Source: an uncultured Bacteroidia bacterium (lineage in GTDB: Bacteria > Bacteroidota > Bacteroidia > Bacteroidales > F082). From it: a stretch of DNA of 64,000 bases. The DNA lies in contig CADCGK010000012.1 in NCBI GenBank assembly GCA_902800965.1, positions 155,820 to 219,819 of the forward strand. Reading direction: 5' to 3'. Shown in pieces: positions 1 through 64,000 of this stretch. Under the pieces are notes generated by a model. That model did no database searches. It saw only the letters and a list, made by a program, of their open reading frames with translations, and had not been told where the DNA came from. The position numbers and the translations under genes were made by a program. Positions within the stretch are counted from its first letter, which is position 1, and every line of letters begins with the position of its first letter.

Positions 1-219
1 TTCAGGAACAATCTCAAAGAGGTCGGCGCTGATGATGCCAGCCAATTCTTGTGCGGCTCCTTTGGTCACGCCCGAAGCCGAAAAATAGGTTACTAAGGTT
101 TTCATGGTCTTGTCTTTTGCTTGTTTTGAATGCGGGCATGTTGCTGAACCGCAGCAGTTCTGTGCCGAGGCAAATCCGACGATGGCAACGAATGCCAATA
201 ACAATGTGAATCTTTTCAT
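1..219 (-). CDS. flavodoxin family protein, N-terminal part (gene continues past the window start)
   Basis: The reverse translation from the ATG at 105 gives [35 protein letters not shown], a flavodoxin-type YFSxSGxT loop. An in-frame ATG at 219 would add the 38-aa signal-like leader [38 protein letters not shown]. The true start (105 or 219) is unresolved. Confidence 0.6.
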
Positions 220-398
220 TTTTTTTCTTTATTTATGGGTGATAGATTGACTGTTCATTTTTTCATAAAGGGCCCGCCCTTTCACCGTCAAAATCATCGA
301 AATCCAAATATCCTTGTTTCTCTGCCATGACACATCGACTAATCTGCAAAGATAATAAAAAGCGGATTATGAAATAAAATGGGGGCCTGCTGAGTTGA

Positions 399-881
399 TT
401 AATTATCTGCAGCGAAAGCCTTTAGTGCATTCTCGTCCAATCGCTGCACCCTCCACTCGTCCATGGGGATAGCCCCGATGCTGCGATAAACAGCCAAAGC
501 GGGCTTGTTCCAGTCGAGGCATATCCATTCCATGCGGCCGCAGTTGCGCTCCACGGCAAGCTTGGCGAGGTATTTCAACAAAGCCTTGCCATAGCCCCTG
601 CCGCGCTTCTCGGGAAGGATAAACAGATCCTCGAGATACAAGCCCTTGCGACCGACAAATGTCGAGAAATTGTGGAAAAACAAGGCGAAACCGATAACCA
701 TGCCGTCCTCCTCGGCAAAGACCACCTCAGCGGAACGCTCGACAAATAATGAGTTGTACAACGTGGCTTCGTCGGCTACGACTTCATCGGCGCATTTCTC
801 GTAAACGGCGAGTTTCTTGATGAAGTCAAGGACAAGACTCGTTTCTTCAGGTTTTGCGGGACGTATGGTGAATTGGCTCAT
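399..881 (-). CDS. GNAT family N-acetyltransferase
   Basis: 160-aa ORF with an ATG start. It carries the acetyl-CoA binding motif EKRGRGYGKALL and typical GNAT length and layout. Confidence 0.85.
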   Translation of the reverse strand: MSQFTIRPAKPEETSLVLDFIKKLAVYEKCADEVVADEATLYNSLFVERSAEVVFAEEDGMVIGFALFFHNFSTFVGRKGLYLEDLFILPEKRGRGYGKALLKYLAKLAVERNCGRMEWICLDWNKPALAVYRSIGAIPMDEWRVQRLDENALKAFAADN

Positions 882-884
882 GAC

Positions 885-3014
885 TTATTCTACTATGTCC
901 ATTTCTGCAATGAGATTCTTCGCACCGGCAAACTTGTCGATGATGAAGAGCACATAACGGATATCCACCGAGATGTTACGGCAGATGTCGGGATCATAGA
1001 CCAAATCGCTCATGGTGCCTTCCCAGCAGCGGTCGAAGTTGAGGCCCAACAGCCGACCATCGGCATTCAAAATGGGACTGCCGGAGTTGCCGCCTGTGGT
1101 GTGGACACTAGCAGTGAAAGCGACGTGCATGGTGCCGTCCTTATCTGCATAACGGCCATAGTCTTTGTTGTTGTATAGCTCCTTCAGCTTGGGTTCCACC
1201 ACATAGTCGTAGATGTCGGGGTTCTCCTTCTCCATGATGCCCTCCAGCGTGGTGAAATGACGGAAAGTCTTGCCGTCCTGAGGCTTGAAGCCCTCCACCT
1301 TGCCGTAGGTGACGCGCAACGTAAAGTTGGCATCAGGCGAGAAACGACGCTCAGGCTCCATCACCATCTGGCCTTTCATGTAGATGCGCTGCAAGCTATC
1401 GATCGCTTTGTTGATGGGAGCCATCTTGGGATTCACGTCGTTGCGATAGAACTCAATCAGACTCTGATAGGCCTTCATAGCAGGATCCTTCTGCAGTTTC
1501 TTGACCTTGCTGGCTTTAAAGCCATCCAGAAACTCGTTGACTTTCTCTTCGTTGACGAACATCGACTTGCTGAAGAGCTCGTTGACGTAGCTGTCCACAT
1601 CCTTGATCTCGTTCAGGAAACCGGGACGGAAATCGGCAGGCTGCTTGAGGTATTCGGTAAGCATGCTTTTGGCCACTTCCTCGTCGATCGGCTGATGGTA
1701 ATCCTTGAAGAAGGCTTTGGTGGCATTTTTCAGTGAAGCGACCATATCGTCGATGTCTTCCTGCGGGGTCTCTTTGGTGACCCGCGACAGCCTTCCAAAG
1801 CTGCCGGCAAAGTCTATCAACTCGATGTTCAAACCAGCATTGGAAAGATAGGTATAAGCCACGCGGTAAGGCTCCAGCTCTTTGTATTTCTTTTCGAAGG
1901 CATTCAAGAGTCCGATATAGGGATAGCGCTGGCGGCTGGCGTTGCACCATTCCATGAAGTCCTTTTCGTAGGCCTGCTTCTTCTCCACGCCGTGGAAGTG
2001 GTTGATGCCTTCGGTGACGCCCATCCACTTCTTCCAGCCGTTGCCGAGACCAGCATGCTTGGAAGCATACTGGATGCGTACCTTCTTGTCCTTCTCCTGA
2101 TAGGTGTTGTAGATGTCGAGGATCTTGCCGCGAAGATCGACCGCAATGGGATCGATGACGTTGGCTTCTTGGTTGACAGCGATGGATGGCAAGTATTCGC
2201 TGGTACGGGCAGGATAGCCGAACACGAAGGCGAAGTCGCCCTCATCGGCGCCTTTTAGCGAGATCTCGAGATGCTTGGCGGGCTTGTAAGGAACGTTGTC
2301 GGCGCTGTAATCGGCAGGATGGCCGTCCTTGCCGGCATAGACGCGGAACACGCTGAAGTCGCCCGTATGGCGGGGCCAAACCCAGTTGTCGGTGTCGCCG
2401 CCAAACTTGCCGATGTTGCTCGGGGGACAGCCCACCAGACGCACGTCGGTATATTCCTCGTTCAGCAGGAGATAGTATTCATTGCCAAGGAAGAAAGGCT
2501 TGACGGAAGCCTTGTATTTGGTTTCTTTCTCCACCTCGGCGATGATTTTCTTGATGTTCTCGCTGATGGTGGCTTGGCGCTTGGCTTCTGTCATCTCGCT
2601 GGTGACCTCGTTGAGCACCTGGGGGGTCACGTCGCGCATCTCGCGGAGGAAGATGACTGTCAGGCCAGGACAAGGCAGCTCCTGCGAGCGGTCCATGGCC
2701 CAGAAGCCGTCGGTGAGATAGTCGTGCTCCACCGAGCTGTGTTGTTGGATGTAGTCGTAGCCGCAGTGGTGGTTGGTAAGCAGCAGACCATAGTCGCTGA
2801 CGATCTCACCCGTGCAGCCACCGCCAAAGAGCACGATGGCGTCTTTCAAGCTGCTGTGGTTGATGGAATAGATGTCGTCGGCAGTGATACGCATGCCCAT
2901 CTCTTGCATCTCTTTCTCGTTGTACTGAAGGAGCATCGGGATCCACATCCCTTCTCCGGCGAAGGCCATCGCTGAGGTCAAAACAATGGCGAGTGATAGA
3001 AGAAGTCGTTTCAT
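885..3014 (-). CDS. S46 family dipeptidyl-peptidase (DPP7/DPP11-like serine peptidase)
   Basis: 709 aa. A signal peptide is followed by GEGMWIP, and the TNHHCG (His) and GGNSGSP (Ser) motifs characteristic of S46 peptidases are present. Confidence 0.85.
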   Translation of the reverse strand: MKRLLLSLAIVLTSAMAFAGEGMWIPMLLQYNEKEMQEMGMRITADDIYSINHSSLKDAIVLFGGGCTGEIVSDYGLLLTNHHCGYDYIQQHSSVEHDYLTDGFWAMDRSQELPCPGLTVIFLREMRDVTPQVLNEVTSEMTEAKRQATISENIKKIIAEVEKETKYKASVKPFFLGNEYYLLLNEEYTDVRLVGCPPSNIGKFGGDTDNWVWPRHTGDFSVFRVYAGKDGHPADYSADNVPYKPAKHLEISLKGADEGDFAFVFGYPARTSEYLPSIAVNQEANVIDPIAVDLRGKILDIYNTYQEKDKKVRIQYASKHAGLGNGWKKWMGVTEGINHFHGVEKKQAYEKDFMEWCNASRQRYPYIGLLNAFEKKYKELEPYRVAYTYLSNAGLNIELIDFAGSFGRLSRVTKETPQEDIDDMVASLKNATKAFFKDYHQPIDEEVAKSMLTEYLKQPADFRPGFLNEIKDVDSYVNELFSKSMFVNEEKVNEFLDGFKASKVKKLQKDPAMKAYQSLIEFYRNDVNPKMAPINKAIDSLQRIYMKGQMVMEPERRFSPDANFTLRVTYGKVEGFKPQDGKTFRHFTTLEGIMEKENPDIYDYVVEPKLKELYNNKDYGRYADKDGTMHVAFTASVHTTGGNSGSPILNADGRLLGLNFDRCWEGTMSDLVYDPDICRNISVDIRYVLFIIDKFAGAKNLIAEMDIVE

Positions 3015-3061
3015 GATAACTTTGCTAAATTTGAAATTTGGGCAAAGTTAAGGTTTTTTTC

Positions 3062-4348
3062 TTATAACTCCAATTTCACTTGAAACAAAGCCTGCCGATG
3101 ATTGTTCCCAGTAGGATAAAGGAAATACAGCACCCTGTTGTGTACCCTTAGCATCTCTGCAAAGGGATAGCCGCTGAGATCCAGGACAGGCGTGGCGGTA
3201 CCTGTAGGCAGATCGATACGCATCAAAGTATAGAGACCGTCATCAACAAAAAACGAGTAAAACTCCCGTTGTGCCCGGTCAACGATCATGCTTTTCTTCC
3301 AACGCCCGTCCTGCACTTTAGTGCCATCCCATCTTGTTTGTTCGTGATAAACGAGCGGATAGCGCTCCAATTCCTTGCCAACGGCATCGTAAACGATAGT
3401 TTTATCATCAGCATAAGCAAAAAGGTAAAATTTGTTGTCGAGACAATAGATGGGATTGTAAATGTAAAACATCGTTGGATAGAAGTTGAGCGCATAATAA
3501 TGAAACCTATCAACGCCGAATCGAAAGAGGTCTATAATATCGTCACGGATTTTCTCATCCACAATGTGCTCCAGCAAATATATTGTGTCAGCAGTCGGGG
3601 TGACGCAGTAATAGTATTGCTCTGTGCCATAAAAAGCATACCTGCCCGTGATGACCACGCTATCAGAGGCCGCCACGATAGGTCCGTAGGTCTTGTAAAA
3701 ATTCTCCAGCGAGATGGGGGCATACAGAAACATGTCCTTTTTTCGTCCGTCGGAGGTTTCGGTGAAGCCCACCTGGCAGGCGTTTTCGGTGCTGACAACA
3801 TGGACAAAGCCGTAGAAATCCCGATAGAGATTCTTGTAGGCGGATGAGATCTTCAACTCATGAAGCGTATCCATCTCGAACGAGAGATGCAGCAGTGCCG
3901 TGTTTCGCTTACGATAAGCGACGAGATAGATGCCATCATCAGCGATTACATAGTCGAGCACGCTCCGCACCGGGTTGTCGAAAGCGATGTAAGGGGCATT
4001 ACCGATCACTTCCACCTCCAACAACTCGTGTTTTTTGGTTTCCATCTCGATTTTGAGTTCCTGCCCAATCAAGTCTTTTTCCTTGATCGTGTAAGTCATC
4101 GGCTCATAAACGATATGGGCAAAGCGGATCTTTTGTCCCACCACGGGGCGCGACAAGGCAAAATGTCCGTTTTCATCCGTTATGGAAATCAGCAGTGAGT
4201 CATTCACATAAACGCCTACGTTTTCGATGGCACGGCCTTTTTCGTTGACGCATACACCTTGAAGGTAGAGACGGTCTTGGGCATTGGCCGTAAAAGCAAG
4301 CATCCATAGAAGGATTATCAAAAAAGAATAAAATCGAGTGTTTTTCAT
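3062..4348 (-). CDS. secreted protein of unknown function with CarboxypepD_reg-like N-terminal domain (paralog of 4361..5674)
   Basis: The signal peptide is MKNTRFYSFLIILLWMLAFTANA. The N-terminal segment LQGVCVNEKGRAIENVGVYVNDSLLISITDENGHF resembles CarboxypepD_reg. The C-terminal segment ...FYSFFVDDGLYTLMRIDLPTG...VLYFLY is shared with the neighbouring ORF. Confidence 0.6.
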   Translation of the reverse strand: MKNTRFYSFLIILLWMLAFTANAQDRLYLQGVCVNEKGRAIENVGVYVNDSLLISITDENGHFALSRPVVGQKIRFAHIVYEPMTYTIKEKDLIGQELKIEMETKKHELLEVEVIGNAPYIAFDNPVRSVLDYVIADDGIYLVAYRKRNTALLHLSFEMDTLHELKISSAYKNLYRDFYGFVHVVSTENACQVGFTETSDGRKKDMFLYAPISLENFYKTYGPIVAASDSVVITGRYAFYGTEQYYYCVTPTADTIYLLEHIVDEKIRDDIIDLFRFGVDRFHYYALNFYPTMFYIYNPIYCLDNKFYLFAYADDKTIVYDAVGKELERYPLVYHEQTRWDGTKVQDGRWKKSMIVDRAQREFYSFFVDDGLYTLMRIDLPTGTATPVLDLSGYPFAEMLRVHNRVLYFLYPTGNNHRQALFQVKLEL

Positions 4349-4360
4349 AGTGATGCGGTC

Positions 4361-5674
4361 TTATAAATCTTGATTAATTCTCATTCGATACAGTTGTTTT
4401 GCATGGTTATCCTCTTTGGAATAGAGGAAATACAGCACCCCATCGTGGACTTGAGGGTTAGTCACAAAAGGAAACCCTGTTAATTTGGCTACCTCATCGG
4501 CTTTGCCTGTTTTTAGATCGATTCTCTTCAAAATCATGACGCCATCGTCCTCGAACACTGCATAGAATCTGGATTGGACCTTATCTAACAATACCAACTT
4601 CTTCCATTCTTTACGCATCTGCCATTTGTTATCCCAAGTCTTTTCCCGATGAAAAGTGATCCAGCTCCACCCAAGACGTTGCGCTTCGTGGTTGAAATAA
4701 ATGACTTTGTCGGCCTCGAAATTGAAAAGGAAAATGGTATCGTTGGTCTCGAACACTGGATCATAAATTGCTTTAAGAAACAGACTGCCTCCCCTGCCGC
4801 CGAATTTGCGGTAGTTTTCCGCCAAGTCGAGACCTCCATTGTCGCTGACATATTCCATAAAATACCCTTTATGGCTGTCAATCTCGTAATAGTTGTAATA
4901 AATCTCCTGTCCGTTATCTCCATAGTCAGCCACAATAAACACCTTGTCGTTGGCAAGCACGTTGTTGCCCATCAAGGCGTAGAACTCATCCCGTTGCATA
5001 CCATAAAAAAGCTCCATGTTCATATACTGGCCGCGATACTGCCGATGACCAATCTGATAGGTCGAGTCATTGCCGATCAGGTGGATTTGATTGTAAACAT
5101 CCTTATAAAGCCGCTGGAATTTCCTTCGGATAGGCAGCACCGAAAGCGTGTCAAAATTCATCGTCGTGTGCAACAAAGAACAGTTGGCATCCTGCCGATA
5201 GGCAATCATGTAGAATCCCATGTCGTTGATTTCGTAATCGATAACACTATTTACCCTGTTTCGATAAGCGATTACAGGTGCCGAGCCAACAATCTCTACC
5301 TCCATTAATCCGTAAGCGTTTTCCAGTAACATCATTGGAACTTCTTTCTTGGCGAAATCCTCCTGCTCGATGACAAACCGAGTGTATTCGTAGGTCACGT
5401 GCGACAAACACAAGGTGTCACCTACTTTGACTTTATTCACAGTGAATCTGCCATTCTTGTCGGAGACCGAAAGCAGAAGCGAGTCAGTGGAATAAATGTT
5501 CACGCCTTGGATCGGTTGCTTTCTCAAGTCGATACATCTACCATGGATGACAGAGCGCTGTTGAGCCGTGCTCCGAACTGTAAAAACAAGCAATAGAAGC
5601 AAAAGTGCCGTTGACAAGTAAAAACAAGTGTTTCTCATATTGACGTGTTTTGAATGTTTCATATCATTGACCAC
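4361..5674 (-). CDS. secreted protein of unknown function with CarboxypepD_reg-like N-terminal domain (paralog of 3062..4348)
   Basis: It is colinear with the 428-aa neighbour (IHGRCIDLRKQPIQGVNIY...; FYAVFEDDGVMILKRIDLKTG...VLYFLY). The likely true start is the internal MRNTCFY at 5638, which matches the MKNTRFY starts of its neighbours. Confidence 0.6.
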   Translation of the reverse strand: MVNDMKHSKHVNMRNTCFYLSTALLLLLLVFTVRSTAQQRSVIHGRCIDLRKQPIQGVNIYSTDSLLLSVSDKNGRFTVNKVKVGDTLCLSHVTYEYTRFVIEQEDFAKKEVPMMLLENAYGLMEVEIVGSAPVIAYRNRVNSVIDYEINDMGFYMIAYRQDANCSLLHTTMNFDTLSVLPIRRKFQRLYKDVYNQIHLIGNDSTYQIGHRQYRGQYMNMELFYGMQRDEFYALMGNNVLANDKVFIVADYGDNGQEIYYNYYEIDSHKGYFMEYVSDNGGLDLAENYRKFGGRGGSLFLKAIYDPVFETNDTIFLFNFEADKVIYFNHEAQRLGWSWITFHREKTWDNKWQMRKEWKKLVLLDKVQSRFYAVFEDDGVMILKRIDLKTGKADEVAKLTGFPFVTNPQVHDGVLYFLYSKEDNHAKQLYRMRINQDL

Positions 5675-5692
5675 TACACCACCGTGCAGGCG

Positions 5693-6925
5693 TCATAATG
5701 ACAGATAGACATACTTGTATTCCTTCCCATCGTCGAAGCGAAGTAAGTACTCGCCTTTGTAAAGCGCCAGCTTGAACTCGCTTTCATCCTTGCCATACAT
5801 ATACTGGTCGATGGGGACGCATGCTTCGCCTTCCGATTTCAGGAACGCGCTCACGCAACCTTCGGGGAAACCGTTTTTGTCGATGTATCGGCGGTCGATG
5901 GTGTAAAGCACCTTGCCGTTGTAGAGTTTCCATTCGGGGATGTTGTCTTCGATGAAGCGCGTGCGGGGCAGGCAACAGGTGGCATCCATGCCTGAATTGT
6001 TTGGATAAATACGTTTCACGGTATCGTAACAGATAATCGGCTCACGGATGGGCATGGCATCAATGCGGTCAAAAAACGCGGTACGTAACGAGTCCATACT
6101 TTCGTATTGTTCAGAGAAAGTCATGACGCTGCAATCCATCGTAAACGGGTCAATGCCTGCCTTTTCTTTGAAAAAACCACCCATCATCGACCACCCTTTG
6201 CGGTCGGTGATATGCCCCATACCTCCTAAAAGCAAAAACTTAGCTTCGGGATCTTTGTCAAGAATATTCTTGATTAGGTTATCTGCCTCATTCCTCTCGC
6301 GGTCAACGCCCCAACCATCGGCCTCGTAGAGCACCAGTGTATAGCCCATGTTGAGTGCCGTCCTTAATAGGTCGCCGAAAACAGGTTCGTCGCAATAGAA
6401 GCCCGTCTCACCTAGTAGCACGGTGCGCCGCTCGTTCACCAAGGAGTCCTTCGCAAATAAGGTTTCGGCGGCAAGGTAACGGTATCCGTTTTGGTAACAT
6501 TTTTCCAACCAACTGATGATAAAAGCCCTGCTATGGGGATTAAAATGCATCTCGTTAAGCATGATGACACGGTTGTTTTCGATGATGCTGTCCATCACTA
6601 CCGACAAAGGTATTGTTATCACATTTTCATAGTTCTTGGCTAAACGCATCTTGTCTGAAAACAATTTGCCTTTTTCAGCCTTTTGCATGGCTTCTTTGTA
6701 ATGTCCAACTCTAGAATACAGAATACTAAGCAAATCATTATAACTATCTTCGAATTGAGTGCCGATATACAGACTGTCCAGACAAAGAAGTTTATTCAAT
6801 GAACGATAGCTGTATCCATCTTCTTTGGCCACCATATAAGGGTGTTTCAGGTCATTGTTTTGGGCCATTGCCTTCAGGAGAAAAAGAAAGAATACCAGCA
6901 GCAAGTAAAATCGAGTGTTTTTCAT
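5693..6925 (-). CDS. secreted protein, possible ChaN/Tiki-superfamily (erythromycin-esterase/ChaN-like) domain
   Basis: The signal peptide is MKNTRFYLLLVFFLFLLKAMA. The motif LNEMHFNPHSRAF...YLAAETLF resembles the GExHxNxxH...E signature of ChaN/Tiki-type proteins. This is motif recognition only. Confidence 0.4.
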   Translation of the reverse strand: MKNTRFYLLLVFFLFLLKAMAQNNDLKHPYMVAKEDGYSYRSLNKLLCLDSLYIGTQFEDSYNDLLSILYSRVGHYKEAMQKAEKGKLFSDKMRLAKNYENVITIPLSVVMDSIIENNRVIMLNEMHFNPHSRAFIISWLEKCYQNGYRYLAAETLFAKDSLVNERRTVLLGETGFYCDEPVFGDLLRTALNMGYTLVLYEADGWGVDRERNEADNLIKNILDKDPEAKFLLLGGMGHITDRKGWSMMGGFFKEKAGIDPFTMDCSVMTFSEQYESMDSLRTAFFDRIDAMPIREPIICYDTVKRIYPNNSGMDATCCLPRTRFIEDNIPEWKLYNGKVLYTIDRRYIDKNGFPEGCVSAFLKSEGEACVPIDQYMYGKDESEFKLALYKGEYLLRFDDGKEYKYVYLSL

Positions 6926-7083
6926 AGCGATGCGGTGTTAGGATTTCATCACTACAAAATTATGTTACGTTTCTTTTGTTTTATAGGGTCTTATTTTGTG
7001 ATATAGATTTTTATTGATTAAAAATTGTTATATTTTAATGAAAATCAACAAGTTGATTTTTACTTTTGTATAGAATAATATAA

Positions 7084-7143
7084 AATGTATCCAAAATTTC
7101 AACAGCAAAACTATTGACATTTTTAAAAATGATCGTATTTTTG
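7084..7143 (+). promoter_or_regulatory. conserved 60-bp promoter module, copy I (upstream of DUF5618-like copy 1)
   Basis: AATGTATCCAAAATTTCAACAGCAAAACTATTGAC...TATTTTTG, with the -7 box (TAnnTTTG) exactly 52 nt from the motif start. Confidence 0.65.
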
Positions 7144-7168
7144 CAGCATTAATAAAAGAAACATTTCT

Positions 7169-7558
7169 ATGAAAAAAGATTTGATAAAAGAGGCAAGACG
7201 TTATGTTGACAATGCAGAGAAGACACTTTCGGAAAACGGACGTTACAATCCTGAACTGAAACTGTATGAGGATGAAAAATACGTACGGGCGGCGGGACAT
7301 TACCTGTGGCATGCTGTACTGATGGCCTTGGATGCGGTATTTCATGTGAGGGCCGACCGACGCACCCGTGTGGCCGTTGACGACTATTACGAAGCGGTAA
7401 GAAAAAGGGACCGCAAGTTACTTGCTTTGGTAAACAGCAGCTATAACGTCATGCACTTGTCTATGGACTATGATGGCACTCCAAGCAAAAGCATTTGTAG
7501 CGAAGGAATCCGTCTTGCCAACGATATCATCGACCGTTGCGCTAAGATGTTGGCATAG
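7169..7558 (+). CDS. DUF5618-like small helical protein (copy 1)
   Basis: 129 aa, MKKDLIKEARRYVDNAEKTL...HYLWHAVLMALDAVF... It is about 81% identical at the protein level to 15536..15925. The family assignment is from memory of Bacteroidales DUF5618 proteins. Confidence 0.6.
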   Translation: MKKDLIKEARRYVDNAEKTLSENGRYNPELKLYEDEKYVRAAGHYLWHAVLMALDAVFHVRADRRTRVAVDDYYEAVRKRDRKLLALVNSSYNVMHLSMDYDGTPSKSICSEGIRLANDIIDRCAKMLA

Positions 7559-8459
7559 CATTCAAAACCGCTGAAACAGGGTCTTTCCCTACCTTTTTCA
7601 GCAGATTTGAGCGGTATTTCATCACCGTGTTTTGGCTTAATTCTAGGATTTCAGCTTCTTCTTTGATGCGGAATTCGAGGAAGTTAAGGATCAATAAGTC
7701 GTATTCCTGCTCGCTCAAGTCGGGATAGGTGGTTTTTAGCCGCTCGTAGGCTTTGGGATAAGTGGCATTGAAGGCTTCGATAATGCGTTTACGCTGGCTC
7801 CCTCGTGAAAGGACTTCCCTGGCCTGCCGTTGGAGATTCTCGAAAGTCTGCCGTTCGATGGCGGATTGCGCCTCGTTCAATTGTTGGTCAAAAGCCTCAC
7901 GTTCTTGGTCGTACGCCCTGCGTTGTTGGTTGTTGGTTTTACGCAACTGAAGCAACACCCATCCCATCACCAAAAGCCCCAACAAGGCTCCTGCTCCGAT
8001 AAGCAGGTATCGCTGGCGGGCATGCTTCCGTTCTTGGTTAAGGGAAAGGTCGTAGTTATCCGCCAAGAACAGCGCATATTCGTTGATTTTCGGCGTGTCG
8101 CCTTGAGCAATGGCGATATCGAGCAGATATCTTGCTGCGGTCATCTTTTCATCTGTGTCGGTTAAAAACACTTGTTCCAGATAGACTTTGGCAGAATCCT
8201 GTTGTCCTTCGAAATAGAAGTCGGTGCCAATGTTCAGCCGATGTTCTGGGTTATCAGTTGGATGAGCACTTATGGGGTTAGTAATAAAGAGGACGACAGC
8301 CGTCATTGCGAGCGAAACGCAGTGGAGCGCGGCAATCCAACCTGACCCAAAATAGCCAAGACAACTCAGGTTGGATTGCTTCGTCGTTCCTCCTCGCAAT
8401 GACGAAGGCAATGCTAACCTTCTGATAAAAAGCCATATATTCTTCAGCAGTTGCCTCAT
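7542..8459 (-). CDS. truncated TPR/TM/coiled-coil/LuxR-like HTH membrane protein (5' end built from a repeat element)
   Basis: The C-terminus LSEQEYDLLILNFLEFRIKEEAEILELSQNTVMKYRSNLLKKVG is a LuxR/GerE-type HTH pattern. One TM segment is present (YLLIGAGALLGLLVMGWVLL). The first ~45 codons are encoded by the palindromic element at 8301..8404. The start is uncertain: ATG at 8459, or the ATG inside the element near 8305. Confidence 0.55.
   Translation of the reverse strand: MRQLLKNIWLFIRRLALPSSLRGGTTKQSNLSCLGYFGSGWIAALHCVSLAMTAVVLFITNPISAHPTDNPEHRLNIGTDFYFEGQQDSAKVYLEQVFLTDTDEKMTAARYLLDIAIAQGDTPKINEYALFLADNYDLSLNQERKHARQRYLLIGAGALLGLLVMGWVLLQLRKTNNQQRRAYDQEREAFDQQLNEAQSAIERQTFENLQRQAREVLSRGSQRKRIIEAFNATYPKAYERLKTTYPDLSEQEYDLLILNFLEFRIKEEAEILELSQNTVMKYRSNLLKKVGKDPVSAVLNAMPTS
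8301..8404. repeat. palindromic REP/MITE-like element, family 1, full-length copy
   Basis: The left arm is CGTCATTGCGAG...GCAATCCAACCTGA, the loop is ~20 nt (CCCAAAATAGCCAAGACAAC) and the right arm is TCAGGTTGGATTGC...CTCGCAATGACG. The arms are reverse complements at both termini. Confidence 0.85.
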
Positions 8460-8472
8460 GCCCAAATCATTC

Positions 8473-9540
8473 TTAAATCTTTACCCTTTGAAGCACTCCT
8501 TGACTCCGTCCTGCGTCGAAATAGACACTGTAGGCATATCCGCCGTGCACCTTGAAAGCCCTCGGATAGATGCTAGAGCACGCTTTGTGAATGATGCCTA
8601 CGGTGTTTTTTGCCGGGTTGTATAGCCCAAGGTAATACATGCCATCCTTTACAAAGAGTCCGTAGGTCTTACCCATGAGTTCATCCGTGAGGAATTGGTT
8701 TTTAAAACTAGATTCTTCCGACAGGATTTTCAACGGCCGTGGATCGGACACCTTGAAATCCTTGTCAACTTCCACGATCTTGAGTCCCTGTAGGTCGATC
8801 AATTGCAGAAGATCGTTGTATTTCAAGGCTGCCGTATGGTATTCTTTAGCAACATTTTGACGGTACCACAGGATCTGAAGATGGATGTTTAAGGTTTTGT
8901 TCAGGCGTCGCAAGTCACCATCCCAAGTACCCATTCGCAGTTCATTGGCCCCGACAGGAACCGCATGGTCGTACATGGCGATGATCCTGTTCAATTGATC
9001 CTGACACATCTCTACAGCTGCCGTATTGATAAAACGGCACAAAGGATGGTTTTTCTTTTCTGGATCGTCTTTCAGGATGTACGAATAGGTTTGTGTTTGT
9101 CCGTGAAATTCCTGAACGTGGTAGTCGTGTTTATCGTAAACCATGCTGCGGAGCACATTGGCCCCGTTGAACTCCAGCACAAATCTCGCTACTTTGTCGT
9201 TGAATTCCTGTTTGGAGAACGTCGTCAAAGGCAAGGCTTTCCACTGATGATCGAAATACACCTGCAGACAGCTATCGCGATTCATCAGCAAGAAATGCCC
9301 GAAGGGGTCGATATACAGTTCCTCATACAGTTGTTGGAACTCGGTCTCGCTCAGCTTGTTTCCCTCAAGGTCGAGCAGACTCAGCACCGAGTTGCGGCTT
9401 CGGTTCTCCAGCACAAGGACTTGGTTTCCCGAAAAGGCAATATCGGCGATATAGCGGTTGCCTTTGGTCCTATAGAAGTCCTGAGCTTGGAGGCCTCCAA
9501 CCAGGCATAGCAACACAACGATGATCAAGTATCTTTTCAT
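8473..9540 (-). CDS. secreted protein of unknown function (distant relative of the 3062/4361 family, lacks the CarboxypepD_reg domain)
   Basis: The signal peptide is MKRYLIIVVLLCLVGGLQA. The C-terminal segment TYGLFVKDGMYYLGLYNPAKN...GGYAYSVYF matches the FxxFVxDGxYxL...YFLY pattern of the paralogs. Confidence 0.5.
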   Translation of the reverse strand: MKRYLIIVVLLCLVGGLQAQDFYRTKGNRYIADIAFSGNQVLVLENRSRNSVLSLLDLEGNKLSETEFQQLYEELYIDPFGHFLLMNRDSCLQVYFDHQWKALPLTTFSKQEFNDKVARFVLEFNGANVLRSMVYDKHDYHVQEFHGQTQTYSYILKDDPEKKNHPLCRFINTAAVEMCQDQLNRIIAMYDHAVPVGANELRMGTWDGDLRRLNKTLNIHLQILWYRQNVAKEYHTAALKYNDLLQLIDLQGLKIVEVDKDFKVSDPRPLKILSEESSFKNQFLTDELMGKTYGLFVKDGMYYLGLYNPAKNTVGIIHKACSSIYPRAFKVHGGYAYSVYFDAGRSQGVLQRVKI

Positions 9541-9672
9541 AGGAACAAAATTATTGAATATTTCATCGAAAAAACGGCTTAAATCATTGAATACATATTT
9601 TTTTGAAAAACTATTGAATTAACACGTTGATTTTTATGATATTAATAAATAATTTAGTATAGATTATTTAAG

Positions 9673-9732
9673 AATGTATCCAAAATATCAACAATAAACC
9701 TATTGACTTTTTTTTAATTAGTAATATATTTG
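9673..9732 (+). promoter_or_regulatory. conserved 60-bp promoter module, copy II (upstream of the DUF3990-like gene)
   Basis: AATGTATCCAAAATATCAACAATAAACCTATTGAC...TATATTTG, with the same 52-nt spacing. A second TATTTTTG box lies at 9781..9788, closer to the ATG. Confidence 0.6.
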
Positions 9733-9815
9733 CCGTAAAGATTATTTCTGTAAATTATTGATAAATAATAGTAAAAATACTATTTTTGCAAAAAGTCTCG
9801 TTATAACGATAGTTT

Positions 9816-10493
9816 ATGAAATCGATTGTCATTTATCACGGTTCGACAAAGATCATCGAAAAGCCCGTTTTTGGAGTGGGAAATCCGAAGAATGATTACG
9901 GATTGGGCTTTTATTGTACCGAAAATCTTGAGCTCGCCAAAGAATGGGCAAGTACGGAACAACGCGATGGCTTTGCCAACAGCTATGAGATTGACTTGGA
10001 GGGATTGAATCTCCTCCATCTAAATCAAAAACCCTATCATATCTTGAATTGGCTCTCGATACTGTTGAAAAACAGAACGTTTGTCCTGTCCCAAGGACTG
10101 CCCACAGAAGCAAAACAATACCTGTTGAACCATTTTTTACCCGACTACAAGCCTTACGATATCATCATAGGTTATCGGGCCGATGATTCTTACTTCTCTT
10201 TTGCCAATGCCTTCTTGAACAACACTATCTCATTGGAGCAATTGCGAAAAGCAATGCATTTAGGAAACCTGGGGGAACAAATCGTATTGAAAAGTGAAAA
10301 AGCGTTTGCGAGCATCCATTTCAAGGAAAGCATCCCCGTTGACAGCAGTCTGTACTACCCGAAACGCCAAGCCCGCGACCGAAAAGCAAGAGAAGATTTC
10401 CAGAAAGAAAAAACCACAACATCACCAGTTGATGCCATCTATATGATTGATATTCTCAGACAAAAATGGACTACCGATGACCCACGCCTATAA
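9816..10493 (+). CDS. DUF3990-like protein (PARP/ART-like HGS...GFY motifs), candidate toxin/effector
   Basis: 225 aa. The motifs IYHGST (residues 6-11) and GLGFYCTE (29-36) are present, followed by GYRADDSYF and GEQIVLKSE. The ATG is at 9816. The family call is from memory. Confidence 0.6.
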   Translation: MKSIVIYHGSTKIIEKPVFGVGNPKNDYGLGFYCTENLELAKEWASTEQRDGFANSYEIDLEGLNLLHLNQKPYHILNWLSILLKNRTFVLSQGLPTEAKQYLLNHFLPDYKPYDIIIGYRADDSYFSFANAFLNNTISLEQLRKAMHLGNLGEQIVLKSEKAFASIHFKESIPVDSSLYYPKRQARDRKAREDFQKEKTTTSPVDAIYMIDILRQKWTTDDPRL

Positions 10494-11118
10494 TCACATA
10501 TATCTTGAGGATGTGATGAACAACCTCGGCATCATGTTCGACTGCGCCGTCCATGCCGCGCATTGCGACCTAATGTTGTTTTACGAGATGTTTCTGTCAA
10601 GCGGGGTCGCCTCACAAATCGAGGCGGGCAATCCCCGTTACCTGTCGGGACTGTCGGGGATGGAGTTGATGCAACTGGTTTTGGATAAAACCCTTGACAA
10701 AACGGTGCCCGTCCTGTCCTACGCACCTTTTGACCGCACCCCCGAATATTGGGCCGGTTGGGCGTTGGCCTATTATCAATGGTATCGTGCCCGATCGTTT
10801 TCGTTTCTTAAAAGCAATGGATTAAACATCAACACCTTGCTTTCGCTTTATCCAACCTTGCATGAGGCCGACCTTTCCAAATTTGTAAAAACAGCTGATG
10901 CGCTGATCGAGCAAGGTCTCCAACACCGAAAGAACCCACTGAAAACCATCCGCAAGCAGTCCCGTCTCACTCAAAAAAAGTTAGCTGACTTGTCAGGGGT
11001 TTCACTTCGCATGATTCAAGCTTACGAACAGGGCGACCAGGACATCACCAAAGCGGAAGTACGGTCGGTCCTCGCACTGTCACGAGTGCTCGGATGTCGT
11101 CCTGAGGTGATCCTATGA
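10477..11118 (+). CDS. XRE-family HTH protein with uncharacterized N-terminal domain (partner of the DUF3990-like gene)
   Basis: The C-terminus is IRKQSRLTQKKLADLSGVSLRMIQAYEQGDQDITKAEVRSVLALSRVL, a classic XRE HTH. It overlaps the upstream gene end by 17 nt when started at the ATG at 10477; the ORF is open from 10447. Confidence 0.65.
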   Translation: MTHAYNHIYLEDVMNNLGIMFDCAVHAAHCDLMLFYEMFLSSGVASQIEAGNPRYLSGLSGMELMQLVLDKTLDKTVPVLSYAPFDRTPEYWAGWALAYYQWYRARSFSFLKSNGLNINTLLSLYPTLHEADLSKFVKTADALIEQGLQHRKNPLKTIRKQSRLTQKKLADLSGVSLRMIQAYEQGDQDITKAEVRSVLALSRVLGCRPEVIL

Positions 11119-11142
11119 CGTTAACCCAAGAAGTAACGCTCT

Positions 11143-11598
11143 TTACAGCCTTTCAAAATCCACAATCGCGCGAAGCGAGGCCCAATCCTCCTCTTCCATC
11201 GTCTCCAAGGCCTCGTCACTGAAGTATAACTCAATGCTTAGATCGGTTTTCGTGAGTATGTTGATGGTTCCCAAGACATCGTATGAGTTCACAACATCAA
11301 CTCCCGGTTCAATAATGTGCTCTGAATACCAATCCTTCAAAACGAGATGGCTTCCATGAAGCGTGTATTCCTTGGCAGCTTCTTCCCCACCCATAGCTAG
11401 GACAACCTTTCCGTTTTTCTTGAATTCCATAGTGATTCCTTCTCCGATTGGAATGGATTCCGATTGTTCGCCATTCGTTATGGTGAAGTTGACAATTTTC
11501 CATTTACCGTAGATTTGAGGGTCTTTCCCACAAGAGGATAAAATAGCCACTACTGTCACCATGAACAGCAAAGCAAAGATGTTTCTAATTGTTTTCAT
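11143..11598 (-). CDS. small lipoprotein of unknown function (lipocalin-like?)
   Basis: The signal peptide ends in a lipobox (ILSSCGK). 151 aa. It begins YGKWKIVNFTI, as in lipocalin-like lipoproteins. Confidence 0.5.
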   Translation of the reverse strand: MKTIRNIFALLFMVTVVAILSSCGKDPQIYGKWKIVNFTITNGEQSESIPIGEGITMEFKKNGKVVLAMGGEEAAKEYTLHGSHLVLKDWYSEHIIEPGVDVVNSYDVLGTINILTKTDLSIELYFSDEALETMEEEDWASLRAIVDFERL

Positions 11599-11613
11599 GA
11601 CTTAGGGTTTTTG

Positions 11614-11670
11614 AACGGCGAATTTTACGAATTAAGCGAATTATTCGTAAAATTCGTAAAATTCGCCGTT
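11614..11670. repeat. CGAATT-word palindromic element, family 2 (complete hairpin)
   Basis: AACGGCGAATTTTACGAAT...ATTCGTAAAATTCGCCGTT is a perfect 19-bp inverted repeat. It lies between the LRR gene stop and the lipoprotein gene start. Confidence 0.8.
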
Positions 11671-11674
11671 ACTC

Positions 11675-13780
11675 TTATCTTTTCACAAACTTGATTGTTC
11701 GATTATTCACGTTGATGAAATACATTCCATTGGGTAAGGATGAAACATCGATAGTCAGATTGGATTGCTTCGTCGCTCCGTTCGGCTCCGCTCCTCGCAA
11801 TGACGTACCCGACCATACCGTTTGACCCTGTAGGTTGATGATGCGATATTCGTCGGATTGGGTTCCTGAGACGGTGATGATGCCCGAGGTGGGATTGGGA
11901 TAGACCTGGAATCCCTCCGCGGTGGGTTCGTCAACATCGTAATGGAAATTGAAATACACCTCGTCACAAGCTGTCTCCGTCGTCTGGATGATCAATTGTC
12001 CATATTGCCACACGCAGCGCATGCCTCCCACGCGATAGTCGTCTCCTTTGGTCATCAAGCGCTCCGGGAAGAAACTGGTTTCGTGGCCGACGCCACAGAT
12101 GATGGTGCCACTGAACAGGTCTTGGGGATCGCTCACTGTGAGGGTCCGATAGGTCTGGCCGTTGTAATCAACCATACCTTCTTCATCCACATGCATTGGT
12201 AAAAGCTCCGTCCCAACCTTGATTTCCCATTCATCACCCACTTGGGCTGCGAAATCATACAACATTGTGAATTCATTCAAGGTCTTGTTCCACCAATACA
12301 CCTTGTTATCACGTTCATAAATGTATTCGTACGACTTCTCCTCATGCAGGTTTTTGTCATAAAGAGTATTGATGCGCACCAAAATATGAACCGGCTCTTC
12401 GTTGACGGTGGTATCGGCTGCATATTCCAAATGCTGGTAAGTGATGCTGCCATCAGCATTCTTGATCTCATAATACCACTCTGTTCCAATAGGGAAGATG
12501 CCCATTTCCACAATGTTGGAAAACCTGTTCCATCCTGGGGCATTTTGGTAGGCTAAAAGTGAGCCTTGAGGCACATAGACGGTAGCACTCCTTGGCACTT
12601 GGTCGAAAGAATGATAATAAACAAGGGTGTCCATTGTTGGTGGAACCGGATTATAGACATAGATTTTCTTCAGTTTCGTACATCTGGAAAAAGCCAATCT
12701 ATCGATGAAGCTGACTGATTCGGGGATGGTCACCTCGCCCATCCACTGGCACATCCCAAACAACCGATAAGGAATGGTATTCATGGACTGGGGAAGGGTA
12801 ACTGTAGAGAATCGGCCATAAATAAAGGCTTCCGGGGCAATGTCGGTCACCGTCTCGGGAATGACCAACGAGCCAGGGTCATTGCAACTGAAGAAAGCAT
12901 GATCTCCGATAGTGGTCACTGAAGATGGGATTTCCGGCATCTTGGTAAGACCGCATTGACCAAAAGCGAAAGGACCAATAGCCAGCACTCCTTCGGGAAT
13001 CACGCTGTTCTTACAGCCAATTACAATGGTATTTGTGAGTTGGTTGATGACACAGTTGTTTTCGGAATAATAAACCGGGTTCCCTTCTTCAACGGATACC
13101 GACTCGATCTTTTCGCAACTATGGAACGGGTTTCTTTCGATTGTGATAACCGAACTGGGAATCTGGACTGCCTCGATATTGTCACAATAGGAAAAAGCAT
13201 CGCCTGAAATGGTAGTTACGGTATTTGGAATTACTACATTGGACAAATTATTATTGTTGCTGAACATGCTGTTCGAGATCACCGTAAGCCCTTCCGGCAA
13301 CACCAATGTTCCAGTCAAACCCGTGGTCAGAAAGCATTGGTTACCGTAGGTTACGTCCTTTTCGGGAAGCACCACCTCGGTCATAAGGTCGCAACGGCAG
13401 AATGCCAAATATCCCACGGTATTCACTGAATTTGGGATGATCACGGTACCGCTCAACAAGGTGCAGAGGTAAAACGCTTGGTTTCCAATGTCCGTGACGG
13501 TATTGGGGATAACCACCGATGTGATGGTGCTTTCACTAAACGCCTCGTCTAAGATTTCTGTCACCGTCCAGTCGGCACCATTGCAGTGGATAGTCTCGGG
13601 AATAACCAAGTCACCAGTGGGTTGAGGAGTGCCTTTGGTTAATCCTATCAGATGGTTGTCTTGATCCAAGATATTGCAAAAGAGCAACTGGCCTGATGGA
13701 GCGTATGCGGTGAAATCATATGCTTTAATGGTGTTGACGGCCAAAACCATCATGAGAATCAGTAAGATTTGCTTTTTCAT
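11675..13780 (-). CDS. BspA-type leucine-rich-repeat surface protein with T9SS C-terminal sorting domain
   Basis: It has repeated IPNTVT(T/D)IGxxAFxxC LRR_5-type units. The C-terminus is FQVYPNPTSGIITVSG...LPNGMYFINVNNRTIKFVKR, a T9SS type A CTD. The ATG is at 13780; the ORF track starts at a TTG at 13786. Confidence 0.8.
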   Translation of the reverse strand: MKKQILLILMMVLAVNTIKAYDFTAYAPSGQLLFCNILDQDNHLIGLTKGTPQPTGDLVIPETIHCNGADWTVTEILDEAFSESTITSVVIPNTVTDIGNQAFYLCTLLSGTVIIPNSVNTVGYLAFCRCDLMTEVVLPEKDVTYGNQCFLTTGLTGTLVLPEGLTVISNSMFSNNNNLSNVVIPNTVTTISGDAFSYCDNIEAVQIPSSVITIERNPFHSCEKIESVSVEEGNPVYYSENNCVINQLTNTIVIGCKNSVIPEGVLAIGPFAFGQCGLTKMPEIPSSVTTIGDHAFFSCNDPGSLVIPETVTDIAPEAFIYGRFSTVTLPQSMNTIPYRLFGMCQWMGEVTIPESVSFIDRLAFSRCTKLKKIYVYNPVPPTMDTLVYYHSFDQVPRSATVYVPQGSLLAYQNAPGWNRFSNIVEMGIFPIGTEWYYEIKNADGSITYQHLEYAADTTVNEEPVHILVRINTLYDKNLHEEKSYEYIYERDNKVYWWNKTLNEFTMLYDFAAQVGDEWEIKVGTELLPMHVDEEGMVDYNGQTYRTLTVSDPQDLFSGTIICGVGHETSFFPERLMTKGDDYRVGGMRCVWQYGQLIIQTTETACDEVYFNFHYDVDEPTAEGFQVYPNPTSGIITVSGTQSDEYRIINLQGQTVWSGTSLRGAEPNGATKQSNLTIDVSSLPNGMYFINVNNRTIKFVKR
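11755..11805. repeat. family 1 element, half copy (right arm)
   Basis: TCAGATTGGATTGCTTCGTCGCTCCGTTCGGCTCCGCTCCTCGCAATGACG matches the right arms at 8367..8404 and 41632..41683. Confidence 0.8.
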
Positions 13781-13801
13781 ATTCAAATTGGATTTAATGA
13801 T

Positions 13802-15268
13802 TTATACAGCGTTGACAATCTCTTCGAACGACCGGTTGTCGTCCCCGAGGTTCATTTTCATTTGTTTGATTCGTGTTTTGCGTTTGTAATAAGAGTCGGT
13901 TTGGGTATCCAAAAGGATGGAAATCACCTGATTGGAGAAACCGTTCTTGGAGAGGCAGCAGATGCGCACATCCCACTTGCCGAGCTTGGGGAAGAGCTGT
14001 AGCAAGCGTTGTGAGAAGCCATCGAAAATCAGGTCGGTAAGGTTGATGAAGTCGGTCCAGTCGTTGTCGGTAATTTCGAAGTTGAGCGTGTCGGCGTTCA
14101 CCTGTTCGCTGAGGGCTTGAGCCGTGACCATCACCTTGTTACGCGCCATGATCTTCTCGGTCATCATCAGCTCTTTCTGCGAGAGGGTCTGCTGGTTGCG
14201 CCGCAGTTCGTCGTTAGTGCGGATCAAGGTCTCCATGTCGCTCACTAACTCATGGATGCGATTTTGGTCGCGTTCCACTTGACGACCAAACTGCTCCATC
14301 TTCAGCTTATGGTCGCTAACAATCTTTCTCACAATCAAAAGAATAACCAACAAAGCTATCAACACCAAGGCGATAATCAGATACAACTTCAAGTCGCGGT
14401 TGCGATGCAGACTCTCTAGCTCGCTTTGCTGGGCTTTCAGTTCGTATTCCGACTTGATCCTCAGCATGACTTCGCTGGAATGCTCTTGTTCCGATTCCAA
14501 CAAGTTCGTCGAAAACAGCTGTTGGTATTGGATGGCTTGTTTGTAGTCGCCCTCGGTGTAGGCAATGGCATACAGCGTCTGATAGACCGACATTTTCAGT
14601 CCGGGACGCTCGCTTCGCAGGGCTTGGTTCAAAAAGTTTTTTGCTTGCTCAAAATCGTTCGAATAATAATAAAGGATGCCCAATGTCATGTGGGCGATGT
14701 CGGTATCGGTATCGCTAAGCCCGATTTCCAGTGCCTTGTTGACATTCTCGATGCCTTTGGTAAAGTTGCCGGTCTCCATGTAATAGTCGCGGCCCATTTC
14801 CAGATAGAGGTCGCCCAACATGGCTTGGTCGTGAATCAAAGTGGCGATGCTGAAGGCCGAGTCATAGTAGTGTTTAGCTGGTGTGTATTGCTCCTGTGCC
14901 CTGACGGCCCGGCCGCTATTGCGGTAGGCGTTCATCATGCCTGTGGAGTCAGCAGTTTGACGGAAACAAGCCAAAGCCTGTTGATGTTGCTCAAAAGCAC
15001 CCTCAAAGAGTCCGTGTTTGAAATACATCGAACCAAGGTTGTCGCATAGCAGGCCTTCGAGCTGCAGGACTTCTGGAGTCTCTTCGCAAGCCTGCAATGA
15101 TTCCAACCCTTGCAAGAACTTCTCTGCAGCTTCCTCCGATTGGCGTTGCTGGCGCAGGCGCAAACCTTCTTCATAAAGGATTTGGGCCTTTTGTATCCGC
15201 TTGGTCTGGGTGTTGCAAGCGGTCAACACAACGCAGGTCAATAAGAAGATTAGTAATCGTAGTTTCAT
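13802..15268 (-). CDS. lipoprotein-anchored TPR / TM / coiled-coil protein with LuxR-like C-terminal region
   Basis: It has a lipobox (VVLTACN), TPR-like helices over ~300 aa, a TM segment (LYLIIALVLIALLVILLIV) and a coiled coil. The C-terminus FSQRLLQLFPKLGKWDVRICCLSKNGFSNQVISILLDTQTDSYYKRKTRIKQ aligns with the 7542 and 29380 paralogs. Confidence 0.6.
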   Translation of the reverse strand: MKLRLLIFLLTCVVLTACNTQTKRIQKAQILYEEGLRLRQQRQSEEAAEKFLQGLESLQACEETPEVLQLEGLLCDNLGSMYFKHGLFEGAFEQHQQALACFRQTADSTGMMNAYRNSGRAVRAQEQYTPAKHYYDSAFSIATLIHDQAMLGDLYLEMGRDYYMETGNFTKGIENVNKALEIGLSDTDTDIAHMTLGILYYYSNDFEQAKNFLNQALRSERPGLKMSVYQTLYAIAYTEGDYKQAIQYQQLFSTNLLESEQEHSSEVMLRIKSEYELKAQQSELESLHRNRDLKLYLIIALVLIALLVILLIVRKIVSDHKLKMEQFGRQVERDQNRIHELVSDMETLIRTNDELRRNQQTLSQKELMMTEKIMARNKVMVTAQALSEQVNADTLNFEITDNDWTDFINLTDLIFDGFSQRLLQLFPKLGKWDVRICCLSKNGFSNQVISILLDTQTDSYYKRKTRIKQMKMNLGDDNRSFEEIVNAV

Positions 15269-15450
15269 TTTTCGAATTGTTGTTGATGCAAAATTAAAGA
15301 GAAAAACAACTTGTCAAGAGGTTTCTAGGAAAGCGATGGAAAATGTCCCTATCATTTCGGATAGTCCTAATTAAAGATTAATGATAATCAACTATTTAAA
15401 AAATTATAGGAAACCTATTTTGTCCATGTTATTTTTTACACAAAACTTAA

Positions 15451-15510
15451 AATGTATCCAAAATTTCAACATATTTTCTATTGAATTTTTTAAAATTATG
15501 GTTATTTTTG
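15451..15510 (+). promoter_or_regulatory. conserved 60-bp promoter module, copy III (upstream of DUF5618-like copy 2)
   Basis: AATGTATCCAAAATTTCAACATATTTTCTATTGAA...TATTTTTG, with the same 52-nt spacing. Confidence 0.65.
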
Positions 15511-15535
15511 CAGCGTATTAATAAAAAAGTTTCTC

Positions 15536-15925
15536 ATGAAAAAGGATTTGATCAAGGAGGCGAGACGTTATGTTGATAACGCTGAAAAAACCCTTAGGGA
15601 AAATGGGCGGTATAACAAAGAATTAAATCTTTATGAAGACGATAAATATGTGAGAGTGGCTGGACATTACCTGTGGCATTCGGTGTTGTTGGCCTTGGAT
15701 GCTGTGTTTCAGGTTAGAAAAGATCGCCGCACAAGAGTTGATGTCAACGACTATTATGCGGCAGTAAGTAAAAGAGACAAAAAACTATTGGCCTTGGTTA
15801 ACAGCAGCTATAATGTGATGCATCTCTCCATGGATTATGATGGAACTTCTGAAAAAAATGTCTGTAATGCGGGGTTTCGTCTCGCCAACGACATCATCAA
15901 CCGGTGTGCCTTGATGGTTTCGTGA
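15536..15925 (+). CDS. DUF5618-like small helical protein (copy 2)
   Basis: 129 aa and about 81% identical to 7169..7558. It has the same promoter module upstream. Confidence 0.6.
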   Translation: MKKDLIKEARRYVDNAEKTLRENGRYNKELNLYEDDKYVRVAGHYLWHSVLLALDAVFQVRKDRRTRVDVNDYYAAVSKRDKKLLALVNSSYNVMHLSMDYDGTSEKNVCNAGFRLANDIINRCALMVS

Positions 15926-15976
15926 TTGATTACTTCAATATAATCACTATCTTTGTCCATTCAAAAACGGATAAAG

Positions 15977-16633
15977 ATGGAAGAAATCATCACCTTTCTC
16001 ACCAATGTGCTCCACAACAACAACCGCGAATGGTTTCACGAGCACAAACAGGAATACCAAAGCGCCCAGACGAAGTTTAACGCCATCGCCGAACAGATCA
16101 TCGACGGTGTGGCCCAATTCGACCCTGACATGCAAGGGTTAACGCTGAAAGATTGCACCTACCGCTTTTACCGCGACACCCGCTTCTCTTCTGACAAACG
16201 GCCTTACAAGACCCATTTCGGGGTTTTCGTGTGCAAAGGCGGAAAGAAGTCGATGCTCAGTGGGTATTATTTTCAGGTACAGCCTAGGGAATCAGAGGAC
16301 TATTTCAGCGGCAACATGCTCTGCACGGGTATGTACATGCCTTATCCCGAGACTTTGAAAAGCGTCCGTGAGGAAATTCTATACAATGGCGAACCCTTGC
16401 AGAAAGCCATCAATAAGGCCAAAGGCTTCACGCTGGATACACACAGCGCCTTGAAACGGGTACCTAACGGCTATCCCAAAGACCATCCATACGCTGAGTA
16501 TTTAAAGCAACGCGATTACCTGCTGGTCAAAGAAGTGGATGACAAACACCTCTACAGTCCAAACCTCGTGGAATGGGTGCTGGAGGAGTTCAAGAAGACC
16601 AAGGACTTTTGCCAGTGGCTCAATCAAGGTTAG
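15977..16633 (+). CDS. DUF2461 (TIGR02453) family protein
   Basis: The motifs NNREWFHEHK and YRFYRDTRFSSDKRPYKTHFG are typical of DUF2461. The ATG at 15977 is preferred over the TTG at 15953. Confidence 0.8.
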   Translation: MEEIITFLTNVLHNNNREWFHEHKQEYQSAQTKFNAIAEQIIDGVAQFDPDMQGLTLKDCTYRFYRDTRFSSDKRPYKTHFGVFVCKGGKKSMLSGYYFQVQPRESEDYFSGNMLCTGMYMPYPETLKSVREEILYNGEPLQKAINKAKGFTLDTHSALKRVPNGYPKDHPYAEYLKQRDYLLVKEVDDKHLYSPNLVEWVLEEFKKTKDFCQWLNQG

Positions 16634-16714
16634 AGGTGAGAAGTGAGAGGTGAGAGGTGAAAAAAACCTCTAACCTCTAACCTCTAACCTTTAACCTCTC
16701 ACCTCTGACCTCTC
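16632..16714. terminator. inverted heptamer arrays (AGAGGTG)n / (TAACCTC)n between convergent genes; probable bidirectional terminator
   Basis: AGAGGTGAGAAGTGAGAGGTGAGAGGTGA, then A6, then CCTCTAACCTCTAACCTCTAACCTTTAACCTCTCACCTCTGACCTCT. The right array also encodes the last residues (SEVRG) of the EF-G paralog. Confidence 0.55.
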
Positions 16715-18763
16715 CTTCACGATCTCTTCCTGTTTGTCCTTCGGGGTCGGCGTATATTGATAGAATTCCATCGAATAGTTGGCGCGACCTGAGGTGAGGT
16801 TGCGAAGGGCAGTGGCATAGCCGAACAGCTCCATCAGCGGGATGAAGGCATCCAGCTTCTGCGATCCCTTACGGAAACGACGCATGTTCTCGATGCGGCC
16901 GCGGCGTTTGTTGACGTCGCCCGTCACATTGCCGATGTAATCGTCTGGGGTGTTGATCTCCACCTTCATCATAGGCTCAAGCAACACTGGGCTGGCTTTC
17001 ATGAAGGCCTGCTTGAAGCACATCTGGGCGCAGAGCTGGAAGGCCATGTCGCTCGAATCCACTGGGTGTGAGCTGCCGTCCACGAGGACGCACTTGACAT
17101 CCACCACGGGATAGCCCGCGAAGGGGCCTTTGTTCATGGCTGCAGCCAGACCTTTCTCCACCGATGGGATGTATTCCTTCGGAATCACGCCGCCCTTGGT
17201 GACATCGACGAACTCGAAGCCCTTGCCCGGATTCGGCTCGAAGCGGATGACGGTATGGGCGTACTGGCCCTTGCCGCCGGTCTGCTTGGAGAACTTATAG
17301 TTGCACTCGAACGGCGCCGTGATGGTCTCGCGGAACGATACGGAAGGCGCACCTACCGTGACCGGCACCTTGAATTCGGTATTCAGACGATCGACGAGGA
17401 TCTCCAGATGAAGCTCGCCCATGCCGGCGATGATGGTCTCCTCGGTCTCTTCGTCGAAATGAGCGCGGAATGACGGGTCTTCGTTGCAGAGCTTGGCCAG
17501 CGCCTCGCTCAGCTTGCTGCGGTTTTTCTTGTCCTCGAGGTTTACCTTCATCTCGATGACCGCCGGTGGGATATGGATGTTCTCGAGCATCAACGGGGCT
17601 TTCTCGTCGCAGAGGGTGTCGCCCGTACGGGTGTATTTCATGCCCACGAGGGCTACAATCTCGCCTGGACCGGCTTCGTTGATCTCCTCGCGTTCCTTGG
17701 CCTTGATGCGGAAGATACGGCCTACACGCTCGCTCTTGGTCTTGTTGGTGTTATAAACGCTCATGCCGTTGGTGAGCTTGCCGCTGAAGATGCGGATAAA
17801 GGTCTGCTGACCCACGTAAGGATCGTTGATGAGCTTGAAGGCCAAAGCGGCGAAAGGCTCGTTCTCCGATGGGTTGCGCTGGCAGGTCTTCTCTTCGTTA
17901 TAGGGATCATGGGCGATGACAGCGCCAAGGTCCTTGGGCGAAGGCAGATAGTCCACGATGGCATCGAGGAGCAGCTGGATGCCTTTGTTCTTATAGGCGG
18001 CACCACAAAGCACGGGCACCATCATCAGCTTGATGGTGGCCTTGCGGATGGCTGCCATGAGCAGGTCGGTGGGGATCTCCTTGTCCTCGAGATACAGCTC
18101 GGCCACGTCGTCATCCAGGTCGGCGACTTTTTCGATGAGGTTGCGTCGAGCGGCCTGTGCCTGTTCCATCATGGCTTCCGGGATAGGACCCACGATGCGT
18201 TCTTTTTCGACAAACCGAACCGAGTTCATCTGTACCAGATCGACCATGCCTTCAAAGGTGGCTTCAGCGCCGATAGGCAGGTGCAGCGGCACGGCGTTGG
18301 CACCAAGATACTTCTGCATCTGACCAACGACCTCATTGAAGTCGGCGCCAGTACGGTCCATCTTGTTGACAAAGGCAATGCGGGGCACGCGGTATTTATC
18401 GGCTTGGTTCCAAACGGTCTCTGATTGTGGTTCCACGCCACCAACGGCGCAGAACACTGCGACCATGCCATCGATGACACGCAGCGAGCGCTCCACCTCG
18501 ACGGTGAAGTCCACGTGACCGGGAGTATCGATCAAGTTGATCTGATGGTCGTTCCAATGGGCGGTGATGGCTGCAGAGGCGATGGTGATGCCACGCTCCT
18601 GCTCCTGTTTCATGAAGTCCATGGTAGCCTGACCGTCATGGGTCTCACCCACTTTGCGGTTCACGCCGGTGAAAAACAAAATACGTTCTGATACGGTGGT
18701 CTTTCCAGCATCGATATGCGCTGCAATACCGATGTTGCGGAGTTTTGAAATATTCTGACTCAT
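16691..18763 (-). CDS. elongation factor G paralog (EF-G2-like translational GTPase)
   Basis: The G motifs [17 protein letters not shown] and NKMD are present, along with [23 protein letters not shown]. It is 690 aa and lies outside an str-operon context. Confidence 0.85.
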
Positions 18764-18818
18764 GGGGATGATGATGGTATATTTTTTGCTATGATACGGG
18801 CTGCAAAATTAGTAAAAA

Positions 18819-19079
18819 ATGAGTGATTACAAGAAACTTTATCGGACAAGAGACAAGAAAATCTCTGGAGTTTGCGGAGGTATCGCCGAATACTTCGAAA
18901 TTGACCCTACCTTGATCAGGTTATTATGGATCATCTTCGCTTTCGTCAGTTGCGCCACCGGCGTCATCGCGTATCTCATCTGCGCCCTGGTGATCCCGCA
19001 ACAGCCTATCGGCTATGAACAGTCCTATACCGAGCAACCCCAACCAGAAGAACCAAAACCAGAAGAGCCCCAACAATAA
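18819..19079 (+). CDS. PspC domain-containing membrane protein
   Basis: The motif GVCGGIAEYFEIDPTLIRLLWIIF is followed by one TM segment and a Pro/Glu-rich tail. Confidence 0.8.
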   Translation: MSDYKKLYRTRDKKISGVCGGIAEYFEIDPTLIRLLWIIFAFVSCATGVIAYLICALVIPQQPIGYEQSYTEQPQPEEPKPEEPQQ

Positions 19080-19089
19080 ACAGGAGGCT

Positions 19090-19719
19090 TTACCAAATGT
19101 CGGACCACGTGATGCTGATCACGTGGTTCGTTGATTTTTCACCCGTCTTGAACACGTTCGACAAACCGTAGGTATATCTCACTTCTACGTACCAATAGCT
19201 GACTGCCGCCGTGATGCCGTAATCGATCCTATTGAAGGATCCGAGCTCCCAAGGATGGATATGTTGGACGGTCTTCTTGGGCTGTTTGATGTTTTCCACC
19301 TCATCGCCCTTCAGGCAAAAACCGATCTGCGGCCCCACGCGAAGCCGTACCAGACGTGACTCGTCTTCGTCGTCTTCCGTCCACTTCCTGAAATACACGT
19401 TCAGCAGCAAAGGAATGTTGATATAGGAGGATTTCTCAAGCCATTTCACCCTGTTTCCGTTGTCCAAGGTCACCGCTTTCATGCCTGTACCCTGACGGGA
19501 ATAGATCACATCCAGCTCCAGACCGAACACGGAACGCTGAGGAATCAACGCCACACGGGCACCGAAACAGAAATCGGTACGGAAACGGGTGCTGTCAACA
19601 CCACTGAGGTTCATCGTTGAGAATGTCGGACCTAAAATCAGACCACCTCCCAGCTGCTGGGCGCACACCGGAAAGGCAAGGATGACCATCGTCAACAGGA
19701 TGAAAAACCGACTTTTCAC
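19090..19719 (-). CDS. outer-membrane beta-barrel (porin family) protein
   Basis: It has a signal peptide from a GTG start, an alternating beta-strand pattern and a C-terminal aromatic residue (...ITWSDIW). Confidence 0.6.
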   Translation of the reverse strand: MKSRFFILLTMVILAFPVCAQQLGGGLILGPTFSTMNLSGVDSTRFRTDFCFGARVALIPQRSVFGLELDVIYSRQGTGMKAVTLDNGNRVKWLEKSSYINIPLLLNVYFRKWTEDDEDESRLVRLRVGPQIGFCLKGDEVENIKQPKKTVQHIHPWELGSFNRIDYGITAAVSYWYVEVRYTYGLSNVFKTGEKSTNHVISITWSDIW

Positions 19720-19759
19720 TTCAATGAAATTGATTCTTGTGCAAAAGTAATAATTTTCC

Positions 19760-19767
19760 TATTTTTG
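19760..19767 (+). promoter_or_regulatory. Bacteroidetes-type -7 promoter box (TAnnTTTG) for the GH3 gene
   Basis: TATTTTTG lies 24 nt upstream of the ATG at 19791. Confidence 0.5.
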
Positions 19768-19790
19768 CAGCCATCTACAAACAAATACTT

Positions 19791-21383
19791 ATGCCATCCC
19801 CATTATTTGGAACTATCGTCAAGACCGCCGCGGAACTGAAAAACATCCCCGTTGAGCTGAAACAGAAGACCATCCGCCCGGTAAAAGCCCAAGAAAGAGA
19901 GTTGAAGAAACTACTCCGCAAGGCGCAGTTCACCGACTTCGGCAGAAAATACAAGTTTACGGAAATCCTGCTCTCCAGAAATGTCATGGAGAGTTTCCGC
20001 AACAACGTACCCGTGTTCGATTACAACAAGATGCACGATGAGTGGTGGTACCGCGCCCTGAACGGTGAGCACAACGTCACTTGGCCTGGAAAGATCAAGT
20101 ATTTCGCCTTGAGCAGCGGCACCTCCGAGGCCTCCAGCAAATACATCCCGATCACCCGTGAGCTGAACTCCAAGATCACCAAGGCGAGCATCCGACAGTT
20201 GGCTTCCGCCGTGCGTTACGACTTCCCAAAGGAGTTCTATAACCGCGGCGTGCTGATGATTGGCGGCAGCACCGACCTGTCATACAGCCGTGAAGGCGGT
20301 TACTATGCCGGTGACCTCTCGGGCATCTCCGCAGGTCGTATCCCGAAGTGGTTCGAGTTCTTCTACAAGCCCGGTCAGCGTATCTCCAAGATCAAGGACT
20401 GGTCGGAGAAACTCGATGAGATGGTGAAGGCCGCTCCTACCTGGGACATCGGCGTCATCGTGGGCGTGCCCGCATGGGTGCAGATCCTGCTGGAACGCAT
20501 CATCAAGGAATACAAGCTGAAGACCATCCACGACCTCTGGCCGAACCTGATGGTCTATGTCCACAGCGGCGTCGCCTTCGCGCCATACGAGAAGAGCTTC
20601 GAGCGCCTATTCGGCAAAAAGGTGGTCTATATCGAGAGTTATCTGGCCTCGGAAGGCTACATCGCCTACCAAGTCGATCTGAAGAAACGCGTGATGCAAC
20701 TTCTTGTCGATAATGGCATCTACTTCGAGTTCGTACCTTTCAACGAGGAGAACTTCGACGAGAACGGCAACATCAAGGAACATCCGAAAACCCTGACGTT
20801 GAAGGAGGTGGAGGAAAATGTCGATTACGCCTTGCTGCTCTCCACCTGCGCCGGTACCTGGCGTTACCTCATCGGCGATACCATCAAGTTCCTTCCTCCC
20901 GAAGGACCGCTTTTTGGGGAACGTCCTAGAGGGGTCAACATCGCCATCACAGGCCGCACCAAGCAGTTCCTGAGCATCACAGGCGAGCACCTCTCCCAAG
21001 ACAACATGACCCAAGCCGTGGACCTGATGGCCAATGATCTCAACGTCAACATCACCGAATTCACCGTGGCGGGCATCAAGCACGAGACCATGTACGCCCA
21101 TCACTGGTACCTCGGCACCGACGACAAGATCGACCCACAGGTCGCCATCAAGAAGATCGACGAATACCTATGCAAGCTCAACGACGACTATGCGGTGGAA
21201 CGCACCGAAGCCATCAAGGAGCTGTTTGTTGACGTGCTGCCCACCCATGTCTTCTACGACTTCATGGAAGAGAAGATCGGCAAATGGGGCGGTGCTACCA
21301 AGTTCCCAAGAGTGCTGAAAGGAAAACGGTATGAGATGTGGGAAGAGTTTGTAAGAAGCCAGAAGTCAGAAGAAAGAAGTTAG
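19791..21383 (+). CDS. GH3 (auxin-responsive promoter) family adenylating ligase
   Basis: The motifs FALSSGTSEASSKYIPIT and FGRKYKF...VPVFDY are typical of bacterial GH3 proteins. The ATG at 19791 lies 24 nt downstream of a TATTTTTG -7 box (19760..19767). Confidence 0.8.
   Translation: MPSPLFGTIVKTAAELKNIPVELKQKTIRPVKAQERELKKLLRKAQFTDFGRKYKFTEILLSRNVMESFRNNVPVFDYNKMHDEWWYRALNGEHNVTWPGKIKYFALSSGTSEASSKYIPITRELNSKITKASIRQLASAVRYDFPKEFYNRGVLMIGGSTDLSYSREGGYYAGDLSGISAGRIPKWFEFFYKPGQRISKIKDWSEKLDEMVKAAPTWDIGVIVGVPAWVQILLERIIKEYKLKTIHDLWPNLMVYVHSGVAFAPYEKSFERLFGKKVVYIESYLASEGYIAYQVDLKKRVMQLLVDNGIYFEFVPFNEENFDENGNIKEHPKTLTLKEVEENVDYALLLSTCAGTWRYLIGDTIKFLPPEGPLFGERPRGVNIAITGRTKQFLSITGEHLSQDNMTQAVDLMANDLNVNITEFTVAGIKHETMYAHHWYLGTDDKIDPQVAIKKIDEYLCKLNDDYAVERTEAIKELFVDVLPTHVFYDFMEEKIGKWGGATKFPRVLKGKRYEMWEEFVRSQKSEERS
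21353..21380. repeat. purine-rich heptamer array (AGAAGNN)4 forming the C-terminal tail of the GH3 gene
   Basis: AAGAAGCCAGAAGTCAGAAGAAAGAAGT encodes ...RSQKSEERS*. Confidence 0.6.
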
Positions 21384-21386
21384 AAT

Positions 21387-22073
21387 ATGTTTAAGTTTAT
21401 CTTTGATGCCATTGTCCTGGGACTTACCTTGTCCATCGTGTTTGGATTTGGTCCTGCCTTCATCACCTTGATCCAGACCAGCATCCACCGTGGATTCCGT
21501 CAGGCCGCATGGTTCGCGCTGGGCGTGTGCCTCAACGACGTCCTGATGGTGTCGCTCTGCGTGCTGACCTCCATCCAGGTGGTGGCCAACGGCGAACGTG
21601 AGATGTTCTATTTCAGCCTCGGAGCGGGCATCATCCTAATCCTGTTCGGCATCTTCACCTATACCCGAAAAGTCAAGGAGGACAACTTCAAAGGCATCAA
21701 GGAACGAACTGACGAGATCATCGATGAAAACAAGGAGAACTTCAAGAAGGACGACGACACCCCGAGATGGTTCGTTTTCCTCGGCAAAGGCTTCGTGCTG
21801 AACATCCTGAATCCCTTCGTATGGATTTTCTGGTTCAGCACCGTGGCCATCACGGCAGGAACCATGGAAGGCAACAAACTCAAGATATTGCTCTTCTTTG
21901 CCATCGTGCTTGCCACCTGCCTAGGCTGCGACCTGCTGAAAGCCAAAGGCGCTTCCTTCCTGAAAAAGTTCTTCAACGCGAAACGCATCCGCATCTTGAA
22001 CATCATCATCGGTGTGGGATTGGTCCTGTTCGGACTCTACTTTATCATCAGCGGTTTTATCAAATTTATTTGA
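21387..22073 (+). CDS. LysE family translocator (amino-acid/metabolite exporter)
   Basis: It is a 228-aa polytopic membrane protein with N-terminal GFGPAF...IHRG as in LysE/RhtB exporters. It starts 4 nt after the GH3 stop. Confidence 0.65.
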   Translation: MFKFIFDAIVLGLTLSIVFGFGPAFITLIQTSIHRGFRQAAWFALGVCLNDVLMVSLCVLTSIQVVANGEREMFYFSLGAGIILILFGIFTYTRKVKEDNFKGIKERTDEIIDENKENFKKDDDTPRWFVFLGKGFVLNILNPFVWIFWFSTVAITAGTMEGNKLKILLFFAIVLATCLGCDLLKAKGASFLKKFFNAKRIRILNIIIGVGLVLFGLYFIISGFIKFI

Positions 22074-22086
22074 TTGACGACGGAGA

Positions 22087-23868
22087 TTAAATGCTGTCCT
22101 TGAACTTGATGTCCTTGACATTGAGCTGCAGCGTCGTCTTGCCTTGCCAGTAGTTGTATTCCAGATGGTAGCAAATGCTGAAGGGCTCGCCGCTATGGAC
22201 GCGTGCGAAGAGGTCTCCCTTCTGGAAAGCGATGCCTGAGAACACGGTGTTGTCCTCGTCACCCAGCTGACGGACGGTCAGCTTCAAGTGCTTGTGGCCG
22301 CCCACGGGACGCGAGCCGCCTGTATCCACGATGTTGTCGGACCAGAACACCGGTGCCGAGTTGCCCGGACCGAAGGGGGCAAACTGGTTGAGGATACGCA
22401 TGAACTTCGACGTGATGTCGTGGAAGTTGATCTTCAGATCGACCTCTAGCTCGGGCACCAGATCCTCAAGGGTGAGATGCTCCTGGATATAAGCCTCGAA
22501 ACGACGGCGGAACTCTTCTACATTCTCGGGCTTCATCGAGAGGCCGGCGGCATATTTATGGCCACCAAAGTGCTCCAGCAGGTCGGAGCAATGGTCGATG
22601 GCGTCGTAGATATCGAAGTTTTTGATGGAACGTGCCGAACCGGTGATGAGATCGTTGGCACGGGTCAGGACGATGGTCGGACGGTAGTAGTAGTCGGTAA
22701 GACGTGAAGCCACGATACCAATAACGCCCTTGTGCCAGTTCTCGTTGAAGATGACCGTGCTGCGGGCGTTACGGAGCTCTTCGTCGTCGGCAATCATGTT
22801 GAGCGCCTCCTCCGTGATGCCGTTGTCCAACTCACGACGCGTGTCGTTCAGCTCGTTGATGTTGGCGGCAAGCTTGACGGCATGTTCGTGCTTCTCTGCC
22901 AGCAGCAGACGCACCGAGTCGGAGGCCTTGTCGATACGTCCTGCAGCGTTAATTCTAGGACCGATCAAGAAGACCAGGTCGCTGATGGTCAATTCACGTG
23001 TCAGCACGTTGGTGGTCTCGCCGTCCACACGATCGGGATCTTCCTCGCGGCGATAGACGTTGGCATGCTGCAAGATGGCTTCGATGCCCGGACGGGGTTT
23101 CTTGTTGAGCTGTTTCAGGCCATAATAGGCCAACACACGGTTCTCTCCCGTAATCGGGACGATGTCGGCCGCAATGCTAACCGCCAGCAAATCGAGCAGC
23201 TCATAGACTTCCTCGATGGGCAGGTTCTTGCGCATGGAGAGCGCCGTGACGAGTTTGAAGCCCACGCCACAGCCCGAGAGTTCCTTGTAAGGATAGGTGC
23301 AGTCGGGACGTTTGGGGTCGAGCACCGCCACTGCAGCAGGCAACTCGTCGCCGGCACGGTGATGGTCGCAGATGATGAAATCCACGCCCTTTTCGTTGGC
23401 GTATTGGATGCGCTCCACGGCCTTGATGCCGCAGTCCAAGGCAATCACCAGCTTGAAGTCGTTCTCAGCGGCATAGTCGATGCCCTTGAAAGAGATGCCA
23501 TAACCCTCGTCATAGCGGTCGGGGATATAGAACTCGATCTTCTTCTTCTTGAAGAACTTCTTGAGGTAGGTATAGACCAAAGCAACGGCGGTGGTGCCGT
23601 CCACGTCGTAGTCGCCGTAAATCAGGATCTTCTCCCCATTGTCGATGGCTTGCACCACACGATCCACCGCCCGATCCATGTCCTTCATCAGGAAAGGATC
23701 GTGGAGTTGGCTGAGCGCCGGACGGAAGAAAACTTTTGCCTCGTTATAGTTCGTGATTCCGCGCTGTACAAGCAAAGTGGCAAGGTTCTCGTCAATGTTG
23801 AGCGCCTTGACGATTTCGGCAACCTGTTGGTTGTCAACCGATTTATTTAAAATCCACTTTGTTTCCAT
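22087..23868 (-). CDS. recJ: single-stranded-DNA-specific exonuclease RecJ
   Basis: DHH family motifs GDYDVDGT and ICDHHR and the DHHA1 motif GGHKYAAG are present. 593 aa. Confidence 0.9.
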   Translation of the reverse strand: METKWILNKSVDNQQVAEIVKALNIDENLATLLVQRGITNYNEAKVFFRPALSQLHDPFLMKDMDRAVDRVVQAIDNGEKILIYGDYDVDGTTAVALVYTYLKKFFKKKKIEFYIPDRYDEGYGISFKGIDYAAENDFKLVIALDCGIKAVERIQYANEKGVDFIICDHHRAGDELPAAVAVLDPKRPDCTYPYKELSGCGVGFKLVTALSMRKNLPIEEVYELLDLLAVSIAADIVPITGENRVLAYYGLKQLNKKPRPGIEAILQHANVYRREEDPDRVDGETTNVLTRELTISDLVFLIGPRINAAGRIDKASDSVRLLLAEKHEHAVKLAANINELNDTRRELDNGITEEALNMIADDEELRNARSTVIFNENWHKGVIGIVASRLTDYYYRPTIVLTRANDLITGSARSIKNFDIYDAIDHCSDLLEHFGGHKYAAGLSMKPENVEEFRRRFEAYIQEHLTLEDLVPELEVDLKINFHDITSKFMRILNQFAPFGPGNSAPVFWSDNIVDTGGSRPVGGHKHLKLTVRQLGDEDNTVFSGIAFQKGDLFARVHSGEPFSICYHLEYNYWQGKTTLQLNVKDIKFKDSI

Positions 23869-24106
23869 CGCCTAATTTTGAATTTGTAAAAATAAGAATT
23901 ATTTTTTCACTTTTTATAAGTTTTTTTATTTAGAATGATATTTATTTGTAATTAATTGATTATCAATTGATTATTTTTTCACATTTTAATCAGTTTCAAG
24001 ATAAGCCTGTTGTTGAAAAAATAGTGGATTTTTTTTGAAAACATCATTGCATGCTATCTGTTTTTTTAATAATCTTGCATTATCATTTTTCCAAAATTTT
24101 AGTCTC

Positions 24107-25585
24107 TTGAAAAAAATCAAAACTGCTTTAATATCAGTATTTTATAAAACTGGAATTGACACTGTAGTCTCGTTGCTGAAAGAGCAAGGGGTGCAGATTT
24201 ATTCCACTGGCGGAACCTTCGATTATATCCGCAATCTGGATCCAACGGTGAAAACAGTGGAGTCGTTGACCAGTTACCCTTCTATCTTGGGCGGCCGTGT
24301 GAAGACCTTGCATCCGAAAGTGTTCGGAGGCATCCTTGGCAGAACCCAGCTGGAGTCGGACCAGCGTGAGATGGCACAGTACGAGATCCCCGCTTTCGAC
24401 CTCGTGATCGTCGATCTCTATCCTTTCGAGGAGACCGTGGCCAGCACTACCGACGAGAGCGCCATCATCGAGAAGATCGACATCGGCGGCATCTCGTTGA
24501 TCCGCGCCGGAGCGAAGAATTTCAACGACGTGCTCATCGTGCCTTCCAGGAAGCATTACGACGAGCTGATCCAGCTGCTCAAGACGCAACAGGGCGAGAC
24601 CTCGCTGGAGAATCGTCGTCGTTTCGCCTGTTACGCCTTTGCGGAGAGCTCGCATTACGACACGGCCATCCACCGTTGGTTTGCTCCCGACAACGAGCTC
24701 CGCTACGGCGAGAATCCCCACCAGAAGGGTTATTTCCGCGGTAACCTTGATGCCTTGTTCGAGAAGCTGCACGGCAAAGAGCTGTCGTACAACAACCTCT
24801 TGGATCTCGAAGCGGGTCTCTCCTTGATTCGTGAGTTCGACGACACCGCTTTCGCCATCCTCAAGCACAACAACCCCTGCGGCATCGCCTGTCGTCCCAC
24901 AGTGAAGGAAGCCTATCTGGCTGCCTTGGCTGGTGACCCGGTGTCGGCCTTCGGAGGCGTGCTGGTGTGCAACCGTCCCATCGACATGGCTGCCGCCGAG
25001 GAAATCAACAAGCTCTTCGTGGAAGTCATCGTGGCCCCAGGCTACGAAACCGGTGTGTTGGAGCTGCTCTTCTCCAAGAAAAACAGGATCATCCTGAGGT
25101 TGAAAGAAGACCAATATGACCGTGTCATGGTGAAGAGCGCGCTGAACGGCTATCTCATCGAGGAACGAGACCTCCACACGGAAACGCCCGACGACTTCAA
25201 GGTGGTCACCAAAGCCACGCCTACACAAGATGAGACCGACGATATGGTTTTTGCCAACAAGGTGGTCAAACACAGCCGCTCCAACGCCATCACCTTGGCC
25301 AAGGACGGACAGCTGTACGCCTCAGGCATTGGCCAAACCTCTCGCGTCGATGCCCTGCGCCAAGCCATCGAGAAGGCCCATTCCTTCGGGTTCGACCTTC
25401 ACGGTGCCGTGCTGGCCTCCGACGCCTTTTTCCCCTTCGACGACTGCGTGAAACTGGCCCACGAAGCTGGTATCACCGCCATCGTACAACCTGGCGGCTC
25501 CGTCCGCGACCAAGAGTCCATCGACTGCTGCGACCAATTTGGCATCAGCATGGTCTTCACCGGCTACCGCCATTTCAAACATTAA
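24107..25585 (+). CDS. purH: bifunctional AICAR transformylase / IMP cyclohydrolase PurH
   Basis: Diagnostic segments are KTALISVFYKTG, SILGGRVKTLHPKVFGG, YGENPHQKG and SDAFFPF. There is no in-frame ATG near the conserved N-terminus, so the start is probably the TTG at 24107; the ORF is open from 24035. Confidence 0.85.
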   Translation: MKKIKTALISVFYKTGIDTVVSLLKEQGVQIYSTGGTFDYIRNLDPTVKTVESLTSYPSILGGRVKTLHPKVFGGILGRTQLESDQREMAQYEIPAFDLVIVDLYPFEETVASTTDESAIIEKIDIGGISLIRAGAKNFNDVLIVPSRKHYDELIQLLKTQQGETSLENRRRFACYAFAESSHYDTAIHRWFAPDNELRYGENPHQKGYFRGNLDALFEKLHGKELSYNNLLDLEAGLSLIREFDDTAFAILKHNNPCGIACRPTVKEAYLAALAGDPVSAFGGVLVCNRPIDMAAAEEINKLFVEVIVAPGYETGVLELLFSKKNRIILRLKEDQYDRVMVKSALNGYLIEERDLHTETPDDFKVVTKATPTQDETDDMVFANKVVKHSRSNAITLAKDGQLYASGIGQTSRVDALRQAIEKAHSFGFDLHGAVLASDAFFPFDDCVKLAHEAGITAIVQPGGSVRDQESIDCCDQFGISMVFTGYRHFKH

Positions 25586-25622
25586 ACTGAACAACTGATC
25601 AACTGAACAACTAATAACTGAC
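25585..25622 (+). promoter_or_regulatory. AACTGAAC-word leader filling the purH-mreB spacer
   Basis: AACTGAACAACTGATCAACTGAACAACTAATAACTGAC is about 33/38 identical to 58669..58706. Confidence 0.6.
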
Positions 25623-25625
25623 AAA

Positions 25626-26648
25626 ATGGGTGCTTTTTCATTTTTGAACAAAGAAATCGCTATTGACCTCGGAACGGCCAACACGATTGTCATATATAAC
25701 GATAAGGTCGTTGTGGATGAACCTTCCATCGTGGCCATCCAGCGCGACACGAAGAAGATCATCGCCGTGGGTAAGAAAGCCATGATGATGCATGGCAAGA
25801 CCCACGAGAACATCAAGACCATCCGTCCGCTGCGCGACGGTGTCATCGCCGACTTCCAGGCTGCAGAGCACATGATGCGCGAGATGATCAAGATGATCAA
25901 CTTCAAGAATACGCTGTTCCCGCCCAGCCTGAAGATGGTGATCTGCATCCCTTCGGGCATCACCGAGGTGGAGGAACGTGCCGTGAAGGACTCCGCTGAA
26001 CAGGCCGGCGCCAAGGAAGTGCGTCTGATCCATGAGCCTATGGCTGCCGCCATCGGTATCGGCATCGACGTGCTAGAACCTACGGGTAACATGATCATCG
26101 ACATCGGAGGCGGTACCTCTGAGATCGCCGTCATCGCCTTGGGTGGCATCGTCAACAACAAGTCCATCCGTATCGCCGGCGACGACTTCAACGCCGATAT
26201 CGAGGAATACATGCGCAAGCAGCATAACATCATCGTGGGTGAACGCTCCGCCGAACGTATCAAGATCGAAGTCGGCGCCGCCATCCCGCAACTCGACAAC
26301 CCGCCGCAAGACTTCGCCGTGCAGGGCCGTGACATGCTGAGCGGTATCCCGAAGGAGATCAAGGTGAATTACTCCGAGATCGCCCACTGCCTCGACAAGA
26401 GCATCATGAAGATCGAGACCGCCGTGCTCAACGCACTGGAACTCACACCACCAGAGCTGGCTGCCGATATCTTCCGTACCGGCATCTACCTCACCGGCGG
26501 CGGCGCCTTGCTCCGTGGCCTCGACAAACGTCTGGCCGCCAAGACCAAGCTGCCGATCCACGTGGCTGAAGATCCGCTCCGTGCCGTGGCAAGAGGTACC
26601 GGCATCGCCCTGAAGAACTTCGACCGCTTCACCTTCTTGATCAAATAA
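25626..26648 (+). CDS. mreB: rod shape-determining protein MreB
   Basis: It has the IDLGTANT motif, an actin-like ATPase pattern and a length of 340 aa. Confidence 0.95.
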   Translation: MGAFSFLNKEIAIDLGTANTIVIYNDKVVVDEPSIVAIQRDTKKIIAVGKKAMMMHGKTHENIKTIRPLRDGVIADFQAAEHMMREMIKMINFKNTLFPPSLKMVICIPSGITEVEERAVKDSAEQAGAKEVRLIHEPMAAAIGIGIDVLEPTGNMIIDIGGGTSEIAVIALGGIVNNKSIRIAGDDFNADIEEYMRKQHNIIVGERSAERIKIEVGAAIPQLDNPPQDFAVQGRDMLSGIPKEIKVNYSEIAHCLDKSIMKIETAVLNALELTPPELAADIFRTGIYLTGGGALLRGLDKRLAAKTKLPIHVAEDPLRAVARGTGIALKNFDRFTFLIK

Positions 26649-27472
26649 TGTATAACCTCATACGATTCATACAGAAACACCACTTCGTCCTCCTCTTCCT
26701 GGTGCTCGAAGTGCTGTGTATCATAATGCTGACCTACTCCCAGAACTTCCACCGACAAAAGAGGATCAATACGACCAACGACATCGTGGGAAGGATTTAT
26801 GAGACGGGAACCAGCATAGGGGATTATTTCCGTCTGGGGAAGATCAACACCGAGCTGGCCGAGGAGAATGCCATGCTGCGCCGTCAGCTGTCGGTGGTGA
26901 CCGACACCCTGACGGGCTTCATCGAAGAGGTCAACGCCGACACCATCTATGAGTTCATCCCGGCCCGTGTCGTCAACAACACGGTCAACCGGCCCAACAA
27001 CTACATCATGATCAACAAAGGCAGCGCCGACGGCATCGAGAAGGACATGGGCGTCATCTCCTCCGATGGCATCGTGGGCATCGTGTCAGACGTCAGCCTG
27101 CACTATGCCTCCGTGATGAGTCTGCTGCACAGCTACGCCACCATCAGCGTGCGCCTGAAGAACAACGACGACCAGCTGGCCACCTTGCGCTGGGAGAACA
27201 CCAACTATCGCTACGGCTACATCGACGGCATCCCGACCCACCTGAAGCTGCACCAGGGCGACACCGTCGTCACCAGCTCCTACTCCTACATCTTCCCCGA
27301 AAACCTGATGGCCGGCACCGTCATGGAGCTGGATCCCTCGCCTAGCGGCACCCTGAACAGGGCCAGGATCAGGTTCTCGACCGACTTCTCCTCCTTGAAA
27401 AACGTCTATGTAATCCATCATACCAACAAGGCTGAACTCGACGCCTTGACTAAAAACCAACTGAAACAATGA
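26648..27472 (+). CDS. mreC: rod shape-determining protein MreC
   Basis: It has a TAATG overlap with mreB, an N-terminal TM segment, a coiled coil and a beta-rich C-terminal domain. Confidence 0.8.
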   Translation: MYNLIRFIQKHHFVLLFLVLEVLCIIMLTYSQNFHRQKRINTTNDIVGRIYETGTSIGDYFRLGKINTELAEENAMLRRQLSVVTDTLTGFIEEVNADTIYEFIPARVVNNTVNRPNNYIMINKGSADGIEKDMGVISSDGIVGIVSDVSLHYASVMSLLHSYATISVRLKNNDDQLATLRWENTNYRYGYIDGIPTHLKLHQGDTVVTSSYSYIFPENLMAGTVMELDPSPSGTLNRARIRFSTDFSSLKNVYVIHHTNKAELDALTKNQLKQ

Positions 27473-27993
27473 ACAGGACCTTGATGAACATCATACGCTT
27501 TGTGTTGCTGGTGATCACCCAGGTGCTGATCGTCAACCACATCCGTCTCGGCGGCTACGTGCATCCCTATATCTACCTCATCTTCGTGATGCTGCTGCCT
27601 ATCAACATGCCAGGCTGGCAGCTCCTGCTGTCGGGCTTTGGCATCGGTCTCGTCATCGACCTTTTCATGGGCACCCTGGGCATGCACGCCGGCGCCACCA
27701 CCCTGATGGCCTTCTGCCGACCCGCCATCATCCGAATCGTGTCGGGCAGTCAGAAATTCGAGAACATCAGGGAACCCAACGTCAACCAGCTGGGATTCGC
27801 ATGGTTCCTGCGTTACTCCGTGTGCATGGTCTTTGTACACAACTTCACCCTCTTCATGCTCGAAGGCTTCAGCTTCCATCTCGTCGGACAAGCCCTGCTG
27901 CGCATCCTCATCAGCGTGCCCGTCTCCCTGTTCCTGATCCTTTCCATCCTCTATCTCTTCTCCTCCACCAACAAGAAAAAACAACACTCATAA
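27469..27993 (+). CDS. mreD: rod shape-determining protein MreD
   Basis: It has an ATGA overlap with mreC and is a 174-aa polytopic membrane protein in the canonical mreBCD position. Confidence 0.75.
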   Translation: MNRTLMNIIRFVLLVITQVLIVNHIRLGGYVHPYIYLIFVMLLPINMPGWQLLLSGFGIGLVIDLFMGTLGMHAGATTLMAFCRPAIIRIVSGSQKFENIREPNVNQLGFAWFLRYSVCMVFVHNFTLFMLEGFSFHLVGQALLRILISVPVSLFLILSILYLFSSTNKKKQHS

Positions 27994-29355
27994 ATGGCAA
28001 CCAAGGAAAAAAGCGTATTCTTCTGCAAGTCGTGCGGCAACGAGTCGCCGAAATGGTTCGGTAAATGCCCTGCCTGCGGCGAGTGGAACACGTGCGTGGA
28101 AGAGAAAGAAGTAAGAAGCAAGAAGCAAGAAGACAGAAGACAGAAGACAGAAGTCGTTCCAATGCCGATTAAAGAAATAACAAACGCTGAGGAACAACGC
28201 ATTACACTTCCTTTTGAGGAACTGAACAGAGTGTTAGGTGGTGGATTGGTGCTGGGATCGTTGGTGCTGGTGGGCGGCGAGCCGGGTATTGGAAAATCGA
28301 CCTTGCTCCTGCAGACGGCCTTGCAGCTGAGTGGCAAGAGGGTGCTTTACATCTCCGGCGAGGAGAGCCAAAACCAGATCAAGATGCGCGCCGACCGTGT
28401 GGGCATCCATAACGAGAACTGCCTCATCCTCACCGAGACCGACACCAAGGAGATCCTGAAACACTTCAAGGACGTGCAGCCCGACATCGTCATCATCGAC
28501 TCCATCCAGACGTTGAGCTCGCCCTACGTCGATGCTACGGCGGGCACCATCAGCCAGATCCGCGAGACCGCTGCCGAGATGAACAAGATCGCCAAGACCT
28601 ACCAGGTGCCCGTGTTCCTCATCGGCCACATCACCAAGGACGGCAGCATCGCCGGTCCCAAGATCTTGGAGCATATCGTCGATACCGTCTTGCAGTTCGA
28701 GGGCGACCGTCATTACGGCTTCCGCATCCTTCGCACCATCAAGAATAGGTTCGGTTCCGCTTCGGAGCTGGGCATCTTCGAGATGAACGCCAACGGCCTG
28801 CGCGAAGTCACCAACCCCAGCGAGTTCCTACTCTCGCAGCGCGACGAGGAGGTGAGCGGCATCGCCATCGCTGCCACCATGGAGGGACAGCGTCCCATGC
28901 TCATTGAGACCCAGGCCTTGGTAAGCACCGCGGCCTACGGCACCCCGCAACGTTCCAGCACTGGTTTCGACACCCGCAGGATGAACATGTTGCTGGCCGT
29001 GTTGGAGAAACGCGCCGGCTTCCGTCTGAGCATGAAGGACGTGTTCCTCAACATCGCTGGCGGCATCCGCAGCGACGATCCCGCCTTGGACCTCTCCGTA
29101 GTCGCCGCCGTGCTCTCGTCCAACGCCGACATCCCCATCGACAATCGCACTGCCTTCGCTGCTGAGGTGGGCCTCTCGGGTGAGATCCGCGCCGTTACCC
29201 GCATTGAGGCACGCATCGCCGAGGCCGACAAACTCGGCTTCGAGAAGATCTTCATTTCCAAATACAACGCCAAAGGCCTCGACACCCAACGTTTCCACAT
29301 CGAGGTGGTGCCAGTAGCCACGGTTTACGACCTGGCTACCGAGTTGTTTGGATAA
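27994..29355 (+). CDS. radA: DNA repair protein RadA
   Basis: It has a zinc finger (CKSCGNESPKWFGKCPACGEW), the Walker A motif GEPGIGKST, the RadA-specific KNRFG motif and a Lon-like C-terminal domain. Confidence 0.9.
   Translation: MATKEKSVFFCKSCGNESPKWFGKCPACGEWNTCVEEKEVRSKKQEDRRQKTEVVPMPIKEITNAEEQRITLPFEELNRVLGGGLVLGSLVLVGGEPGIGKSTLLLQTALQLSGKRVLYISGEESQNQIKMRADRVGIHNENCLILTETDTKEILKHFKDVQPDIVIIDSIQTLSSPYVDATAGTISQIRETAAEMNKIAKTYQVPVFLIGHITKDGSIAGPKILEHIVDTVLQFEGDRHYGFRILRTIKNRFGSASELGIFEMNANGLREVTNPSEFLLSQRDEEVSGIAIAATMEGQRPMLIETQALVSTAAYGTPQRSSTGFDTRRMNMLLAVLEKRAGFRLSMKDVFLNIAGGIRSDDPALDLSVVAAVLSSNADIPIDNRTAFAAEVGLSGEIRAVTRIEARIAEADKLGFEKIFISKYNAKGLDTQRFHIEVVPVATVYDLATELFG
28106..28155. 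repeat. purine-rich heptamer array (~7 units, incl. 3 perfect AGAAGAC) in-frame in the radA linker
   Basis: AAGAAGTAAGAAGCAAGAAGCAAGAAGACAGAAGACAGAAGACAGAAGTC encodes EVRSKKQEDRRQKTEV, between the Zn finger and the ATPase domain. Confidence 0.7.
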
Positions 29356-29379
29356 TTGTTTTTTATTATCTTTGCCCCT

Positions 29380-31083
29380 ATGAAGCTGCGGTGTTTTATA
29401 GGGGCAATTGTTTTCTTGGTGTTGGCGGCCTGTCAACATCCTGTAGGGACGGTGTGCACACCGTCTGTACCACAACAGCAGGAACTAGCTGTGATCGACA
29501 CCCTGATGCAGACTCGTCCCGACAGTGCCTTGTCCCTGTTGTTGGAAAAGCCGATGGACAACCCCTATTATCAGCTGCTCCTGTCCGAGGCGCTTTACAA
29601 AAACGACTCCGCCCAGTTGAACCGCCTGGAACTGTTGGCTGCGGTGAAGTATTTCGATTCGGTGGGGAGTCCGTTTTTATCCGCCCGTGCACATTATATT
29701 AAAGGTGTGGGATATTATGAGATGGACAGTGTGGTCCTTGCCTGCCAGGAATACCTGAAGGCCTTGGAAATCATGGAGGAGCATTATGATGAAGATGAAT
29801 TAGTTGGCAACAAGGCGAAGTTCATGGCACTGGCACAAACACATCTTTGCGTTTTGTTTTCCGACCAGTTCCTTCATGCGCAAGCCATTTATTTTGGGAA
29901 ACAGTCTTTACCGTATTATTATAAGCATGATACTGAACCGTGGCATATCGCATGGATATTTGATGAATTAGGCCTGAATTACAATATGATGGAACAATTG
30001 GACAGTGCAGCTTTTTATTACATCAAAGCCCTGGCAATACTTCCAGACACCAATAATATTACCTACAGGGATATTACAACAGCTCGGTCTTTATTGTCCT
30101 ATAATCAACAAAAAGAACCGCAAGAACCATTAAAACAACTTTATTGTATGTTGGCTATGGCCGAAAGTGAACAAGAGTATTACTCACGTTGTTTAGTTGT
30201 CGGCGAAATCTTCTTTTACGAACTACAATATGATTCTGCCTGGAAATATTTAAATAAGGTTTTTGACAAATCCTCGGTCATCAATTCCAAAAAACAAGCT
30301 GCGGAATTGTTGGCTGAAATCTGCAAGTATGAAGGAAAGAATCCTGAGACTTATGCTAATTATTTAGTTCCTTTTGCCAATCAAGAGGAAAACAAAAGTG
30401 AAATAAAATCCCAACTTGCCGAACTATATAGCGCATACATACAAAAACAGCTGGATAATGCCCGTCAGCTGAGGCAGAAGTATTATAAAAAAAGGATGGT
30501 GGGAACGGTGGTTGGTTTGACGGTTTTGTTGGCGGTCGGTTTTGCCATTTATCATAAAAACCGGAAGCATCGTCATAAAACACAGATTAAGGCTTTAGGA
30601 GGAAGGTTGAGAGAAAGCAACGAAGCCTTGGAGGCAGAAAAAAAGGAGAAAGAAAAACTGCTGCTGCAGTTGAATATGCAACAGCGTCAAAAAACATGGG
30701 GCAGTCTTGATGATTTCATGAACGAATCCATTTGCCAAGAAATAATTGGATTATTACAAGATGTAACTATCAAAAGGGACGTTAAAAGCGACTACTATTC
30801 ACAATTACGGTTAAATGAGAATCAGCTATCACAACTAACAATTGCTGTTGAGCACCATTTTCATGGATTTAGTGAAATGTTAAGCATGCAGTATCCAAGA
30901 ATCAATGGTAACGAGATTAATCAATGTATGCTTAGTTTGCTAAATCTCGAGAATGTTAAAATTGCGGCATTGCTACATTGCGATTATTCAACCATCTTTA
31001 AACGATCTGTGAAGTTGAAGAAAGCTTTTGGCACTGACAAATCGCTGCAGGTGTACTTCAGAGAGCTTGTCTTGAAGCAATAG
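29380..31083 (+). CDS. lipoprotein-anchored TPR / TM / coiled-coil protein with LuxR-like C-terminal region
   Basis: It has a lipobox (LVLAACQ), TPR-like helices, a TM segment (VVGLTVLLAVGFAIY) and a coiled coil. The C-terminus FSEMLSMQYPRINGNEINQCMLSLLNLENVKIAALLHCDYSTIFKRSVKLKKAFG aligns with the other two paralogs. The ATG at 29380 sits just after a TATCTTTG box. Confidence 0.6.
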   Translation: MKLRCFIGAIVFLVLAACQHPVGTVCTPSVPQQQELAVIDTLMQTRPDSALSLLLEKPMDNPYYQLLLSEALYKNDSAQLNRLELLAAVKYFDSVGSPFLSARAHYIKGVGYYEMDSVVLACQEYLKALEIMEEHYDEDELVGNKAKFMALAQTHLCVLFSDQFLHAQAIYFGKQSLPYYYKHDTEPWHIAWIFDELGLNYNMMEQLDSAAFYYIKALAILPDTNNITYRDITTARSLLSYNQQKEPQEPLKQLYCMLAMAESEQEYYSRCLVVGEIFFYELQYDSAWKYLNKVFDKSSVINSKKQAAELLAEICKYEGKNPETYANYLVPFANQEENKSEIKSQLAELYSAYIQKQLDNARQLRQKYYKKRMVGTVVGLTVLLAVGFAIYHKNRKHRHKTQIKALGGRLRESNEALEAEKKEKEKLLLQLNMQQRQKTWGSLDDFMNESICQEIIGLLQDVTIKRDVKSDYYSQLRLNENQLSQLTIAVEHHFHGFSEMLSMQYPRINGNEINQCMLSLLNLENVKIAALLHCDYSTIFKRSVKLKKAFGTDKSLQVYFRELVLKQ

Positions 31084-31277
31084 TCTATTTATAAATCATT
31101 GTAAAACAGGTTATTAATCAAAAACTGGCAACTATTTTCCACTAGAAAAAGCAAGTTTTTTATTGTCGGTTGTTTTATTTTTGTGACGTTACTATAAAAA
31201 CGTTACAATGAAACATTCCAAAATCAAACAATTCGTTAACTTTACCTCTCTAAAAAACAACAAAAAATCATATTACC

Positions 31278-31868
31278 ATGAAAAAGACATTTACCCTCCT
31301 TGCTTTGGCGGTCTTGTTACCGCTGTTTGCTGCCGCTCAATTCGGCAGACAACCCGTTTCCATCATCGGACACCTCAGCGGCGGCTGGGGTGGATTCCCG
31401 GAAAAATCAATTGGTGTTCAACATTGGATTGGCGCTGTAGGTGCCGATGCAAAAATTGGTCTGACAAATAGCTGGTCGTTGCTTGTCGGCTTGGACTATC
31501 AGTTCCGTTTCATTAATGAAGGCTATACGGGATATAACGGCCTATACAACACTTATAATCACACTCTCCTTAAAGGCCATTATCTCCGTTTGCCTGTCCG
31601 CATGGAATATGACCATAATTGGTTCTACCTAGCCGTGGGACCTTATTTAGAAAAAGGCTTCGGTAATATAACTGAAACATATGATGTTCTACTCGTCGGT
31701 ATCAACCTTGAATTGGGTGGCCGTCTTGAACTCAACCATCAAGATCATCTCCGTATTGGCCTTCTTAATACTGCTGGCTGTTCTTTGCAAAACCGACCAT
31801 CCAATAGTTTAGTGGGGTATTATGAACTCAATTGGTTGTTGAGAGTCGGTTATGAACATCGCTTATAA
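31278..31868 (+). CDS. outer-membrane beta-barrel protein (porin family)
   Basis: It has a signal peptide (LLPLFAAAQ), an alternating hydrophobic beta pattern and a length of 196 aa. Confidence 0.55.
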   Translation: MKKTFTLLALAVLLPLFAAAQFGRQPVSIIGHLSGGWGGFPEKSIGVQHWIGAVGADAKIGLTNSWSLLVGLDYQFRFINEGYTGYNGLYNTYNHTLLKGHYLRLPVRMEYDHNWFYLAVGPYLEKGFGNITETYDVLLVGINLELGGRLELNHQDHLRIGLLNTAGCSLQNRPSNSLVGYYELNWLLRVGYEHRL

Positions 31869-31888
31869 GTAATTAAAACTATTTCATC

Positions 31889-32566
31889 ATGAAAAAGGCA
31901 TTTACCCTTCTTGCCTTAGTGCTTTGCTCTCCGCTGCTTGTCAGCCTTTTCTCCTCGTGCAGCACCCAAGGCTTTGTCTCCTCTGTGACACGCGCTGACA
32001 TCCGGCAGATGACAATGTTTGAGACACTGGCCAATGTAGGGGTCATCGAAAAAGGCAACAAAATCGTCTATAACGACTCACTGACGAAAATAGCAAAAGC
32101 GCTCTTTGAAACGGAACTGAACAACGATAAAACCCTGCCCGTTTCTGAGACTTTCCTTATCGAAGACAGCGTCATCAACAATAAAATCCAATACGAGATC
32201 TATTTCATCATGACCTGTTTGGAACGGAACATCCGACCGAAAGACATCCCTGTTCCACCCACCGTCGATTCCATCCTTTGCTCACGCAACGAACGCTTCG
32301 GGGTACTCGCCTATAACTGGGGCTTTACCCGCTCCACCGGCAACTATGCCGGACAGATCGCCAAAGGCATCGCCATCGGCATCCTCACCATGGGATCCTA
32401 TTACACTGTGCCTTACAAGGACGTGACCCGCAACGGTATCATCATCGTTGACTCGAAAAACCATAACCTCGCCTACGTGGCCACCGCCGCCAGGGAAAGC
32501 AGCCCGCTCGAAGCGAAGACCTATCAAAAACAGCTGAAAGACCTGCTTAAGAAATACAAAAAATAA
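31889..32566 (+). CDS. lipoprotein of unknown function
   Basis: It has a signal peptide with a lipobox (LFSSCST), is 225 aa and shows no recognisable catalytic motif. Confidence 0.5.
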   Translation: MKKAFTLLALVLCSPLLVSLFSSCSTQGFVSSVTRADIRQMTMFETLANVGVIEKGNKIVYNDSLTKIAKALFETELNNDKTLPVSETFLIEDSVINNKIQYEIYFIMTCLERNIRPKDIPVPPTVDSILCSRNERFGVLAYNWGFTRSTGNYAGQIAKGIAIGILTMGSYYTVPYKDVTRNGIIIVDSKNHNLAYVATAARESSPLEAKTYQKQLKDLLKKYKK

Positions 32567-32593
32567 CGTTTGCAATATATAAACAATCAAATT

Positions 32594-33286
32594 ATGAATA
32601 AAACAATTTTATTGGCTGTTGCATTGCTTGTTTGCGTCAGCGCTTCTGCAGGAAGCTTATCCGACAACCAACCCAAAGAAAAAAGATCTAATCGCTCCAT
32701 TGGTGCAAGCTTGATGGGCAAGACATTCAAATGCAACGGTGTCTCCATGTCTTATCTTATCAGTGAGCAGGGAACCATGGCTTTTGGCGCTAGCATTGAC
32801 TTCGAATATGAAAAAATGCTAGGGAAAACGCCTCTGGGCATCGCAACAGGAATATGGGCCGAATACAGCAGACCCTATTATTCCGGTTTGAACGACAGTG
32901 GTCAACAAGTGCAGATGGGAGCCAATGACATCACCTTACGGGTACCCGTCATGATCCAGTACCATGATAAACTGAGCACTTCTACCGAACTGCTTTTGTT
33001 TGCCGGTCCCAGTGTTGATTTTGTGGTGTTTCGTAAAGGTAGCGGCAACCTGAATAGTAATGCGTTCATTTTTGGCGGTACCTTTTCGGGTATTCCTGCC
33101 AATTGGCGTTGGATAGGCCTTTCATTCAATTATGGCATCGGTGTCACTTACAATAACCTTACCTTTAAACTCTCCACAGGGTATGGCTTGACTAACCACT
33201 TCAAGAAAGACTATACCGCACAGGCCATAGGCTATCCGGTGTATATCAACCACCCTGTTGTGGGGACTTTAATGTTTAGTTGGTAG
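32594..33286 (+). CDS. outer-membrane beta-barrel protein (porin family)
   Basis: The ATG at 32594 gives the signal peptide MNKTILLAVALLVCVSASA. It has a beta-strand pattern and a C-terminal ...LMFSW. Confidence 0.55.
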   Translation: MNKTILLAVALLVCVSASAGSLSDNQPKEKRSNRSIGASLMGKTFKCNGVSMSYLISEQGTMAFGASIDFEYEKMLGKTPLGIATGIWAEYSRPYYSGLNDSGQQVQMGANDITLRVPVMIQYHDKLSTSTELLLFAGPSVDFVVFRKGSGNLNSNAFIFGGTFSGIPANWRWIGLSFNYGIGVTYNNLTFKLSTGYGLTNHFKKDYTAQAIGYPVYINHPVVGTLMFSW

Positions 33287-35774
33287 CCGATGGTGTAGAA
33301 TCTGGCATTGACTTCACATAGATGTCGGTCTGCGGGAACGGAATCTCGATGCCGTTCTCATTCAGTGCATTGTAGATTAATTCCTTGGCGCGCGCCGGGA
33401 AGGTGTAGTGGGTATCCACCGTGGTGTACAAGAACACGATCAGATCCACCGAACTGTCGCCGAACTTGTCGAAACGGATGTCGATGCCACGCTTCGGATC
33501 CACAATGTCGCGACCGAACTTGTCCTTCTTCTGCAAGGGCTTCAAGGCATCCAAGATGACCTGACGGGTCTTCTCGATATCGGTGCCATACTTCACCCCT
33601 ACCGGGATCTTCAGCATCTCGTAGTTCTTGCCGCCCGTGAGGTTCTTGAAGTTTTTTGAGAACAGGTTGGTGTTGGTGAAGGCTATCAACGAACCGTCTT
33701 CCTCCTCGATCAAGGTGGTCTGGTAACTTACACGGCGCACCACACCACGCACGCCCTCGCATGAGATGACGTCGCCGACACGGACACGACCCGACATCAG
33801 CTGCACACCATAGAAGAAGTTGTTCAACACGTCCTTCAAAGCAAAACCGATACCTGCAGCCAAACCGGTGGTGATCACCGTTAGCGCGGAAGTGGGGATT
33901 TGCAATAGGGAGAATCCGATGATGATGTACAACAGCCAGCAAAGCACCGAGATCAAGGTGTTGGCCAAGCTGAGGTTGACATCGGATTCTTTGATCTCCA
34001 CATCCTTGTTAAGTTTCTTCAAGGTGTTCCTGATCTTCTGCACACGCAACAGCGAACTGATGAGATAAACCAAATAACGGAAGAAGAAGAACAAGCCGAT
34101 CAGGATGCAAAGATGGCTCAGCGACAAAGAGAACCAGCCTTCAAAATGCAGCAGCGGTGTATAGTAGATCCGCCTGAAAGTGGCGCTCATGTTGAACACA
34201 TCGCCGGCCATGAACACGCTCATCGGGATGGAGTTGATAACCGCCAAAGGCATCACAACGCCTTTGAACAAGTCGTACAGCCAGGTGACTTCGATGAAAG
34301 CACCCTCCCCATTGAGCGGAAGCCCAGGGTTCTTCTCGTGATAACGGGCTTTGAGCTTGGTAACCCTGCCGTCGTAATAGCCTTTCAACAGCACATACAA
34401 AGCCGTGATGGTCTGGAACAGCGTCAGCTGGAAGAACCACCAGATCAGCAGCAACAAACCGGCCATGGAATAGCCACAGATGCCCATGATGAAGCCCACC
34501 ACCATCACGCCGAAGGAGATCCACATATAGAACATGTCCGGCCTCGGCACGCGTTTGTTGCGCCGCACGTTGACAACGAACTGCCAGATGGCGAAGATCA
34601 GCAACAAAGCGGGTAATACGAAAGCGAGCAAGGTGTTGGGGATGAAGATGATGCGGAAAAGAATGGTGATGAACGACAGCAACAAGCTAGGGAGATAGAC
34701 CGCCAAGGTGTTGCGGGTAAATTTGCTCTCGGTACGGATCAGCAACGATAGGAAGATGGCGACCAACAGCCAAGTGTATTGCCGTAACAGCTTAGAGATC
34801 AACATCCAATAGGGGTTATTGTGTGATCCCAAGACAAAAGAGAAGATGCCGAAGAAGATGATGCCCAAGAGCAAGGTGATCATCCTCCGGCGTGTCTTGA
34901 AGAGGTCCTTCTGGAGGAAAGGCATGAAACGGAAACAAAACCATGAAATCAGCCAGGCAACCAAAAAGCAACATACCAAAACTACAAAGGCCATCAATCC
35001 AAACAACAACACGGATGAGCCGCTCCAGGCTCTGGCGGAAGCGACATCGGAAACATCAGTGGAGCCATATTTGTCCGTTACCTCCTGACGCAGTCTCGGA
35101 AAATAGAAATCGCGTTGCTGCAGCATCGACCAAAGGCTGGGTTGGCCCTTCAGAAAGATGCGCTGTTGAACGGTTTCATAACTTTTCTGGGCATATTCGT
35201 AGGCAGCGTCAAGGTCTTTTTCCAACTCTTCGTAGCGATCGCTGTCTTTTTCCAACCGGCTGAGACCTTGTTTATAGAACAATGCCATCTGCTCGGCGAT
35301 GACCACGCAGCTGTCGCGGACAGCGTTGTATTCGGGATTGTCGGGCATCTTCCTCAGGGTCCTGGCCAAGCGTGTATAACGGTCTTCGCCAGACTGCATC
35401 ATCGAAAGCCGTTGCTCGTAGGGCTGAATCTTGGTGTTGAACTCGTTGTATTGCTTCGACACCTGATCCAAGGCGTAGGTAAGGTCGAAGGTATAGTTGT
35501 AAGCCGACTGTGAATACAGCATCAACGAGAGGGCGTTGCACTGCTCGGTGAGTTCGTCCAGGTCCACCCTTCTGCTGTTCCTTTGGTTATTCTTAGGCCT
35601 TTCATTGGTACGTTGCGCGGCGCTGAACTGCTTGAACTTCTCCTGGGTCTGTCTCAGCTCCTGCAACAGGATGGACAAAGTGGTCTTCATATCTTCTTCG
35701 TAGAAGACGGCCCAGGTGGGACCCGCGGTCACCAACATCAAAAGCAGCACGGCGATGACTCTGATTCTTTTCAT
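33276..35774 (-). CDS. mechanosensitive ion channel family protein (MscK/MscS-like, large)
   Basis: It has a signal peptide from the internal ATG at 35774 (MKRIRVIAVLLLMLV), a periplasmic coiled region, about 11 TM segments and an MscS beta-domain (GDVISCEGVRGVVRRVSYQTTLIE). The longer ORF reaching 35957 overlaps ruvC and is rejected. Confidence 0.8.
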   Translation of the reverse strand: MKRIRVIAVLLLMLVTAGPTWAVFYEEDMKTTLSILLQELRQTQEKFKQFSAAQRTNERPKNNQRNSRRVDLDELTEQCNALSLMLYSQSAYNYTFDLTYALDQVSKQYNEFNTKIQPYEQRLSMMQSGEDRYTRLARTLRKMPDNPEYNAVRDSCVVIAEQMALFYKQGLSRLEKDSDRYEELEKDLDAAYEYAQKSYETVQQRIFLKGQPSLWSMLQQRDFYFPRLRQEVTDKYGSTDVSDVASARAWSGSSVLLFGLMAFVVLVCCFLVAWLISWFCFRFMPFLQKDLFKTRRRMITLLLGIIFFGIFSFVLGSHNNPYWMLISKLLRQYTWLLVAIFLSLLIRTESKFTRNTLAVYLPSLLLSFITILFRIIFIPNTLLAFVLPALLLIFAIWQFVVNVRRNKRVPRPDMFYMWISFGVMVVGFIMGICGYSMAGLLLLIWWFFQLTLFQTITALYVLLKGYYDGRVTKLKARYHEKNPGLPLNGEGAFIEVTWLYDLFKGVVMPLAVINSIPMSVFMAGDVFNMSATFRRIYYTPLLHFEGWFSLSLSHLCILIGLFFFFRYLVYLISSLLRVQKIRNTLKKLNKDVEIKESDVNLSLANTLISVLCWLLYIIIGFSLLQIPTSALTVITTGLAAGIGFALKDVLNNFFYGVQLMSGRVRVGDVISCEGVRGVVRRVSYQTTLIEEEDGSLIAFTNTNLFSKNFKNLTGGKNYEMLKIPVGVKYGTDIEKTRQVILDALKPLQKKDKFGRDIVDPKRGIDIRFDKFGDSSVDLIVFLYTTVDTHYTFPARAKELIYNALNENGIEIPFPQTDIYVKSMPDSTPSATN

Positions 35775-35778
35775 GGCT

Positions 35779-36363
35779 TTAAGGTTTTTTTGATAAGCGG
35801 TCGGGGTTCTGTTGGACGAACTGCGCCCATTGGGAGCTGGCCGATTTGCGACTGTGTTTCGGCTTGGTATAGTTGACGTCCTTGCCTCGGTCGAGGAAAT
35901 GGCAGACGGCGGCAGCCAAGGCGTCGGTGGCATCGAAATACTTGGGCATCTCCTCAAACTTCAGCATGGCTTGAAGCATCTTCGACACCTGTTCCTTCGA
36001 GGCGCTGCCGTTGCCCGTGATGGTCTGCTTGATGGTACGCGGCGCATACTCGAAGATGGGAATGTCGCGGTACAAGGCGGCTGCCATGGCTACCCCTTGG
36101 GCACGACCCAGCTTTAGCATCGACTGTACGTTTTTACCGAAAAAAGGCGCCTCGATGGCCATCTCATCGGGCTTGTATTCCTCGACGATCTCCAGCATGC
36201 GCTCAAAGATCGTCTTCAGCTTCATGGCTTGGTTTTCCAGCTTGTTCAGCTTCAACACGCCCATGCGGATGATACTCAGCTCCTTGCCCTTCTGCCGGAC
36301 AAGGCCGTAACCCATCACCATCGTGCCAGGGTCAACGCCAAGTATGATCTTTTCGGCTTCCAT
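35779..36363 (-). CDS. ruvC: crossover junction endodeoxyribonuclease RuvC
   Basis: The N-terminus is ILGVDPGTMVMGYGLV, with an RNase H-like RuvC pattern. 194 aa. Confidence 0.9.
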   Translation of the reverse strand: MEAEKIILGVDPGTMVMGYGLVRQKGKELSIIRMGVLKLNKLENQAMKLKTIFERMLEIVEEYKPDEMAIEAPFFGKNVQSMLKLGRAQGVAMAAALYRDIPIFEYAPRTIKQTITGNGSASKEQVSKMLQAMLKFEEMPKYFDATDALAAAVCHFLDRGKDVNYTKPKHSRKSASSQWAQFVQQNPDRLSKKP

Positions 36364-36373
36364 CAGCGCAAAG

Positions 36374-37573
36374 TTACATCAATTTCTGGTAAAACTGCCA
36401 CCATTTGTCGGGCAGCTCGTTGCGCATGGCCTGTTCATAGTCCTCCACGGAACAAGGGATGAAATGATGCCGCTCGTAACGCGGGTCGTCGGCATGCATG
36501 AACGACATGTCGATCCACCATTTTCCTGTGGTCTTGTGACACAGAAACACGACGTTTTCCTCGCCTTCGCCGATCTGTACGTTGTAACGCTTGAAATCGT
36601 TGCTTTCCGTGGTCGGGAGGTCGTCCTGACGGCTGCTGTAGCCTTCGATGAAATACCATATCATCTCGGCGATCAAGTTGGCCGTGCGGGAGTTGATGTC
36701 GTAATGGGGATTGTATTCAAAGAACCCGATAGAAGAGAGTTTGAAGTTCAATCCTGCATAACGCGTCATACGGCAGGCGTCTTCGCCGTTGAAGCCGTTG
36801 GGCGAGGCGTTCTTCACACCGGGTGCATCGGCGGCACGGAAGGCACTCATGTCGATGCTGACGATGTTGGCGTTACGGATCAGCGGCTCCGTCAGCTCAA
36901 TGTTTTGCTTCAGCGAACCCAGACGATAGGTGTCGAACAACAACTGCTTCATCAGATCGATGCTTTCGGTATCCACATAATACGATTGATATCCGATATT
37001 GGTGAAGTTGAACAGGAAGTTCGGTTGATGCAGGATGATGTGGCTTAAGTAAGAACGGGAGTTCAGTCCTTCGTTGTCGTTGCCCAGGTCAAACAGCGGA
37101 TCGATGGAGGCGATGTTGATCAGCTTTCCCGTGGGCTCATACACCTGATACATCGAATAGGTCATATCCTGGCTTCCTCCGAAGAGGATCGGCAGGATAT
37201 GAAGCTTCAGCAACTCGGTGAGCACCTGGTTTAAGGCATAATAGGTGTCAGAGATTTCCTGGCCGGTCTTGATGTTGCCCAGATCGACTACCTTGACGTT
37301 TTCCCAGTGGTTGAAAAGTTTGTAGAAAGCTTTTCTGATATAGTCGGCACCGTCGGCGCAGCCGTGGTTATCGACGGCGCCACGTTCTTCCTTGATGCCG
37401 ATCAAGGCCAGCTGAAAGCCTTCCAAGTCGGGGAAATCCTCTTCGTTCTTATAGACGGTAAGGGTTTCCCCGAAGGTGTTTTTACCAGGACGGACATTGG
37501 CGGTGAAGCACTTGTCCGGCACCGGCTCCAAAAACAGGCTTATATCCATATAGAATTGCGACAAATATGTCAT
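36374..37573 (-). CDS. arginase/formiminoglutamase-fold protein with degenerate metal-binding motifs
   Basis: The ureohydrolase motifs are colinear but substituted: FGGSQDM in place of GGDHS, SIDPLFD in place of DAHxD, and SIDMSAFRAADAPG in place of SxDxDxxDP. Confidence 0.6.
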   Translation of the reverse strand: MTYLSQFYMDISLFLEPVPDKCFTANVRPGKNTFGETLTVYKNEEDFPDLEGFQLALIGIKEERGAVDNHGCADGADYIRKAFYKLFNHWENVKVVDLGNIKTGQEISDTYYALNQVLTELLKLHILPILFGGSQDMTYSMYQVYEPTGKLINIASIDPLFDLGNDNEGLNSRSYLSHIILHQPNFLFNFTNIGYQSYYVDTESIDLMKQLLFDTYRLGSLKQNIELTEPLIRNANIVSIDMSAFRAADAPGVKNASPNGFNGEDACRMTRYAGLNFKLSSIGFFEYNPHYDINSRTANLIAEMIWYFIEGYSSRQDDLPTTESNDFKRYNVQIGEGEENVVFLCHKTTGKWWIDMSFMHADDPRYERHHFIPCSVEDYEQAMRNELPDKWWQFYQKLM

Positions 37574-37648
37574 CCGCCTGAGGCGGATGATAGCTCTATA
37601 GGAGAGGTGTCACATCACCCTCCTATAGAGCTAGCATCCTACGGATGC
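37571..37648. other. three consecutive hairpins in the DHS-like/arginase-fold intercistronic spacer
   Basis: The hairpins are CATCCGCC-tga-GGCGGATG (which includes the arginase-fold gene start codon), TAGCTCTATAGGAG(A)GGTG-tcacat-CACCCTCCTATAGAGCTA, and GCATCC-tac-GGATGC. Confidence 0.6.
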
Positions 37649-37658
37649 TGTTACCGTA

Positions 37659-38696
37659 TTATTTTTTATATAGTTTCTGCCAGTTCTTATACTCGCGCTC
37701 TTGCCATGGTGCGTTGTGGTAGGCATAGCTGACGATGGCGGGGATGACGGTGGTGCCTTCGGCATAGACCATCTGTTGGAGCTCTTCGCTCACCTTGCCC
37801 CATGAGCCAGCTTCGAGCAGCGTCGATGACGAACAGGCGCCGTCACGCACATCGGCCACGGTGATCTGGATGGCGTATTTGTGCATAGGCACTTCGTGAC
37901 CAAGGATCTCGGCGCAGACGACCGTGTCTTGTGCGAAGTTCTTGGGGGTGCCGCCACCGACCATGAAGAGGCCTGATTGAGGGCTGTTCATCTTGATTTC
38001 AGTCAGCTCGAGGAAGTCGGCCACAGAGTCGATGCTCACGTAAGGCTTGCCGGCTTGCTTGCGGAGCCACTGGTGCTTGCCGATACCGAAACCAGCTGAG
38101 CTGTCGCTGAAGGCGGGGCAGAAGATCGGCACGCCGCATTCGTAGCAGGTCTGGATGAGGCTTTCCTTCTTCACGCCGTGACCGTTGGCCAACCATTTAC
38201 CAACCTCATAGAGGAACTCGCGGCTGCTGTAGGGACGGCACTCCAAGGTGTCGGCCACGTCGCAAGTGGCTTGGTCGCAGGCTTGCAACTCTTCTTCATC
38301 GATAAAGGTATCGTAGATACGGTCGATGTAGAGTTCACGGAGCTTTGTATCGGGAATGACATTCTCCTTGGTGCCGATGTAATGCTTGTAACCAAGGGCT
38401 TCGAAGAGGTCCATGTCGATGATGCTGGCACCTGTACTGACCACGGCGTCCACCATCTTGTTGCGAACCATCTCAACATACACCTGCATGCAGCCAGCTG
38501 CTGAAGTGGAACCGGCAATGGTGAGGATGTTGGTGCAGTCTTTCTCTGCGATCATCTGGCAAAGGATGTCAGCGGCACGAGCCGTGTCACGCGAAGTGAA
38601 CGACATCTTGCGCATGGCATTGATCAATTCAGTTGAGTCATACTTTTTGATGTCGATGTGTTCGACAACGTCTTTCAGAAGGTCTTTTTTTTCCAT
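37659..38696 (-). CDS. deoxyhypusine synthase family protein (homospermidine-synthase-like)
   Basis: 345 aa. The segments AGSTSAAGC...VSTGASIIDMD and GGGTPKNF match a deoxyhypusine-synthase-like Rossmann pattern. Confidence 0.7.
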   Translation of the reverse strand: MEKKDLLKDVVEHIDIKKYDSTELINAMRKMSFTSRDTARAADILCQMIAEKDCTNILTIAGSTSAAGCMQVYVEMVRNKMVDAVVSTGASIIDMDLFEALGYKHYIGTKENVIPDTKLRELYIDRIYDTFIDEEELQACDQATCDVADTLECRPYSSREFLYEVGKWLANGHGVKKESLIQTCYECGVPIFCPAFSDSSAGFGIGKHQWLRKQAGKPYVSIDSVADFLELTEIKMNSPQSGLFMVGGGTPKNFAQDTVVCAEILGHEVPMHKYAIQITVADVRDGACSSSTLLEAGSWGKVSEELQQMVYAEGTTVIPAIVSYAYHNAPWQEREYKNWQKLYKK

Positions 38697-38718
38697 TGTT
38701 TTATTGTTTTTAAGATTT

Positions 38719-38750
38719 ATAATTCGCTTAATTCGTTTAATTCGCCGTTA
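38719..38750. repeat. family 2 element, half copy (reverse orientation)
   Basis: Its reverse complement TAACGGCGAATTAAACGAATTAAGCGAATTAT matches 11614..11645 and 61966..61994. It covers the topA stop codon. Confidence 0.7.
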
Positions 38751-41087
38751 CTTCTTCACCGCCTTGCGCTTGGCAGGAGCCGTTTTCTTTGAAGCAGTCT
38801 TGGGATCGGCTTCCACCAGTTTCAGGCAGTCTTCGTAGGTCATGGCTTTGGGATCGACGTCTTTGCCGATACGGTAGTTTTTCTTCTTGTAGGAGATGTA
38901 CGGACCGAAGCGGCCATTCAGCACTTTCATTTCAGGATCCTGATCGAAAGTCAAGATGGTGTTCTCCACGTCTTTTTGACGTTTTTCGCCGATGATCTCA
39001 ATGGCGCGCTCTATGTCGATCGTAGCTGGATTGTCGGTCTTGGCCAAGCTGTAGAAGGCGTTGTTGTGTTTCACGTAGGGACCGAAACGACCCACCGAAA
39101 CGCTGACTTCCTTACCTTCGAATTGGCCCAGGATACGTGGGAACTCGAACAACTTGAGCACATCCTCCAAGGTGACGCTCTCGATGCTCTGGTCTTTGCG
39201 GAGGCCGGCGAAACGGGGTTTTTCTTCCGACTCGGTGTCGCCAATTTGGGCCACTGGACCGAAACGGCCGACTTTCACATAGACGTTCTTGCCCGTTGCA
39301 GGATCCACGCCCAACAATTTCTCGCCGCTGAACTTGCCTGAGTTCTCCGTCGTGCTCACCACCTGTTTGTGGAAACCGGCGTAGAAATCCTTGATCATCT
39401 TGTTCCATTCGCGTTTACCTTCCGAGATCTTGTCGAATTCCTTCTCCACATTGGCGGTGAAGTTATAGTCGATGATGCTCTCGAAATATTGCAGGAGGAA
39501 CCTGTTGACCAGCACGCCGATATCGGTAGGCAGCAGTTTGCCTTTCTCGGCGCCATAGTTCTCTTTGCCCTTCTTTTCGGTGATCTTGTTGTTCTTAAGG
39601 GTGATGACGTTGTATTGTTGGGTCACGCCAGGCACATCGCCTTTGGTGACGTATTCACGCTTCTGGATAGTCGAGATGGTGGGGGCGTAGGTTGAAGGAC
39701 GGCCGATACCAAGTTCTTCCATCTTCTTTACCAGGCTGGCTTCGGTGTAGCGGAGCGGATGACGGGTGTAACGCTGCTGGGCTTCCATCTTTTCCAGATC
39801 GAGCATGGTACCAACCTCGATAGGAGGCAGCACGCTCATCTTATCCTCGGCACGGTCGTCATCGTAACTCTCCATATACACCTTGAGGAAACCGTCGAAC
39901 AAAATGACTTCGCCGGTAGCGGTGAACTTCTTGTCGGAAGAGGAGATGCCAATGTTGACGTTGGTGCGTTCGAGCTGTGCGTCGGCCATCTGGGAGGCGA
40001 TGGTGCGTTTCCAGATGAGTTCATAGAGGCGGCGTTCATCGGCCGTACCCTTGATGGTATGTTGGTCAAGATAGGTCGGACGGATGGCTTCGTGGGCTTC
40101 CTGGGCGCCCTTGGTCTTGGTTTGGTATTGGCGTGTCTTCACGTATTCTGCGCCGTAGTTCTCGGTGATTTCCTTCTTGGCCATGCCCAAGGCGAGCGAA
40201 GAGAGGTTCACGGAGTCGGTACGCATGTAGGTGATCTTACCGGATTCGTAAAGCTGCTGTGCGAGACGCATGGTGTTAGCCACCGAGAATCCCAGCTTGC
40301 GGGCGGCTTCCTGTTGTAAGGTCGAGGTTGTGAACGGAGGTGCCGGGAAACGTGATGCCGGCTTCTTCTCGATGTTCTCTACCTTATAACTGGCCTTGAC
40401 GCATGATTCCACAAAAGCGCGAGCTTCTTCCTCGGTCTCGAAACGGTTGGGCATTTCAGCGGCAAGTGTGTATTCCTGACCGTTTTGGATGAATGAGAAT
40501 TGGGCTGTGATGCGGTAGGCACTGGTCTGAACGAAGTTCTTGATCTCTTCCTCCCGTTCCACGATGAGGCGGACGGCCACTGACTGCACACGACCTGCGG
40601 AGAGGGATGGTTTCACCTTCTTCCAAAGCAAGGGCGACAGTTCATAACCCACCAGACGGTCGAGCACACGGCGAGCCTGCTGGGCAGCCACCAGGTCCAT
40701 GTCGATGTCACGTGGGTTCTCTATGGCGTTCAAGATCGCCGACTTGGTGATTTCGTGAAATACGATACGTTTGGTGTCTTTGTTTTTCAAATCCAGAGCC
40801 TCGTAAAGATGCCATGAAATGGACTCTCCCTCGCGGTCCTCATCGGATGCGAGCCAGATGGTCTGGGCTTGGTTGGAGAGCTTCTTCAACTCAGTCACCA
40901 GCGCCTTTTTGTCGTCACTGATTTCGTATTCTGGTTCGAAATCCTTCTCTATGTTGACGCTGAGGGTGTTCTTATTCAGGTCACGGACGTGTCCGTAGCT
41001 CGATTTAACGGTATAATCCTTTCCTAAAAATCCTTCAATGGTCTTGGCTTTTGCAGGAGACTCAACAATTACTAAGTTTTTTGTCAT
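38748..41087 (-). CDS. topA: DNA topoisomerase I
   Basis: The Toprim N-terminus LVIVESPAKAKTI and the active-site Tyr context ITYMRTDS are present. The C-terminus is repeat-rich and Lys-rich. 779 aa. Confidence 0.95.
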   Translation of the reverse strand: MTKNLVIVESPAKAKTIEGFLGKDYTVKSSYGHVRDLNKNTLSVNIEKDFEPEYEISDDKKALVTELKKLSNQAQTIWLASDEDREGESISWHLYEALDLKNKDTKRIVFHEITKSAILNAIENPRDIDMDLVAAQQARRVLDRLVGYELSPLLWKKVKPSLSAGRVQSVAVRLIVEREEEIKNFVQTSAYRITAQFSFIQNGQEYTLAAEMPNRFETEEEARAFVESCVKASYKVENIEKKPASRFPAPPFTTSTLQQEAARKLGFSVANTMRLAQQLYESGKITYMRTDSVNLSSLALGMAKKEITENYGAEYVKTRQYQTKTKGAQEAHEAIRPTYLDQHTIKGTADERRLYELIWKRTIASQMADAQLERTNVNIGISSSDKKFTATGEVILFDGFLKVYMESYDDDRAEDKMSVLPPIEVGTMLDLEKMEAQQRYTRHPLRYTEASLVKKMEELGIGRPSTYAPTISTIQKREYVTKGDVPGVTQQYNVITLKNNKITEKKGKENYGAEKGKLLPTDIGVLVNRFLLQYFESIIDYNFTANVEKEFDKISEGKREWNKMIKDFYAGFHKQVVSTTENSGKFSGEKLLGVDPATGKNVYVKVGRFGPVAQIGDTESEEKPRFAGLRKDQSIESVTLEDVLKLFEFPRILGQFEGKEVSVSVGRFGPYVKHNNAFYSLAKTDNPATIDIERAIEIIGEKRQKDVENTILTFDQDPEMKVLNGRFGPYISYKKKNYRIGKDVDPKAMTYEDCLKLVEADPKTASKKTAPAKRKAVKK

Positions 41088-41202
41088 ATCATTAAATTAT
41101 CGGCGGCAAAATTAGTAGAATAAATGCGCATAAAGGATAAAAAACGGAAAAAAATTATTAGTTTATTATAAATAAACTATGTGTGATTTATATTTTTGCG
41201 TC

Positions 41203-42018
41203 ATGAAAACATGGATGGATATCGCAGTCAAGGCTGCCCGTTTGGCGGGTGAAGCCATCATGGAGGTTTATGCACAGCCTTTCGAGGTTTATACGAAAGA
41301 TGACGCCTCGCCGGTGACCCAAGCGGATCTGAGGGCCAGCAACATCATCAAGGAGACGCTGAAAGAGACGGGGTTGCCTTTTGTCAGCGAGGAGGACTTG
41401 CCTCCTGACCGTTCGCAATTCGGCCGTTATTGGCTGGTGGATCCCCTGGACGGCACCGCCGAGTTCGTGAAACGCAACGGCGAATTCACGGTCAACATCG
41501 CTCTGATTGAAAACAAAAGACCTGTCTTAGGGGTAATTTATGCGCCCGTGACGGGACAACTTTGGGCGGCACTTCGTCATTGCGAGGGAGGAACGACCGA
41601 AGCAATCCAACCTGACTCAAGCCAAGGACAACTCAGGTTGGATTGCCACGTCGCTCCGCAAAGCTTCGCTCCTCGCAATGACGAACGACCCTTTACCGTT
41701 CTTGTTAGTCGCTCTCACCGCACCCCCGAGGTGGATGCCTACATCGACAAGGTGTTGCGTCCTGCTCATCCCGATTTAGTTATTGACAGCCAAGGCAGCA
41801 GCCTGAAGTTCGCCCGTCTGGTGGATGGTACCGCCGACGTGTATGTCTGTTACAGCAAGACCAAGGAATGGGACACAGCCGCAGCTGATGCTATCCTTAC
41901 CGCTGCTGGCGGCAAGGTCTTAAGGATCAGTGACGGCATGCCGCTGGAATACGACAAAGAGGATTATCCCAATCCCCCTTTCGTTGCTTGGGCACCGAAT
42001 CCTATTTTTTTCGCTTGA
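41203..42018 (+). CDS. inositol monophosphatase family / 3'(2'),5'-bisphosphate nucleotidase CysQ-like, carrying an in-frame repeat-element insertion
   Basis: The IMPase motifs SEED and WLVDPLDGTAEF are present. Codons for LRHCEGGTTEAIQPDSSQGQLRLDCHVAPQSFAPRNDE are encoded by the palindromic element at 41575..41683. The start at 41203 is preferred over 41179 because a TATTTTTG box sits at 41191..41198. Confidence 0.75.
   Translation: MKTWMDIAVKAARLAGEAIMEVYAQPFEVYTKDDASPVTQADLRASNIIKETLKETGLPFVSEEDLPPDRSQFGRYWLVDPLDGTAEFVKRNGEFTVNIALIENKRPVLGVIYAPVTGQLWAALRHCEGGTTEAIQPDSSQGQLRLDCHVAPQSFAPRNDERPFTVLVSRSHRTPEVDAYIDKVLRPAHPDLVIDSQGSSLKFARLVDGTADVYVCYSKTKEWDTAAADAILTAAGGKVLRISDGMPLEYDKEDYPNPPFVAWAPNPIFFA
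41575..41683. repeat. family 1 element, full-length copy inside the cysQ-like ORF
   Basis: The sequence is CGTCATTGCGAGGGAGGAACGACCGAAGCAATCCAACCTGA, loop CTCAAGCCAAGGACAAC, then TCAGGTTGGATTGCCACGTCGCTCCGCAAAGCTTCGCTCCTCGCAATGACG. It has the same termini and a similar loop to 8301..8404. Confidence 0.85.
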
Positions 42019-42556
42019 TGGTATGTTTAATCTTAACTGCCATAAAGTTTAATTCTATTGAAGATTCTGATTCGGACACCCCCGAATCATTCGATAATAA
42101 ATCGCCAAGTAGTTCTCCTGCTCTTGATATTAGACTTTTTTGCTTTGTCGTGTCTATTTCATTTTGGATGGATTGAAGGTTCTTTGCCAGTTCGTGAACC
42201 TTGGCAAATGTTTCAATAATCATCAAAGTGGTTTGCGTGGCTATTGGACTTTTTAAGATGGTGGCGAGCATATAAAGACCTTTTTCGGTAAAAGCTTTTG
42301 GCTCCAAGGTGGAATTCTTGAGTGGTTTCATCCGGTCGAAATTTTCGACCACATACTGTTTTTCAGCAGGTTGTAACGTGAAATAGTATCCTTCTGGAAA
42401 CTTTTCTAAATTGTTTCTTACCGCTTCGTTAACACGCTTAGTTTCCACGCCATATAACTCAGCTACATCTCTGTCAATTAAGATCTCTTGACCTCGTAAA
42501 ACGATAAATCTTTCTTCAATTATTTCGGTACTAATACGATTGCTTTGTTTCTTCAT
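42002..42556 (-). CDS. ORF6N (KilA-N-like) domain-containing protein
   Basis: The segment IVLRGQEILIDRDVAELYGVETKRVNEAVRNNLEKFPEGYYFTL is the typical ORF6N N-terminal domain. Its 3' end overlaps the cysQ-like gene by 17 nt. Confidence 0.7.
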   Translation of the reverse strand: MKKQSNRISTEIIEERFIVLRGQEILIDRDVAELYGVETKRVNEAVRNNLEKFPEGYYFTLQPAEKQYVVENFDRMKPLKNSTLEPKAFTEKGLYMLATILKSPIATQTTLMIIETFAKVHELAKNLQSIQNEIDTTKQKSLISRAGELLGDLLSNDSGVSESESSIELNFMAVKIKHTIKRKK

Positions 42557-42637
42557 AGATAATTATGTATTTTTAACTACAAAGAAATAATAAAAAATAA
42601 TTAAATAATTAATCTGTTGACAATTATTCTAAAAAAA

Positions 42638-43684
42638 TTAAAGTTGCGCCTCTATTTCTTTCATCAACTCCTCGCCTTCGAGGTTGCGGGCGACGATCAC
42701 GCCGTCTTTGATCAAGGCGTTTTGAGGGATGAAAGCGATGCTATATAAAGCACCGGCGGCATTGTTCCAGCCTTGGAGATCGGAAACATGGGTCCAAGTC
42801 AAGCCATCCTTTTCGATGGCGGCAAGCCAAGCTTCCTTGTTGGTGTCGAACGAAACACCCAACACGTCAAAACCTTGTTCGTGATATTTCTGATAGGCCG
42901 CCACCACATTGGGGTTCTCCTTGCGGCAGTCGGGGCACCACGAAGCCCAGAAATCAACCAACAACAACTTTCCTTCGGCAAACTGCGACAACGTTACAGG
43001 GTTGCCATCGGGGTCGTTCTGTGTGAAATCGATGATGGGCTGACCAGCTTGTACACGCTCCAGCTTCTCAACATATTCTTCAGCCATCGTCAAGTTGGTG
43101 GAAGTAATGGTGCTGTCAGCATGATAGATGTTGTCGATCATGGTGCGCAACTCGCAGGGACCGAAAGCCCACTTGTAACGATACATCACATAATGCGCGA
43201 CCGGGTCTTTGGGGTTTTCCCAAATATAGTCGAAGCAGTGCATCTTTAGCATCTCCTCACCGTCAGCGGGATTGACGGTGCTGTCGGCTTCCAGTTTTTC
43301 TTCCAGTTCATTATAGCTTTTGGTGAAAGCGTCGAGACGGGCTTGGGTCTCAGAGCCTTTTACCATGATCGCATTGGGATTCTGGGCATCACCCTCGATC
43401 GTCATATCTTTGTGGTCAGTGAAGAATGGGAAGGGACGACGCCACCCTTTCAGCATGATGGCATACATCTCGTTGTCATTGCAAACAGGCGTGTTGAACA
43501 CGGCATCCCAATTTTGGATGACTGCTGAATCCAGCACCTGACCGGCCTTCTGGAGATAGACCGTCTGACCGTCGGCATTGGCAAGATTTACGTTGATTTT
43601 AAATTGTGGTTCTTTGTCGGTGCAAGCCGCCATCACCAAAGCAATGGCAACCCATAGTAAAGCTTTGTTTTTCATGTTTTTCAT
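42638..43684 (-). CDS. TlpA-family thiol-disulfide oxidoreductase lipoprotein (DUF4369-like N-domain + thioredoxin fold)
   Basis: It has a lipobox (LVMAACT) and the active site FWASWCPDC. The ATG is at 43684 or 43675; the TTG at 43699 is rejected. Confidence 0.8.
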   Translation of the reverse strand: MKNMKNKALLWVAIALVMAACTDKEPQFKINVNLANADGQTVYLQKAGQVLDSAVIQNWDAVFNTPVCNDNEMYAIMLKGWRRPFPFFTDHKDMTIEGDAQNPNAIMVKGSETQARLDAFTKSYNELEEKLEADSTVNPADGEEMLKMHCFDYIWENPKDPVAHYVMYRYKWAFGPCELRTMIDNIYHADSTITSTNLTMAEEYVEKLERVQAGQPIIDFTQNDPDGNPVTLSQFAEGKLLLVDFWASWCPDCRKENPNVVAAYQKYHEQGFDVLGVSFDTNKEAWLAAIEKDGLTWTHVSDLQGWNNAAGALYSIAFIPQNALIKDGVIVARNLEGEELMKEIEAQL

Positions 43685-43735
43685 TAATTGGATGTGCAAA
43701 GATACGTTTTTCTTTGTTTTTCCTAATTTTGTGGT

Positions 43736-44431
43736 GTGAAACGTTTGTTGACCATACTACTGCTGATTGTTTTAGCCATGCCCTTGATGGCTCAAACAGG
43801 CGATGTAGTGCTGTGTGAAGGCTTCTATAGTCCTTGGCTCAACGAAGGCTGGGATGTAGGCGGTGACGAGTGGGTGGTATGGTACATCTCCAACACTGCC
43901 AATGCAGGCAACAAGGCACATGAGATGCAGATGTATCCCGACTACAACTTCAACGGCACCACCATGCTCACCTCTCCGTTAGTGGTGTTGGACCAATACG
44001 ACTACATCATGGTGCAATTCAACCACAGTGTTGAAGTCTACGACACCTCGCACAAAGGGGTAATAGGAATCGGCATCTCACAAGACAACGAGAACTGGGA
44101 AAGTATCTGGACCGACACCATTAACCAAAGCATCCTGCAAAGCAAATATCTGTTGACTTTCGACATGGAGCCTTGGAACAACAAAAACAATCACTTTTGT
44201 TTCTTTTATTCCGGCGACGGCTCTTGTGTGAAGAATTGGTTTTTGGATAATATCATCATCTTTGCGGACAAAAAAGACAAATACGGACGCATTACTGAAC
44301 AAGACGAAACAGGCTTCATTGCTGCTTTGTCTTACTTGTCAAAAGTCGGCGAAAGAGCCAAAAACATGTTCACCAGGCAAGGGCGTTCCAAAAACAAATT
44401 CGCAAAGATTGTCTACGGAAACCGCTTGTGA
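43736..44431 (+). CDS. secreted protein of unknown function (possibly choice-of-anchor J-like beta-sandwich)
   Basis: A GTG start gives the signal peptide MKRLLTILLLIVLAMPLMA. 231 aa, with a basic C-terminal tail. The domain guess is weak. Confidence 0.4.
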   Translation: MKRLLTILLLIVLAMPLMAQTGDVVLCEGFYSPWLNEGWDVGGDEWVVWYISNTANAGNKAHEMQMYPDYNFNGTTMLTSPLVVLDQYDYIMVQFNHSVEVYDTSHKGVIGIGISQDNENWESIWTDTINQSILQSKYLLTFDMEPWNNKNNHFCFFYSGDGSCVKNWFLDNIIIFADKKDKYGRITEQDETGFIAALSYLSKVGERAKNMFTRQGRSKNKFAKIVYGNRL

Positions 44432-44445
44432 TTCAGAAATATTAG

Positions 44446-44453
44446 TAATTTTG
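44446..44453 (+). promoter_or_regulatory. Bacteroidetes-type -7 promoter box upstream of the 52-aa ORF
   Basis: TAATTTTG lies 27 nt upstream of the ATG at 44480. Confidence 0.4.
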
Positions 44454-44479
44454 CAGCCTCAACAGTATTAACAACTAAA

Positions 44480-44638
44480 ATGGACGTTCCTTTAGACGAC
44501 GTGAACTCGCAGTTCACATTTACCTACGACGATATCAAAGGCACCGTACACGTCGTGGATCATCTCACCGGTGAAGAATACGATTTATTAAAAGAAGATA
44601 CAGGCTGGTTTGACGCCGAGTTCAAGTTCGACGTTTAA
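44480..44638 (+). CDS. small acidic ORF (52 aa), hypothetical
   Basis: ATG at 44480 to TAA at 44636..44638, translating to MDVPLDDVNSQFTFTYDDIKGTVHVVDHLTGEEYDLLKEDTGWFDAEFKFDV. It is preceded by a TAATTTTG -7 box at 44446..44453. It is below the ORF-track length cutoff. Confidence 0.35.
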   Translation: MDVPLDDVNSQFTFTYDDIKGTVHVVDHLTGEEYDLLKEDTGWFDAEFKFDV

Positions 44639-44651
44639 CGACGGAATTGTT

Positions 44652-44671
44652 AACGGCGAATTTAACGAATT
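44652..44671. repeat. family 2 element, short fragment
   Basis: The sequence is AACGGCGAATTTAACGAATT, directly abutting the family 1 fragment. Confidence 0.55.
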
Positions 44672-44675
44672 CTCT

Positions 44676-44706
44676 CGTCATTGCGAAGAGAAACGACGGC
44701 TGTCGT
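44676..44706. repeat. family 1 element, short terminal fragment
   Basis: CGTCATTGCGAAGAGAAACGACGGCTGTCGT matches the CGTCATTGCGAGCGAAACG terminus, and the adjacent GACGACAGCCG flank seen at 8292..8302 is present here inverted. It is intergenic, 5 nt from the deiminase stop. Confidence 0.55.
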
Positions 44707-44710
44707 GCTC

Positions 44711-47008
44711 TTATTTTACCACTAATTTCCTGGTCTCCACAGCACCATTCTGGTTGATAATATTGACCAGATAGATGCCTTTGTTCCAGTTGACAGCGTC
44801 GATGCCAATCTCTTTGCCTTCAGCTTCGTAAACCTTCTGTCCCACAAGGTTATACACCTCCACCTTGGCCACATTCACGTTTTCCACGATGAACTGACCT
44901 GAGGTCGGGTTGGGATAGAGCTTTGTCTCGGCGGAGATTTCGGTGACGCTCACGAGTGTTTCATCGACTGTGACTGCAAATTCCAGTCTTCCATCACTTG
45001 ATTCCACGAAAACAAAAGTGGTAATTTGGCCTTTGGCGGTTTGGGCATTAGGCCTCACAGTGAATCGGAAAGATTCACCACCGCTTAAAGTATAAGGCAG
45101 TTCGTGTTCAGGAGTAATTTCCAAATAGGATATTCCTAAGGGATTCTCAACCTCGTAGATATCGGTAATCACAATAGGAGCACCCGTACCATAGTTGCCA
45201 TTGACCACGTAAGGAATGGCTTGGGGTTCGTTGACGGTCAACTCAACGACAGGAGCACCCGGGATATACAAGCCCATGTCATAGGCCTCACTGACCACCA
45301 TAGCCACCACATTCTTAGTTCCTACAGTGGTATTGATCTCAATATTGTATGCAAGATAATCGTCTTTCAATGGAGCATATTGCAGACCTACCACCACTGT
45401 GACGGACTCACCAGGTTGAAGCGTGACGGGAAGAGAAGGTTCCCAAATGTTCAGGGCACCACCTTCAGGTTCGATTTCCTGAATAGTGACCGCCTCGGTA
45501 TTATCGTTGATGATGGTAAAGGTTCTATCTTGACCCATCTGATCGAACCATAAGGTATCTGGAGTGATCACCACATTGCCTGAGGGATTGAAGCCTCCCA
45601 CGATGAATTGGTGGGGATCCAGTTCGGCAAATACCGGCTGAGTATAACGGTGATTCGACTCATCGGCGCCAAACACATAGTAGCTAATGGTGTCGCCACT
45701 TTGATAGCCAGTGATGTAGCCGACATATTCATCGGGATTGCCAGTAGTGGTCATGTGTGCCACCTGATAATCGTCACTATTGATTTTATAGTAAACAAGA
45801 AGTGAATCCTGCTTCAGCTCTTGTCCACTGTAAGCGATGAACTTGCTGACCACGGGATAGGCAGCCTGCCATTCCTGCTCACCATGAAGCACCTCGCGGT
45901 GATCCACAAACAGCATGTGGAAGTCCATCACGCCACGGGTACGGCAGTGGAGAGCATCGGTGTTTTCCCAGCTAATAGAGTAGTCGTAATTATAAACTGG
46001 AACAATATTGTAGCCTGGCATGGCCTGTTGATACACTTGGATGGCTTGGGTGTTATAGTTAGCAATGTCGCCCATGGGTACATATACCGATTTATTGAGG
46101 ATCAAACTATTGGTATAAGGAGCAAGGGTAGAACCGCCTGGTTCCTGGACACGATAGACCTTATAAGGATAACCCCAGCAGCAGTTGGTGGTCTCAAAGT
46201 ATTGGGCTACTTGTTCATAATATGGGTAACGCGGATTGCTTTGAGGCAACTGGGCAATCAAAATCTTGTCTGGAGCAAGGTATTTACCCCAGCAATCAAC
46301 GTGAGCAATGTAGTCACCTTGCGGGTCGATGGTGATATGATAGGGATCGATGCCGAGATACTCGCGCATCTTTTGACGTACATTGGGTTCGTTGTTGCCG
46401 TTTTCATTCAAAATAAGCTCATCACTCACACCGTGACCGCGGCCGTCTTCCATCATGTTGCCACCGGTGTGTTCCAAATTCATGCCGTACATCGGGATGT
46501 TCCAATAGTTGGCGAACACCTGCGACATGTTGTCATCGTTGGGACGTGGACGGTTGTAGCGATTATCGACAATGGCGGGATGACGGTCTTCAAAGATATA
46601 CCACGGACCGTAGTCGCGCACCCAGTAAGAATCGCTCGGGGCATTCACAAAGGTGACATTGCTCATGTTAACGCCGGCATTCTGGAAACTGTTTTGGGCA
46701 CTGCTCTGATAGGAAGAACTGACAATGCAATACACTTGACAGTTGTTTGCCAAATCCACCACGAGGCTGGTGGGGATGCCCAGGGGGTAACGGATCATAA
46801 CGCCCTGCATCGGCTCGAACTCGCCCACAAAACGCGGCTCACCTGTCGGAGGTGGGGTTTCAGTGAAGTTTTCATTTCTGACTGGAGTGTACATCTCTTC
46901 TTCAGAGAGATAGTGCCAACGTGCCCAGTCTGGTTTGCGGTTTTGGGCTTGAACTGTCATTACAGCAGCCAAAGCGATGATAGTGACAAAGGAGAAAAAT
47001 TTTTTCAT
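44711..47008 (-). CDS. Porphyromonas-type peptidylarginine/agmatine deiminase family protein with T9SS C-terminal sorting domain
   Basis: It has a signal peptide and the guanidino-modifying motifs YWVRDYGPWYIF, IAHVDCW, YTNSLILN and the catalytic-Cys context DALHCRTRG. About 300 aa of beta-rich repeats follow. The C-terminus is KLYPNPTSGQFIV...GIYLVNIINQNGAVETRKLVVK. Confidence 0.8.
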   Translation of the reverse strand: MKKFFSFVTIIALAAVMTVQAQNRKPDWARWHYLSEEEMYTPVRNENFTETPPPTGEPRFVGEFEPMQGVMIRYPLGIPTSLVVDLANNCQVYCIVSSSYQSSAQNSFQNAGVNMSNVTFVNAPSDSYWVRDYGPWYIFEDRHPAIVDNRYNRPRPNDDNMSQVFANYWNIPMYGMNLEHTGGNMMEDGRGHGVSDELILNENGNNEPNVRQKMREYLGIDPYHITIDPQGDYIAHVDCWGKYLAPDKILIAQLPQSNPRYPYYEQVAQYFETTNCCWGYPYKVYRVQEPGGSTLAPYTNSLILNKSVYVPMGDIANYNTQAIQVYQQAMPGYNIVPVYNYDYSISWENTDALHCRTRGVMDFHMLFVDHREVLHGEQEWQAAYPVVSKFIAYSGQELKQDSLLVYYKINSDDYQVAHMTTTGNPDEYVGYITGYQSGDTISYYVFGADESNHRYTQPVFAELDPHQFIVGGFNPSGNVVITPDTLWFDQMGQDRTFTIINDNTEAVTIQEIEPEGGALNIWEPSLPVTLQPGESVTVVVGLQYAPLKDDYLAYNIEINTTVGTKNVVAMVVSEAYDMGLYIPGAPVVELTVNEPQAIPYVVNGNYGTGAPIVITDIYEVENPLGISYLEITPEHELPYTLSGGESFRFTVRPNAQTAKGQITTFVFVESSDGRLEFAVTVDETLVSVTEISAETKLYPNPTSGQFIVENVNVAKVEVYNLVGQKVYEAEGKEIGIDAVNWNKGIYLVNIINQNGAVETRKLVVK

Positions 47009-47073
47009 GATATGGTGTTTGTAATTTCTTTCAGAGGCGCAAAGATAATAATTTTTATTTTTGTAGGTGAATT

Positions 47074-47481
47074 ATGAAAGCATCAATCTCATATCAGGAA
47101 CTGCAACGGCTCATTAGCGAGCAGACCCAACAACCTATCAGTTTTGAGTTTGTTGACAACAAGACAGTAAAAGTCTTGTATGAATTGAATCTCGGCATCA
47201 TGAGGAAAAAAGTCAGCATTGACTTGAAAGTGCTGGATATTGTCGGCACTGACCTACGGGTAAGATATGCTGGCGGATTCGGTATGGATGGCCTGGTCAG
47301 GATGGCGCTGAATATGATGAGAGACAAAATCCCAACAGGGCTGTTGGAGGAACTACCCAACAATGAACTGTTGGTTCATTTGGCTACTATCGACAAGATC
47401 AAACCCGTCTTCGAGCGCATCGATGTGAAGGATGTCAACATGCTCGCTGAAGCCTTGGAGGTGGTCGGGGACTTTAAATAA
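47074..47481 (+). CDS. hypothetical protein (135 aa), co-oriented with the PP2C sensor
   Basis: The ATG lies 11 nt after a TATTTTTG box (47056..47063). It shows no recognisable motif and ends 6 nt before the next gene. Confidence 0.5.
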   Translation: MKASISYQELQRLISEQTQQPISFEFVDNKTVKVLYELNLGIMRKKVSIDLKVLDIVGTDLRVRYAGGFGMDGLVRMALNMMRDKIPTGLLEELPNNELLVHLATIDKIKPVFERIDVKDVNMLAEALEVVGDFK

Positions 47482-47487
47482 TAGAAT

Positions 47488-49428
47488 ATGAAGATGATTT
47501 CCTTTTCCGGACGCATTACCCGACGGATTGTCCTGTCGATGCTACTGCTGATGTCTTTTATCTCCAGTCTGATATACTTGTTTGCCCAAAAAGAAATTAC
47601 GGATTTAACCAGCGTCCACTATCAGGACATTCTCGAAACCACCAATGACAAGGTGGAAGGAATGCTTGATAAAGTAGAGGTTTCTGCTGTGAACAACCTG
47701 GCAGAAATACAAGAGAGCTTGGAAACACCCGAAGAGATTCTCAATGCTTTGGAGAAGGAATTATTGCTGAATCCTCACATTGTAGGATATGGAGTTGGTT
47801 TCAATCCGGATTATTATCCGGAAAAGGGACGCTGGTTCGAACCATACGTCGCCAGACGTGACAATGGACAGATTGAGCGGCTGCAAATTGGGTCTGACCA
47901 ACACGACTACCTCAATGCCAAATGGTTTCGGGAGACATTGGAAACAGGTAAAGGCCAATGGTCGGATCCTTATTATGACGAAGCGGGAGCAAAGACCATT
48001 CTGTGCACCTTCTCTGCACCTGTCGTGGACAATGAAGGCAACACCGTCGGCGTATTCGGGGCCGACATTCCACTGCAATGGCTTTACGAGGAATTGTCTC
48101 GATTAAATGAACAAGTGAACCGGAAAAGCTATTTCAGAAAGAGGTTTGATAACGAACGGATCTATAGTTTCATCCTTGGTCGCGACGGTGTCTATATCGC
48201 TCATCCAGAAATGGAAAGGACCTTGACGGGGAGTTACTTCGACTTCGCGGGAACGGAGATGTCGGAAGAATATCGGCAGATCGGAGAAGAGATGCTGGCA
48301 GGAAAAAAGTCAAGCAAGACTACCTATATGGATGGAATCCGGTCCGTTGTCTATTACAGCCCATTGTCGCGAGCCGGATGGTCGATGGCTATCGTCGTTC
48401 CGACATCGGCATTGTATCGGCCAGGCAAAGTCATTGCGACCATCATCTTGCTCCTGATGGGCATCGGCCTGCTGGTGACCTCCCTCATCAGCGGCTTGTC
48501 AACCCGTAGAGCCACACGTCCCCTCAAATACTTGGCTACTTCCGCTGAGGAAATCGCCAAAGGCAACTTCAACACACCGCTTCCTGAAATCAAACAAAAC
48601 GACGAAATACGCCTATTGAGGGATTCTTTCGAGGACATGCAGCATTCGCTATCCTCATATATCGACAAGCTTACGACAGCTACCGCCCAACGTGCATCGC
48701 TGGAAAACGAACTGGATATCGCCCGCAAAATCCAGATGGCGATGCTGCCAAAGACCTATCCTCCTTATCCTGAACGGAACGACATTGACATCTATGGTAT
48801 GTTAACACCTGCCAAGGCGGTAGGCGGCGACATGTTTGACTTTGTCCTTCGCGATGATAAGCTGTTTTTCTGTGTTGGCGATGTCTCTGGAAAAGGACTT
48901 CCCAGTGCTTTGTGGATGGCGATGATTGTCGCGGTGTTCCGCACACAAGTCGCCAATGAGATTCGCCCAGAGAAGATCGTCACTACGCTCAATGATGCCT
49001 TGTCGGCAAGAAACGAGTTGATGATGTTCGCCACCTTCTTCCTGGGTGTTCTGGACCTCACTACGGGCGAACTGACCTACTGCAATGCGGGTCACGAAGC
49101 CCCACTCTTACTGGGTGGAGATCAACCGGAATTCTTGGACATTGAATCCAACATTCCTTTGGGTGTGATGGCTGAATGGAATTATAAAATGCAACAAAAA
49201 ACACTCGCCCCAGGCACGACCCTTTTCCTTTATACCGACGGATTGACAGAGGCGGAAGGCAAAGACCACGCTCAATTCGGAAAGGACAATGTGGTGGCTG
49301 TGCTTAACACCCCGTCAACAAGCGCTGAAATACTGATCGGGACGGTGACAGATGCCGTGCAGAATTTCGTCGGTGATGCCGAACAGAGCGACGACTTGAC
49401 GCTGTTTGCTATCAGCTACCGCAAGTAA
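47488..49428 (+). CDS. membrane sensor PP2C phosphatase (Cache-like periplasmic domain + HAMP + SpoIIE/PP2C)
   Basis: Two TM segments flank a Cache-like region of ~270 aa. A HAMP domain follows (ATRPLKYLATSAEEIAKGNF), then PP2C/SpoIIE motifs (GGDMFDF, VGDVSGKG, LYTDGLTEA, DDLTLF). Confidence 0.8.
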   Translation: MKMISFSGRITRRIVLSMLLLMSFISSLIYLFAQKEITDLTSVHYQDILETTNDKVEGMLDKVEVSAVNNLAEIQESLETPEEILNALEKELLLNPHIVGYGVGFNPDYYPEKGRWFEPYVARRDNGQIERLQIGSDQHDYLNAKWFRETLETGKGQWSDPYYDEAGAKTILCTFSAPVVDNEGNTVGVFGADIPLQWLYEELSRLNEQVNRKSYFRKRFDNERIYSFILGRDGVYIAHPEMERTLTGSYFDFAGTEMSEEYRQIGEEMLAGKKSSKTTYMDGIRSVVYYSPLSRAGWSMAIVVPTSALYRPGKVIATIILLLMGIGLLVTSLISGLSTRRATRPLKYLATSAEEIAKGNFNTPLPEIKQNDEIRLLRDSFEDMQHSLSSYIDKLTTATAQRASLENELDIARKIQMAMLPKTYPPYPERNDIDIYGMLTPAKAVGGDMFDFVLRDDKLFFCVGDVSGKGLPSALWMAMIVAVFRTQVANEIRPEKIVTTLNDALSARNELMMFATFFLGVLDLTTGELTYCNAGHEAPLLLGGDQPEFLDIESNIPLGVMAEWNYKMQQKTLAPGTTLFLYTDGLTEAEGKDHAQFGKDNVVAVLNTPSTSAEILIGTVTDAVQNFVGDAEQSDDLTLFAISYRK

Positions 49429-50734
49429 TTTTCGGTTCTGTGATTTCTTTCCCACAACAGAAGCGGTGAACGATCTGACGGTCGTCACCTAAATAGATGA
49501 TTCGCTCCAGACGCTCCAATAATGAATAGTTATCGTGATTCAGGTCACTGTCGTCAATGACAAGTGCATCGAACTCATAGCCAGGCTCGAAGCTACCTAC
49601 TTGTCCGAAGAAGTTCCCTGCCGACTTGGTGGCCATCCAGAAGGCTTCCGATAGGGTAAGGAACGGCTGCTCATGGTTCTGCTGATAGTGCATTTTGCTC
49701 ACCTGGATTGCATACACCATGATGCGAAAGAGATTTAAGTCGTGGCCTCCGCTGATGTCGCTGCCAAGTCCCACTTGCAATCCCTCGTCGAGAAAATGCC
49801 TGATAGGCGCCATACCCGAAGCCACATTAAGATTAGAGGTGGGACAATGAGCCACCATCACGTTGTTTTGTTTCATCAGCTCTAGCTCTTCGCCTTTGGT
49901 CCAAACGCAATGCGCCATCACGGTAGGCGTCTGACCGAAGAGGCAATAGCGGTTGTAGGCATCGCCGTAGCAGGTGCTGTCCTTTTCCAAGGTTTTCACT
50001 AAAGCAATTTCGTCCTGGTTTTCAGAAAGGTGCGATTGCACGGGTAGCTGATATTTTGCGGCCAATTCTCCACAGGCTTGGAGCATTTCTGGCGTACACG
50101 AAGGGATGAAACGGGGCGTGATGATCGGACCCACCAACATTTTTTCATCTCTAAATCCTAAATTATTGATTCTAAAATCATTAATTAGTTCCTCATACCC
50201 TTTCACCATCTCTTCCACCGACTCTTTTAGACTTTCCGGGCAGTTGCGGTTCATAGCTACCTTGCCTACCAAAGCTCCCATGCCCGCCTCTTTGAATAGT
50301 CGCATCAGCAGACGGGTACTTTCGGTATGGATGGTGGCGAACACACAAGCCCGCATGGTACCGAAACGCCACAAGTCGTGGACAAAGCGGCGGTACATCC
50401 GCTCAGCATAACCCAAGTCGGCATATTTCATCTCTTCGGGAAAGGTATAATTTTGGAGCCAAGGTAACAGTTCCAAATCCATTGCGAGACCTTGGTTGCG
50501 ATATTGCGGAGCATGCACATGCAAATCGTTCATAGCGGGAATCAGTAATCGGTCTCCGAAATCGATGACTTCTATATCTTCATTTCCCACTTTCCACTTT
50601 TCACATTCCTGTTCATTTTCCGCCACTCCTATTACCTGTCCATTGGCAGCTACAGCGATATAGCCATTTTCGAAAACCTCGAAACGGCTTTTCTCCTTTG
50701 TAAATAGGATATGAGCTTTATATATTGTCTTCAT
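49412..50734 (-). CDS. amidohydrolase family protein, guanine-deaminase-like
   Basis: The metal-binding motif NDLHVHAPQ is present, along with HLSEN and the later MVAHCPTSN and GLGSDISGG motifs typical of guanine deaminase/chlorohydrolases. The ATG is at 50734. Confidence 0.75.
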   Translation of the reverse strand: MKTIYKAHILFTKEKSRFEVFENGYIAVAANGQVIGVAENEQECEKWKVGNEDIEVIDFGDRLLIPAMNDLHVHAPQYRNQGLAMDLELLPWLQNYTFPEEMKYADLGYAERMYRRFVHDLWRFGTMRACVFATIHTESTRLLMRLFKEAGMGALVGKVAMNRNCPESLKESVEEMVKGYEELINDFRINNLGFRDEKMLVGPIITPRFIPSCTPEMLQACGELAAKYQLPVQSHLSENQDEIALVKTLEKDSTCYGDAYNRYCLFGQTPTVMAHCVWTKGEELELMKQNNVMVAHCPTSNLNVASGMAPIRHFLDEGLQVGLGSDISGGHDLNLFRIMVYAIQVSKMHYQQNHEQPFLTLSEAFWMATKSAGNFFGQVGSFEPGYEFDALVIDDSDLNHDNYSLLERLERIIYLGDDRQIVHRFCCGKEITEPKITCGS

Positions 50735-50746
50735 CAATTTATCACT

Positions 50747-51610
50747 TTAAAACGATTTCAGCCAATCCTTCAAGTCAGGCAAACTGTCGGCATTGATGAC
50801 GGGGGTACGGAACATTTCCTGTTCCGGAGCATCACCGATGGTGATTTGTTTTTTGTCTCTTTCTTCGATGAAATGCTTCAACTCTTCTTCAGAAACACCC
50901 ATCAACTGCATATTTTTGGCATTCTTCCAACGAACGTATGACGCGAGATAGTGATAATACTCCGCCTGGGAGTGGATGTGTGCCAAATGATTCCGGTATT
51001 CTTTGTCGTGCATTACCTTGGAACCCAGCGAATTGCCTGGACAGGCTTCAAGGTTTTGTATCATTCGGCTCCTGACGCGGTCTGTAGTATTGAGAAAATC
51101 ATCGTAAATCTCTTTTATGTTTTTGATATCGGCAAAGCACTGTCCCGTGTTTTCGATAAACTCAAAGATTCCTATGTTTTTCCATGTGTCGATCGAGTTG
51201 GAGAAGATATTCTCCGCCGATTGGTCATGGTTTAAAGTGTAATAGGCTGTAACATTATTAATACAGTAGAGGAGTTGGTTTTGGTCAACAAAGTCAAGGG
51301 AATCGATAGGTATGGCGAGAAGATAGGTGGCCAACGTATCGTTCCAACCCATGTGATCGGCGCATTGATCCAAATGGTTAGCGAAGGTCTCTATGTTACC
51401 CATCACCATCATGGCGGTCATCTTGCGGTCTTTGGCTGCATAACGATATAGCAGTAATGCATTAGTGCCGAAGGTGAGGACTATGGAGATGGAAATGCCA
51501 AGTACCGTGCGAAGCAGGCTTTTCCAGAAATCGTTTCGTCCATTATTCTTTGTCGGGGTTTCTGCGACATTGTTCAAGATGGCGTCTTGGGCATTATTGA
51601 TATCTTCCAT
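50747..51610 (-). CDS. single-pass membrane protein of unknown function
   Basis: 287 aa with one TM segment (LLRTVLGISISIVLTFGTNALLL) and no recognisable domain. Confidence 0.5.
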   Translation of the reverse strand: MEDINNAQDAILNNVAETPTKNNGRNDFWKSLLRTVLGISISIVLTFGTNALLLYRYAAKDRKMTAMMVMGNIETFANHLDQCADHMGWNDTLATYLLAIPIDSLDFVDQNQLLYCINNVTAYYTLNHDQSAENIFSNSIDTWKNIGIFEFIENTGQCFADIKNIKEIYDDFLNTTDRVRSRMIQNLEACPGNSLGSKVMHDKEYRNHLAHIHSQAEYYHYLASYVRWKNAKNMQLMGVSEEELKHFIEERDKKQITIGDAPEQEMFRTPVINADSLPDLKDWLKSF

Positions 51611-51671
51611 TTTTTTAAATCTTTAATCAATTGCGAAATTATGAAATAAATTTTGCATACAGTAAAATTTT

Positions 51672-52034
51672 TCAGCACCCTAACATCGCAGCTGGCGTAA
51701 TGTTCAAAGTGCGGCAAAGTAGGCGGGCGATTTTCAAGGTTGGTTCTGCCCTACCAGTCACATAGTCGTTGATTCGCGAAGGACTTACGCCGATAAGAAA
51801 AGCTAACTGCTTCTGTGTCATCTTTTTTTCTTCGAGCGACAATTCTATCAAATCGGCCACAGACGGCTTCTCGATGGGATAATGCTCCTTCTCGTATTCG
51901 ATTACGACATCCGACATCATCGTCAATTCGATGGCGTTGCGGTCGTTGGCGGGTGTCTCGTCCGTCACCAACGGTAACAATTCTTCGATTCTCTCCAATG
52001 CAAATTCGTACTGTTCTTTCGTGATCTTGCTCAT
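51672..52034 (-). CDS. higA: type II antitoxin HigA (XRE-family HTH)
   Basis: The C-terminal HTH is MTQKQLAFLIGVSPSRINDYVTGRAEPTLKIARLLCRTLN. It lies immediately downstream of a HigB-like toxin gene. Confidence 0.8.
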   Translation of the reverse strand: MSKITKEQYEFALERIEELLPLVTDETPANDRNAIELTMMSDVVIEYEKEHYPIEKPSVADLIELSLEEKKMTQKQLAFLIGVSPSRINDYVTGRAEPTLKIARLLCRTLNITPAAMLGC

Positions 52035-52046
52035 GTCGCTTTCCTC

Positions 52047-52346
52047 CTATATTGTTGAAACATCAATTTTGTCATAATCGCTATGGGTGCCCACAAACCG
52101 AATAAACACATGGCCTATCGTGAATTTCACCACCACCACAAGACGGTATTTGTTTCCCCTGATATTGAACACATAACGTTGATTCCCAACATAGTCCGTT
52201 GCCGGAAAATCAACCTTGATATCCGAAAGGTTTTTCCATTCTGCTTCTTCGGTGATTTCATACCAGCGTTCCAAGGCCGTCTTCGCATCGGAATGGCCTT
52301 CTGATTCGTAAAAATCGACCAATCTTTTATGTGATACGATTCTCAT
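52047..52346 (-). CDS. higB: type II toxin HigB (mRNA interferase)
   Basis: 99 aa, MRIVSHKRLVDFYE...FNIRGNKYRLVVVVKF...VFIRFVGTHSDYDKID, which is the typical HigB-2/RelE-fold pattern. Confidence 0.8.
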   Translation of the reverse strand: MRIVSHKRLVDFYESEGHSDAKTALERWYEITEEAEWKNLSDIKVDFPATDYVGNQRYVFNIRGNKYRLVVVVKFTIGHVFIRFVGTHSDYDKIDVSTI

Positions 52347-52469
52347 AGTGACTGCAAAAGTAGTAACTAATTTTGAAATACAATAAATTTTATTGAAAAA
52401 TTTTGTTTTTCGGGATTATTCCTTATCTCCTCAACAGATTTCGAGATTGCTTGATTGTCACATAGAAAT

Positions 52470-52497
52470 AAATCCCGCCATCGCTGACGGGATTTTT
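52470..52497. terminator. stem-loop with T-run downstream of the mutAB operon
   Basis: AAATCCCG-ccatcgctga-CGGGATTT is followed by TT. The T-run is stronger on the + strand, while the operon it follows is on the - strand, so its function is uncertain. Confidence 0.4.
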
Positions 52498-52511
52498 CAA
52501 ACCATTTCATG

Positions 52512-52546
52512 TCTGGTTGGATTGCTTCGCTGCGCTCGCAATGACG
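52512..52546. repeat. family 1 element, half copy
   Basis: TCTGGTTGGATTGCTTCGCTGCGCTCGCAATGACG is intergenic, 14 nt beyond the mutB stop. Confidence 0.75.
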
Positions 52547-52559
52547 CGAAGCGTGGCTA

Positions 52560-54566
52560 TTAGGCCTGTTTCCTTGCGGCGATCAACAGATCCAGCATTT
52601 TGATGGCCGAGTCGCTGATGACCGTGCCAGGGCCAAAGATGGCCACGGCACCAGCATCATAGAGGAACTGATAGTCCTGAGCGGGAATCACGCCACCCAC
52701 GGTGACCATGATGTCGGGACGACCCAACTTCTCCAGCTCAGCGATCACCTGAGGCACGAGAGTCTTGTGACCAGCAGCCAGCGAACTCACGCCCATGATG
52801 TGGACGTCGTTCTCAACGGCTTGCTTGGCAGCCTCGGCGGGTGTCTGGAACAAAGGACCCATATCGACATCGAAGCCAATGTCTGCATAACCGGTGGCCA
52901 CCACCTTGGCGCCACGGTCGTGACCGTCCTGACCCATCTTGGCAATCATGATACGCGGACGACGGCCTTCCAACTTGGCAAACTCGTCGGCCTTACGGCA
53001 GGCCTCCTCAAATCTTGCATCGTTTTTCGTTTCCATAGAATACACTCCTGAAATTGAACGGATTACTGCTTTGTAACGACCAGCGACTTTCTCGCAAGCC
53101 ATCGAAATCTCACCCAGCGAAGCGCGGCACTTGGCGGCTTCGATGGCCAAAGCCAGGAGGTTGCCCTCGCCCGTCTCGGCACACTTGGTGATAGCGTCAA
53201 GGCAACGCTGTACGTCGGCTTCGTTGCGGTTGGCGCGGAGTTCCTTCAGACGCTTGATCTGCGACTCACGCACAGCGGTGTTGTCCACCTCCAAGGTCTC
53301 AATAGGATCCTCATGGTCGAGGCGGTACTTGTTGATACCGACGATGGTCTCGCGACCCGAGTCGATCTTGGCCTGCTTGCGGGCAGCGGCCTCTTCGATA
53401 CGCATCTTCGGCAGACCCGTCTCGATGGCCTTGGCCATGCCACCCATGGCTTCCACCTCTTGGATGTGACCCCAAGCACGGTGGGCGATCTCGTTGGTGA
53501 GGCTCTCCACATAGTAGGAACCTGCCCAAGGATCCACCACACGGCAGATGTTGGTCTCTTCCTGGATGTAGATCTGGGTGTTACGGGCGATACGGGCACT
53601 GAAGTCGGTGGGCAGAGCAATGGCCTCGTCCAAGGCGTTGGTGTGCAGCGACTGGGTGTGACCCAGGGCAGCACCCATAGCCTCGATGCAGGTACGGGCC
53701 ACGTTGTTGAACGGGTCTTGCTCGGTGAGCGACCATCCGGAAGTCTGCGTGTGGGTACGCAGGGCCAGTGACTTGGTGTTCTTCGGGTTGAAGGTGCTGA
53801 CGATCTTGGCCCACAGCATACGGGCGGCACGCATCTTGGCAATCTCCATGAAGTGGTTCATGCCCGAGCACCAGAAGAAGGACAGACGCGGTGCGAAGGC
53901 GTCGATGTCCAAGCCAGCCTTGACACCGGTGCGGAGGTAATCCCAACCGTCGGCCAAGGTATAAGCCATTTCGATATCGGAGGTAGCACCAGCTTCCTGC
54001 ATGTGGTAACCCGAGATGGAGATGCTGTTGAACTTCGGCATGTTCTGCGAGGTGAACTCGAAGATGTCGGCGATGATACGCATCGAGAACTCAGGCGGAT
54101 AGATATAGGTGTTACGCACCATGAACTCCTTCAGGATGTCGTTCTGGATGGTGCCTTGCAACTCTTCGTACTTGGCAACGCCAGCCTTACCCACGTCGCC
54201 CATGACGCGCTCGTGGTCGGCATCGTAGCCACGGTGGGTGGCCAAGTCGAAGGCCACGGACAGACCTTTCTGACCAGCCGCGATGTTACGGCGGTAGAAG
54301 GCGTTTGACTCCTCAGCGGTGGAGAAACCGGCGTACTGACGGATGGTCCAAGGACGCATCACGTACATGGTTGAATAAGGTCCACGGAGGAAGGGGGCGA
54401 TACCAGCGGCGTAGTTGAGGTGTTCCATGCCTTCGAGGTCTTTCTCGGTGTAGGCAGGCTTCACCATAATGTGCTCGTGGGTCTCCCAAGGCTCGCCGTT
54501 AGGCAGGATGATACTGTTGTTCTTAGGTATAGCGTTGATATTGATATCTTTATAATTCGGTTTCAT
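52560..54566 (-). CDS. mutB: methylmalonyl-CoA mutase large (catalytic, B12-binding) subunit, unusually short
   Basis: Diagnostic motifs are [32 protein letters not shown] and [11 protein letters not shown], plus the B12 motif GQDGHDRGA. It is 668 aa. GDVGKAGVA is joined almost directly to GTIQND (see findings). Confidence 0.85.
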
Positions 54567-54604
54567 CGTTTAATCCTTTCATTTTTTTGACGCGGGACTT
54601 TTTT

Positions 54605-54677
54605 CAGCTGTTAGCTATTAGCAATTAGCTGTTAGCTTACTGGTTGCCAGGCTAATAGCTAACAGCAAACAGCTAAT
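54605..54677. repeat. AGCTNTT-heptamer palindrome in the mutA-mutB spacer
   Basis: GCTGTTAGCTATTAGC (54607..54622) is the perfect reverse complement of GCTAATAGCTAACAGC (54651..54666). The flanks continue the heptamer pattern. Confidence 0.75.
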
Positions 54678-54700
54678 GACCAAAATCTCGCACCCAGTAT

Positions 54701-56551
54701 TCATTTTGTTATACCTAATTGCTTTTGGAACTCCGTTAAGGTCTCAAGCACATTGCTCTTGACGTGGATGAAATACTTCAGGCCAGCCTCTTTGAGGATG
54801 TCGGCGGTACCTTCGGGGTTACCGGCGAGCACCACGATGGTTTCATCCTTAAGGGCTTCGAAGATTTGAAGGGCATTGCCTTCTCCATATTCCTCGTCGG
54901 AGGAGCAGATGACCAAGATTTCGGGTTTCACCTCGCGGGCGGCGGCGATGCCTTCGTCCAAGGTCTTGAAACCTGGGTTATCGACGACTTGGAAGCCGGC
55001 GCAGGCGAAGAAGTTGGAGGCGAAATTGGCACGGGCCTTACGCATGGCGAGGTTGCCGTAGGTGAACATCCAAGCCACAGGACGTTTGTGGTCTTGGGCA
55101 TAGACGTCGGTGGCAAAGCGCAGCTTCTCGAACTGTTGTGCAGCGCGGAAGGTGACGATCGTTTCGATTTCAGCATTTTCGTCGCGACGGTCGTCTGCCT
55201 CGAAGACCCAAGGTTGCGGGTTGAGCTTCATCGTCTCGGTGAAGTTCGGGAACTGGTTGGTGCCCAAGATGGTCTCGCGGCGAGTAGCCACATTGCTGAA
55301 CTTCTTGGCGGCGCTTTCCTTGATGAGGCCCTGGATCATGCCCTTGCGGACGGCTTCGAGATAGCCGCCTTCGTCTTGGATCTTGTTGAACAAGTCCCAA
55401 GCAGCAGCAGCGAGACTCTCGGTGAGGTTCTCGATATAGTAGGAACCTGCGGCGGGGTCGGCCACCTTGTCGAAGTGGGCCTCTTCCTTGAGGATGAGCT
55501 GTTGGTTGCGGGCGATACGGTCGGCGAAGTCGGTGGGGATCTCAAACGGCGTGTCGAACGGCATCACGGTAAACGAGTCCACGCCGCCGAGGACGGCTGA
55601 CATGGTGCCTGTGGTGGTACGCAGCATGTTGACGTAAGCGTCGTAGAGGCTCATGCCGAGTTCGGCGTTGGTGGCGTGGATGTGCATCTTGGCATTCTCT
55701 TCCTTGCCGCCGTAAGCCTTCACGATGTTGGCCCACAGCAGGCGGTAAGCACGCAGCTTGGCCAGCTCCATGAAGTAGTTCTGTCCGATGGCGAGGTTGA
55801 AGCGCATCTTGGGTGCGATTTCGTCGATGGTCAGTTCTTTCTCGGTGAGTTTGTCGAGGTACTCGGCACCCACGGCGAGGCTGAAGGCCATTTCCTGTAC
55901 GATGGTGGCGCCAGCGTTGGTGAACACATGGCCGTTGATGCCAATGGTATCGAAACCAGGCATCTCGGCTTTCACCATGATATAAGCCAACTCCATGTCG
56001 GTGTTTTCAGTCACATACCATACGCCGCGGCGGAGATAACGGGTCAAAGGATCATAGTTGAGTGAACCCTTGATACCCGGAATCTTTGACATCATCTCCA
56101 GCAAAGGCAGATGGTATTTGTTGTTGTAGAGGTTGATCTCCACAGCTTTTTGGTCGATGCCATTCAGCAAAGCTGAGATCTCGACGGCGGTGTAGGCCTT
56201 GTCATACTCCAGCTTGAAGCCAATGCTGTTAGCACCGCGGCTCAAGGCGTTAAGGGCGATTTTGTTAGCCTCGTTGACATCTTTCACGGTGATGTCTTGA
56301 CGCACAAGCCATTCGTTGCCTTCGGTTTTGTTACCACGGACGTAGGGGAATTCGTTGGGGTTCATGCCCGTCCACGGGATGTCGGCCAGGTTCTCGGCAC
56401 GATAGTAAGGCCTCACTTGAAAGCCTTCGGCCGTGCGCCAAACCAACTTTTTGTTGTAATCTGCTCCTTTGAGGTCTTTCTCGATGACAGCTTCCCATTC
56501 CTGGGTGCTTACTGGTGGAAATTCCTCAAAGAGTTTTTTGTTGTTTTCCAT
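54701..56551 (-). CDS. mutA: methylmalonyl-CoA mutase small subunit
   Basis: It is a 616-aa MCM-like barrel lacking the catalytic and B12 His motifs. It lies directly upstream of mutB on the same strand. Confidence 0.8.
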   Translation of the reverse strand: MENNKKLFEEFPPVSTQEWEAVIEKDLKGADYNKKLVWRTAEGFQVRPYYRAENLADIPWTGMNPNEFPYVRGNKTEGNEWLVRQDITVKDVNEANKIALNALSRGANSIGFKLEYDKAYTAVEISALLNGIDQKAVEINLYNNKYHLPLLEMMSKIPGIKGSLNYDPLTRYLRRGVWYVTENTDMELAYIMVKAEMPGFDTIGINGHVFTNAGATIVQEMAFSLAVGAEYLDKLTEKELTIDEIAPKMRFNLAIGQNYFMELAKLRAYRLLWANIVKAYGGKEENAKMHIHATNAELGMSLYDAYVNMLRTTTGTMSAVLGGVDSFTVMPFDTPFEIPTDFADRIARNQQLILKEEAHFDKVADPAAGSYYIENLTESLAAAAWDLFNKIQDEGGYLEAVRKGMIQGLIKESAAKKFSNVATRRETILGTNQFPNFTETMKLNPQPWVFEADDRRDENAEIETIVTFRAAQQFEKLRFATDVYAQDHKRPVAWMFTYGNLAMRKARANFASNFFACAGFQVVDNPGFKTLDEGIAAAREVKPEILVICSSDEEYGEGNALQIFEALKDETIVVLAGNPEGTADILKEAGLKYFIHVKSNVLETLTEFQKQLGITK

Positions 56552-56581
56552 ATAATTAGTTTAGTTTGTGTTGCTTCAACT

Positions 56582-57598
56582 TTATCTTGCCTGACGGAAA
56601 TGCCAGTTTTCGCGTTTAAGTAATTCTGTAAAAGTACGATTGTGCAGTTTTACTCTTTTTTCCATTAATGTACGGGAAGAAAACACTCCGTAACCACCGT
56701 TAACATTTGTATATTCTGGGATATTCTGAGCTATGCTGCTGGATGGACCATTGACAGAAATGAAATTATACAATTCATCACCTCCTGCTGCAATCGATAG
56801 TACTAATGAGGGCTCAAACACTAAACGATCAACATTCTTAGTGGTATCATTGCCTAAGAAAGAAGCAAGATTGGGGAAGAATAGAGAGGATTTATACTGG
56901 ATGCTTAAAGAGTTAGACTCCTCGGTCAGGCTTGATGCTGGGAAAGTACCCAATGACCAAGTCATGCAACGCTGTACCGAGTCGTTTGTAGGTCCAACTT
57001 CAGTGAAATAAAACTTGAGTATAAGTTCATAAATAGCGGCATTTGGACAACGTTGCCATTTGATTCTTCCGTATTCAGAGCTGAAATCTAGTTGTGACAA
57101 AAACACCGTGAAACCTGAACCGCCGACCATCTCCGTTGAAGCGGTGATAAGTGTATCGCCCCTGTCAATTTGTAGTTCATACTTATAAGTGCTGTTTTCG
57201 GTATTGTTGTTCAACTTTGCTTTTGTATAATACACCAGCTGTTTAGGTGCATAAAAAATACCGAGGTCTTTGTTGAAAATCGTTATGGTGTCCAATGGTA
57301 ACACACGGGTTTGATGATAATTGCTACCCGTTGCACTCCCTTTGTATTCAATAAGCTTGGCATCCAGCTTGCCTGGATAATTGCAAGAATCATCAATCAA
57401 GGCTATATCAAGAGCATTTCCAGGTCCTAAAAACGCCTTGTTAATTTTGATATAATTCGTGTCCTTGCCGCTGTCAAGCAAACCATAGACAACCGTAATA
57501 TCCTTATAATCAGCATAAAGATCAACATCCGTGCTGCAAGAATATAACATCATTCCTGAAACAAAGAATGAAAACAGATAAAGCAAAATCCTTCTCAT
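56582..57598 (-). CDS. lipoprotein, DUF4249-like
   Basis: It has a lipobox (MLYSCST). The segment ITVVYGLLD...IKINKAF resembles DUF4249 proteins. No adjacent TonB-dependent receptor is present. Confidence 0.45.
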   Translation of the reverse strand: MRRILLYLFSFFVSGMMLYSCSTDVDLYADYKDITVVYGLLDSGKDTNYIKINKAFLGPGNALDIALIDDSCNYPGKLDAKLIEYKGSATGSNYHQTRVLPLDTITIFNKDLGIFYAPKQLVYYTKAKLNNNTENSTYKYELQIDRGDTLITASTEMVGGSGFTVFLSQLDFSSEYGRIKWQRCPNAAIYELILKFYFTEVGPTNDSVQRCMTWSLGTFPASSLTEESNSLSIQYKSSLFFPNLASFLGNDTTKNVDRLVFEPSLVLSIAAGGDELYNFISVNGPSSSIAQNIPEYTNVNGGYGVFSSRTLMEKRVKLHNRTFTELLKRENWHFRQAR

Positions 57599-57718
57599 AG
57601 TATCATATTAATTCAAAGCGTCAAAGATACAACAATTAATTGAATTAGCGATTTTCTTTTTTAGCTTGATTGTAAGCTTTTAGTTCTTATCTTTGGAGCA
57701 ATTTTTATAAAATGCGCA

Positions 57719-58690
57719 ATGGACGAAAAAAACAACAAGTGGCTGGTGGTTGTCAACCCGCAGGCTTCCATAGGGAAATGCAGTAAAGACTGGCCAGAGA
57801 TAAAGCGTCTTCTTGATGACAGCGGCATGGAATATGACGCTGTTTTGACCGAATATCCGAAACACGCAATAGAGATTGTCAGACAAAACATCACAGAGAA
57901 AGGCTATAAAAAGATTGTATCTATCGGCGGCGACGGTACGAATAATGAGGTCATCAACGGCATTTTTACCCAACAGCGTTTCCCGACATCGGAAATCACC
58001 ATGGGTATCATCCCCATTGGAACGGGCAATGATTGGCGCAGGACTTTCAACTTCAATATCGATCATCAAGAGAACGTAAACGTTTTAAAAAATGGACATA
58101 CGATCTTACATGATGTCGGCAAAGTGACCTATTACAACAACGGAGATCCTCAAGAGAGATATTTCCTGAATGCCGCCGGCACGGGACTGAACGAGATGGT
58201 CTGCAACCGTACCAATCAACTGAAATCACAAGGAAAAGGTGGATCCGTACGCTATATGCTCAACACGGCCAATTGCCTCTTGCGTTTTAAATGCGTGCAT
58301 GTCCAGCTGGATATTGACGATCAACGGGTTTTCGACGATGAAATATTGAGTCTGTCTGTCGGCAATGGAAAATACAATGGCGGCGGTATGATGATGATGC
58401 CGAAGGCCATCCCGAACGATGGATTGTTCGATATCACGGTGGTCAAAAAAGTGAGCATGGTGAAATTTGCTGCCAGCATCAACAACATCTATGACGGCAC
58501 CTTTGTCGATAAACTCAAAGAGGTGACTACCTACCGAGGCAAGAAGATCCGTATTGTATCGATTCCAGCACACCAATTGCTATTGGAAACCGAAGGCGAA
58601 ACCTTGACCAATTCCCCCTTCGATTTCGAAATCCTTCCCTCCTCCATCAATATGGTAGTCCCAGAAAAAACTGAACAACTGAATAACTGA
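57719..58690 (+). CDS. diacylglycerol/lipid kinase family protein (YegS/BmrU-like)
   Basis: The motifs SIGGDGTNNEV and PIGTGNDW are present. A TATCTTTG box lies upstream at 57688..57695. Confidence 0.85.
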   Translation: MDEKNNKWLVVVNPQASIGKCSKDWPEIKRLLDDSGMEYDAVLTEYPKHAIEIVRQNITEKGYKKIVSIGGDGTNNEVINGIFTQQRFPTSEITMGIIPIGTGNDWRRTFNFNIDHQENVNVLKNGHTILHDVGKVTYYNNGDPQERYFLNAAGTGLNEMVCNRTNQLKSQGKGGSVRYMLNTANCLLRFKCVHVQLDIDDQRVFDDEILSLSVGNGKYNGGGMMMMPKAIPNDGLFDITVVKKVSMVKFAASINNIYDGTFVDKLKEVTTYRGKKIRIVSIPAHQLLLETEGETLTNSPFDFEILPSSINMVVPEKTEQLNN

Positions 58691-58706
58691 ACAACTATAA
58701 ACTGTC
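58669..58706 (+). promoter_or_regulatory. AACTGAAC-word leader bridging the lipid kinase end and the pgk start
   Basis: AACTGAACAACTGAATAACTGAACAACTATAAACTGTC sits immediately before the pgk ATG. It also encodes the kinase tail EQLNN*. Confidence 0.6.
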
Positions 58707-59960
58707 ATGACGAACATCGATCAAGTAAATTTTGAAAACAAACGCGTGGTCATCCGCGTCGATTTCAACGTCCCGTTGGACGACAACTTCAACATCACCG
58801 ATGACACCCGTATGCGTGCCGCCCTGCCGACTATCAACAAAGTTTTGAATGACAAGGGTATGGTCGTGCTGATGTCACATCTTGGCCGTCCGAAGAAAAA
58901 TCCGGACCCGAAGTTCTCCATCAGACCTATCATCGCTCACCTCTCTGAGCTTTTGAATCGTCCTGTGCTTTTCGCTGAGGATTGCATGAAAGCCGCCGAC
59001 CAAGTGGCCGCTATGAAACCCGGTGAGGTGCTCGTACTCGAAAACCTCCGTTTCTATGCCGAGGAAGAAGGCAAGCCGCGTGGCATCGAGAAAGGCGAAG
59101 AGGGCTACGATGAAGCTAAGAAAGCCATCAAAGCTTCGCAGAAGGAGTTTACTAAGACCCTGGCCAGCTATGGCGAGTATTACATCAACGACGCCTTCGG
59201 CACCGCTCACCGCGCCCATGCTTCGACAGCGCTGATTGCCGACTATTTCGATGCCGACCACAAGATGTTCGGTTACCTGATGGGCAAGGAGGTGGCCGCC
59301 GTCAACAAGGTGATGAACGACATCCAACGTCCCTTCACCGCCATCATGGGTGGCTCGAAAGTCTCCACGAAGATCGAAATCATCGAGAACCTGCTCACCA
59401 AGGTGGATAACCTCATCCTCTGCGGCGGCATGACCTATACCTTCAAGCGTGCCTTGGGTGGACATATCGGCAACTCCATCTGCGAAGAGGACAAACTCGA
59501 CCTCGCCTTGGATATCATCGAGAAAGCCAAGCAGAAAGGTGTCAACCTCTATCTCTCGTTCGACGTGGTGGCTGGCGACAAGTTCTCGAACGACGCCAAC
59601 ACCATGGTGGTCGATCCGATGAACGTGCCCGACGGCTGGGAAGGCATGGACTGCGGTCCCGAGAGCCGCAAGTTCTACGCCGGCATCATCAAACAGTCGA
59701 AGACCGTGCTTTGGAATGGTCCCTGCGGTGTGTTTGAGTTCGACAAGTTTGCCGAAGGTTCCCGCGCCTTGGCTGAAGCCATCGTGGAAGCTACCGAACA
59801 AAACGGAGCCTTTACCCTTATCGGTGGTGGTGACTCCGTGGCATGCATCAACAAGTTCGGACTTGCCGACCGCGTGAGCTACGTCTCCACAGGAGGTGGC
59901 GCCCTGCTCGAAGCCATCGAAGGCAAAGAACTGCCCGGCATCGCAGCCATCAAGAAATAA
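58707..59960 (+). CDS. pgk: phosphoglycerate kinase
   Basis: The motifs [25 protein letters not shown] and GGGDS are present. 417 aa. Confidence 0.95.
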
Positions 59961-61105
59961 TGTCTAAGACTTTAGTCAATATCATCACTCGCGAGCATCC
60001 TATCGCCGCTTACCTCTTTGTGAAAGAATACTTTGAGGAAGGCGATAGGTTGCTCTTTGTCTCGGCCAACGACAGTTTCGATTGTATCACCCCTTTGGTC
60101 AAGGTATTGAAAATCGATCCGAGCTTGGTGCAGCGCATTGTGCTCAGGCGTATCGCCGACAGCTATACCTACGAACGCATCTGCCGCACCATCAATAACG
60201 GCGTCAACCAAGAAACACAATATTACGTCAATCTGGCAGGCGGCAGCCGATACATGGCGCTATCGGTGCAACATGTGTTTTCAAATTACAACAGCATTTT
60301 CTTTTATACCCAAACCCAACAAAACATCATCGTAAGGACGATCTTCGACAATAGCATTTACGACAACGACGACCAGATCATACCCATCAAATACAAGATG
60401 AACCTGGCCGAATATTTCGATGCCTATGGCTTGAGTCACGATCTTGAAAACTTGGAGCCACCCATCTCCGATGAAACCAAGGCACGACAAATGTTTAACC
60501 TGTTTGCAAAGCAGCAAATAAGGAGCAATGAATACAGGATTTTAGATGTATTACGGGAGAAATACCGTGGATGGAAATACCTGAAGATCGCTGAAGCGGA
60601 ACAGCCTGTCAAAGAAAGCATGACAACCGTACCAAATCTGGGCAAGTTCTTGGATTTCATCAAGTTTATCCCAAAGGAAGAAGGTGTGCTAAGCCAACAG
60701 GAACTTGAATACTTGACAGGAGGATGGTTTGAGGAGTATGTCTATCATCTCATCAAGACTGTGGTACAACCCGACGACATCGCCATGGGCGTGCGCATTG
60801 ACGGTTGTACCGATATCAAGCATAACAACGAGTTGGATGTTTGTTTCATCAAGAACAACCAGATGCATGTCATCGAATGCAAGAGTGGTATCAGTTCGGA
60901 AAGCATGTTCAATGAGATTGTGTATAAAGTAAGTGCCTTGAAGGAAGTGCTGTTGGGGGTGGATTGCAACTCCTACATATTCTCGTTGAAGAAAGACCCG
61001 ACTGGGGATTTAAAGAAGATCGCCACTTATATGGGCATTACGTTTTGCGATTACGAATGCCTCACACGTGAGGATAAATTACGGAAGGTGCTGCAGAAAA
61101 TGTGA
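59960..61105 (+). CDS. Card1/Can2-like (DUF1887) protein: CARF-like N-domain + PD-(D/E)xK nuclease C-domain
   Basis: The ATG at 59960 overlaps the pgk stop (TAATG). The N-terminal Rossmann-like region carries NLAGGSRYMA, a GGTK-like CARF motif. The C-terminus carries GGWFEEYVY...ELDVCF...HVIECKSG, a restriction-endonuclease-like D...ExK motif. 381 aa, similar in size to VC1899-type proteins. Confidence 0.65.
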   Translation: MSKTLVNIITREHPIAAYLFVKEYFEEGDRLLFVSANDSFDCITPLVKVLKIDPSLVQRIVLRRIADSYTYERICRTINNGVNQETQYYVNLAGGSRYMALSVQHVFSNYNSIFFYTQTQQNIIVRTIFDNSIYDNDDQIIPIKYKMNLAEYFDAYGLSHDLENLEPPISDETKARQMFNLFAKQQIRSNEYRILDVLREKYRGWKYLKIAEAEQPVKESMTTVPNLGKFLDFIKFIPKEEGVLSQQELEYLTGGWFEEYVYHLIKTVVQPDDIAMGVRIDGCTDIKHNNELDVCFIKNNQMHVIECKSGISSESMFNEIVYKVSALKEVLLGVDCNSYIFSLKKDPTGDLKKIATYMGITFCDYECLTREDKLRKVLQKM

Positions 61106-61951
61106 GTTTTCTTTCCCAATTCTAATCATTGCAGTTTTTCCTAAAACAATCGCCCGGTTTTCAGCTTGATGACCCGCTGGAAAACCAAAACACACGGGGT
61201 AATCGTACTCCTTCACCACATCGAAAATGGCTTGTTCAACCGTCTTTCCAAACGGATCGGGATTGTCGTGAATGTCAGTCAAACCGCCGATGACAAGCGC
61301 TTTGAGATGATCGAGTTTACCAGCACGTTTCAAGGCGTACATCATTCGTTCCACATGATAAATGTATTCATCAACATCCTCTAGGAACAAGATTTTGCCA
61401 TCTGTTTCGGGGAAAGAATTGGAACCCAACATGCCACACAACACGGATAGATTGCCTCCTACCATCAAACCTTCAGCATCGCCAAGGCGATTCAACGGAT
61501 ACGAAGGCCATTCATAATGAAGGGGTTTTCCTGTCAAAGCATCGATGAGCGACTGAAGGGCCTCAGGGGTCTTGTTGGCCAAGATATGAGGCATGGAGGC
61601 ATGGATGGAAGGGATGCCCAATCGGCTTAACTTGCCATGAAACACAGTGACGTCACTGAAACCGATGATGGGCTTGGGATGCTTCATGAACTTCGAAAAG
61701 TCAAGTTTGTCGATGATGCGTATGCTGCCATAGCCGCCACGTGCCATCCAGATGGCGTCAATATCGTCACGGTCCATGTATTCTTGGATGATGGAACAAC
61801 GTAAAGTATCGCTGCCGGCGGCAATGTTATCGACCGAATACAAACGGTTGTCGAAAACCGATTCAAAACCATGGTCATGGAGCCAACGGATGGCAAATTC
61901 CATCTCATCAGGAGTTACTTTACGGGCTGGGGCGGCAATGGCGATCTTCAT
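61079..61951 (-). CDS. LD-carboxypeptidase (peptidase S66 family)
   Basis: It has the nucleophile context IIGFSDVT and 290-aa S66 colinearity. Its 3' end overlaps the previous gene by 27 nt. Confidence 0.75.
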   Translation of the reverse strand: MKIAIAAPARKVTPDEMEFAIRWLHDHGFESVFDNRLYSVDNIAAGSDTLRCSIIQEYMDRDDIDAIWMARGGYGSIRIIDKLDFSKFMKHPKPIIGFSDVTVFHGKLSRLGIPSIHASMPHILANKTPEALQSLIDALTGKPLHYEWPSYPLNRLGDAEGLMVGGNLSVLCGMLGSNSFPETDGKILFLEDVDEYIYHVERMMYALKRAGKLDHLKALVIGGLTDIHDNPDPFGKTVEQAIFDVVKEYDYPVCFGFPAGHQAENRAIVLGKTAMIRIGKENSHFLQHLP

Positions 61952-61994
61952 AACGGCGAAATTTAACGGCGAATTTTACGAATTAAGCGAATTA
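61952..61994. repeat. family 2 element, half copy with duplicated head
   Basis: AACGGCGAAATTTAACGGCGAATTTTACGAATTAAGCGAATTA fills the whole spacer between the LD-carboxypeptidase start and the MORN gene stop. Confidence 0.75.
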
Positions 61995-63482
61995 GAGGGT
62001 GGATCTTAGAACTTCGTCTTTGTCTTGTTGATATGTTTCTTCGAGAAAGAGTTCGCCGTCGTCAAGGTATTTTTTCCAGACACCGTTTCGGATGCCGCCT
62101 GAATAGGTCTGTGACTCGCGAAGCCTGCCGTTAGGGTAGTAATGGAGATGCTCTCCATCGGGATAACCACCTTTGAAACTGCCTTTGAAAGCCAGCTTCC
62201 CGTTGGAATAATAGGATACCCACTCCCCTACTTGCTGGTCGTTGCGGTATTCTCCTTCTGAAAACACATCGCCCGACTGTTCTTTCCATTTACCTGTTTT
62301 CATGCCATCGAAATAGGATCCTTCTGCGATGACTTTCCCATCTTCGTCGTATTCAATGTATTTTCCTTCTGGTGCTCCGTCGAAGAAATCTTCATTGATC
62401 TGAACTTTTCCAGAGGGGTAATACCATGTCCAAGTGCCATCAAAACGACCGTCTTTATAGTTGCCTACCTGTTCCAACACCTTATTGGGATAATAGTATT
62501 TCCATACACCGGATTTCTTTCCATTGATGAAAAGTCCCTGGGCGCGCAAGGTGCTGTCGGGATAAAACTCCAGCCATTCGCCGCGGCGGGTGCCATCAGT
62601 GTCCATGATGCCAGATTGGACCAAGCGACCGTTTTTATAGATCTGTGAGCTGATTACATTACCGTTCTCATCGAATTCACGCCAAGTGCCTTCACGTTTG
62701 CCGCCACGGAACGAAGCTTCTCTTTTGACACGGCCGTTAGGATAGTATTCATGCTGCATCTGCAATGGCTTTGTCTCACTTTCAATCACTTGTTCCACAT
62801 CATTTACATATTTCGTGATGCGTTTCAGGTTTCCTTTTTCATCATAAAGCTTGTAATAGCCGTCTCGAAGACCATGTTTATAATAGATTTCCGATTTCAG
62901 CGCAAAATTGTCGTAAAACTCCTTCCAATAGCCATGTTTCCGGCCTTGTTTGTCATAACGGTTCAGTACTTCCCTTGTATTGAGGAAGCCTTTTTTATAG
63001 GTAATGATCTCAATAAGCCTGCCAGTGGTGTCATACACAGGTGAGATGCCGTGTTCATAACCATCTTTGATGGGAATTACTTGTAGCAAATGGTATTTTC
63101 TATCGTAACGACGGCTTTGTTCGCTCCTGACATTGTTGACAAAATAGTCTTCCTGAATTTCATCTGAAAGGTATGTTTTTCGGATTCCGTTTTTTAAATC
63201 GTTGCGATAATTGACAGCCAGCGTGGTATCCCCTTCCTCTGAGTAAAAGATCCACAGACCGTCCAACATGAAATTCTTACGGTCACCTTCCGATTTCAAC
63301 TGTCCATTCTCATAATAGGTCTTCCAATAGCCGTCTGGTTTGCCATCACGTAAAGTGCCTTCACTTGAAATACTGTCGTTGGCATACCTGAATACTTTGT
63401 ATTCAGTCTGCGCCACAACTGAAACACAGGAAAACAGCGTGATTATCAATGCTAAAGCTATCCTATTATTCATAACAATCAT
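61992..63482 (-). CDS. MORN-repeat (YwqK-family) secreted protein
   Basis: A signal peptide is followed by about 18 tandem G.W..YY.NG.L...G.Y..G..dG.W MORN-variant repeats. Confidence 0.75.
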   Translation of the reverse strand: MIVMNNRIALALIITLFSCVSVVAQTEYKVFRYANDSISSEGTLRDGKPDGYWKTYYENGQLKSEGDRKNFMLDGLWIFYSEEGDTTLAVNYRNDLKNGIRKTYLSDEIQEDYFVNNVRSEQSRRYDRKYHLLQVIPIKDGYEHGISPVYDTTGRLIEIITYKKGFLNTREVLNRYDKQGRKHGYWKEFYDNFALKSEIYYKHGLRDGYYKLYDEKGNLKRITKYVNDVEQVIESETKPLQMQHEYYPNGRVKREASFRGGKREGTWREFDENGNVISSQIYKNGRLVQSGIMDTDGTRRGEWLEFYPDSTLRAQGLFINGKKSGVWKYYYPNKVLEQVGNYKDGRFDGTWTWYYPSGKVQINEDFFDGAPEGKYIEYDEDGKVIAEGSYFDGMKTGKWKEQSGDVFSEGEYRNDQQVGEWVSYYSNGKLAFKGSFKGGYPDGEHLHYYPNGRLRESQTYSGGIRNGVWKKYLDDGELFLEETYQQDKDEVLRSTL

Positions 63483-64000
63483 CCTTCATCTCAAAATGCA
63501 AAACTAATAAAAACTTCGATTTGAACCGAGGGGGGTTTCAACCATCTATCATTAATTCATCATCAATTTTTTATAAAAATTTTGTTGACTGAATGATTAA
63601 TATGTTTGTGAACAATCGCATAACTTTTTGAAAAAAATCTTGTTTTTTTTGATTGAAATGTTATTTAAAGAAATTTGTTTTTATCAGAAATTTCATTTTC
63701 AAGCAGTTCGAATTTTCAAAGAAAAAAATGAAAAAATTTTTTGTAGAAATAAGTATCATATCGTTTTCAATTTTTTGGTGTTCATTTATTTTTATTTCGG
63801 GGAAAAAATTATTCTCTGTTTCTTAAATGAACACCCAATCTGTTTTATAAGAATTTATCAACAATAAAGCTGTTGATAAGTTTATAAGTAATTAAAAATT
63901 AACAATTTATAATTAATAGTAAGAAAACGACAAAAAGTTAAAAGGCTCATAAATAAAGGGTTATTATTGTGAGTCTTCGGATAAAAACATACCTTTGCGA

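Follow-up and report, generated by a model that had tools for sequence, protein, structure and literature searches.

A probable head-to-head dimer of CGTC-tagged REP units read in frame through the hypervariable CysQ linker of an uncultured Bacteroidales bacterium

The 64,000-nt stretch of DNA analysed here (the window) contains a gene for a known enzyme which reads without a stop through a long palindrome, and this raises the questions of what the palindrome is, how it came to be there and what it means for the protein. The gene (41203..42018, + strand, with an alternative start at 41179) is cysQ, encoding a 3'(2'),5'-bisphosphate nucleotidase. The predicted protein scores above the cut-off of the CysQ model TIGR01331 (234.1 against 228.8 bits) and matches the CysQ structure PDB 3b8b (E = 6.4e-52), and a Foldseek comparison of its AF2 model with 3b8b returned the IMPase fold at a TM of 0.74. 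The reading frame is intact and the catalytic motifs are present. The Bacteroidota origin proposed in the first-pass annotation agrees with the presence of T9SS sorting domains and with best matches among Bacteroidales MAG proteins.

The palindrome, which was delimited from inverted repeats, DNA folding, unit matches and translation of the ORF and is not assigned to either strand, is 113 nt long (41573..41685). Its outer arms (41573-41587 and 41671-41685) are 15 nt each and 100% complementary, and its inner arms (41602-41615 and 41633-41646), of 14 nt and also 100% complementary, enclose a loop of 17 nt. Folded as single-stranded DNA it reaches -37.4 kcal/mol (z = -8.8), and none of 200 shuffled sequences folded as well. 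The terminal inverted repeats and the loop of about 17 nt which had been described for this locus are thus real. So is its position in frame within a cysQ-like gene: CysQ has 271 aa, of which residues about 124-161 correspond to the palindrome, with the ORF reading across it as ...LWAALRHCEGGTTEAIQPDSSQGQLRLDCHVAPQSFAPRNDERPFTVLVSRSH without a stop and the insert itself contributing the peptide segment LRHCEGGTTEAIQPDSSQGQLRLDCHVAPQSFAPRNDE. An open frame through this element is not very improbable, since two of the three frames on each strand, and four of the six overall, are free of stops.

A palindrome of about 109 bp had been taken as the basic element. This framing was not retained, as the family unit is half of such an element (28-44 nt) and the 'full' elements are head-to-head dimers. 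In cysQ, the left unit (41575..41608, +), which the search pattern hits in its minus-strand orientation, has the form CGTC/ATTGC-GAGGGAGGAACGACCGAA-GCAAT/CC(A) with its CCA tail, and the right unit (41640..41683, -), also identified by the pattern, is 44 nt long with a longer interior, which makes the cysQ dimer a heterodimer. Between the two lies a spacer (41609..41639, unstranded) with the complementary ends AACCTGA...TCAGGTT, homologous to the spacer of a second dimer at 8301-8404; in the spacer comparison, the 14-nt arms are identical between the inverted repeats I14 and I15.

The first-pass annotation knew of no established equivalent of this repeat, but CGTC-tagged REPs have already been published as a superfamily with the families CGTC-1 to CGTC-4 (Di Nocera, De Gregorio & Rocco 2013, BMC Genomics 14:522, PMC3733652). 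The superfamily includes RPE-4 and RPE-6 of R. conorii and dRS3 of Neisseria, Bacteroidetes/Chlorobi are among the phyla with CGTC REPs and Bacteroidales are outside the survey, dozens of in-frame intragenic copies are listed, and no dedicated or associated transposase is reported (Di Nocera et al., 2013). In the units described here, a CGTC tag left unpaired is followed by the hairpin ATTGC-GA-GC-NNN-GC-GAA-GCAAT, or by one with a longer interior, and then by a CCA tail. The CGTC starts outside the stem in all six units of the window and in 355 of 355 fetched units; CGTC was itself part of the unit search pattern, but folding leaves it unpaired. The stem opens with A-T followed by T-A (ATTGC...GCAAT) in every unit; a CCA closes each of the six units of the window, and an A follows GCAATCC in 81% of the 355 fetched units. 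The unpaired tag, this stem opening, the CCA tail and the occurrence in several phyla are all shared with the superfamily. So is the arrangement of units, which in the superfamily are paired head to head across some 20 nt and in many cases form heterodimers whose spacer is conserved: among fetched units, 73-75 dimers have their CGTC ends outward against three in the opposite orientation, the mode of the spacer in head-to-head dimers is 19-24 nt, and it is dimers, spacer included, that recur as copies within this genome. In other genomes, long ORFs exclude most copies, and only about 9-13% are deep within them (low-GC loci), which again resembles a superfamily whose copies are mostly outside long ORFs, with a minority in frame within genes, and for which no associated transposase is reported. 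We consider it probable that in cysQ two CGTC-tagged REP units form a head-to-head dimer, a non-autonomous REPIN-like repeat, that CysQ contains it as a harmless translated loop, and that recombination moves its alleles.

The stem is where the units differ from the published families, for which a perfect stem of 8-9 bp and a loop of 4-5 nt are given (Di Nocera et al., 2013). In place of these, the present units have an ATTGC-type stem-loop or the 34-44 nt interior form. The minimal unit has 5 bp, a GA/GAA internal loop, two G-C bp and a 3-nt loop; each arm spans 9-10 nt with mismatches, and the longer units have interiors of 16-26 nt. The same article states that bulged or atypical members were missed by the authors' screen and mentions a 'Bradyrhizobium CGTC-1 with atypical loops' (Di Nocera et al., 2013). 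The ATTGC stem type appears to be absent from the four published families, but it might equal the Bradyrhizobium variant.

The distribution of the units was scanned in genome records and viral contigs, with phyla read from the record titles, most of them those of MAGs. Among the matches listed, ATTGC-type units are spread over many phyla and are present in viral contigs as well, and they include taxa beyond those of Di Nocera et al. (2013), namely Melainabacteria, Ignavibacteriota, Armatimonadota, Patescibacteria, Chloroflexota and Eubacteriales as well as the viral contigs; a handful of closely similar 28-mers dominate these matches. The ATTGC type would be an apparently uncatalogued and very widespread sequence type of the superfamily. 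The peptides RHCE.., VIA.., SLR.., ..LAMT and ..ARND do not occur in the published list of intragenic copies. Other searches returned little: in Rfam, no family reached the gathering threshold over the whole window and only meaningless miRNA-precursor matches were obtained for the element at E <= 10, Pfam and NCBIfam searches of its six translations at E <= 10 gave one spurious PhnP match, literature searches with sequence and peptide strings found only primers and unrelated words, and BLAST of the 113-mer against plasmids gave four weak matches.

With terminal inverted repeats of 15 nt that match perfectly and a length near 110 nt, the element would also suit a classical MITE, in which a deletion derivative of an IS would have been inserted into cysQ in situ by a DDE transposase acting on terminal inverted repeats of 12-15 nt (CGTCATTGCGAG), and TA does precede several of the orthologous copies. 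We regard this origin as very unlikely. The outer flanks of the 355 units give no signal of a target-site duplication or of TA (position -1 is C in 49% and T in 31%), single units exist alone, and no conserved gene recurs within 400 bp of the 355 units save the phage structural genes of viral contigs, so that no recurrent transposase accompanies them, in line with the CGTC REP literature noted above. The window allele and that of the sister strain, moreover, differ by a recombination tract and not as a clean pair of filled and empty sites. Insertion at the apex of existing palindromes was considered separately; complementary flank runs of at least 4 nt were found at 4 of 75 dimers, with about 0.7 expected, which is too weak for a rule.

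Within the window, the pattern GGATTGC-N8-38-CTCGCAATGACG has six exact matches against 0.00 expected (the window's units make up six of eight pattern matches, with 0.24 in shuffles), and the palindromic repeat is dispersed over several loci, as had been claimed. The second head-to-head dimer (about 8301..8404, unstranded, with units at 8301-8338 and 8373-8404; nhmmer E = 6.6e-12) is homologous to that of cysQ across the spacer. It is in frame in the signal-peptide region of ORF 7542..8465(-), for which its terminal ATGACG provides an in-frame ATG, and element-free homologues of this ORF have a common MRQ..L start and read uninterrupted across the site. A single unit (11762..11805, +), covered by an nhmmer half match around 11753-11805 (E = 3.3e-7), reads in frame as SLRGAEPNGATKQSNL within the T9SS C-terminal sorting domain that ORF 11675..13786(-) encodes; eleven homologues lack 10 residues at this site, and the conserved IDVSxLPxGMYF motif resumes in frame. 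A single minimal unit of 28 nt, identified by the unit pattern (52519..52546, +), is intergenic, 13 nt beyond the stop of ORF 52560..54566(-), and runs from CGTC to CCA on the sense strand of that gene. In the fetched units of other genomes and of viral contigs, among the matches listed, only one interior is commoner than that of this unit, TTCGCTGCG. Five copies had been claimed in all, and those at 8301-8404, 11762-11805 and 52519-52546 are indeed related to the cysQ element, but the fifth (44675..44698, +; CGTCATTGCGAAG...), just 3' of ORF 44711..47008(-), is a weak, probably degenerate remnant with an exact match of only 12 nt (nhmmer E = 0.32). The further claim that three of the five are intragenic and keep the frame was borne out in the CysQ linker, the T9SS sorting-domain loop and the signal peptide. 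Strings such as RHCE..AIQ, SLRG..KQSN, LDCF.., ..LLAMT and ..ARND, where predicted proteins contain them, derive from the repeat and are not to be taken for conserved motifs.

The likeness to Rickettsia palindromic elements which was suggested at first is a valid one: in both cases an in-frame palindrome is tolerated as an added peptide in unrelated proteins, and here the host ORFs (cysQ, the T9SS sorting-domain protein and the signal-peptide protein) are constrained. RPE-1 is a protein-coding palindrome of about 150 bp, and its NCBIfam domain model, which we take to be TIGR01045, was not matched by any of the six element translations in the NCBIfam and Pfam searches. RPE-4 (CGTC-4) and RPE-6 (CGTC-1) have the CGTC/CCA architecture, according to Di Nocera et al. 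(2013), but differ in their stem and encode VIPWLDHGI and VIPAKAGI, respectively. The hosts differ as well, a reduced intracellular genome in Rickettsia and a free-living or gut Bacteroidales here. Rickettsia-style protein-coding palindromes would be a general trait of a bacteria-wide repeat superfamily which extends to uncultured Bacteroidales. With the REPINs of the RAYT system, the element shares its build as a non-autonomous inverted doublet of short hairpin units, which forms one long hairpin and is apparently the replicating entity, but the tag is CGTC and not GTAG, and no RAYT or other HUH transposase was found beside the units in the fetched flanks of the 355. Neisseria dRS3/NIME (CGTC-1) has the same superfamily architecture, with the difference that dRS3 is clustered and has the stem ATTCCC-N8-GGGAAT. 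It is an integration target for phage or IS110-type elements, and nothing of this role is seen in the present repeat.

In CysQ, the dimer is situated in a hypervariable linker cassette (41547..41687, +), which was delimited as the block unalignable to the sister strain L244. A plain insertion of some 36 residues into a conserved CysQ, as first proposed, does not describe this site, because the clade is without the native segment and its orthologues carry a hypervariable linker with unrelated repeats. A metagenome scan for CysQ relatives returned mostly homologues of 40-47% identity, which were used to define the native segment only. Distant CysQ proteins have 70-96 aa from DPLDGT through SRSH, with a G.GA hairpin; this span is about 59 aa in the shortest alleles of the clade (19-aa linker) and 87 aa in the window allele. 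Distant taxa have an ordinary protein segment at this position, and the native beta-hairpin has been lost in this Bacteroidales clade. In the AF2 model the dimer-encoded segment is between the strands 119-124 and 165-168, and pLDDT is below 50 at residues 126-157 and in the C-terminal tail and nowhere else; the peptide is predicted to be disordered. A second AF2 model, of a short-linker allele, had a mean pLDDT of 59 and was too poor for use.

The linkers of the orthologues are 19-58 aa long and are made of unrelated hairpin or heptamer repeats. The site has at least five classes of hairpin, of which four were confirmed in DNA, and the GAGAGTG-type palindrome of P0075 is a candidate deduced from its peptide. 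Strong folds were obtained for the alleles L330 (-51 kcal/mol, z -8.4), L250 (z -9.0) and L331 (z -5.4) and for the window linker (z -5.0). We note that a neutral 'permissive loop' model alone leaves this abundance of strong-hairpin alleles unexplained. The linker would act like intergenic DNA within a gene and gather the hairpin or heptamer repeats of each genome.

At least four unrelated, DNA-confirmed and strongly folding palindromes at exactly the same codon-delimited site, with the structure kept in spite of unconserved sequence and with flanking protein about 90% conserved, are what would be expected if the linker were selected for a nucleic-acid hairpin, in mRNA or ssDNA, that acts in translation pausing, mRNA processing or stability, or attenuation and so recruits any hairpin repeat. 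Such a role seems unlikely to us, given that 32 of 88 orthologues have a hairpin-free, one-armed heptamer array, the commonest class of linker, that alleles L244 (-0.2 kcal/mol, z 0.3), L242 and L249 do not fold, that there is no terminator-like T-run, and that distant CysQ has an ordinary protein segment at the site. The great stability of the hairpin could also indicate that the segment is never translated, being an intervening sequence, a translational hop or part of a pseudogene. The GC-cluster 'byp' elements of yeast mitochondria offer a parallel for such bypass. This we find extremely improbable, as about 110 orthologous alleles, sampled from full-length protein calls only, are all in frame and free of stops, 13 protein variants drawn from many independent assemblies agree in the length of the cysQ copy and in its peptide (which also shows the sequence to be real), the catalytic motifs and family score are those of an intact CysQ, and the flanks are under strong purifying selection. 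In favour of a disrupted gene, a 95-aa gene call in one assembly (P0122), on a 20-kb contig, has only the 3' part of cysQ and could be a disrupted allele.

Returning to the reading of a translated REP dimer whose alleles recombine, the comparison with L244 is informative on how the cassette arrived. The flanks of the two strains are 97.8-98.9% identical and L244 has a heptamer array in place of the CGTC dimer. Around the cassette, a tract of raised divergence of about 550 bp (41451..41994, +) was recognised from the clustering of mismatches, with 30 mismatches within it and about 1-3 per 100 nt outside. This clustering points to allelic replacement, and the tract is probably the homologous-recombination tract that brought the cassette. 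A Fitch count on an NJ tree gave nine gains or losses of the CGTC allele, which were not taken as independent insertions because the tree is weak and the locus recombines.

Under this same reading, the units would have spread primarily through a trans-acting activity that recognises the single-stranded hairpin and its CGTC tag, and intragenic copies would persist only when they keep the frame, contain no stop and are in dispensable segments. Judging by conservation of the frame, translation of the cysQ dimer would add a loop of about 38 aa that does no harm. Linker alleles would pass between lineages by homologous recombination, and by such an exchange the CGTC dimer may have entered the window strain or disappeared from its sister strain.

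It is also conceivable, but in our estimation rather unlikely, that the CysQ linker is a dedicated landing pad for hairpins, or that a conserved machinery recognises the CGTC-hairpin-CCA module. In the former case, one codon-exact site would have captured at least five unrelated hairpin classes, which would stay in frame and pass from lineage to lineage; the cause would be either the usefulness of a nucleic-acid hairpin there or hairpin-provoked break and repair that re-templates the site. The latter would draw on the similarity of 28-mers across many phyla and viral contigs among the matches listed.

With its many hairpin alleles and its polymorphism within a species, the predicted disordered linker of CysQ offers, within a single enzyme, a clean natural experiment on the movement and the cost of CGTC REPs. 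The heptamer-array family of linkers is also found in an intergenic position of the window, at 16627-16713.

The palindrome at window positions 41573–41685 is two-tiered, with outer arms of 15 nt and inner arms of 14 nt, both 100% complementary, and a 17-nt loop. Its folding energy as single-stranded DNA is -37.4 kcal/mol (z = -8.8 relative to dinucleotide shuffles). The palindrome falls within ORF 41179/41203..42018(+), whose translation runs through it without a stop (...LRHCEGGTTEAIQPDSSQGQLRLDCHVAPQSFAPRNDE...) and which was identified as CysQ (TIGR01331 score 234.1 bits, cut-off 228.8), the closest solved structure being that of B. thetaiotaomicron CysQ (3b8b, E = 6.4e-52). This bears out the first-pass annotation of a palindromic element in frame within a cysQ-like gene. 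The four further copies it had listed were all recovered, namely a full-length copy at 8301–8405 (nhmmer E = 6.6e-12), a half copy at 11753–11805 (E = 3.3e-7), a minimal unit at 52519–52546, found as a match to the unit pattern, and a weak remnant at 44675–44698 (12-nt exact match, E = 0.32). The pattern itself, GGATTGC-N(8-38)-CTCGCAATGACG, is matched exactly six times in the window, where 0.00 matches would be expected. As had also been reported, three of the five copies are in frame within ORFs (the CysQ linker, a T9SS domain and a signal peptide); the other two, at 52519–52546 and 44675–44698, are directly 3' of stop codons.

What is repeated is the half element, not the full palindrome; from its outer end inward, this unit reads CGTC / ATTGC ... 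GCAAT / CCA. Among 355 units fetched from other genomes and viral contigs, the most frequent form is the 28-mer CGTCATTGCGAGCGAAGCGAAGCAATCC, which folds into 5 bp with a GA/GAA internal loop and a GC-NNN-GC clamp (a GCGAAGC-type mini-hairpin). The base after the CC of the tail is A in 81% of this set, and longer units have interiors of 16–26 nt. The full elements are pairs of units, whose CGTC ends point outward in 73 cases versus 3 with the reverse arrangement; their spacers are mainly of 19–24 nt. In the cysQ and 8301 copies, homology extends through the spacer, with identical 14-nt inner arms and a common loop portion (..ACAACTCAGGTTGG), so that in this genome the dimer is the duplicated entity. 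Four of the six frames through the element are stop-free. A dispersed palindrome of this kind could be an IS-derived MITE; this is less likely, and the fetched units show no sign of target-site duplication at their outer flank and no recurrent gene family within 400 bp. We favor a primary spread of units in which a trans-acting activity would work on the hairpin in single-stranded form.

No family for the element or its translations was found in Rfam, Pfam or NCBIfam, the last of which presumably contains an RPE1 model. The first-pass annotation had likened the element to Rickettsia palindromic elements (RPEs) and knew of no established equivalent. One does exist, in the CGTC-tagged REPs defined by Di Nocera, De Gregorio and Rocco (2013; PMC3733652), and the likeness was apt, as this superfamily already includes two RPE families: according to that paper, CGTC-1 of R. 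conorii is RPE-6 and its CGTC-4 is RPE-4, while Neisseria CGTC-1 is dRS3. The superfamily was defined by a terminal CGTC left unpaired, a stem whose first pairs are A-T and T-A, a tail of 3 nt that fits CCA, mostly head-to-head dimers and, unlike GTAG REPs, no associated transposase; none was found for CGTC REPs in the literature either. The authors place these repeats mainly just 3' of genes, the classic REP position held by the two non-genic copies of the window, with a minority in frame within genes (dozens of such copies in Additional file 3). The window element shares all of these features except for the canonical stem-loop, as it lacks the perfect 8–9 bp stem and 4–5 nt loop, and its peptides (RHCE, VIAS, SLRA, LAMT, ARND, PRND) do not appear in the paper's intragenic list. 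The ATTGC type would thus seem to be a sequence type of this known superfamily that has not been catalogued, with the caveat that the paper mentions a "Bradyrhizobium CGTC-1" with atypical loops that may already cover it.

The ATTGC-type unit is very widespread and dispersed across phyla. Going by record titles, the genome matches listed include many Bradyrhizobium and Sphingomonadales, Rickettsiales (with Ca. Tisiphia) and Gammaproteobacteria; Tannerella, Rikenella, Ca. Limimorpha, Chitinophagales and Hymenobacter among the Bacteroidota; and also Melainabacteria, Ignavibacteriota, Armatimonadota, Patescibacteria, Chloroflexota, Eubacteriales and Chitinispirillales. As the records are mostly MAGs, any single phylum assignment calls for caution. 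Such breadth, with a few near-identical 28-mers dominating, was unexpected and is worth noting. In low-GC loci of other genomes, ~9–13% of units lie deep in stop-free spans of at least 250 codons. The CGTC unit was also found in at least 120 viral contigs (IMG/VR loci L001–L120), and phages may spread the repeat or only carry it. In viral contigs the unit often neighbors genes resembling those for portal, terminase and tail proteins, which belong to high-GC (probably alphaproteobacterial) phages or GTA-like regions.

In CysQ orthologues of 75–92% identity, near-invariant flanks (..VLGVIYAP / ..PFTVLVSRSH..) enclose a linker of 19–58 residues of unrelated sequence. Distant CysQ proteins (40–47% identity, and 3b8b) have 70–96 residues from DPLDGT through SRSH, with a canonical G.GA beta-hairpin; this span is ~59 residues in the shortest alleles of the clade, whose linker is 19 aa, and 87 in the window allele. 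From this comparison, the native segment with its beta-hairpin has been lost in the clade. The proposed insertion of ~36 residues thus holds as an extra peptide and not as a simple insertion, given this loss and the hypervariable linker. Mapping of the site on an IMPase-fold model, a check proposed at first pass, was carried out using AlphaFold2 (mean pLDDT 70.5, pTM 0.74; TM 0.74 to 3b8b). The insert is modeled as coil between strands 119–124 and 165–168, with pLDDT <50 only at residues 126–157 and the last five residues, and is predicted to be disordered.

At the DNA level, linkers at loci from other assemblies consist of a CGTC dimer or unit, some with nested extra hairpins (L245, L246, L247 and L248, as well as the window); a perfect GGAATGC heptamer palindrome (L330, -51 kcal/mol, z -8.4; L250, z -9.0); a GAGGAC-type heptamer palindrome (L331, z -5.4); another palindrome (L332); or non-folding, one-armed heptamer arrays (L244, CTCTCAC x6; L242; L249). 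A further class, ESGKWKVESGK / FSTLHSPLST, was inferred from peptides only. This hypervariable, recombining hairpin cassette was likewise unexpected and worth noting. Palindromes of several types at one site could reflect selection of the hairpin itself; this is less likely, and the site also accommodates arrays that do not fold. The inserts are probably translated and selectively near-neutral. Small hairpins are nested in CGTC dimers at the orthologous site in the cysQ orthologues of L245 (1501–2334), L246 (1501–2340) and L247 (1501–2388); a 28-nt block splits CTCGCAA/TGAC in L245, and TTATCGCCTGAAGGCGATGA lies in the spacer region in L247. The nesting suggests repeated insertion or templated repair inside existing hairpins.

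The sister strain's locus L244, from a 307-kb contig, is 97.8–98.9% identical to the window around cysQ and carries its heptamer array where the window has the CGTC dimer, an allelic replacement between sister strains. Its counterpart of the gene at 8301 (P0259) appears 99% identical to that of the window. Mismatches between the two number 15 in 41451–41544, chiefly at third codon positions, and 15 in 41691–41994, against a background of ~1–3 per 100 nt. From the sequence comparison, these clusters on both sides are the signature of homologous recombination over a ~550-bp tract that carries the entire cassette. In a rough NJ tree built from the flanks, CGTC alleles are scattered, with 9 changes across 10 leaves; given the recombination and the weak tree, the scatter is read as allele shuffling plus some primary insertions. 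Across 13 variants of the window's own 90% cluster, neither the length nor the peptide of the insert changes, and it is real and stably inherited; that it is bypassed, or that cysQ is a pseudogene, is less likely. An ORF6N-domain gene (42002–42556, minus strand, 184 aa), absent from L244 and L242, overlaps the last 17 nt of cysQ and alters the CysQ C-terminus (..APNPIFFA vs ..APGN). Protein P0002 combines the ..APNPIFFA terminus with a heptamer linker, so the two polymorphisms have reassorted. In one assembly of the same species (P0122, JGI, 95 aa, 20.6-kb contig) only the 3' 95 codons of cysQ were called (~window 41731–42018), which may represent a gene-calling artefact or else an allele with a frameshift or disruption at the repeat or close to it.

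The element also survives in frame and stop-free in two other proteins, at a loop and a signal peptide. The single-unit copy at 11762–11805 falls within the C-terminal T9SS sorting domain encoded by ORF 11675..13786(-). Where 11 aligned homologues read QT..TG-I..ENQQIDVS.LP.GMYF, the window protein reads ...SGTSLRGAEPNGATKQSNLTIDVSSLPNGMYF and has gained a net 10 residues, while the conserved motif stays in frame. The dimer at 8301–8404 lies in the signal-peptide region of ORF 7542..8465(-), element-free homologues of which read MRQRLxxIRLFILVIVCxMALNAVAK.., or MKNIWFLLIGTAIVLLIT.. in P0279. Nearer relatives (P0275, P0276, P0278, P0280 and P0281) have dimer versions that separate the conserved MRQ..NIW start from the hydrophobic core, and P0283 has half the dimer at this site. 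On the minus strand at 8299–8310, the CGTC end reads ATGACG and provides an in-frame ATG (..GCAATGACG), and the resulting MTAVV... start is used by some gene callers (P0273, P0274), so this copy may reshape the signal peptide or the start codon.

A second repeat class in the window comprises inverted arrays of tandem heptamers or nonamers (16627–16713, 54606–54688, 11614–11670, 38720–38745 and 28103–28153; motifs AGGTGAG x5 / AACCTCT x7, AGCTATT, ATTCGTAAA, TAATTCGCT and AGAAAGA x7), mostly intergenic or over gene 3' ends; that at 16627–16713 sits between convergent ORFs. We know of no description of such arrays in Bacteroidales. The AGGTGAG/CTCACCT type is the sequence of the sister cysQ linker allele (L244, P0005). 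As arrays of this kind occur between genes in the window, the linker collects repeat types otherwise found there. The longest inverted repeat of the window (37564–37660, 41-nt arms, 73% complementarity) is unrelated to the CGTC family, has no Rfam match, and holds two small perfect hairpins, CATCCGCCTGAGGCGGATG and GCATCCTACGGATGC.

Follow-up and report, generated by a model that had tools for sequence, protein, structure and literature searches.

Card1 of Treponema succinifaciens (PDB entries 6WXW, 6WXX and 6XL1) and Can2 of Sulfobacillus thermosulfidooxidans (7BDV) are cA4-activated nucleases of type III CRISPR systems. What could such a nuclease respond to in a genome without Cas10? The question is raised by a 64,000-nt stretch of DNA from an uncultured rumen Bacteroidales genus (hereafter the window). 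Unlike Card1 and Can2, with which it shares the two-domain architecture and the fold, the protein described here is encoded in a housekeeping operon.

A full-length Card1-like nuclease downstream of pgk

The gene (59960..61105, + strand; 381 codons and a stop) follows two others on the same strand: dagk, coding for a YegS/DAGK-family lipid kinase (57719..58690; Pfam DAGK_cat and YegS_C) and the putative first gene of the operon, and pgk, coding for phosphoglycerate kinase (58707..59960; Pfam PGK, 5.9e-148). The synteny of dagk is kept in all pgk-linked loci. Both unusual junctions reported in the preliminary description are borne out by the coordinates. At the upstream end, stop and start overlap by 1 nt at 59960 in a TAATG (59958..59962, +), with the TAA of pgk at 59958-59960 and the ATG at 59960-59962. 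At the 3′ end, 27 nt (61079..61105) are shared with the convergent LD-carboxypeptidase gene (ldc, 61079..61951, − strand; Peptidase_S66 match), and a sequence scan found no terminator-like hairpin between the two genes. The first gene of the convergent operon codes for a MORN-repeat protein (61992..63482, −) and is syntenic in related loci.

Profile searches and structure prediction together show that the ORF encodes a full-length member of the Can2/Card1 family (DUF1887, CARF4 with PD-(D/E)xK), the Card1/Can2/VC1899 architecture first suggested by its motifs. Pfam recovers CARF_Card1 (PF23400, 4.8e-10) and Card1_endonuc (PF09002, 2.2e-20), PADLOC assigns CARF4--CARF_PDDEXK over the full length (9e-60), and among PDB sequences Card1 and Can2 are matched at 2e-14 and 6e-13 with phmmer and at 5e-38 and 1e-25 with a profile. 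The AF2 model (pLDDT 87.1, pTM 0.85) is closest in Foldseek to Card1 (6xl1, TM 0.77), followed by VC1899 and Cdn1 (9u49), both 0.73, and Can2 (7bdv, 0.70).

The predicted CARF domain covers residues 1-150 (59960..60409, +; PF23400 over 5-152). Its NLAGGSRYMA segment (residues 91-100), previously likened to a GGTK loop, indeed pairs with NITGGTKIMSL of Card1 and NVTGGTKIMAL of Can2 in alignments; the GGSR itself is at residues 94-97 (60239-60250, +). Other features of the domain are Pro14, Y116, a Q118-T119-x-Q121-N122 motif and a SIYDNDD insert (residues 132-138). A middle region, helical in AF2 secondary structure (residues 151-245; 60410..60694, +), is the most variable part of the protein by per-domain identity and dN/dS. 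The nuclease domain follows (residues 246-381; 60695..61102, +; PF09002 over 250-345), where the nuclease motifs of Card1 are matched in alignment by GGWFEEYVY, ELDVCF and HVIECKSG. The putative catalytic residues, assigned by alignment, are E258 (60731-60733), D293 (60836-60838), E306 (60875-60877) and K308 (60881-60883), all on the + strand; D293 corresponds to D294 of Card1, which is mutated in 6xl1 (D294N).

The window protein is only about 20-23% identical to Card1 and Can2. The catalytic E...D...ExK is the same, and the GGxK/R loop and the conserved tyrosine of the CARF pocket are present. Among the differences, the lysine of the GG[ST]K loop is an arginine, the SxQT loop reads T-R-E-H-P with an inserted proline, the adenine-contacting threonine (T42 in Can2) is an alanine, and there is an acidic 8-residue insert, SIYDNDDQ.

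Descent and distribution of the orphan gene

As had been stated, the window contains no cas gene, array or cyclase. We extended the search to the whole genome (2.69 Mb in 21 contigs, 100% complete), where profiles found no Cas10 (PF22335, TIGR02578 and TIGR02577) and no Cas1, RAMP, SMODS (CD-NTase), mCpol or GGDEF, while k-mer and TRF scans found no CRISPR array. With neither type III CRISPR-Cas nor another oligonucleotide cyclase detected in the complete genome, the reading of the gene as an orphan stands. A weak mCpol match (E 0.27) was rejected, as it lies on the antisense strand of priA; so were the k-mer-flagged repeats on contigs C5 and C17, which are ordinary tandem repeats with whole units about 80% alike, and not arrays of repeats and spacers. 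A DAC gene does occur in the genome.

Orphan Can2-family proteins are already a published category: VC1899 of Vibrio cholerae (PDB 1XMX), the founding DUF1887 member, is the published orphan of the family and is not regulated by cA4 (PMC7969007). Like VC1899, the window protein comes from a host without type III CRISPR, has an intact nuclease motif, carries arginine at the position of Can2 K99 and is similar in fold (TM 0.73). The two nonetheless belong to separate lineages, with 16% identity in the structural alignment and a phmmer value of 2e-8, against 2e-14 for Card1.

Unlike VC1899, the orphan clade is directly traceable to type III-linked paralogs of its own genus, and it roots among Bacteroidales ones. 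In the tree, a clade of 43 rows (support 99/93) is nested within type III-linked Bacteroidales paralogs. One of these, L067, sits in a Cmr1-Cas10b(GGDD)-Cmr3-6 ... Cas1-Cas2-array locus of the genus member G002; another, L049, is downstream of csm3-5, and L068-L073 are located in csm operons. No CorA was found among the scanned ORFs of the L067 type III-B locus, and SAM-AMP signalling, considered for the subfamily, is therefore unsupported. This phylogeny shows descent of the orphan gene from Bacteroidales type III CRISPR ancillary nucleases. The two rumen Bacteroidales paralogs L067 and L049, which we call R-type, are 45-46% identical to the window protein and have in common with it the GG[ST]R loop, Pro14, the SIYD[ND]DD insert and all catalytic residues; their operons, unlike that of the window gene, are CRISPR-Cas ones that include a GGDD Cas10.

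Comparison across the genus shows that the gene, which stands alone in the chromosome at the pgk-ldc site, has been inherited vertically. An orthologue with an intact frame occupies this site in 69 of 150 species genomes. The gene is missing in roughly half of the species, 100%-complete genomes included: G003 has a clean empty site, with no gene remnant in the pgk-ldc gap at E ≤10, and the G138 copy is a pseudogene with a stop codon and frame breaks. Since GTDB gives one genome per species, strain-variable type III loci would escape the counts that follow: Cas10 is found in 3 of the 69 carriers versus 8 of the 81 non-carriers, and in 3 of 23 genomes of other orphan subclades. Every Cas10 locus found in carriers of the genus has its own linked Card1-like paralog; G002, for instance, carries the orphan gene together with the type III-B locus and its GGDD Cas10b. 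Neither Cas10 nor a CD-NTase (SMODS) is found in 57 of the 69 carriers. CD-NTase genes are somewhat commoner in carriers (9/69 versus 3/81, raw counts that ignore kinship).

The chromosomal surroundings of the gene are constant within each orphan subclade. In the sister clade, the order dagk-pgk-(T9SS gene)-card1-ldc-MORN is seen in 19 of 20 loci, a gene for a T9SS-sorted protein, at times with one for an AAA ATPase, separating pgk from the orphan gene. Two other subclades carry the gene in settings unrelated to this one, beside uvrA/RNR genes and beside T9SS-protein genes, and no conserved partner gene is common to the three orphan contexts.

The direct junction with pgk is narrower in distribution than the site. 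The stop/start overlap is kept, beyond what chance would give, in 15 of the 16 species of a single subclade; the gene occupies the pgk-ldc site in 69 of 150 genus genomes. As the sigma-70 consensus does not apply to Bacteroidetes (the corresponding scan gave fewer promoter-like sites than shuffles), we scanned for the TAnnTTTG pattern of the Bacteroidetes −7 box. One candidate box, TATCTTTG (57688..57695, +), lies 24 nt before the dagk ATG and is the only + strand box upstream of the nuclease gene. The next on either strand, TAGTTTTG (63499..63506, −), is upstream of the MORN-ldc operon, with no box from 57695 to 63499. A sequence scan found no terminator between pgk and the nuclease gene. Within 400 nt upstream of the gene, the pattern scan found a −7 box in none of 15 pgk-adjacent orthologous loci and in 12 of 20 sister-clade loci. 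The lack of a box closer than that of dagk, here and in the 15 loci, supports co-transcription with pgk, as first proposed, indirectly. We infer that the fusion is a derived trait of the 16-species subclade, which would have lost the gene's own promoter. Since the sister clade has the gene in this very place under a promoter belonging to it alone, the coupling, late and limited to one subclade, is no sign of a functional link to glycolysis.

Sensor pocket and selection

In Sulfobacillus thermosulfidooxidans Can2, cA4 is contacted by S19, D20, H21, T42, K99, Y118 and S121 (PMC7969007). In sequence alignments, S19, D20, H21 and T42 correspond to T10, R11, E12 and A36 of the window protein, and K99, Y118 and S121 to R97, Y116 and T119. 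By this mapping, T10, R97, Y116 and T119 match the Can2 residues conservatively or exactly, and the other two of the six side-chain contacts differ. VC1899 has an acidic and hydrophobic pocket, with D9, D34, R96 and V115 (PMC7969007), where the window protein has T10, A36, R97 and Y116: only the arginine is common to both. As judged from these alignments, the sensor pocket is neither canonical nor destroyed. With four of six contact positions so matched, it may bind cA4 or another cOA, and the protein could be a plain cOA receptor awaiting a cyclase.

Only the orphan clade has the CARF signature Q118-T119-x-E121-N122, with Q121 and hence Q-T-Q-Q at 118-121 in the window protein itself; type III-linked paralogs carry D-V-E-K at 118-121. 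The β1-α1 loop varies among orphan subclades (S/T-R-E-H, D-K-S-N, D-P-x-E and D-R-E-D), which counts against a single shared ligand, or against the involvement of this loop. Aspartate at position 10 is present in other orphan subclades and not in the window protein, which has T10.

The catalytic D/E/K residues, whose conservation had been named as a check of the assignment, are the same in all relatives: none of E258, D293, E306 and K308 varies in any of 72 sequences. Estimates of dN/dS for the orphan gene span 0.04-0.13. In the pgk-adjacent clade the CARF domain has 0.11 and the nuclease domain 0.07, against 0.07 and 0.05 in the sister clade; for comparison, pgk itself has 0.07. Sensor and nuclease domains are both under strong purifying selection in genomes without Cas10. 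Synonymous sites are saturated (median dS ~1.6) and CARF dN/dS is still ~0.1, which argues for prolonged selection without Cas10.

What may switch the nuclease on

Overall, we favour a stand-alone, ligand-gated CARF nuclease whose signal does not come from type III CRISPR, an explanation to which we give an even chance. In the pgk-coupled subclade the gene, its own promoter lost, would be transcribed last in the dagk-pgk operon, its translation beginning through termination-reinitiation at TAATG; if so, a pool of the protein would always be in the cell. It is probably a homodimer, as in solved relatives, with the nuclease presumably held inactive until the CARF domains bind a small nucleotide-type ligand, one that the host does not make through type III CRISPR. 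The candidates are c-di-AMP, which the DAC enzyme of this genome could supply, RNA or oligoadenylate ends bearing a 2′,3′-cyclic phosphate, and a phage- or stress-derived nucleotide. The bound ligand would license Mn/Mg-dependent cleavage of DNA, RNA or both, and the outcome may be a stand-alone stress or abortive-infection response. A more specific proposal, which we put forward tentatively and rate as somewhat unlikely, makes the orphan clade a sensor of infection or stress that does without Cas10: its remodelled CARF pocket would recognise a nucleotide, endogenous or derived from infection, and thereby activate the nuclease.

The CARF domain of RtcR senses damaged tRNA ends, and we know of no Can2-family protein for which sensing of an endogenous signal without a cyclase has been demonstrated. 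A stand-alone TIR-SAVED effector reads host c-di-AMP without its CBASS cyclase (bioRxiv 10.1101/2025.06.19.660554). In both, a cyclic-oligonucleotide sensor domain works through an endogenous signal without a cognate cyclase; TIR-SAVED differs in its sensor fold (SAVED), and RtcR in its output, being a transcription factor.

To our knowledge, VC1899 is the sole studied orphan of the Can2 family, and its study reportedly found no ligand and almost no activity. New here are the orphan clade within type III-linked paralogs, its spread over 69 of 150 genus genomes, the selection data and the derived pgk fusion. The clade is a cleaner test case than VC1899 for what orphan CARF domains sense, because it is traceable to type III-linked paralogs of the same genus, has long been kept without Cas10 in some 70 species, and has strongly selected sensor and nuclease domains with a pocket that is altered yet polar. 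Comparing it with L067 and L049 could reveal how an effector of CRISPR immunity comes to answer a different signal. If a Cas10-independent sensor were confirmed, a non-CRISPR ligand would be defined for the first time in the Can2 family, and an ancillary effector of CRISPR would be seen to have become a chromosomal defence gene that stands alone and is constitutively expressed. A potentially toxic nuclease also appears to be tolerated at presumed housekeeping expression levels, which would call for an enzyme that is either very tightly shut off or active on a narrow set of substrates.

Two other readings, both unlikely in our estimate, deserve to be weighed against the favoured one. The protein may be a reserve effector acting in trans, a receptor of cA4 or another cOA that is useful only when a strain-variable or incoming type III locus shares the cell. 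Its GG[ST]R loop and SIYDNDD insert are common to L067 and L049, and the conservative matches to Can2 contacts (T10, R97, Y116 and T119; PMC7969007) suit such a role, as does the coexistence of both systems in G002. Yet Cas10 is not enriched in carriers (3/69 versus 8/81) and occurs in 3 of 23 genomes of other orphan subclades, and the Cas10 loci that do occur come with linked paralogs of their own; the orphan Q-T-x-E signature also departs from the type III-linked D-V-E-K, and the combination of median dS ~1.6 with CARF dN/dS ~0.1 implies long selection without Cas10. A constitutive, ligand-independent housekeeping or repair nuclease, with a substrate-specific role on DNA or RNA and CARF as a dimerisation scaffold, as proposed for VC1899, would instead account for the fixed chromosomal position, the vertical inheritance, the probable constitutive expression with the pgk operon and the lack of a partner gene shared by the three contexts. 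The patchiness across the genus, with about half of the species lacking the gene, the empty site in G003 and the pseudogene in G138, fits an accessory or defence gene better. Moreover, those loops of the CARF domain that in relatives form the lining of the ligand site show the same degree of constraint as the nuclease domain, and the pocket retains polar and basic residues, unlike the Asp and Val of VC1899 (PMC7969007): both observations count against a mere scaffold.

A decaying, now functionless relic of a lost type III locus might be expected in a genome without a cyclase, and the stop codon and frame breaks of the G138 copy resemble such decay; with the frame intact in 69 species, catalytic residues invariant in 72 of 72 sequences and dN/dS of 0.04-0.13, the selection analysis already contradicts this reading, which we find scarcely credible. 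Very improbable, too, is a partner of glycolysis whose CARF domain senses a Pgk-linked metabolite (ATP/ADP or 1,3-BPG), although it would explain the overlap kept in 15 of 16 species. Against it, the T9SS-sorted protein gene (sometimes with the AAA ATPase gene) intervenes in the sister clade, where the gene has a −7 box of its own, and the two further subclades lie in unrelated contexts, so that the link to pgk is positional and recent.

An intact Can2/Card1-family protein

The orphan gene (59960..61105, + strand) is a genuine open reading frame of 381 codons for amino acids. As the preliminary description had it, its start codon (ATG, 59960-62, + strand) overlaps the stop codon of pgk (TAA, 59958-59960) by one common base in a TAATG junction. 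Its 3' end likewise overlaps by 27 nt the convergent LD-carboxypeptidase gene (61079..61951, − strand), whose product matches the N- and C-terminal Peptidase_S66 domains.

The window protein is an intact member of the Can2/Card1 family: sequence searches and structural matches agree, confirming the proposed combination of a CARF domain and a PD-(D/E)xK nuclease seen in Card1, Can2 and VC1899. In Pfam, PF23400 CARF_Card1 (4.8e-10, residues 5-152) and PF09002 Card1_endonuc (2.2e-20) are matched, and the PADLOC model CARF4--CARF_PDDEXK covers the chain end to end (9e-60); NCBIfam gave no model. The top matches among PDB sequences are Card1 (2e-14), Can2 (6e-13) and VC1899 (2e-8), improving to 5e-38, 1e-25 and 9e-18, respectively, with a 22-sequence profile. 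The motifs quoted in the preliminary description align with those of solved family members: NLAGGSRYMAL with NITGGTKIMSL of Card1 and NVTGGTKIMAL of Can2, and ELDV...VIECKS with the same residues of Card1, which also shares GGWFEEYVY. An AlphaFold2 model built from 39 relatives (pLDDT 87.1, pTM 0.85) is closest to Card1 in its cA4-bound (TM 0.77) and apo (0.74) forms, followed by VC1899 (0.73), Cdn1 (0.73) and Can2 (0.70).

Orphan status and descent from type III effectors

Both in the window's genome and in most carriers, the gene is an orphan. The assembly comprises 2.69 Mb in 21 contigs, with the window on contig 12, and is rated 100% complete and 0.27% contaminated. Six-frame searches of the whole genome found no Cas10 (three models), Cas1, RAMP, CD-NTase/SMODS or GGDEF, and no CRISPR array turned up when it was scanned by k-mer and by TRF. 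The lack of type III CRISPR-Cas and of oligonucleotide cyclases, reported for the window, hence extends to the rest of the genome for the types searched (Cas10, SMODS, GGDEF, mCpol). The sole mCpol match (E 0.27, antisense to priA) is not credible, and a 75-nt tandem repeat close to a contig end (G000:C17:423-1026; 7 copies, ~79% alike) was ruled out as a CRISPR array. The only cyclic-adenylate-making enzyme found is a DAC-domain c-di-AMP synthase. The closest public genome, a sheep-reticulum Bacteroidales MAG corresponding to G061 of our survey, encodes a 98% identical protein; it has a CD-NTase and no Cas10.

Across 150 species-level genomes of the genus, 75 gave a match, and 69 of these carry full-length orthologues of 54-100% identity; the remaining matches are one broken copy and distant paralogs. 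Cas10 occurs in 3/69 carriers versus 8/81 non-carriers (and in 3/23 genomes of other orphan subclades), and every Cas10 locus of the genus adjoins its own, separate Card1-like paralog. CD-NTase (SMODS) is found in 9/69 carriers versus 3/81 non-carriers, a difference uncontrolled for kinship that may reflect phylogeny only. Neither enzyme is present in 57 of the 69 carriers.

We compared 51 loci from one-genome-per-species collections. At the base of the tree stand Card1-like genes with canonical SxQT and GGTK motifs (L068-L073), embedded in csm2-csm3-csm4-csm5-card1-...-cas1-cas2-array operons. Next comes an R-type group, in which GG[ST]R comes with an extra proline (Pro14) and an acidic insert (SIYD[ND]DD), and whose basal members are still CRISPR-linked: one (L067) lies within a Cmr1-Cas10b-Cmr3-Cmr4-Cmr5-Cmr6 operon that is accompanied by Cas1, Cas2 and an array of 13 repeats and in which Cas10b retains its GGDD motif, and another (L049) ends a csm operon, adjoining a second Card1-like paralog. 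Nested within this group is the orphan clade of 43 rows (support 99/93), none of which has CRISPR genes nearby. Its subclades each occupy one fixed chromosomal context, namely the pgk site, a uvrA / ribonucleotide-reductase neighbourhood or one with T9SS-protein genes, the pattern of vertical inheritance once the CRISPR link is lost. The orphan gene descends from type III effectors and has been vertically inherited and fused to the pgk operon.

Both CRISPR-linked R-type loci have further peculiarities. The type III-B locus (L067:442-18800; G002, contig 37) encodes Cmr1, Cmr3-6 and a short Cas10b (526 aa) with GGDD and no HD domain. Its accessory genes are unusual: besides the R-type Card1-like nuclease they encode a Schlafen/AlbA2-HTH protein, an M48 peptidase-TerB protein, two DUF7017/S1CSD-TOTE proteins and a TOTE-system helicase that has a TBP-like domain. 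After them come Cas1, a BT4734-like protein, Cas2 and the array. The type III-A operon (L049:1-11164; csm3-5) ends with two distinct Card1-like paralogs, one of 411 aa (8307-9542) and the R-type copy (10001-11164), separated by a 132-aa ORF from a family of small ORFs also found 3' of the Card1-like gene in L069-L073.

Sensor pocket, selection and rival explanations

In the SthCan2-cA4 structure, the hydrogen-bonding side chains are S19, D20, T42, K99, Y118 and S121 (PMC7969007). Chained alignments place them at T10, R11, A36, R97, Y116 and T119 of the window protein; by this mapping the pocket appears changed, with the adenine-contacting Thr lost, the loop rebuilt round an extra Pro and Lys replaced by Arg. 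Orphan VC1899 has D9, D34, R96 and V115 at four key sites (PMC7969007): its pocket is wrecked, whereas that of the window protein would be changed but not wrecked. The orphan clade conserves a Q118-T119-x-E121-N122 signature where CRISPR-linked cousins have D-V-E-K-N, and the β1-α1 loop is conserved within orphan subclades and differs between them. In another genome, the sister-clade form of the gene has the loop LNLAGGNRYMTL.

None of the catalytic residues E258, D293, E306 and K308 varies across the alignment, which holds 72 sequences including 63 orphans. The gene is under purifying selection, with Nei-Gojobori dN/dS of 0.11 in the pgk-adjacent clade (CARF 0.11, nuclease 0.07) and 0.06 in the sister clade (CARF 0.07, nuclease 0.05), versus 0.07 for pgk. 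The sensor is thus constrained as much as the catalytic domain.

We propose that the orphan protein is constitutively made and held off, and that it would be switched on by a ligand not made by Cas10. It could instead serve strain-variable type III loci in trans as a cOA receptor, but Cas10 is not enriched in carriers and the orphan gene has persisted for long. A ligand-independent nuclease using its CARF domain as a scaffold is argued against by the patchy distribution of the gene across the genus and by the constrained pocket loops. That the gene is a relic is contradicted by the selection analysis: such constraint on the sensor would not be expected of a relic, nor of a CARF domain reduced to ballast. 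A sensor tied to glycolysis, finally, is at odds with the sister-clade gene arrangement and with the other contexts of the remaining orphan subclades.

Orphan members of the Can2/Card1 family are already published, in the form of VC1899 (PMC7969007). New here are the evolutionary route by which a CRISPR-linked gene became fixed in the chromosome, the statistics across the genus, the domain-wise selection analysis, and the apparent loss of the gene's own promoter together with its fusion into the pgk operon. The gene is of value chiefly as a tractable model for studying what is sensed by the CARF domains of orphan proteins.

The pgk site and its promoters

The orphan gene lies directly 3' of pgk in 16 species (at least 65% identity), with a stop/start overlap (T[AG]ATG, ATGA or GTGA) in 15 of them. 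The linkage is looser in the sister clade (54-58% identity): 19/20 sampled loci keep the block dagk-pgk-...-card1-ldc-MORN, with a gene for a T9SS-sorted protein, and sometimes one for an AAA ATPase too, between pgk and the orphan gene; in two loci only ~80-100 nt separate them. The broken copy (G138:C4:42203-43303), in three frame pieces with one TAA, indicates that the gene is sometimes lost through decay. G003, a genus member devoid of it, has an AT-rich 247-nt pgk-ldc spacer in which no gene remnant was found.

A scan for the Bacteroidetes -7 box, TAnnTTTG, located this element 24-47 nt upstream of the orphan-gene ATG in 12/20 sister-clade loci and, within 400 nt upstream, in 0/15 pgk-adjacent ones. 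The simplest reading is that the pgk fusion is a derived state, in which the orphan gene would have given up its own promoter. In the window, 57695-63499 (5.8 kb) is free of the box on either strand. The flanking boxes stand only just upstream of dagk (57688, + strand) and of the MORN gene (63499, − strand), which most simply suggests two convergent operons, dagk-pgk-card1 and MORN-ldc. No terminator-like hairpin was found between their overlapping 3' ends (27 nt), so the convergent transcripts may collide or pair. In L084 and L098, sister-clade loci with only ~80-100 nt between pgk and the gene, this spacer contains, ~60 nt before the card1 start codon, a GC-rich hairpin with a T-run followed by a TATTTTTG box; the arrangement looks like an intermediate between a separate promoter and the stop/start fusion of the window.
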